DNA from: Basidiobolus ranarum
Lineage: Eukaryota
Direction: 5' to 3'
Length of the DNA: 38,279 nucleotides
NCBI GenBank assembly: GCA_040143965.1
Contig: JASJQH010006923.1
Location: forward strand, 1 to 38,279
In this document: positions 1 through 38,279 of the stretch, one piece after another
How the letters are laid out: every line of letters begins with the position of its first letter
Numbering within the stretch: position 1 is the first letter of the stretch
Translations under genes and position numbers: made by a program
The notes under the pieces: generated by a model
Databases searched by the model: none
Told to the model about the DNA's origin: nothing
The model's input: only the letters and a program-made list of their open reading frames with translations

Positions 1-2293
1 TGGTCGTGTGGATGTAAGTTTGTTTAAGATATATTGAAATGGAGAATATAGTCTAAAAAACGAATCTCTTTCTTAGGTGGATAGAGTATTTTTTCAAAGA
101 CTCTTTAGTCTCCTTAAAATTATAATACCTGGAGTCAAATCTAAAGAGTTTTGGCTACTTTTGATGCATTCTGGTTTCTTAGGTAAGTAGAATGTTTTCG
201 ATTCAATTCAACGTAAGAAATAACCAGGAATATTGACTAACTTTTAATCCACTCGGGAAACAGTATTCAGAACATTATTGTCTGTGTACATTGCTGCATT
301 AGATGGTCAAATAGTCAGTGCCTTGGTTCGTGGAAAGGCCAAGGAGTTTGTTAAGGGTATATTATGGTGGATGGCGGCCGCTATTCCTGCAACATATACC
401 AACAGCATGGTAAGTAACTTAATACATGGCTTCTTGGAAATGGAATATAAGCGTTAAACACATTCAATTCATTTAGCTATCTTACATGCAAAGAAAGCTG
501 GCTATACAGTTCCGCACAAGGTTAACAGACTTTATCCATGACAAATATCTTTCTGACATGACTTTCTATACCATTGGTAATTTGGATGATCGAATCAAGA
601 ACGCAGATCAGTAAGTCTTGACGCTAATCTGACCCTCTTGAGCACCATTTTAAACCATAACTTTGATGTTGATAGATGTGTTACCGTGGATGTCATGAAA
701 TTCTGTAATTCACTTTCCGAGTTATACTCGAATATGGCGAAACCTTTATTAGATTCAGTAATTTATAATTACCAACTATCTCGTAATGTTGGTGGAGAAG
801 GATTATTCGGATTGAACTTGGTCGTTCAATTTTCAGCCTGGGTTTTACGTGCTCTAACCCCACCATTCGGTAAAATGGTTGCTGATGAGCAGAGACTTGA
901 AGGAGAGTTCCGCTTTACCCACTCACGGGTCATTGAAAACGCAGAAGAGATTGCTCTTTATGGTGGACATGAAGTGGAAAAGATCAATTTGGATAGAAAT
1001 TACTTTTCATTGATTAAGCACGTGAATCGTATCTTCAGAATGAGAATCTTCCATGGTATGCTAGAAGATTTCATCATCAAGTATTTCTGGGGAGCCATGG
1101 GTCTTGTATTATGTGCCATTCCAGTATTCTTTGATGTAGGGGATAACAGGGGAGGCAAAGACTTTGGTTCAAGAGCTAAAGGTAATTCAATGTCACGTGA
1201 AACAATTTAGATAATCGTTAACCTTTTGGTTTGATTAGGTTTCATCACTAACAGACGGCTACTTTTGAGCTCTTCGGATGCCTTTGGACGAGTGATGTAC
1301 TCATATAAAGAGATCACTGAGTTGGCCGGTTATACTGCCAGAGTAAGAAATCTTACTAGATTGTCCATATCGATTCACCAGGCTAATATCAATGGTTTCT
1401 AGGTAACCGAGCTCTTGGAGGTGTTTGAAGATGTTAAAAATGGACGCTTCCAAAAGACTTTAGTCTCATCTGCTTCGGATGAAAATTCCAATGTACTTGC
1501 AAGTCGTGGTGAAGTGGTCGAGAGTGACATCATTGAATTCAAGGATGTTCCAATTGTATCACCCAATGGGGATATCTTGGTTCGCGATCTTAGCTTCAAC
1601 GTTAAACCTGGTATGCACCTCTTAATCGTTGGCCCTAACGGATGTGGTAAGAGCTCCATGTTCCGTATTCTTGGAGGACTCTGGCCTGTGTATGGTGGTA
1701 CCGTTCACAAGCCTAGCCCCAAGGAGGTATTCTACATCCCACAAAGACCTTATCTTTCACTTGGAACACTTCGTGATCAAATCATCTACCCACATACCGT
1801 AGAAGAGATGAAGGCCAAGAATGTTACAGATGATGATTTACAAAAGATTTTGGAACTGGTGCAGATCGGTAATATCGTCGAACGTGAAGGTGGTTGGGAG
1901 AAGGAACGGGAATGGAGAGATGCTTTATCTGGTGGTGACAAACAACGCATTGCCATGGCACGGTTATTCTATCATAGTCCACGTTATGCGATCTTAGACG
2001 AATGTACAAGCGCCGTCAGTATGGACATTGAAAAGATCATGTACACACACGCTACCGATCTAGGTATCTCATTATTAACAGTCTCGCATAGGCCAAGTCT
2101 TTGGAAGTATCACAATTATATTCTACAGTATGATGGTCAAGGTGGCTATGTCTTCACCGAGTTAGATGCTGAGAAAAGATTGGCTCTTCAGGAAGAGAAG
2201 CAAGTGATTGAACAGAAGTTGGTAGAAATACCAAAATTACAAACTAGATTAGCCGAACTTAAAGCTATTCAAATGGAGAGAGACCAAGAGTAA
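1..2293 (+). CDS. PXA2: Peroxisomal long-chain fatty acyl-CoA ABC half-transporter (ABCD family, Pxa2-like); 5' end lies outside the window. Exons approx. <1-13, 77-182, 264-409, 477-610, 676-1181, 1239-1342, 1403-2293
   Basis: Spliced translation gives [17 protein letters not shown]..., [13 protein letters not shown]-like [23 protein letters not shown], Walker A GPNGCGKS, signature LSGGDKQR and Walker [11 protein letters not shown]. All introns are GT..AG and keep frame. Confidence 0.9.
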
Positions 2294-2416
2294 AATATCT
2301 AATTCATCTTACATTTAAATAAAAACCATATCAATCTGTGGATTATTACTAATGCAAAGAGACGTTTATTGCAACATGATCTAATGGCATGTATACTGGG
2401 GGTAACAGAGGGAGAT

Positions 2417-2932
2417 CTAAAGGTAAGAAACAAGGCGGAACACGGAAAAGTAAGTCAATATAAATACTGGATTGACCATATTTCCGGTACTTTTCGTGGT
2501 TGGTGTTGGATTACTAGATGAGCCAGGGGTAGTAGAGGAATTACTATTCACTGATGGAATACTACTACCACTAGCTAGGATAGTGAAATAGGGGCTATAA
2601 GCTACGACGGATCCGACTCCGATACGAATTGCATATTGACTACCAGTAGCAGTATTGCCAGGAATATCCCATTTGTACTGACCAGAAGAGGAACTGACAG
2701 CGGTAGCGATGGTACCTACCTGTTGTAGGGTGGTCATCGCCCCAGACATCAAAGTGATATCGAATTTTTCGGCCATTGGTTTACCATTGGCATTGTCAGT
2801 CCAAGTAATGAACTGACTAGACCCAGCTTGCCAAACATTGTTCATCGGGGCGGTGATGGCAACATCAGCATTAACATAACCAATAACCAAAGAAATGCAT
2901 GCGACCAATGAGGCGGTATTGGAGAAGTACAT
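2417..2932 (-). CDS. Secreted Ser/Thr-rich, probably GPI-anchored cell-surface protein (Kre9/Knh1-like N-terminal domain)
   Basis: Signal peptide MYFSNTASLVACISLVIGYVNA; ITAP..WQAGSSQFITW..GQYKWDIP..YAIRIG..YSPYFTI pattern; S/T/P-rich linker; hydrophobic C-terminus. ATG 2932 preferred over the ORF-track start 3004 because a TATAAAA lies at 2993-2999. Confidence 0.8.
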   Translation of the reverse strand: MYFSNTASLVACISLVIGYVNADVAITAPMNNVWQAGSSQFITWTDNANGKPMAEKFDITLMSGAMTTLQQVGTIATAVSSSSGQYKWDIPGNTATGSQYAIRIGVGSVVAYSPYFTILASGSSIPSVNSNSSTTPGSSSNPTPTTKSTGNMVNPVFILTYFSVFRLVSYL

Positions 2933-2992
2933 TCTGTATTGGAGTGTTGGATGTCTGTCGGATAGCGATATTAGAAGGAAATCCTTCTCTTC

Positions 2993-2999
2993 TTTTATA
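2993..2999 (-). promoter_or_regulatory. TATA box candidate of the GPI-protein gene
   Basis: TATAAAA on the minus strand about 60 nt upstream of ATG 2932. Confidence 0.5.
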
Positions 3000-3120
3000 C
3001 CCATCGAACCATTGTATGGATGTATCTATGACAGATTCGGTGATTATGGTTCATAATGGATGTAATGCTGGACGTAATGCAAATCATTGTTGCCGGAGTA
3101 TTTTGGTTGAAGTTGACCAT

Positions 3121-3213
3121 ATTAAGCATATGATAGGTAGATGGTAGGGAAATAAGCATATGGTAGGTAGATGGTAGGGAAATAAGCATATGGTAGGTAG
3201 ATGGTAGGGAAAT
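3121..3213. repeat. 30-bp tandem repeat, three copies (aataagcatatggtaggtagatggtaggga)
   Basis: Directly visible at 3121, 3151 and 3181. Copies 2 and 3 are identical; copy 1 has two differences. Confidence 0.95.
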
Positions 3214-3737
3214 GGTAAGTGCACCTTAGCTCATCGCGTATCAATAGGTAGAGCGAAGTATGGTGTACTTTCATTTCGTAACCCTTGCATGGTAGCACGA
3301 TGTTGAAAAAAACAAGCTTGTCTCCTTGTAATTCCGGGTACATGCTGCTTGGAATATGATAATGGATAAGGTTTCTGATGATCAGCTTGTAGGGTGGTTA
3401 TGATTTAGCTTCCTATCCAACGTTTCAGATCCATATTTTGTTACGATAAGCAACGAAGCTAGTTCGAACTTGGCCAAATCACCAATACATATATATATAT
3501 AACATGCATTCCCCACCAACATGCATAGGAAGAAACACAATCGTTCGAATTATTAGATCTTTGCTAAATTAGGGAGTCCATGGTAACATAGGCGTAACCA
3601 GATATTGATACATGTTTGGACCCGGATTTTTAGCTGCTCCCTCACACTTGTAGATAAATAGAGGCTGCAGTATTGGATTGCTCTGAGCTATAACCCTTTT
3701 CTTCTTGTAACTAACTAAATTTTTTCGTGTTGACGAG

Positions 3738-4547
3738 ATGGGGATCGTGAGTGTAATCGTCTGGCTAAGCAATTGGATGGAGAAGCTTTGGACTTTGAGC
3801 ATTCTACTTGCTCACTCCATACTATTGAGCTTCTTTGGAACATCTGCAGTTCAGAAGTTTTATAAATATTTTGATTATCTATTTTTACTTTGCATCAATA
3901 ACTCCAGTAAAGTAAGAAGACAAGAGTACAGCTCCATCGTAGCCTCATCCCCTACTGCCACAGAGACTGAGTTGGATCTTTTAGTAACATTAATCTGGAT
4001 ACCTCATCAATTCTTGGTTTATTCCATGAATTTCATCGCTCTTCAATTCATCTATCAAGAGCTCGTACGCGGATACAAACTGTTGAAGCAGTTTAGTTTA
4101 ATCATCAGAGAGTTAACAAATAGATCTCACCGTAACCGTAACTCAAGTCGTAGTCGTAGCCCTGACCGTAGTCTCCACCCCAGTCCTAATGGTAAAATTG
4201 AATCAACCATTGAATCGGATGCAATTGAATCAGCTATTGAATCCGATGTAATTGAATCAATTAAATTGAAACACCCCCGACAATTCTTCATCACACAAAA
4301 ATCTTCACCCAAGAATAATCCATTCGAACACCTTTTCGTAACACCTAGAGACCATTCATCTCATTCTGTAGATACTGACTATTCTCCTTCCCCTTCCCCT
4401 TTCCCTTCCTCCTCTCTTTCTCCTGCCCCCGCTCCCTTGCGTAAACCTAAATCTAGTCTTTTGAAGCGATTCTCTTCCAAGTCTATGAAGATGAAAACCT
4501 TTTGGGGCCGTTTAAGCCTGCGTGGGAAATCGAAAAGCACTCTATGA
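3738..4547 (+). CDS. Hypothetical 269-aa protein with hydrophobic N-terminal segments and an S/P/R/K-rich, likely disordered C-terminus
   Basis: 810-nt uninterrupted ORF in AT-rich DNA, starting with ATG and followed by an AATAAA-like signal near 4607. No family recognised. Confidence 0.5.
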   Translation: MGIVSVIVWLSNWMEKLWTLSILLAHSILLSFFGTSAVQKFYKYFDYLFLLCINNSSKVRRQEYSSIVASSPTATETELDLLVTLIWIPHQFLVYSMNFIALQFIYQELVRGYKLLKQFSLIIRELTNRSHRNRNSSRSRSPDRSLHPSPNGKIESTIESDAIESAIESDVIESIKLKHPRQFFITQKSSPKNNPFEHLFVTPRDHSSHSVDTDYSPSPSPFPSSSLSPAPAPLRKPKSSLLKRFSSKSMKMKTFWGRLSLRGKSKSTL

Positions 4548-4818
4548 GCGCCACCATTCACGCGTCCCATGAAATGAATTTGTATAGATATCCACTGTAA
4601 ATCACATAATAAAAATATATATTATTTATTATACTGATCAATCACAATCCTGTAGATATATACGGGGGAAGAGTAAAAGGGGCGAGGATTTCCAGATACA
4701 GTAGAGCTCGGCTCAGTAATGATATTAAAAACGAGGTTGTATGTACAAAAAGAATGGGTTCCGATGAAACTTATTCAGAATGTGGTTACCCAGCATAGAC
4801 GGTGGATGATGGGAAATT

Positions 4819-7310
4819 CTAGTGGTTGGGAATCGTTGGATGTCCACTTGGCATTTGTCCATTGATTCCATGCATACGAGAGAAGGGGCACTCTGGTGGT
4901 GGCTCCATCTGGGAATCTCCTAAACTAGCCTGAGCCATCGAGGTCATATTATGATCTGTAAGCTGGTTCTGAGGGGGGAATGGACACACTAAGGCCCCAT
5001 CCATGGGATGGTTACTAGAGTGAGGGACTCCCGTATCGATATTCGAACTATCCATGAACTGATGCTCTGAAAACCGAGTATCATCGAACAGCATCATTTG
5101 GGAGTTCGGTTGATTTGGATCTTCTGGCATACAATTTACCAAGGTTTCAAGGCTCACTGGCATGTTCAAGTTACGCATGGATTGTGCATGTAACACTGGA
5201 CATTGATTGGATTCTGCCATAGCGTTCATCAGGTTCGAATAGATGGTGAGATCGGGAACTGTTGGTAACGACGGAGTATCGGATACTGGTGAGGAGTTTG
5301 GTGATTGCATATCCGATACCCCTGATACTGACCCATGTCCACTGCTCGTGGTTGAATTTTCCTCTGGTAAGGCATTGCAGTCATCTGCCGATATCACCGG
5401 TTGAGTCATGGGCACTGATATGTCATTTAGTCTAGCAAGATGGTTTTCTAGGAATCTCGAGTACATATCTGATAATCTCCACAGCGTGCTCATCTCGTTC
5501 AACGCTTTGATCAAAAGATTGAGACAAACCAGGGATTTGTTTGATTGCGCTGGACTTCTACACCGACAACCAATAAGGAAGAATCGGGCAGCTACAAACA
5601 CACAGAAATCAAAAAACGGTTTGATTTGATCTCCAGAGGTACTTTGTAAATCTTGAATAATTCCAATAATCGCCTTGGCTTCGTTGAAGCAGAATTTAGC
5701 TGACTCCACGGAGCTCATCGTGATGGTTTTGGTGGATTTATCGCTAAGTTTCTTGAGTCTGGGCAAATGCAGTAGTAATTTCGAAGTATGCTTAAACGCG
5801 TGCATGAGTGTAATCAATGAGGAGTTAGGATCGTTCGCCATCGATGTCTCCTTTGAGAATTGCATTTCAGGTGGGAGATTGTTCTCCCAGAAAATCAGTG
5901 CAGTATTCAGCAACTCGAAGGTCTCCTCTCGATCGGTATCGGGAAGCTTCTCGTATCCACTACTGAATTTGGAGATCCTTCCTAGAAGTACAATTAGGGC
6001 AATAAAGTGGGAAAACGGGGATACTGCAGTTCTAATGTTCAGTGATTCTACTACCGGAAATTCATCATGTAGTCGTAATACTTGGCCTTCCACAGGAGTT
6101 CGTGTTTCCCAGGAATAATCATCGCATGGAAGCATTACAAAAAACTCATCCTCGTTAATCCCCCAGGGTCGCCCCGACTCTAAGCTGACCACTCGGTCAA
6201 AGAGAAAGCAAAACCACCAAACTCGTCGCTTAGTTTCTAATTCTATCCATTTCTCCACACGTAGTTGCGAAATATCTCGATGTTGCTCGTCAATTTTGTG
6301 AATCCCCATGCCTTGTGCCATTCTGTGAAATACATAAAGAGCAGACACGCTAATAAGAAATATGTAAAGACACGAATGAATTCATTCTAAATAAACAAAC
6401 CTAGTGGCCATTCCTGAAAGAATAAGTGAAGAAGATAAGTACATTGGTCTAAGACAATATCTGAAAATAATTACAAACCTATATAGAGTGAGCTTTTGTT
6501 GAAATTGGCCCGTGAAAATTCATAGAAACACATTATCAATAATGTCTGAATAAGTTCAACAGAAGGCTCATCACAATACTCCAAGAGCTTAGACTGAATT
6601 TCGTCTCGATAAGATTCGCCGCTTTTGTCAGAAGAATCATTCGATAAGTATCTACAAGCAATGGCACACATGCTTTGAAGAAGGATTGTTCCTGAGGATG
6701 TATCCTCTAATGTCTCTCTAGAAACAGACGGGTGAACTATAGGAATATGTTGATGAATACGATCAAAATAGACGGCGAGAAGTTGTTGAGTATCTGTGGT
6801 AGATTGATTCAAATTCTCTTCGCGGTTATAAATGGGATCTTGTGTATAAGATTCCTCAGTAAAAGAATCAATAGGCGTTGTTTTCACTCGTTTTTTATGG
6901 TTTTCACCAGGAAGGACCGATTGTAAACAGAATTTATATTTTGATTCTTCATATGGACCATCTTTAGTACCATTTTTCAACTTATCCTTTTTACGTTTCG
7001 CTTGATTTCTTTGTGCGTTATTAGAAGAGGCTAATTCGACAATTTTTCCACCATCCATCTTTAACACTGCATGACGAAAGTTTCCTGGTGAACCGGATAA
7101 AAAGTTCAACGATTCCATAATATTCTGTCTAGGTCCACGCCTTTTATTACCGGTGAGAAAAGTACATGCTACTTTGAGTCGATGACAAGTGGAACACTCT
7201 GGCTTTGCTGCGTCACATTTCACCTTCATTTTTCTACAGCGATCACAGGCCTGTGTTAATCGCTTTTTTTTGTCTAGGCTAGACGCCTCATTTGAAGTGG
7301 ACTCACTCAT
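4819..7310 (-). CDS. Zn(II)2Cys6 fungal transcription factor with middle homology (Fungal_trans) region. Exons 7310-6479, 6413-6401 (13-nt microexon), 6322-4819
   Basis: ACDRCRKMKVKCDAAKPECSTCHRLKVAC binuclear cluster; YFDRIHQHIPIVH; spliced LYIGMATRMAQGMGIH; ETKRRVWWFCFLFDR..GRP. Confidence 0.93.
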
Positions 7311-7564
7311 GCCACTTTACTTACTATATTGTATAAATAATGAGGGCTAGAATACGAATTCTACGTGGACTATATATGTTGTGAGACTAGAGAATGAAGT
7401 AAGTTTGGAAAAGAAGGGAGGAAAAATATAATGGAATTCCTTTCTAGTTAGAAGATGGGGAAAATTATTTCTAAAAACCAAGATTTCTGTATGCCGAATA
7501 TCTCCCCAAAGTACCTGATGTGAATGTGTATAAAAAAATTACTGGTGAATATGGGTCATCTTGC

Positions 7565-7682
7565 ATCTGATAAATTACTCTTTATTTATTGGCTACTTCA
7601 CACGTTTTTATATCAGACTCGTCTTGTACACCAACATCTGATAAAACCTACTGTACATTTGTAATACAGCATATTTATCAGC
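7565..7682. promoter_or_regulatory. Cluster of GATA sites including two ATCTGATAA (SreA/Fep1-type consensus ATCWGATAA) upstream of the Zn2Cys6 gene
   Basis: ATCTGATAA at 7565-7573 and 7636-7644; on the minus strand GTCTGATAT near 7610-7618 and GCTGATAA near 7675-7682. These lie about 255-370 nt upstream of ATG 7310. Confidence 0.55.
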
Positions 7683-7865
7683 CTAAATATAGCAAGTACC
7701 CTCTTCAATCCTTACATTTTGTCCGTCAGAGAATTCTATAAACTAAGCAACTTTGAAGATCACTTTATTCAATTTTACATGAGCCGATGGTGTCAGAAGA
7801 CATATTACAACTGAGAATTTACAAGTCCAGCCTTTGTTTTCACTAATGCTATAAAATACACCACA

Positions 7866-9656
7866 TTAACTGTAAAATGTCCGGATGCCATCTACTTCGG
7901 CAAAATAGTCAATGTATCTGTTCTGAACTTCAGTAAGAACTTCATACGACAGGCCTTCAACTGTATATGGATATGATAGGAGAATGTATAGACGCTGTAA
8001 TTTCTTACAGGACTTCATGATTTCCCTAAGATACTTGTCGGATAACGCCCCATTATCTCGAAAAGTCAAAACTTTAAGACCACGTCCATACTTGGCAATG
8101 GCTTCTAGCGTCAGGTTGGTAATTGGCCACCTATCAATATTTAACGCCTCAAGGTGGCCGCCGTGCAAACGAATAAATTCTACGAATTCAGTGGCAGATA
8201 AAGGTACTTCAGCACATGCTTCAGTCCACCTTGGCCACTCCACATTTAGATCGGTTATGTATGAGCATTGCTTGGTTATTTCGCTTATTGTATCTCCTGA
8301 AATAGATGTCTTCGATAGATTTAGAATCCTTAGGGTTTTTCCATTAGTTTCAAGTATTTTCTTGACTGCTATATCGCTTGTCCACGTTCTTTTCAATGAT
8401 AGCTCGCGTAGTTTATGGCAATGTTTCGCAACAATTGAAGCAATCTCATCATTGAATGAGGCGTTACTGTCTAAGTGAAGTACCTGAAGAGAACCTCCAC
8501 ACTTTGACAATAAAGTTTCCCAAACATCGAAGGGTGGTTTGCGGATCTCCATGATATTCGATAGGCATAATCGCTTCAAAGTTGGCGAGATATTTTGAGC
8601 TAAACATGCAAGGGATTTATGAGAAATGGTGAATCGACATAACTCTAACGACTCCAGGTGAGGACCGTGATTTCTCCAGAGCTCATTTAATACGAGCTGG
8701 GGTACATAGGGTTCTCTATGAAAGCACAACTTCAATTGCTTTAGTTGACCTTGATAAACTTGAGCCAATCTATGACACAGCATCTCTATTGGAGTATATC
8801 TATTGCTGTCTGAGTATGTGAGTTCAATTTCCAATGACTTTAATTTAGGGCAGCTTTTCCACAGATTCTCGGTAAAAGAGTCGGATATTTGAACCATGGT
8901 GAAGCTCAAGTGTTCAAGATCAGGTGTGTGGATCAATATCCTCTCAACCAGTACACTCGAAGAATGCACACATCTTAAAGAAAGTGATTTGAGAGGTGAA
9001 GTCGGCAGTACATCTATTTCATTCATATCCAAGTTATGAAGTAAAGGGTAGTCCGTATCCAAATCCACAGCCAATTCTTGGAGCTCAGTGCAACCGGCTA
9101 GGACACTGCACAAATCTTGAAGCACTCTACGAAACGAAATCCGTGTGTCTCTATAGTGTAGCCGTCGCAAGCCTGGAAGTGCTTTATACGCAACATGTCT
9201 TAGGAAAGTGGTGGGGACGGGTAGTAGATTTACAAATGGCAGGGATATAAACTTCAAGTTTGGGAGTAGACTCACTAGATTGGAGATTTCTTCGATAGAT
9301 CGGATTTGATACATGTACATATCGAACGAAAAGTCATTCACGTATCTCCTGGCTAAATTCAAGTTGTCAGTAATCAGTGTGGATACTGCTTTGAGAAAGC
9401 AATGGACACTAGTCGGTATCCCTCACACACACATACCTTTTGGATTATTGAGAATGGTATCTTTGAATGCCAAGTAAGAGCTTTGACTGTTGAAGCTGGG
9501 TCTGTTCCACAGTAAGGGAGTTGTCAGGCTATACCAGTCCTTGTTCACCAAGCAGCATGACCAGAGATCGACCAAGTCTGCCCCCAAGTATGATAATATA
9601 CAACTCATTACCTCGGGTGGGAAAATAGCTAGTATTGCATCTTGACTATCATTCAT
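7866..9656 (-). CDS. F-box / leucine-rich-repeat (FBXL, RNI-like) protein, copy A. Exons 9656-9437 and about 9385-7866
   Basis: F-box FPPEVMSCILSYL..DLWSCCLVNKDWYSLTTPLLW; repeated LxxLxL units (LKSLEI, LESLEL, LQVLHL, LRELSL, LRILNL); phase-1 intron gtatgt..aagcag restores frame. Confidence 0.88.
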
Positions 9657-12078
9657 TTTAGTAATTGTAGAATAGTATCAGTTACTGAACAGGTTATCTA
9701 CTATATTCATCTCGTTTAAATAATCCTCAGAAAACCTCCTTTACTTATGTCAATGACAGCAACGATTTGAAGCAAATAACTAATAGGTGAAATGAGAAAG
9801 GTGGAGGTTAAAGCAACCGCCAACTCAAGTGGCGTTTATATGATCTCTATTCGTACTTGATTGGTCTACCAGTGAACCATTACTCTGTGGGCTTACAACT
9901 ATGGACGTGCGTCATTCGCTTGTGACAGCGAATAATATTTCTATTCGTCCAAGTTCTGTCTTGTCCAATACTTAACCAATCACATCAACGGAGTGTCTCT
10001 GGTGACTGGCTTAATGAATCCATTTAGTATAGCTCTTTTGTGGCTGTATGCTCAGCTAATAGCTATTTACATTAGCGCTGGTATAGAGGGAACTCTGTGC
10101 TTGGCTAGTCTGAAGCGGATTTACTTAATTAAATAATATATCGAAATACATATCAGATTGGATTAGGGCATATTAAATGTGATATTGAGCGTCAAATACC
10201 AAAGTCTGGTTCCATTCAAATTACTCAGGTAATTAGTCTATGTATGCTCCCTAGAGACCAAGATTTTCCGTTATTAGGTTGTTGCCTGGTACTCCACATA
10301 TATACCAGTAATTACGAAGTGTAGTGCCAATATTCCATGGTAAATTATTTATTTCGTTCAAAGTTCAACTTAACCATTAGTCATGGGTAGAACGCTCAAA
10401 TACCACTTACTTCGACATGATAATTGATATATTTTTTCTGAACCTCTGCAAGTACAGAAAGTGTAAAACCATCAGTCTTATCTCGACCCGATGGTAATAT
10501 ATATAACCGCGTTAACTTCCTGCAAGACTTCATGATTTTCCTAAGATACTCATCAGATAATGTTTCGTTATCTCGGAAAGTCAAAGCTTTAAGGCCACGT
10601 CCATACTTGGCTATGGCCTCTAGAGTCAGATTGGTAATTGGCCACCCATCAATGTTCAAAGTTTCGAGGTGACCTCCATGTAAACAAATAAATTCTACAA
10701 ATTCAGTGACAGTCAAAGGAGTCTCTTCATGTGGCTTAATGTATCTTGGCCATTCTATGTTTAGATCGGTTATGTATGAGCATTGCTTGGTTATTTCGCT
10801 TATTGTATCTCCTGAAATGGAAGTCTTGGATAGGTTTAGAGTCCTTAGAGTTTTCCCATTGGTTTCAAGTATCTTCTTTATTGCCACATCACTTGTCCAC
10901 GTTCTCTGTAATGATAACTCACGCAGTTTATGACAATACTTCGCAACTGTCAAAACAATCCTATCATCTAACAAGGCGTTGCTGTCTAAGTGAAGTACCT
11001 GAAGAGAACCTCCACAGCTAGCTAATAAAGGCTCCCAAAAGTCAATAGGAGGTTCACGAAATTCCGTAACGTTTGATCGACATAGTCGCTTTAGAGTTGG
11101 TGAGATGTTATAGGCTAAGCATGTGAAAGATTTATAGAAAATGGTAAATCCGCGTAACTCCAAGGTCTCTAAATGAGGACCATGACTTTTCCAAAGCTCG
11201 TTTAAAACATGCTGTGGTACATGAGGCCCTTTGGGAAAACATAGCTTCAAATGCTTCAGTTGACTTTGGTAGACTTTTGCCAGGCCATGACAAAGTGACT
11301 CAATCGGCATATATCTATTACTGTCTGAGTTTGTGAGTTCAATCTCCAATGACTTTAATTTAGGGCAGCTTTTCCACAGATTCTCGGTAAAAGAGTCGGA
11401 TATTTGAACCATGGTGAAGCTCAAGTGTTCAAGATCAGGTGTGTGGATCAATATCCTCTCAACCAGTACACTCGAAGAATGCACACATCTTAAAGAAAGT
11501 GATTTGAGAGGTGAAGTCGGCAGTACATCTATTTCATTCATATCCAAGTTATGAAGTAAAGGGTAGTCCGTATCCAAATCCACAGCCAATTCTTGGAGCT
11601 CAGTGCAACCGGCTAGGACACTGCACAAATCTTGAAGCACTCTACGAAACGAAATCCGTGTGTCTCTATAGTGTAGCCGTCGCAAGCCTGGAAGTGCTTT
11701 ATACGCAACATGTCTTAGGAAAGTGGTGGGGACGGGTAGTAGATTTACAAATGGCAGGGATATAAACTTCAAGTTTGGGAGTAGACTCACTAGATTGGAG
11801 ATTTCTTCGATAGATCGGATTTGATACATGTACATATCGAACGAAAAGTCATTCACGTATCTCCTGGCTAAATTCAAGTTGTCAGTAATCAGTGTGGATA
11901 CTGCTTTGAGAAAGCAATGGACACTAGTCGGTATCCCTCACACACACATACCTTTTGGATTATTGAGAATGGTATCTTTGAATGCCAAGTAAGAGCTTTG
12001 ACTGTTGAAGCTGGGTCTGTTCCACAGTAAGGGAGTTGTCAGGCTATACCAGTCCTTGTTCACCAAGCAGCATGACCA
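8830..12078. repeat. Direct repeat: about 8830-9563 appears identical to about 11345-12078, within the duplicated F-box genes
   Basis: No difference seen by eye, including the intron; the ORF track gives the same 84-aa antisense ORF at 8996 and 11511. Confidence 0.9.
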
Positions 12079-12153
12079 CAGATCAACCAAGTCTGCTCCC
12101 AAGTATGATAATATACAACTCGTTACTTCAGCAGGAAATGCGGTATGGATCAT
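10396..12153 (-). CDS. F-box / leucine-rich-repeat protein, copy B (tandem paralogue). Exons 12153-11952 and about 11900-10396
   Basis: Same architecture and intron as copy A, colinear at a constant offset of 2515 nt. Confidence 0.86.
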
Positions 12154-12246
12154 GTTAATATTGTCCTTCGTATCAAGGTTCGGCTGCTGAACTATATATA
12201 GTTAAGGCTATCAGAATCATTGTGGCTTAAGCTAATTTGTAATTGA

Positions 12247-12275
12247 CGAATCAAATCGAATCAAATCGAATCAAA
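12247..12275. repeat. 10-bp tandem repeat (cgaatcaaat), about three copies
   Basis: cgaatcaaat cgaatcaaat cgaatcaaa, about 95 nt upstream of the F-box copy B start. Confidence 0.85.
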
Positions 12276-13080
12276 ATTGAAATCTCTTTATCTAGAGTTT
12301 CAAATGTAAAGGTCAAGTAAACAATTAAACTTGATACATCGTGAGTTGATATGCATGAAACAACGATGGGCCTTGTGCTTAATCTCAAATAGAACAGCAT
12401 AACCCTACTCTCTAATATTAAATGAAACAACTTATCTGGATCCTCGATATACAACTGTTATAATAGTGGATCTAGTATGGGTTTTATTTAAGAGGGAAAG
12501 AGTAGCTAAATGAGGTAGAAAAGAGAGGTTTCATTGCAAAGCACCGACGACGACCAAGATAGAAGCTGTGCACAATAAACCTAAACAATTCAGCAAAAAT
12601 GGTATGAAAAACTCGAACATTAAAATTATCGGAAAAAATGAAACAAGTGAAGCTTTAACGTTCAGGAAGAGAAACATCCGTATTGAGAAGGTTCACTATA
12701 TTGATTACGAAAAGAAACCATGAAAATCGAGTTATTTCACACAACCATCACAATATCAAGGAACATGGAAATTGAAACAAATAATGGGTCAGAAAGAAGT
12801 TGTACCCGAAAGCAGACATAGAGGGGCGTATTATAGACAGAGGTGAGGCTGTTTCGATTGATTACTGATAAAGACCCCGATTGCGTGTCGGCAACGTGCT
12901 ACTTATCCATGTAGACAAAATAAGGTTCAAATCAGTGATCTTCTCAACATAAAATATTTTTGTTATTTTGCAGAATTTTCTTATTATTTTGTTTGTACTT
13001 GTTTCTCACGTTAGGAGATTTCCCGTCGAGATAAAACAATGTTGCGATGTCCAGAGTACTGCTACGAACTGGACCAAGTC

Positions 13081-15230
13081 CTATAGGTTGGCGGCGCGAG
13101 GGAACCTAACATTGTAAAGCATTTCAGGAACAAATACAGCAGAAATTTGTCTAGCGGCAAACCATCTTCCGTTCAAAGATGAAATAGCACTCTGAGCAGA
13201 GTCTATAGAGTCAAATTTCATGTAAACTTCTCCCTATATTACGTAGAAGCATTGAGTTACCGAATAATAGCTCGGACAATGAACTAAATAAATTTACCAG
13301 AGAATCTGGCTCAAGTTCAATATGAACAATTTTGCCATATTTTGAGCACTCTTCAGCTATATCCTCTCTCAAGTCATTTTGCCAATTAGGCTCAGTTTCC
13401 CTAGGAAAAACTCTTCAGGTAAGAATATGCGACGAATAAAATAATGTGAAGAACGACATACTCGTCAGGATTAAACATATTTTTCAGCAGGACTGTACGA
13501 GAAGGCATAACAACCGGGACAATTTGAGGACCACTAAACGAAACACCGGTTAGTTACAGTACAACCGAGCAGAGATATCAGTGAACTTACGATGAGATAC
13601 TAGAAGAAGCAGGTGAATCCTGCTGAGACTGCGTAGGTAGCCCAGAGTCACGAGCAAGTTTCTGCATTAACTCAACTCGTGATTGAGAAGTCAAGGTGAG
13701 ACCGCCAACATCTAGATCAACACCAATGGTGAGCAAGATAAAATAGATTCATGAAAATATAGCAATACCAACCTCCATCATCTAAATTGTAATTAATATT
13801 ACTGCCTTTATCAGTGACCAAACCTACTTTGATCTACAATATACAAAATCATTAGCAGAGCAAACAAACTAAGGCACTTCGTATATACTTACTGTTCTTC
13901 CTGCCAATTCGAATCCATTCATTTTTTCAAGAGCGTGCTTTGCATCCTCAGTATTTTTGTATCTACATACAAGATAATAAGTTATAGCTCTTTAATGACC
14001 CGATAGTAATTATATGAATGAACTTACTGAATGAAAGCAAAGCCTTTAGAGCGTCCGGTCTCAGGATCTCTGTGCAAGTTAACGAAATCAAGTGGTCCAA
14101 ATGGCTCAAAGACTTGTCTCAAGTCATCCTCCGTCAAATTGAAATGAACAGATCCAATGTAAAGTCTATGGTAAACAACATCCGCCGACCTAAATGTGTG
14201 GAAAGTTTTAACAATTGTTTGGTCTCGATTTTGGTAGGAAAACCTCTTACGCAGCAGCCTCTTGTTGTGCGGCAAGTCGGTTTTTTTCGGCTTCACTCGG
14301 CTGTACGATAACTGGAATACCTAGAAGCTTTTGACCTGTCAAAGCCAGAGCTTGGGGTACTGAATCTTCGTGATAATACTCGACATACCCGACACTATAT
14401 TATATACAAATGGTAAGCGATACAATAACGATGATGTATGCATTATTATAATATGAATGCTTACCCTTTTGATCTTCTAGAGTTTCTATCAGCTACGATT
14501 TTGGCTTCGCGAACTCTACCAGCAGTAGAGAAGAAATCTAAGAATTCACGATGTCTAAGTCGAGCAGCGAGCTGCATGACAAATACAGTACGACGATCTC
14601 GATCAGCCTCACTCACAGGTGGAGAGGGAGATCTTCAGAAATATTATTAGGACCAAAGATACTAATATTGATCTATAAGAATACGAAATTACCTCACAAG
14701 CCTACTAGAACTTCTACTTTTGACAGGACTTCTACTGCGTCTTTCCCGGTCCTCAGACCTTCTCCTGTCCCCATCTCGTTTCGATCTGGAATTGGATGGA
14801 GAATATTTTCTTTCTCTATCCCGGGACCTGGAGCGTCGTCTTCTATCTCTATCCCTACCTCTAGAAGGTTCCCGTGATCTAGATCGGTGTTCACGTCGAC
14901 TGTGTCTTCTGCTGCTATGACGATCGCGAGAAGAGCTTCTGTGACGTCTTCTTCTCTCACTAGAGCGTGAACGATCTGTTCGTTTTTTTTCCTCTCTACT
15001 GTCAAAAATGAATTTACTAATATATCAAGGCGAATAAAAGAAGCCACGAAAAATACCTGGAATCTTTAGCTTTGTCTTCTTTCCCATTTAAAATGGTTTG
15101 ACTCTTTGTGTCAATAGATTCAGTTAATACTTTTTGCGGGTAATTAAGCTAAATCTATACACGAAATGGTAAATACCTTTTCCATGAAAGGTGCCTCCAA
15201 CAAGGCTTCAACGTCTAAATCATCTGCCAT
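13081..15230 (-). CDS. RBM39: RBM39 / CAPER / S. pombe Rsd1-like splicing factor (RS domain, two RRMs and a C-terminal UHM); multi-exon
   Basis: N-terminus [17 protein letters not shown]-rich exon about 14998-14690; [85 protein letters not shown]; stop TAG at 13083-13081. Confidence 0.93.
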
Positions 15231-15745
15231 ATCTAAAAATGTATGTATGTATGCTTTGTTCGTTGATAGATTCTGAGTTGGTTATTACGTTGACAATAGT
15301 AAGGTGCTGAACGTTTCGTAGAGTTGATGCAAATTGCGAAAGCAGGAAAAGCAAAAATCAATCAAAGATCATTATAGCGATATAATTTGAAAATGAACTT
15401 CTATATCCATAGATCACATGGTTCTATCAGTATTTAGACTTCTCTAAGAAAATGCAGATAATTTCCAAGACTATCCCCTTATTTATTTACGATGATTTCC
15501 AATAAGCAAATGAAAATGATCAATAATCAAGCTGAGCCTATTGCTTTAATTTAGATGTATTTTTAGTAAGAATTTGTATGTTCTCAATTAGGATGAAGCA
15601 CTTTAAGTTTTTTCATGTTCAAAAAAAAAAAAATGAGAAAAAAAATAGAAAACTGAACGAAGATTACAAGCTGAAGTAAAAAGAGATAATTTTGTTAGTA
15701 TACAACAACTTGACACTTCTTCCAAGTACTCAAGCGTTCAAAGTC

Positions 15746-16151
15746 ATGGCTAAATCTATTCGTTCTAAATCCAAGAGAAAGTTCAGAGCTATCAAACGTG
15801 AGCAAGTCTTTGCTCCTGTTGAAAATGCTCGTATGGACCGTTTGTCTGCATCACTTAACTCTGGTACTGATATGCAAGCTGAATCCGAAGAGCCTGTAGT
15901 TGAAGCTGACTCTGTCACCGAAGCCGTCGCTGGAGGTAATATTCCATTATTTTTCTTTAATGTCAATGTGAAACGAAAGCTTACATAATATTCTTTTAGA
16001 TGTAACTATGGAGGATACTACTGGAAATAAGATAAGCTTGAAGAAGAAGGAAGAGAAGAAAAAGAAGAAGAGTAACGAAAAGCAACCTCGTCAAATTAAG
16101 AGAGTTCAATTGCAAAAGAAGAAGAAGGCTTTCAAGTTCCATAGAAAATAA
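15746..16151 (+). CDS. Small basic LLP-homolog / DUF2423 (YBL028C-like) protein. Exons 15746-15935 and 16000-16151
   Basis: MAKSIRSKSKRKFRAIKRE N-terminus typical of the LLPH/DUF2423 family; GT-AG intron 15936-15999 joins a Lys-rich tail ending AFKFHRK. Confidence 0.8.
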
Positions 16152-16652
16152 ATCTATTTTCCTCGCTCTCTTCCATCTAAGAATAAGACTGTAATATATT
16201 CTCACCACGCGAAAGGTAGTCTTTTTTGAATCGAGGCTGCACACTTTCCCTTAGACTTGATGCAATCATTACTTCTTTACACTTGGCTTAATGTACAACT
16301 CAAGTTTTTCTCTCATGTTCTCTGACATAATTATTCAAACATGTATCTAGAATTTATGGCTAATCTTAATAAAGCACATGTTTAAACAACCAACTATGTT
16401 GCCATTCGATGAATTAGGATAGCACGTTGACGACTGTTTAATGTCAGAAAGACAAAAGATAAGTGGGGAACATTTGCTTGGAAAATGTAGTGAATCTGTG
16501 TCGGAGACTGTTACAAATTTGAGGATTTTTACTATTATTTCATCAATGCCAGAGCAGTCTTGCAAACGAGTAGATTGATTAAAAGTTGGTTAAATTGTTT
16601 GTTATACCTGCTTGTATAATTAGAGGCAGTTTAAAAAGAAAAAAAATTAGGA

Positions 16653-19600
16653 ATGGTATGTAAAATTTCGGACATACAATGTTGCAATACTTGACGGAAG
16701 ATATCAAAGTTGATACTAGAACCTTTCCTCGATGGGTTTGCTAGACAAGAATAGACTTCACCTGAAAGGGAAGAAGATTACCGTTCCAATAAATCCTCAA
16801 TGGTTACTTTTTGCCCAAAAAACTCTTGAAAATATCCCCACGGATAATCGTCTGCCTGCTACTCAGGCTTTCATACGTTTTTTGGAAGACGACCAGGCAT
16901 CTTGGGAGCAACAATTACAATATCTAAAAACTATAGGTTTGCCTAATTGATAATTTGTATAATTGGGTCCTTGTCTTTAACCTTTGAGCTCATGTATTTT
17001 ATTAATTAATAGAAAGATTGCTAGCACATGGCAATTTGAAGAATATCACTGACTCACAAGTTGAAAGTCAAATTGAACAAATCATTGCTCCTATTACTGT
17101 ACAGATTTATTTTGCTTCCGTGGAAGTCATTCCTCAAAGACATTGTACTCCTATATTCGACGCCTGTGCAACTGTCAGCAAAAAAGAAAACTACGTGTAT
17201 GATTTGTTCAACCAAGAGTATCAAAAATATATTTCCCAGAACGAATTTTATCAGCATACCTTTACAAACAAAGCGGCAACTATTTACTCGACTTTGGATT
17301 TCGCTCTTGGTGCTAATATTATTCGAGACAATATCAAGTCGACATTTTTCTACTTGTGCGGTTGTTTGAATTCTACTTTATCGGAGCTAGAAAAGACATC
17401 ATATACCGACAATCAAGTGTTGGCTCTATCCGATAGAGTAACTGATTGTAACAACCTTACGAAAACCATCTTGGGCCTCTTGTCGCGTCATGATCAATTT
17501 TTCCGTGATATGTTTTCAATTCTTGACCAAGAAATACTCGACGAATCACAGAAGATTGTTTCCTCAATGTATGAGGATATTATCAATTCATGTTTCACCA
17601 TGTGTACTGTTGGTGGGTATACAAAGGATTATGGTCAATTGGCTGGCATGGCGTTGGCTTCGTTATTAGATCTAGTAGGGTCCTCCGACAGGGTCGTCAC
17701 TTTAATTATCGAACTATTTTCCGGAAAATCAAGCCAAGAGGTCCTTCGGAATGTGAAATTCAATGTCTACTCAGACATGTTAACAAATAAGTCCACCGAC
17801 AATTTTTCCGAGTTGGCAGTTTACAGAGGCTTCTTAGCTAACTTACGTACATCAACACTTGTTACTGCCATTGAGTCGACTGGGTAAGATAGCAACTTTC
17901 TTCTTGGTCTGTTATACATCCAAATTAACCAGTAGCTTTTAATAGAATCCCCGAATTCCAAGGCCAATGTCTTCATAGTCTCATGTTCCGCAAATTAATT
18001 GGCTTTTGCGATGGATCTTTTGATTCCCAAATCAAAGCACTGGCCTTCGAGACACTAGCTATGTGGTTTGAAACTAGCAAGGCTGCTTGTAAAGAAGCCT
18101 CTAAGTACCCGATCGCCGTCCATCGTATAAAAGAGTTGCTTACCAACGACATGCAGCAGTATATCCTTTCGTACGTTTGGAACAACTGGGATGATCCAAT
18201 TGACCTTGTCCAATATAAAGTTAAAGATCTTTTCGAAGTTGTCTTAGAAGCTAGTGAAGCTATCGGGGAGCTGCAAGGTTCTGATAAGATACACATGGAG
18301 TTGTTGAATAATCTGGTCAAGCGCTTGATGGAGATGGATTGGTATCGTAAGGTGAAGTACGCACTCTCCTCTAATCTTCTTCCTCGAGTCGGCACTTCAC
18401 TCTTCTTGGAAGTATGTCCTGATTTGATTTCGAAAGCTCTCCTTGTGTTTCATAACCAAGTATTATCTCCAAGATCTTCGCAGCTTATCATGGCGTTGAT
18501 TGAAAAAAGAAAGGACGAGGTTCTTCTCAGTGATAATAAGGATCTGACGTCTTGGACAAAGCTATGGCTTGCGCCAGTGTGTCGAGCTCTCTCTTCTGAC
18601 AATGAGCTCATGCGTAAGAATGTGAGCCACTTTCTTTTGGACAGAGTATTCAAGATCCATCCTGATTCCTTCTGGTCGGCTATCGAGTCTCTTCAAACAA
18701 TGGATCGCGAGTATGTGGATTGCCCTCAGTATCGTATGAATGCGATGATCTCTGTAATCAAAGCTGGAAAATCCCTGGACTTGATCGATGGCCGTTCTTT
18801 CCATTCTGGTCCCACCAGTGCTCTTGAAAAGAAGCTGAATGTCGAGATTCTACGAGAAGCTATCCACCACGGTGACCTCTATTTGAGAATCGATGTTCTT
18901 GGCCTTCTCTGTCAAGCTCAGAAGGTCACTGCTGAGGTTACTGTGGATGAGATTGATTTACTTAAAGATTTCCTTACGCTCAACATGAATCATACTTCTC
19001 CTGAATTCCGACAAAAGTTCTACGGACATTTGACTAAATTCTTTATTCGTCTTCGCGGAAATCTTTATAGTATGTGGAGAGTGTACCAGTCCAAAGAGAA
19101 ACTGATGCAGAAACAAGGTGAGAAGCTGTCATTGAAGGAAGAGCTGAGCTCCTTGATGGGAAAGATCAACAACATCAAATCCTTCCTTACTTGGTTGTGC
19201 GATCTTTCCATGGCGTCTCTTTATCCGGGATCCTCGTATCAGCGCGTGTTCAGTTCGTTGAAACTTTTTGAACTCTTAATTAAGCATTTCGGTATCGACG
19301 ATACTCCTCTACCCAATGGATTCGTTCGCGAGCACTGTAACGCACCTAGCTTTCCTTTCCGCCTTCCATTGGCCACAGAGAGAAATAGCAAGATTTTGGT
19401 GGAAACCCTAATGAATCCATTCGAGGCCAACCGAGAGACTGCTAGAAATATTTTGTTCTCCTTCCCCTCACCCCTCCCTGGAATCGAGACTTTGGAGGAT
19501 GCCCAGAAGCTCTTGTGGTGGGGTTTCGAAGCTATGATCAGTAACCGTGCTAATGAGAGTGAGAGTGGTGCCACTGTCTTTAGATTGTTGTTTTCCAAGT

Positions 19601-22600
19601 ATGTCGAAAAGCTTGGGTTCTGCTTGGAAGTAGAAATGAAAGAATCGACGGAAAATCAGAGTTTCACCGGAGTGCCCTCGGTAGACTTTGCTACCAAGTT
19701 GTTAAATCTTTTGGAAGCACAGCTTGACTCTGCCCGTAATAACCTCTTATTTGCCGCTCAAAATCATCCGATGCATGGGCCACTTATGGCCTTGGCTTAT
19801 ATTTTCCAAGATCTCAATTATTCATCTGATGGTATAAAGAAGAACATTGAGCTATGGCGTCAACTTCATCTACGTACATTTAACCTTGTACACTTGGTCT
19901 GCTCCACTGTTCTCGATGTTCTATCCAACCCTTCTCCTGAAGGAAATATGCCTGCATCGTTTCAAGAAATAGAAGGTGCAATTGACGATGTAATCCAACA
20001 CACAGATCAGGATGACGTTGAATCAATTGGACCTAAGCATCAGGTTATATTGAGTTACTGTTGGAGAGCCGTCAAAGAAGCCAGCACCTTGTTGGGTGTA
20101 CTTTTGTCTCGAGTTCCTGTAAATGATGGCAGCAAGATTCCGGCAATCATGGAGTATGACCACTTAGTTGAAGGTGGCAACTTACTTCGTAATCTGTTGA
20201 CTTCTATTCGTCATCGTGGTGCCTTTTCTGCTGTATATCCAGCTTATATATCTGTCTGCTCTAGATTGCTGACTGCTTCTAATTCTGAACACTCAGCCGT
20301 ACCCAAGGCGTGGTTGGATGAGAATTTAGATAGCATCTTGTCTAATTCGGTGTCAATTACGCGTAGAAGTGCTGGACTTCCGTTGTGTATCCTAGCTATC
20401 GTAAGTAGCGAGCCTGCCGATAGTACTCACCTTTTGAATTATACTATGAAGCACGTTTTGAAAATTGCTCACGAAGCTCCTTCTCCAGATGCTAATCAAA
20501 ACAATGATTTGCCTCAAGTTCATGCTTTTAACATTCTTCGTACCATGTTCTCCGACGCAAAACAAGGTACCAACGTATTATCTTATGTAGAAGACAGTTT
20601 TATGCTAGCCATCTCGGGCTTTTCTTCCGACTCTTGGGCAGTCCGTAACTGTTCCGTCATGCTTTTCTCCACTTTATTACAAAGAACTTTGGGAACCAAG
20701 AAAACCAAAGATGAGCATCATTCCATGAACACCTTAACCGGAAACGAATTCTTCTCTCGATTCCCTAAATTGCATCCTTTCTTGTTGAAGGAGTTAAAGA
20801 TTGCTGTAGAACAATTGCTCAAATCAAAGGAACTTGACTCATCCGCTGTTCATCCTGGCTTATATCCGGTTTTAACGTTGCTCTCCCGACTTCAACCTTC
20901 GGTTATGGATGGATCAGACTCGGCATTGACTATGTCAGCCTTCGTTCCGGCAGTTCTTGAGTGTGCAGGAGGGGCTATCTACAAAACACGTGAAATGGCG
21001 GCTCGTGCTCTTGTCCCATTAGTTGTCTCTAATGATTTAGTCAAGATAATCGAAACGCTATGGAATGACATTGATTTGAAGTCGCAAAACAAACTTCATG
21101 GTCGTCTTGTTCAACTTTTATCACTTCTAAGAGGGCATTTATACAGTGTGGCCAATCATACGATTCGCCAAGATGTAATCAACAGCATCTCCGTGCTTTT
21201 CCAATCCAAACTGAAGCTATTACTTGGGGACAATCAATGCAGTATCACTCGTGCGGTATTCTATGACATCGTCTCAGAATTCATCTTAGAGCCTAACTGG
21301 ATCAAACAAAATCAACCCGAACAAGTCCAAGTGGAGTTAACTCGCTTGGCTGACCAGGCTTTCAAAGAACTTGGTAGAAACATTCTTTTATACGCTTTTG
21401 AAGATGTCTTCACTCAGCCGATGACTGGTAAGGGTGTCGATGTGGGTAGGTACTTAGTGCTTAGACATGCCTCCAAAATCATTGCTACCCAGACGGTCAC
21501 TCAGGGCTTGGAGTTTGTAGAACTGGCAGCAGATGATATAATAGACGCATTGTTGGAAGATCCCGATTACGAGATTCGACTTTCTACTCTCCGTACTCTA
21601 TCTCGCCTCATTGAGAGTGGCCACGACCAACAGAAATACAAAATCAGTAACGACCAACAGAAATACAAAATCAGTATGAACCGACTATGGTCAAAGCTAG
21701 CCCAATTGATCTATCAACGCGAGGAAAACCTGGAATGTTTCAAGATTGAGATTGGCTTGCTTTCGCTCGGTAACTTCATACCCGTGATCATTCAGGCCCA
21801 TGCAGAAAAGAGAATTGCATTTGGCATTCACTCATTTTGGAATCACTTGATGGATATGATGAGCAACACCAAGTCGCTAACGGTTGTCGAGCTTACACTG
21901 CCGTTGATTGGATCTTTAGTGAATTTCATGTGGTTACATCCGAATGAATACGAATTAGATGATAAAGAGGTCATGGAATTCTCCAGAATTTGGTCTGAAT
22001 ACATCACAAAATATAGCGAAGAATCCATCTCTTTATCCTTACGTGAAGCTGCGTTCGCCTCCATCAAGCATTTCGAAGAATCCCTCAAGTCGCGCAGTAC
22101 GTCCAACAAAAACAAGGCTGAGAATGAAGTCTTGATCAATGTCTACCGTGTACTCATTCGTTTATTGCAAGATGACGATATTGATATTCGTCAAGAAAGT
22201 GCTCAACTTGTTTCTAAGATTGGTGTTCGTTGGACACCCCTGAATCCCGAGCGAGCTGCCGAGATTTGCTGTCGAAATGCTGCTGAACTCGAACTTACTT
22301 CAGAGAATCTTGTGAACACCTATCTAAGCATCTTGCATGGAGAGCGACGTTTCGGTAAGTATTGTTAACATAACATTGGGGAGTGATTCCATTCACTAAC
22401 TGTTTGCTATAGACACCGTTATTGAAGATGAGCTCAATCCAAGCCGGACACTCTTCGTCACTGAAAGACCGAATATTTACAAAGAAGACTTGATAGAAAC
22501 ACAACTAGTATTCCGAGTCCTTGAAGAAACATTCTCAAAGTTAATGGAGCAGCACTTGCTTCCCGCTTCCATCAGAGACCTGTTTCTTCGTGAAGGACAC

Positions 22601-23096
22601 CAAGCCATTGCCGACTTGGTCAAGTTGATTGATGGCTTAGAGAAAGCGCAGGAACAAGTAAGGATAATCATGCGTAAGAATGTATATAGAGCCGATTGAT
22701 TTACTTTTTTTTGATTTACTTCTGATTTTTAGCGCAAAAACTTTGGTCCCTTCGGATTCACTGGACATGCTACTATCTTTTTGGAAGTGTTTAGAGCCGC
22801 CACAATCATCATTTTGGCCAAGAAGATTGAACTCGGAGAGTCTCTGACTTCAGGTAATGTTTGGCTACTTCGTACACGACACCCATGTCGATGCTGATCA
22901 ATATTTTATAATTTGCAATCTAGAATTGAAGAATGCTCTTGGTAAGCTGGACCAGTTTGAATTACATCCTTTATTGCGCAACTTCTATTTTGCTCCAACT
23001 GAATCAGTCAGCTCGGAGGTTTTCCAATCTTCAAACAAATGTGAAGGGATCTTTTCAGATGAATTCAAAAAGTTGTTCTTAATTTCATTTCCTTAA
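16653..23096 (+). CDS. THADA: THADA / Trm732-like armadillo-repeat protein (DUF2428). Exons approx. 16653-16655 (uncertain), 16720-16936, 17013-17883, 17946-22354, 22413-22657, 22733-22853, 22924-23096
   Basis: YCWRAVKEAS, IRHRGAFS, ITRRSAGLP, PQVHAFNILR, WAVRNCSVMLFSTL, FFSRFPKLHPFLL, LYPVLTLLSRL and LLQDDDIDIR motifs. All introns are GT-AG and frame-preserving. Confidence 0.92.
21623..21676 (+). repeat. Perfect 27-bp in-frame tandem duplication within the THADA coding region
   Basis: acgaccaacagaaatacaaaatcagta twice, giving DQQKYKISN DQQKYKISM. Confidence 0.95.
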
Positions 23097-23243
23097 TTCT
23101 CTTTTCCACTAAATATACAATAAACCGATTCTGGTTAATGCTCAAAATGTAGAGCGGTAGAATCAATATTTCCCATAACACAATATGATATAACGCGTAA
23201 CAAGGATGACATGGTTCAAACCAACTTTTATGGACATACAAGT

Positions 23244-24125
23244 TTAAACTACTCGTTTAGTACGCCAGTCTAATAAATCTTCATATTCCGAGTCGTCTGT
23301 TGACTCCTTTTCGTCTTCACTCATATTTGTTACAACAGGTTCCCCTATAATCCGTCTATTCTCAGCTGCTTTCATTCGTAAAAGATTTACTCGATTGAGT
23401 AGACTCTCTTGGGTACGACGCTCTTCCTCATCTCTATCTAAAGCCGTCTCAATCTCTTCCTGTTCAAATATCTTCTCCGAACGTTGGGTTTCCTTGTTTA
23501 TTTCTTCTTGGAATATTTCCCATTCTTTTTCCAGGCTCTTTTCTTTCTTCGTAGGAGCAGATGGGCCCAGGGTTTTCAATTCCTCCTCCTTATTATCGAA
23601 GAAACCAGCTGGTAAAGCACTTTCAGGTGTTTCTGTTGACTCTTCATTTACCTGAGAAGGTTGTTCACTAGGGGACACTGGCTCCTCTGAAGGTTCGTCG
23701 AAAAAGCCAGGTGGAAGTGAAGACTCCTCATGGTTGGGTGTATGCTCTTCTTGTACAGAACTGGAATCCGCGTCAGCTTTAAACTTTTTAGACTTTGGTT
23801 CGACTATGTCTTCTGCCGATTCCTCTTCTGATAGATCTTCGTGTGCAACTAAACTAGGTTGCGCATTGGACTGGTTGCGATTATTCGAAATATTCTTCCC
23901 ACTGTTGACTTTGGGAAGTGCTTTCACTCGATCAAGGTTCTCCTTATGAATTTTGCTCGACAAATGTACAGGCCACCCCCTTTCACTTTTTACTGTACTA
24001 TTACACAAGATACAAGTCAATCGGCCTAAAGTATCATATTTCGCTAAAGGATGCTCTATTTTTGCAGTACTTGAACGATTCTGCTTTGCTTTACTTAACA
24101 ACTTACGTACATTCGTGTTGGACAT
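23244..24125 (-). CDS. ZNF830: Zinc finger protein 830 (ZNF830/CCDC16)-like spliceosome-associated protein, intronless
   Basis: KIEHPLAKYDTLGRLTCILCNSTVKSERGWPVHLSSKIH U1-type finger; LPxGFFD twice; coiled coil EKEWEIFQEEI; terminal DLLDWRTK. Confidence 0.85.
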   Translation of the reverse strand: MSNTNVRKLLSKAKQNRSSTAKIEHPLAKYDTLGRLTCILCNSTVKSERGWPVHLSSKIHKENLDRVKALPKVNSGKNISNNRNQSNAQPSLVAHEDLSEEESAEDIVEPKSKKFKADADSSSVQEEHTPNHEESSLPPGFFDEPSEEPVSPSEQPSQVNEESTETPESALPAGFFDNKEEELKTLGPSAPTKKEKSLEKEWEIFQEEINKETQRSEKIFEQEEIETALDRDEEERRTQESLLNRVNLLRMKAAENRRIIGEPVVTNMSEDEKESTDDSEYEDLLDWRTKRVV

Positions 24126-24497
24126 TTCACTTTAAATTGAAATTTAGAGAATAAATCAACGTACAAAATATACTAAAGATGATATCCAATTATTGATATA
24201 TTGAAATTTCATACAAAATCATTATTTAAAATTTTAATCCTTCAATCATCTGTTTAATTAGTAAATTGTGGTTATTATTCACTTTTTTTCATCGTAGGAT
24301 CAAATTGAATGCAAATTAGTTTGGAATTCATTTGCTTGAAATGTCACCATTGAAAGTTTGAAATAACAATCTCCAATGGATCTTTTTATTATGATATTAC
24401 AACCACATGCTATATATTCACTTCAAGATGAATGTAAAGTTTTATTACAAAAGATAGAATCATCCATATCTTCAAATCCTTTTTTAGCATAGTCACA

Positions 24498-27114
24498 CTA
24501 ATCCAACACAATCACTCCATCGTTCTCCTCTACGATGGTAACCTCTGGTTGCGAAACCCCGTTACTTTCAACAGCTAGGCGTTTGTTGGATTCTGGTTGA
24601 GAGACCGAAGCTATTTCCTCAACTTTACGTTTAACATGGCGAGTCAAACCAGAGTTTATGTCAGACTCTTCAGATACGGACAGTCCCTCAATATTGAATG
24701 CAAGTTCATCCCCAAGGGAATCGCTAATAAATTGAACGAAAAGTTGAATACTTTGACAGGTCGATGGTGATTTTAACATATACTTTACCATTGACGAATG
24801 ATGAATACAATAGAGTTTGTCGAGTCTTCATCTGATACAGTAAGCATCTTGCCGTCTGTTATTCCAAGAGATTCGAAGGTACTTTCCGCGTTATCTTCAA
24901 ATTCAACATCATACAAAAGTCTATTTTTCAATCACGTTGGAATTCGATTAGAATGAAATGGTTGACACACTTATGTAATAGAAACAAGTACCTCTCGCCT
25001 TCCAATATAGTGATTTCTTCACCCATTTTGATATTCCCAGATGGATCTTGGACAACATCGATAAATTTCTGAAGGGTAAAAGTACTGAGGTTTGCTTTGA
25101 AAGTGGCATGAGAATTACTACAAACGTAGCAAGATGGGTTTGGTGGAGCAAGTTTCTCAGAATATAGAAGCTTCGGTCTACGAGAACCATACACTAGATA
25201 GGTCTAAAAATAACGTTTAACAGTATTACAAATAAAAACACTTCTATCTATAACTCACCGTTGAACACTCGTTAACTTTGTCATTCAAAATTTTATATGC
25301 CTCCATTACTACGAGTCCGGCAATAATAGCGTTGGTGGTTGCAATCGCAGGGATGATATTTCCAGCCATCGCTGAATTGCAATTATTCGTTTAGTCAAAT
25401 CAAAATGTACATCATTCAATCCAAAATGTGTCTTTACCCTTTACTTGGAATCGACTTTTCTCTTCTATACCAAATATCTTGGCTCGCAAATTGGCGGCAG
25501 CGGTAACAAAATCCAAGCTATCATCGTCATCCTTATCGAAATACAAAGAGGCCTCGGGATCCTGTTTTACAGCTGCCAGGTACCTATCACTAAGGTCTTG
25601 GATACTGGGTTTCAGAGTATCTGTAATGAGCGAAACTTGTACTAATAGTAAATGTGTCGATATCTATGCGTACCTAGAAAGGAAGTGCTGGAAATTCTCC
25701 TTCAATGACCAAACAACTTGGTCTTTTAACTGAGATGTGTTGGATCCGGTTGAATCTTCGGGCAGTTGGTTTATTTCTTCGAAAAGCAACGGAGATGGAG
25801 GTTGTCTTGACTTCCACATATCTGGCATAGACGCCAGACGAGTAATGTCGTCTGTGAATACCTATTCGAGCAATATATCATTAATTTCTTAGTATGATTA
25901 AATATATCAAACTACCCCATTCACCACACACTTTTTCAAATACTTGATGTGCATATTCTGGCGTTCCTATAGACTCTCTTAAACGTTTAAGAGACTCGGC
26001 CTCCTTCTTCAAGCTTTCAATTTCTTGTGCTTTGGATAGAAGTAATGTAAAAGTTCACAAAGATGCGAGTCAATATTATGGTCAAATATGGTTCCTATCA
26101 TTTTGAGATGAAGACCTACCATTCTCTGCACTGTCCTCGAAATCCTCTACTTTGTCGTCTTCGTCACTCTTCCCAAATAGTTGACTAAGAAGAAGGATCA
26201 ATTTATGAACACTAATAATGAATATATTTCGGTTTTTCATTACCTAAAAAGATAATTTTTGGCCCAGACGATACAGTGAATAGGTGCACTAGGAGTACTT
26301 CTAATAGTACAAATTGGAAATGTTTTGGGTGTTGGCTTAGGCTGACAGTCAAAACACTCTGTAACGCCCTGTCGTTCGGAATGAAAATATTAGTAGGTAC
26401 GTATGATAAGAATATCGAAGAATCTACTAACCTTCCGAATGACAGTTACTTGGCCTAAATATCCAGCTGTACCAGATTCGATCAATGGCACGTCACTGGC
26501 CAAACACATAAGATTAACGCGACGACGGGCATCTTGAAAATACTTTAAAAAACAGAACAGGTTCAAATGGTTTCAAATATTACAAACCTAAATTATCTAA
26601 CGCATTCATCACTACGTCAAACTGCTTAAACCATTCCACACTAAACTGTGGATCGTTAATATTGGCGTGATGGGAGATAATATTTACGTTCGGATTGAAT
26701 TTGGTAACCGATTCTCTGGCAACCTATCAATATAGCGATTTAATATCTTCCAAGTGAAAAGAAAATCAAGAATTACGATTCTCTTACGTGTGCTTTAGAT
26801 TTTTTAATGTGTTGCTTTTGAAATAAAAACTGACGATTTAGGTTTGACAAATCGATGGTATCCAAATCAACCTAATTATTAACAAAGAATAAGACACAAT
26901 AGAAAACCTTTAGTTTCGACCAAGTGAAATAAATCAACTTCGATAATGATTAACAAAAGCTTACTATCTCGATGTTTTTGAAACCGGACATGACTAAATT
27001 TTTCAGTAACTCGCATCCAATACCACCAGCGCCTACTACCAAAATCTTGGAAGTTGATATTTTCTCAAATAGAGTACTGCCCAGGCAGTTTTCTAGGTGT
27101 GTGGTATTTGACAT
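24498..27114 (-). CDS. UBA2: SUMO-activating enzyme E1 subunit 2 (Uba2/SAE2); multi-exon
   Basis: [54 protein letters not shown]; catalytic [69 protein letters not shown]-terminal SIM-like VIVLD. Confidence 0.95.
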
Positions 27115-27608
27115 GGTTAAAGTAAACTCTTCACCGATAAAGAAAAGAGATAAACAAAAATTGGACCAAGAAATATTGGTTAAATGCACCCTGCTCTACT
27201 GGAATATTTCGCGTACCTGATTCTCTAATATTCAGAACTCTAAATGATGATCATGCATTATACTATATTATTATCACCATCATTACGAAATTAGCAAAAC
27301 ATTCTTAATCCTTCGTTAATTGTTGTCATTACTAGTCAATCCCCATCTATATAGCTATAGATATAAATCTCAACAATAAATCAGCACTCGAGAAAAGCAT
27401 TGTATAAAGATTAAAGTTTTATCAAGAGAATTGGTTTGGGTTGGCTCCAATTACTCTCCATTTATGTTGAAAGATACAAAAGAGTGGATAAATGTAATAC
27501 GTTGTTCGTAGAGAAGCAACGAGGTTCATGAATTTGTCTGACCCTCAATACATAATTCTCTTATGTGTATGTATCGAGGTAAGATGTGTAAAGAAGAGGA
27601 AAGCACAT

Positions 27609-28136
27609 TTAAACCCTGGCTTTAGTTTCAGGCTCCCATGCAGAGATTTTGGGTTTAGTGGTACTGTATGATCTGTAGGCTTTCTCGGTACCAGTATAGT
27701 TGGGATAATACTCTTGAGAATTCCACTTGTATTGAGTAAACTGATAGTTATCTGGGGTTCTTTCTGAACTCTTATGAACCCAACCATGCCATTCTGGTGG
27801 GATTTGGGAAGCGTCGTACTCTCCTTTAGCGAAATCTATCCATCTTTCACGACCTATGTAAGAAACAAGGGAAACCTTTAACAATAATTCTTGTAAAATT
27901 CTTATCCCGAATGAGACCGTTTAAGATAGTAATCCCAGGAAGTATCGGATTTAAAGTAAGGAAAGTGCTAATTTACCGAAGTTTTCGTCGTTATTCTCAT
28001 AGTATCTGTTGCCGAATTTATCGGTACCAACTAATTTACCAACTTTGAAGTCACCAATATAAAGGCAGGAACGCCAGAGATCCTTTGGAGTGGCGGCAAG
28101 TTTAACGAAGTTCTTTACAGCACGAACTAAAGACAT
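27609..28136 (-). CDS. NDUFA12: NADH:ubiquinone oxidoreductase subunit A12 (B17.2). Exons 28136-27977 and 27853-27609
   Basis: GKLVGTDKFGNRYYEN, GRERW, YDASQIPPEWHGWVH, NYTGT..AYRSYSTTKPKISAWEP. Confidence 0.93.
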
Positions 28137-28670
28137 AGTTGCTGATACTTTAAAGCAAGATAGTTCTAGAGTACGAGTATTCAAGAGACTCTATCAAAAG
28201 ATCCCATCTTACTTTTTCCCATCATTCTTTCATCACTAAAGCTGCGGGGTAATGGGGGCTATCTTTCATCACGGGGGGAGCCCCAACCAGATCTGGGAAT
28301 ACTAACTTGGTTACTTTATGTAAATATTTATGCAGGTTTAGTTTGCATTGAATAGTGAGTATGTCCTCACTTTTTGTTGATACTAGGAAAACAATGTTCC
28401 ATGCAAACGAATATTTTAATCTATTTTCAACAACTCCTTTGATCGTCTAAATTCTACGTAAATCTTGTTCACATCATGCTTAAAATTATCCATTGATAGA
28501 AGAAATATGTCCTTTTGTTGATTGAGTATCAATTGCTTATTTGTCTACTTTACTGGCCCCGAATCACGTGAGAATTGGGATTAGATCAGTGTGATATACA
28601 TTTTAATGAATTTAGCGAAAGAACCATAACCTAGTGTTGTAATAACTCGAAGGTTTCTTGTTTAATAAAC

Positions 28671-31653
28671 ATGACTCTCAGCCAGAAGTCAGGTGGAATT
28701 GACTTTACTTATTATGAAGACGTGACAACCTTGGCTTATTTTGAACCAATCGTAATACCTCTCCTAAACGAATTAAGAACTACCAACCCTGGTTTAGAGC
28801 TCGATCTATCTGCTCATGAACTAGCTCACTTGACCGCAAAACTTCAACAATTTCAGGAAGACGCGTTAGGAAAAAAGGTTCAACGTCAACCTTCCTATCC
28901 GATGAGAATTCCGGCGAAATTATTTAAATGTGCTAACCTAACGCCAAAATCTGCTTTATTCCATATATTGAAAGCAGCATATCAATATCGTTTAGTTCAC
29001 GGATGGAAAGATTGGGGTTTTGAAAACCAGCAAAAACGTGAAAAATTAATTAGTCTCATTGTTTATTTACGCGACGTTTTAACTCGTTTGGGTTTGTTAC
29101 GAAGCCCAAGAATCCTTTTCTCTGACTCTATCGATACGAATGTACGGGACGAACTATTTGAACTTGCTTTGGCGTTGAAAGGTACTTGGCTATTTCAAAG
29201 GTTTATTATGTACGATTATTAATAGAAATTATTTTTGATATTTCGATAGCTTCGGTTGTTACTCGTTCTTCTCAAGCAACTCACATTTTGGATACAAATG
29301 AGGAGTCTAACGATGAAGTCGATGAGGAATGGTTTCGAACACTTGACAAAAAGGATGAGCGCGTTCTCGTTCACTGGTGGTATTATCCAGATTCGTATGA
29401 TGCCTGGGTACCAGAAACCCCTGTATTCGCCGCTGAGCCTGAACCAGCACCAGATCATGATGGCGCATGGACCGTTACCACTAGGTGGCTTCGTGATAGT
29501 TATAAATTTAACGAATGGATGAATGAGGAGGACTATGAGGCAATGCGGTCGGATTCTTCCGATTCCAGGTCGGCCATAAGTGGTATGAAACGCAGTGTGT
29601 CAGTAGCATTCAACTCGGAAGATACTCCAGTTTTTGATAATGAATTTAAAAGAATGAGAGCTGAGGATGAAGGAATCGAGCTTCCCGACCCCATTCCTGA
29701 CCATCCAAATGTTAGTGTGATAGACCTTGAGCAAAATGGCCCTCGTCCCGGAAGCAGGTCCAAGAGAAATGAATATGAACCATTGCCATCTGGGGATATA
29801 TCCAATATATCCAGACTGGTAGCTTTAGATAGAAAAACTATAACGAACTTTACCCAACCAAAATCATCAGCTGGAAGTCCCTCCGAGCACCAAGAGTCAA
29901 CCGAAAAAAACAGTGCAACTGGCGACCTTCAGGCTAATTCTAGTGAAACTGAAAAGGCTATAGAGCAACCCAACACGCCAGTAAAAACATTAACAAATGA
30001 CATATCCAACACTACTTTACATCCTGAGCTTAATCAACCGGCTCGATTTTCGGGAGTACCGATATTTGCATCGTGGTTTTCTGAGGCAGAGGTTCATGAT
30101 ATTGAGATTAAGGCATTACCAGAGTTTTTCGATGCTGAAGACACCGATACCGCATATCAAGGCTATCGGAACCGTTTAATTGAAATTTATCGCCAAAATC
30201 CCTCAGAATACCTGACTGTTGCTGGATGTAGAAAAGAGTTGGGTGGTGATGTTCGTGCAATTGTTCGCATACACGCCTTTTTGGAGCAGTGGGGTATCAT
30301 TAATTATTTGGTAAGTTAGTGATGGTTCAATATATATTTCACTAGCGGCTAATTTCTTTCTAACATTAGTGCAACCCTGAACTTTCGTCAGAACTCAATG
30401 CAGTCGTAACTACCGGACGCATAAGCTCTTCGGAGCACAGTACCGAAAAGCCTTCCGAGTGCTTTACTGACCGCACTCTTCAACTAAGGAAGCATATCTA
30501 TCAACCATCGAGTGACTTCCAGGCATTAGAATCTTCGCATTCTGCCGATTCACCCGTTATCAATCAATTAGACCCATGTGCAGATATCTTTGAAGATGGA
30601 CCTATTGACGGCGACAACAAATACCAATGTAGTATCTGTGATGTTGACTGTTCCAAGTTACGCTACAGCTGCTCAAGAGGAAAGAAGTTAGAACTTTGCC
30701 AAGATTGCTTCTTGGATGGAAAATTTCCAATGAATTTTTACAGTGGAGATTTTGTAAAGATTGAAGATGCATTACTGAGACAGATCGACGACGAGCCTTG
30801 GACAGATCAAGAAACTTTGTTGTTGTTGGAAGGAGTGGAGGAATTTAAGGACGATTGGAACAGGATTGCTGAGGTGGTAGGAACTCGTAGTCGTGAGCAA
30901 TGTGTACTCCACTTTCTACAGCTTCCCATTGAGGAACCTTTTTTGCATACCCAGAAATCCGAATTAGACGTAGACAATCTAGATTCTTTGGCATTTTGTC
31001 ACTCCGAAAACCCCGTAATGAAAACGGTCGTATTTTTAGGATCAGTGGTTAATCCAGGGATTGGCGCAGCTGCTGCTAAAGCTGCATTAAAATCATTAGC
31101 TCAAAGTGCAACTGAAATGAAACAATCTGGAAGAGAAATATTTGCTGAATCACAGTCTACAATTGACTCACAATCGTTAGACGCATCCCTAGAAAGCACA
31201 GAAAACGATTCATTATCAGTACCGATGGAAACCTCGAACCCGGAAGAATTCATAGAGAATAATCCTGAGCCAATTGCTGCAATGGGCACACAACCTTTCT
31301 TTCAAAAGCGGGACCTTCTTAAAGCCAGCGCGGCGGCCATTCGGTCGGCATCAGAAAAAGCCTATGCACTAGCGCAATACGAAGAAAGAGAAGTACAGAG
31401 GTTGGTCAATACGGTACTTGACGCGCAGCTAAAGAAAATAGACTTGAAGCTACAATACCTGGAAGAACTAGAGAAAAGCATGGATCATGAGCTAGTGGAT
31501 CTGGAAAAGCAACGATCAATCCTGGAAAATGATCGATTAAACGTCAAACTCTCCATCAGCTCGCTGGCTGATAAAATGGGAGTTTCAGATATGCAAACAA
31601 TGGATTATTCGCATCATAGTAACCAAAACGCACCGGACAATGCGTATTTCTAA
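28671..31653 (+). CDS. SWI/SNF-RSC core subunit SMARCC/Swi3/Rsc8-like. Exons 28671-29181, 29250-30310, 30370-31653
   Basis: BAF155-type VLVHWWYYPDSYDAWV and FNEWMNEEDYE; SWIRM (ASWF..VHDIEIKALPEFF..RIHAFLEQWGIINY); ZZ-like CSICDVDC..CQDCF..G; SANT WTDQETLLLLEGVEEFKDDWNRIAEVVGTRSREQCVLHFLQLPIEE; coiled coil EEREVQRLV..QLKKIDLKLQYLEELE. Confidence 0.93.
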
Positions 31654-32388
31654 ATCCCCAGGTCCCATTGTGTAGAAATTATAATTTGACGAATCTTCAC
31701 TTAATAGACATAATTTTATATATAAATGTATCAACTCGTTAATGTATTATTGTTACACGAGGAGGGGTTGGTGGATGGAAGCGCATTAATAACAATAACA
31801 TGCCACCGAGGCACCACTGGCCTCAACTTATCATTCCTAAAATCACTAGCAATCACAGCAACTGGACGGAATTCTATATTTGGTCAGTTGATCTAGTTTT
31901 GGAACTTCGCCCAAGAAAAGATTTTTTTGATATGTCAATCACTTTCACGTGAAATTCCCCGATTAGAACATTCATTTGTTATAAACACCCTTGAACCCTA
32001 CTTGTGTGGTGGTCTTAGTCCAAGTCTGCTGTACCCACTTCACTCACTTCGTTTCTTCGCTTGGTGATGAAGTGCCTACCTGCCCTACCACCACCACCAT
32101 CGTTTTACCAACATCACTCTCGCTGTATCTTTTTTTCCGATCTACTACAGCCACACTGCCAAGGAGGTTAAATTGAATCATTTGCGTGCGGTGCTACCTA
32201 ACTATTCACATATCTTTGATCAGAAAGGCAAGCTTATGTTAGAAAGGGTCCGGATTTAGAAATAACTGGTTAGATAACAAATTATTAGCTCTGGTAGATG
32301 GTGGATGATGGTAAAGGGGATTGTTATATTATGATTGGAACATGTACGATTTCATTTGGATCCAGTAGTCGTAAGCATTATGTTCCCC

Positions 32389-32423
32389 ATGAGCCAATCC
32401 ATATGAGCCAATCCATATAAATA
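32389..32423 (+). promoter_or_regulatory. 14-bp direct repeat carrying two CCAAT boxes fused to a TATA box upstream of YOP1
   Basis: atgagccaatccat twice (32389-32416), then TATAAATA at 32416-32423; ATG at 32487. Confidence 0.65.
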
Positions 32424-32486
32424 TCTCTCTCTCCTGAATAGAGTGCCTCTTACTTTTCCTTACTCTCCTCTATTAACTTCACTCAA

Positions 32487-33067
32487 ATGGATAAAGTACG
32501 TCATTATCAAGCTCAACTTGAAAAGGAGCTCAACAAGTACCCAATCTTTCAGCAACTCGAACAAAAGACCGGAGTTCCTAAGACTTACGCCGTTGGTGCT
32601 TGTGGTGGTCTCTTTGTACTATTCATTTTCTTCAACATCGCTGGTTCCCTTCTTACCAATCTCGTAGGTTGGGTCTATCCTGGTAAGTCTTGTTTTTGCT
32701 TTACTCTCAAACCATTTATACCCTTGACTAAGCAATCATTTTATTAGCTTACGCTTCTTTCAAGGCTATTGAATCTCATACCAAGGAAGACGACACTCAA
32801 TGGCTTACCTACTGGACCGTTTACGGATTCGTTAACGTCCTTGAATACTTCAGTGATGCCTTGTTGTACTGGATCCCCTTCTATTACCTCTTCAAGTTGG
32901 GTGCCCTTCTCTGGTTACTCCTTCCCCAATTCAAGGGAGCCGAGTATGTTTACAAGTCTTTCCTTCGTCCTCTTCTTCTCCAACACGAGAGCCGTCTTGA
33001 TGGTCTATTCGGTAAGGTTACCGCCAAGGCCAATGACGCTATCAACAACATTAACAAGACTCAATAA
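32487..33067 (+). CDS. YOP1: ER-shaping protein Yop1/DP1/REEP5 (TB2/DP1/HVA22 family). Exons 32487-32682 and 32748-33067
   Basis: LEQKTGVPKTYA; LLTNLVGWVYP|AYASFKAIES; DDTQWLTYWTVYG; WIPFYYLFK..WLLLPQFKGAEYVY..FLRP. Confidence 0.95.
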
Positions 33068-33589
33068 TTGTGTATGTCAAACTTGTGATCGTGTTTTTAG
33101 AACGAGCAGGTTGAGCAAGATTATTTGAATTCATTCTTGAATCGCAAGCGAAGTTGTATACGGATGTTGTTGGGATTAAAATCGTTTGCTTTGAGACGTA
33201 ATATACACTTAAAATACACCTTTTACAGATTCAGCTTCTTGCAATAGTAATAAATAAGTGAATAATTTAAAATGAGTGAAGTATTGTGTGATGGATTGGT
33301 CACTTGAATCTGGTTATTAAACCTAATAGGCAAGTATCAAGTATACTTGGTTTTGTTTGTGTGCAATGTTATCCAAATATGTGTATGAGTGCGTTAATGG
33401 TATCGGGTCGGGTGTTGAAACTTCACTTGGTATTCCTAAATGCCAATCTTTTGTTCAACGTGATAACAACAAACAATGGAAGAGCATATAGACTTATTTC
33501 CTATTCACGAATGAATATAAAAGTGACCTGTAACATGGACCACATTGTTGTGGTAGATGCACTGATATTGCTAAATCTATCCAACAACT

Positions 33590-34680
33590 ATGACTTCATA
33601 TCCACTTCACTGGTATTTCAAAAAAGGCGAACCTATTAAGACTCCTTCTTCACTGGACGGAATAGATTGTCACAAGGAGAAATTGGACCGATCTAAAGGT
33701 TGTACGTTGATTTTTAGTATTGGAATGACTTTGGAGTTGTATGTTTCTTTATATATATAGCATAATTACTAGAATAGACAACTGAATTCAGTTTTAATAC
33801 TTACTATTTTTTCTGTGGAAGACCTCAAATCACTTTGGCTACTGCAACTGTGTATTTCCACCGGTTTTATCTCCGACAATCTTTAAAGGAGTTTCATTAC
33901 TATGTAGGTTATTGGTTCTTGGAGTCATCACATCCCTTGATGTTCATATTTGAAGATAACTTTAACTATAGGATATTGGTACAACCTGTGTTTTCTTGGC
34001 ATGTAAAGTTGAAGAAACCAGGCGAAACTTACAAGATATCATCACTGTATATGCTCAAAAAGTTCACAAGCTTATTCTTGAAGAGAACTCTAAGGTATTC
34101 TTCAAATGAATTCAAGTACTATCCCCTATTTCAATATATATTTTTCTGCTTAGGAATTTTGTCAGTGGAAGGAGATGATTTTCAACTACGAAGTGATTTT
34201 GTTAGAAACTTTATGCTTTGAGTTAACCATCGAACATCCTTACAAAATATTGATCCGTCTGGTTCAAGAACTTCAAGGTATAATTGTTGTCATTAGGGAT
34301 CAAATCTTTGTAAAATTCATATATCTTCATGGATTTTTAGGTTCTAAGAAAGTTGCAAACATTGCTTGGGCCTTAATTAATCATAGGTATTTCTTGACTG
34401 ATTTTTATTAAACTAATATCTAGTTAATAGTCAGCTTGCGCACCGTTTTATGTATCACTTATCCACCACATGTAGTTGCAGCATCTGCATTTTATATCGC
34501 AAACAAGCTTCTGGATTCGAAACTGGATACATCTACTGAATGTAGTTGGTGGAAAATAATCGATGTGAATTTTAAGGATGTTAAAGGTATGTCATCCATT
34601 CATGCTTGAGAAATGAAGATTGATCGATTAGATATCTTTTTTTAATAGACGCATCAGTATTACTGCTGGATCAATGTTGA
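33590..34680 (+). CDS. Transcriptional cyclin (cyclin K/T, Pch1-like). Exons approx. 33590-33738, 33822-33903, 33972-34094, 34154-34277, 34341-34387, 34435-34587, 34649-34680
   Basis: Spliced product: WYF..TPSSLDGI..EKLDRSKGC..LPQITLATATVYFHRFYLRQS..CVFLACKVEET..EVILLETLCFELTIEHPY..AWALINHSLRTVLCITYPPHVVAASA. Six GT-AG introns keep frame. Confidence 0.88.
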
Positions 34681-35288
34681 CTTGGTTAAGTCTTAAATAA
34701 TCTAGATACTAAATTGATATACAATAAGTATAGGAATATAGGCTGTCGATCATTGGTTTTATGAACCTATTTATTGTCCTGATCCACCTTTTTTTGGAAT
34801 CTTGTAAAGCATTTCTACTTACTAAACGAAGTAGAGCATTGGTATAGTTTGAGATAGTATAGGTGACGGCTAGTTCTAAAGGTTGTTTGAGATTGACTTG
34901 TAGGCCTTACTTCACTCCTCAGCAATGAAGCGAAAGGGGAAACGATTCGAAACCAACTGGGTATCGGTGAAGTAGTTTAGAATGATACAGCATAAGGTGG
35001 GGGAAAGCAAGAGATGGAAGATAAAACATCTTACAAGTTGAAAAATAAAGGGAAGGACCAAGTATAATGTTTGTACAATAATAACCAAATCGATATGAAA
35101 AAAAGAGCGAAAGGGGAGATGTTCTAAACGGTCTCGTACGTGTGTGGGGTAAGGTGATTTCATATTCACGATTATGTACACCAAGGATGATAAATGCAAT
35201 GGAAAATGGTGAGTATATACTGATTATGTCTTGCAAGAATTAAATGCTTTCCCGATGGGAAGTAAACAGAAGTGATAAATAGCAAAAC

Positions 35289-37752
35289 TCAGAAGGTGAA
35301 GCACTTTTGAAGGTCATATCCGAGCTTCTCTAGGTTAGGGATACAGGTGAATTTTAGCATAGGTGGTGGTCCGCTCATCAGAACTACTGTATCTTCTACT
35401 GGCTTAGGAAGGTGATTTCGAATCATTTCGTAAGTAATGAATCCAGTACTGTAGGGCCACTCTGAAAGATATGTTTCGTCTATAGTATACCATACTTTAA
35501 GTTGGTCGGGATTTTTGACAGATAACGTTTCCAACTCATCTCTTAACAGTATGTCTTCCTCGCTTTTGTTCGCAAATAAAAGTGAGATCTTGGTGTTTTC
35601 TGTAGGATCTTTCAGAATGGCACGGATCAACTGAAGCATTCGTGTAAGACCAGTCCCACCGGCAATCATGGCAAAGTTTCGAGCTTGACCCTTCAGGTGT
35701 TTGCGTTCGACTCGATAACGCCCGTGTCCATCATAATTGAACTCACCCATAGGACCTTTGACTTCAACGGTGTCTCCTATTTCAAGGGAGTCTAAGTATT
35801 GTGAAAACTTGCCGCCATTTGGGTACTTCGGATGAGTTCCTTTGAAGTATACCTTCACCGCTAGATCCAGGTGTCCCAAGTCAGCTTCGGTAGAAACAGG
35901 TGTATACGGACGAACAATGGTTCTTCCATTAATCTTGGCACGGAGTAGAATGTGCTTTCCAAGTGGAAGACCCATACGATGTTTGGGTGACGGTAAACCG
36001 AGACGAAAAAGTCGCGTATCCTTACTAAGTACAATCTTTTCAATGAGGGGAAAAGCAGTATATTTGAGTGGTGATAGCGCAACCAAATCATTAGGTTTGG
36101 CCACTTCCAAAATTGGCTCTTGACGAACAGAATCAGCGAGTCGGCCTATGCAGTAAGGCTCTAACATCTCAATTGCCCCAGACGAGTGAATATCCCCAAA
36201 TTCTCTAGTACAGTCTGTTCCGGCATTGGCGGCAATAGTTTCCATACCACCTGGATGAAGCTTGATAAAATCTGTACAGTCGTACACACGTCCGTATATA
36301 GATACCCATACATCATCAGGCTTGTGATGATTTGCAACATCTTCTGCGGTGAACACCCGCGGCCTAGGAATAATACATTTTCTCTTGACTGTAGTCTCTC
36401 CCTCTGAAGACTCGAATGGGTCCATTTTGCGTTTTCTCTTCTGGTTGATAGTTTGTTCTAACCAGCCAGAGTTGTCCACCTGGGAGATGGGATGCAAAAA
36501 TCTAATCATTTGATCTTGGTGACGATCTATCTCCACGGCAAGCTTGATTATCTGATAGTTGTCCATTCGAGATTTTGGAGTAGATTCGGAAGGCATGATA
36601 CGAATACATATATCTTCAGCACGAGCAAGGTCCGATGTTAATACTGTGAAAGACCAGAATGCCCAAGCCCACCATTTCTTGTTATTGGGTGAGCTTTGCT
36701 GGGGGCAAATATTACATCCGTGCCAGGTCTGACCCTGGTCAAAAGATACTTCCACCCCCTCTATCTTGCTTCCATCTCCACTAAACGCATATCCTCGAAG
36801 ATTGCATGCGCCTTGGGTCATATGTGCCAATTCTTTATGGCCAGGGATACATAATGTCGCATTAGGAGAAAGTACATCACTGCTAGGAACCTCATCGGCT
36901 GTTCCTTGAGAGAGGCCTTGGTTTTCGTATTTGTGATACCAGTTGTCACTTTCTTTGTTTGTAATAAAGATACGTTTGAGCCATTTCACCATGCGTCCAC
37001 CGATGTGACCTGGAGCAATGACACGTATGGGGAATCCATGGTCTGGTGTCAATCGTTCACCGTTCATTTCGTATGCTATAAGTATTTCTTGATCTGGGTC
37101 TAAACAGTGTGCTAGAGGGATACTAGTGCCGTAAGAACCATTTGGTAGTTGATCACATCCTTCGAAGTGGACATGCCATGTTTCATCTTCTGGCAATTGA
37201 TCGATCTCGCAAAAATCCAGTATATCTTTTAAATAAACCCCACCCCACATGGCAGTACTAGCTGCGACTTTTTTCCAAATGCCACTTGGCTGGTTTGGTG
37301 TTGATAATTCTTTGCGTCTGTTACCAGAACAAGCTAGGGTAACCGGAATTTCCACTTTCTTAAAGGAGGCTATTTCCTCCATAGTTAAATACTTGGATAT
37401 TGAGAGTCTACAGGAAGAAATATTCGTTTAGCAATGCTTCAAGATGTATGCATTGGAAGCGCTTAAGGTGCAACATTACTTACCCACAAACCTCAAGTAT
37501 GTGTGTTTCCCACTTGAGCCTTGGTACATAACCATGGTTTCTGACGTGATGTAAAGCGGTTGAGGTTATGTATCCGTCTTGATAAAGACGTTTGAGTGGA
37601 GGCTCCGCGTTAAACGGGTACTTTCCCGTAAGTCGTATTAAGGAAGGGTGACGAGGAATCCAGTCGTCAGCAGTGTCCTTATCTCGCTCATCGTATACTA
37701 ATTCTTTGTCAGCTTCAAACTGAGATATTGATTTCGATGAAGTCAAGCCCAT
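35289..37752 (-). CDS. Eukaryotic nitrate-reductase-like protein (Moco, dimerisation, cytochrome b5 and FAD/NAD domains), divergent. Exons 37752-37484 and 37407-35289
   Basis: DDWIPRHPSLIRLTGKYPFNAEPP, VRNHG, VTLACSGNRRKE, YGTSI, AYEMNGERLTPDHGFPIRVIAPGHIGGRMVKWLKRI, LRGYAFSG, b5 HPGG..FGDIHS, GLPLGKHI, RPYTP, GGKFSQYL, MIAGGTG, GPPPM. Confidence 0.9.
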
Positions 37753-37789
37753 CGCTTGAACTAAAAAAAACCGAACTGAACGTGAAAGA

Positions 37790-38134
37790 AGATAAAAGTT
37801 CCAACGAAAAAATAGTGACGGTGGTTATAGGTTTATCTGATTTGTTGAAAAGAATATTGAGTGGCTAGACACGACGATATACACTGAGCAAATCAAAGTA
37901 AGTTCTCGAAGCAAACTCAAATCCAATGAAATGATAATCAAGTATTTATTTACATAGAACCACTAAGGATACGATGCCCCTACACCTAAATAATTCACTA
38001 TTTATCTCGTGATAACCGTTTCTGGCCCGGTCTAGACAGTATCTCAGTCATCCACTTGCAGATATACTAGATGCCACAGCCCAGAACATGGATTCATATA
38101 TGAACTGATCCATCTCCGTGACAATTTCCGTGAC
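37790..38134. promoter_or_regulatory. GATA-site cluster and repeated TCCGTGAC element upstream of the nitrate-reductase-like gene
   Basis: HGATAR at 37790, 37833, 37932, 38002 and 38010; TCCGTGAC at 38115-38122 and 38127-38134. Confidence 0.5.
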
Positions 38135-38279
38135 TTAAAGCAGATGATCAGTTGATTAGTCCCTGCTTTGTTTACCAATTCCTACCATCGACAGCGAGAC
38201 GACAACTGAGAACGTGGACTCCTCCAGTGGATAGGCCAAATTGAAAGAAATAGTGCATATCCTCGCTATTTGGTGCATG

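Follow-up and report, generated by a model that had tools for sequence, protein, structure and literature searches.

Can a protein that has kept the architecture and the molybdenum cofactor (Moco) core of a nitrate reductase (NR), yet differs from canonical NRs in three conserved segments, still be regarded as a nitrate reductase? The question is raised by a gene on the minus strand of a 38,279-nucleotide stretch of Basidiobolus ranarum DNA (contig JASJQH010006923.1; referred to here as the window). Two exons (37752-37484 and 37407-35289) encode a product of 795 amino acids with NR architecture, and their spliced translation is identical to database protein P0003, which automatic annotation has named a B. 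ranarum nitrate reductase. Pfam places its domains in the order Mo, dimerisation, cytochrome b5, FAD and NAD (PF00174, PF03404, PF00173, PF00970, PF00175), which is the order of the eukaryotic NAD(P)H:nitrate reductases (EUKNR). The searches gave four such divergent sequences, this one included, with B. ranarum and B. meristosporus having two each. The view that we reach is that the gene is conserved and, quite probably, no longer a normal NR. Its parts, and the region upstream of it, are as follows.

37809..37952, minus strand: upstream non-coding block kept in the sister copy, a putative promoter or 5' UTR
37732..37752, minus strand: N-terminus with Gly2, Ser6 and Lys7, predicted to fit the N-myristoylation consensus
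37484..37752, minus strand: exon 1, codons 1-90, which encode the N-terminal portion of the Mo domain with VRNHG
37540-37542, minus strand: Arg71 of VRNHG
37408..37483, minus strand: intron of 76 nt, GT-AG; the sister copy on contig C163 has a 120-nt intron at the same position
35289..37407, minus strand: exon 2, the remaining Mo domain, dimerisation domain, cytochrome b5, FAD and NAD domains (by Pfam) and stop codon
37314..37331, minus strand: Mo-ligand motif Cys116-Arg121, with the Cys and Arg120 in 4/4 divergent copies and Arg121 in 2/4
37329-37331, minus strand: codon of the Mo-ligand Cys116
37278..37313, minus strand: segment 1, residues 122-133, freely varying; the kept Trp134 and a fixed Gly-to-Lys135 follow
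36858..36932, minus strand: segment 2, residues 249-273, with a fixed Asp-to-Glu251, the WW stretch gone and the rest variable
36543..36599, minus strand: segment 3, residues 360-378, where all four copies have a deletion of the WN..G..NN loop and the rest is variable
36462..36506, minus strand: residues 391-405, highly conserved in the divergent clade (identity between paralogues 0.97, against 0.49 in canonical NRs)
36378..36440, minus strand: basic patch in hinge 1, with Lys413, Lys415, Arg416 and Lys431 invariant in the four copies
36132..36356, minus strand: cytochrome b5 domain with His474 and His497
36257 and 36188, minus strand: b5 haem ligands His474 and His497
35292..36086, minus strand: FAD/NAD(P)H module resembling b5 reductase, the most constrained part, with a fixed Cys-to-Ser768

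The first-pass annotation, which covered 36540..37335, reported that the Mo-ligating Cys, the Arg of VRNHG and both b5 His residues are retained in an uninterrupted frame. All four were located (Cys116, Arg71, His474, His497), but the GT-AG intron at 37408-37483 sits between VRNHG and the Cys motif, and both VRNHG and the His ligands fall outside that interval. In P0005 (ORX88329.1) an insertion of 16 residues is found exactly where the other copies have the intron, and it is probably a gene-model read-through.

The second divergent copy of B. ranarum, on C163, is 80% identical to the window copy, and each of the two has a single orthologue in B. meristosporus (ORY05600.1 and ORX88329.1). In a tree built without the three segments, the four copies form a long-stemmed clade (UFBoot 100, stem 0.40). 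This clade is sister to the canonical NRs of Basidiobolus (UFBoot 99 with 28 sequences, the sulfite oxidase of the genome included, and 100 with 37 sequences), and within it the copies pair across species (95/83 and 99/92). FastTree on 83 sequences, most plant sequences being left out, agrees with a support of 1.0. The protein therefore descends from within the EUKNR tree, and the earlier suggestion of an NR paralogue alongside canonical NRs is borne out by both the trees and the genome search. Upstream of both the C163 and the window locus lie the same two neighbours, one of the TB2/DP1 family and the other intron-rich and without a name, which together with the shared intron position indicates that they stem from a segmental or larger duplication. 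Since each copy is orthologous across the two species and no member was found outside Basidiobolus, the origin of the clade and its duplication predate the species split. A profile of the four copies was searched against 1.84 billion representatives; its best 150 matches contained one clade representative and no member from outside the genus, the next match, a canonical Basidiobolus NR, scoring under half as much. An Atlas search gave no further members, and none of 23 short homologues was a closer fragment (the best had 53% identity).

Two other origins were considered. A chimera with a C-terminus taken from b5 reductase is not supported: b5 reductase is the top-scoring match there, but a FAD-only tree groups this part with the Basidiobolus NRs, if weakly (0.68); a b5-only tree does not resolve the placement. 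Descent of the Mo domain from sulfite oxidase is rejected, being contradicted by the trees and by the identity counts, which are 105/283 to the sulfite oxidase of the genome (C140) and 164/307 to the canonical NR C550. As to other genes in the window, an intron-rich gene at 33570-34600 (plus strand), which looks cyclin-like although two pieces of it gave no Pfam match, adjoins the NR paralogue here and also at C163, and two tandem leucine-rich-repeat genes (7866-9422 and 10396-11937, minus strand) are identical over their first approximately 200 residues.

How far the three segments depart from the family was assessed against 158 other full-architecture homologues, a plant-heavy set consisting of the 166 of 267 fetched proteins that passed the coverage filter minus eight from Basidiobolus. 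The Phe of F.WG is present in 143 of these, the Asp of DNR in 151 and the Gly of the WN..G..NN loop in 152; all three are found in 7/7 canonical Basidiobolus NRs and in 0/4 divergent copies. The same holds for the whole patterns F.WG, DNR and WN..G..NN (138, 146 and 129 of the 158, 7/7 and 0/4, respectively). The segments read as the first-pass annotation had given them, and their changes exceed normal NR variation. In segment 2 the change of Asp to Glu251 is fixed in all four copies and the WW stretch is lost, as had been claimed; the change of Arg to Gln is real in the window copy but private to it, the other three having kept Arg. Segment 3 is indeed altered, partly by a deletion of about 8-10 residues common to all four copies and not by substitution alone. 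The canonical motifs are absent from every one of the six reading frames of the window, so that their restoration by a hidden intron or in another frame was rejected, and the same losses at four loci in the assemblies of two species are explained neither by an unseen intron nor by an assembly error.

The canonical Basidiobolus NRs (C550, C1774, C286, P0008, P0009, P0011 and P0012) are so called by sequence alone. All seven have Gln in the funnel loop where 140 of the 158 homologues have Met; in P0012, the Asn of the Cys motif is replaced by His.

Aligned via the canonical P0010, the deleted loop corresponds to WNVTSMLNN of Pichia angusta NR and to residues 447-453 of chicken sulfite oxidase. 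Residues of this kind presumably line the nitrate funnel, and the site of the sulfite oxidase mutation G473D would fall in the same loop. Chicken positions 450 and 452, in the alignment of the deleted loop, and position 322 are those changed in PDB 3r18/3r19, which carry the title of mutants 'with altered activity and substrate affinity'. Mutations in the dimer domain of sulfite oxidase are described, in a passage of PMC8908248, as giving monomeric or inactive enzyme.

The first-pass annotation spoke of a remodelled substrate region, which would suggest a new specific pocket. The segments, by contrast, vary among the four copies themselves, with 4-13 identities per 12-35 columns: one orthologous pair has 5/12, 9/31 and 13/19 columns in common and the other 4/12, 11/35 and 4/19, against 13/13, 35/36 and 27/27 for canonical orthologues, which are a closer pair. 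Of the sites conserved in 85% or more of 165 homologues, all four copies keep 61/68 in the Mo core, 18/22 in the dimer-domain scaffold, 19/20 in b5 and 43/48 in the FAD/NAD module. In the segments this is 0/23, with six positions fixed otherwise (four of them as gaps) and 17 variable. Because the segments were picked for differing from canonical NRs, the 0/23 arises partly by construction, and the telling observation is the variation from one of the four copies to another.

Codon-model maximum-likelihood estimates of dN/dS, at a dS close to saturation, were obtained for one pair of each kind with DNA, the two B. ranarum divergent copies and the canonical C550/C1774. In the divergent pair the ratio is 0.069 in the Mo core (341 codons, p=1e-92 against 1), 0.07 in b5 and 0.024 in the FAD/NAD module. 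For the segments it is 0.54 (56 codons; p=1e-20 against the core, and below 1 at p=0.005), a value drawn from a gappy alignment with dS near 1.5. The canonical pair gives 0.079, 0.094 and 0.148 for the same three parts and 0.059 for the segments. The largest gain of constraint is thus in the FAD/NAD module and not in the Mo domain, while the divergent segments evolve about eight times faster than the core. Segments at 0.54, against about 0.06 in canonical NRs, that also differ among copies imply that the loops of the nitrate funnel and the dimer interface were lost or released from constraint, and not rebuilt as a new conserved pocket. The divergent copy is under strong purifying selection. 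Of the two possibilities raised at first pass, a neofunctionalised paralogue or relaxed selection, each holds in part, as relaxation is limited to three loops inside a conserved gene.

Simple decay, for which a dN/dS near 1 would be expected, is rejected by these values, with the Mo core at 0.069. That the gene is a decaying pseudogene, or an artefact of assembly or gene modelling, is hardly credible given four intact frames in two species, a gene-wide dN/dS of 0.075 at a dS of about 1.7 (by a counting method, in agreement with the codon model), a conserved upstream block, and the quite different look of a truly broken NR copy on C1170. The one feature in its favour is Pro679Arg, private to the window copy at a site where Pro is conserved in 149/158 homologues. 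This single base change (35640-35642, in the FAD/NAD module) is either a polymorphism or a sequencing error.

Much of the catalytic apparatus is retained. The residues which we take to be the Mo ligand and Moco contacts (Cys116, Arg71, His73, His213, Arg228 and Lys231) occur in 4/4 divergent copies, as do Arg120, Trp134, both haem His residues and the FAD-binding Arg. Arg121 is found in 2/4 and Asn252 in 3/4: the sister lineage (P0005, P0006) has lost the second Arg of the Cys motif and has changed a Gly to Ser, and P0006 additionally lacks the Asn of DNR. Near the active site His45Tyr, Pro64Ser, Gly135Lys and Asp251Glu are fixed in all four, and Cys768Ser, whose equivalent presumably slows flavin reduction in NR, is fixed in the clade as well. 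Asp733 aligns with an Asp of b5 reductase that we assume to favour NADH, and we take it to match Ser920 of Neurospora NR in position. According to a table row in PMC5054688, Ser920Asp is one of the changes by which the Neurospora enzyme was switched to NADH. Elsewhere in the family, Ser apparently replaces the Mo-ligand Cys in P0143 (all five NR domains, a 22-member cluster), P0146 (a red alga, no b5 match), P0165, P0179 and P0181, which are possibly independent non-catalytic NR paralogues to judge from their residues.

Does the divergent copy then remain a nitrate reductase, with lower affinity or with altered regulation or location? The window copy keeps, by alignment, the equivalents of P. 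angusta NR Arg89, Cys139, Arg144, Trp158 and Asn272, for which we assume the numbering offset and the role, and it bears the automatic database label. Nevertheless, we consider this improbable, as DNR, F.WG and WN..G..NN are present in 0/4 copies against 7/7 canonical Basidiobolus NRs, loops that are among the most constrained parts of the canonical enzyme (0.059) are the least constrained here, and the sister lineage is without the second Arg.

The genome has two complete canonical NRs (C550, C1774), to which the window copy is 46-47% identical, and a partial one (C286); the broken copy (C1170:1206-2430), with a stop and its Cys replaced, is close to the one on C286. Also present are an NAD(P)H nitrite reductase (C7498), a sulfite reductase (C1537), the canonical sulfite oxidase C140, and Moco synthesis genes of the MoaA and MoeA types together with a Moco sulfurase. 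With canonical NRs, nitrite reductase and sulfite oxidase in place, the divergent copy would have been freed. For an NRT2-type transporter (TIGR00886), 18 of 79 candidates were scored, and the 16 matches were weak, none being over the cut-off. No NR-nitrite reductase cluster is seen in the stretches of C7498, C550 and C286 that were read, and the neighbouring genes suggest no substrate. Two MOSC searches of the 13,754-contig assembly, conducted exon by exon, gave no mARC and only the Moco sulfurase on C336, although mARC genes are a general eukaryotic feature according to a passage of a review (PMC6321594). Several separate b5-reductase-like loci and two long hybrid-cluster-protein frames were found. 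The truncated-globin family is expanded, with 17 PF01152 matches (C783:5251-5586, C7921:2838-3176 and 15 others); the one scanned, on C783, combines a truncated globin and a protoglobin match with a hydrophobic C-terminal tail and has no reductase domain. No classical globin (PF00042) was found in the genome.

The conserved Mo core argues for a domain that still holds Moco, and the freed loops argue against nitrate. The mechanism that we propose, with a probability of roughly 0.4, is that of a reductase tethered to a membrane, in which an NADH-FAD-haem-Mo chain serves a site opened to bulkier N-O or S=O substrates, so that one polypeptide would act like the mARC system. As a Basidiobolus-specific NR duplicate that may have left nitrate assimilation to its canonical siblings, the protein would still bind Moco and pass electrons from NADH through FAD and haem b5 to Mo. 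Without the funnel-capping loop and the WW stretch, its Mo centre would be open and no longer shaped for a small oxyanion, and could take an oxygen atom off bulkier or neutral compounds such as N-oxides, N-hydroxy compounds and sulfoxides, with reduction of nitrite to NO as a possible side activity. N-myristoylation and the basic patch would keep the protein on the membrane. Such a mode of working would resemble the three-protein chain of mARC, cytochrome b5 and b5 reductase, or MsrP, in one polypeptide built from NR. All of this beyond the selection pattern we infer from sequence, and the structural model does not show an opened site. That model (AlphaFold2, mean pLDDT 73.6, pTM 0.50) is unreliable at the three segments, where pLDDT falls below 50, and its fold matches are b5 reductase, NR and sulfite oxidase only. 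A homodimer prediction for residues 10-410, run without use of the alignment, scored 0.00, which speaks neither for nor against a dimer.

A predicted myristoylation-type start (Gly2/Ser6/Lys7) is found in 4/4 divergent copies and in 2/165 other homologues, and residues 1-12 are conserved between copies. The hinge-1 patch may be a membrane-binding or a nuclear signal. The upstream block aligns with that of the sister copy with a local score of 67 (maximum of 30 in 300 shuffles), which suggests that the gene is expressed. Each copy has five GATA sites upstream; in a comparison of five promoters their enrichment gave p=0.09 and 0.03, and we place no weight on it.

Not all observations agree with an opened site. 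The extra constraint on the FAD/NAD module, and not on the Mo domain, counts against it, and the loss of the second Arg and the Gly-to-Ser change in the sister lineage, with the loss of Asn in P0006, would fit an eroding active site instead. The monomeric or inactive state of sulfite oxidase with dimer-domain mutations is a further point against it. The main rival is a different reading, somewhat doubtful in our estimate, in which the protein is a dedicated electron donor (diaphorase) whose FAD and b5 feed an outside partner at the membrane, for instance truncated globins for NO removal. The Mo domain would then be a conserved non-catalytic scaffold or a Moco-binding or sensing module; Chlamydomonas NR, which serves THB1 and ARC, may be compared. 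Against such a donor stand the fixed Cys-to-Ser768, a change that presumably slows flavin reduction, the retention of Cys116, Arg71, Arg120 and Trp134 in 4/4 copies, and the several separate b5-reductase-like loci of the genome. In addition, the Mo core is as constrained as in canonical NRs (0.069, equal to 0.079), which is more than a pure electron donor would obviously need. The reading as a donor is favoured by the FAD/NAD ratio (0.024, against 0.148 in canonical NRs), by the absence of the substrate Arg from 2/4 copies, by the 17 PF01152 matches with a scanned globin that lacks a reductase domain, and by a Moco-independent donor activity of NR described in part of PMC6321594.

A nitrite-to-NO enzyme, the third possibility, would have shed nitrate competition along with its nitrate-selective funnel and would act as a membrane-bound NO source for signalling or for low-oxygen life in the gut. 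The passages of PMC6321594 at hand state that every Moco enzyme known so far is able to form NO from nitrite and that nitrate inhibits NO production by NR, and NO-handling genes are present (the two hybrid-cluster-protein frames and many globins). Yet nitrite is small and anionic, so an opened funnel and the loss of an Arg would be of no obvious help, and we hold this to be unlikely.

Among known systems, the closest are the eukaryotic NRs themselves (P. angusta Mo fragment PDB 2bih/2bii, Arabidopsis NIA1 and the Basidiobolus NRs), with which the divergent copies have the five-domain order, the Mo, haem and FAD residues and descent in common. They differ from these in the three funnel and dimer segments, lost or drifting, and in the five fixed substitutions; compared with the canonical C550 and C1774 frames, the myristoylation-type start, the basic hinge patch and the one intron are found only in the divergent copies. 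A protein that belongs to EUKNR by descent and architecture but is without the funnel motifs ought not to be catalogued under that name. Sulfite oxidase (chicken PDB 1sox, C140 in this genome) has the same Mo fold and Mo-domain scores similar to those of NR, but in the divergent copies the equivalent of Tyr322 is Asn or Gly, that of Arg450 lies in the deleted loop, and trees place the two apart. MsrP (YedY) has an open active site and is monomeric. As a methionine sulfoxide reductase of the sulfite oxidase family it indicates, in a passage of PMC9370002, that this Mo fold can serve sulfoxide reduction. It is bacterial, lacks fused b5 and FAD modules, and is absent from the 21 solved-structure matches to the divergent Mo domain. 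The proposed likeness to mARC with cytochrome b5 and b5 reductase is one of analogy, in that an NADH-FAD-haem-Mo chain would act on N-O bonds, and part of a review (PMC6321594) notes that this chain resembles the domain make-up of NR; mARC has a different Mo fold (MOSC) and three proteins in place of one, and Pfam finds no MOSC_N or MOSC domain in the divergent protein.

A fungal euknr paralogue of uncertain function has been described from Aspergillus nidulans and Acanthamoeba in a part of PMC6400420, and there too an NR paralogue beside a true NR is suspected of not reducing nitrate. As the divergent clade groups with the canonical NRs of Basidiobolus (UFBoot 99-100), it seems to be a separate, genus-level event; the name Basidiobolus is absent from the main text of that paper. 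No paper on the divergent clade was found in the literature searched, a scope outside which most subscription papers fell.

The databases call these copies nitrate reductases, an annotation error that can now be flagged. They also constitute a natural experiment, with the same scaffold present with and without the nitrate funnel in one genome, and with a key Arg kept in only one of the two lineages that duplication produced. This makes it possible to test which loops set substrate choice in NR, and whether side roles such as electron donation or NO production can turn into the main job. Few eukaryotic molybdoenzyme activities are known. It is conceivable, if rather less than probable, that in this gut fungus duplication and the loss of lid loops have made an NR into a new membrane-anchored single-chain molybdoenzyme for bulkier N-oxide, N-hydroxy or sulfoxide substrates in place of the missing mARC. 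If true, eukaryotes would have one activity more than the five Mo enzyme types that a passage of PMC6321594 lists.
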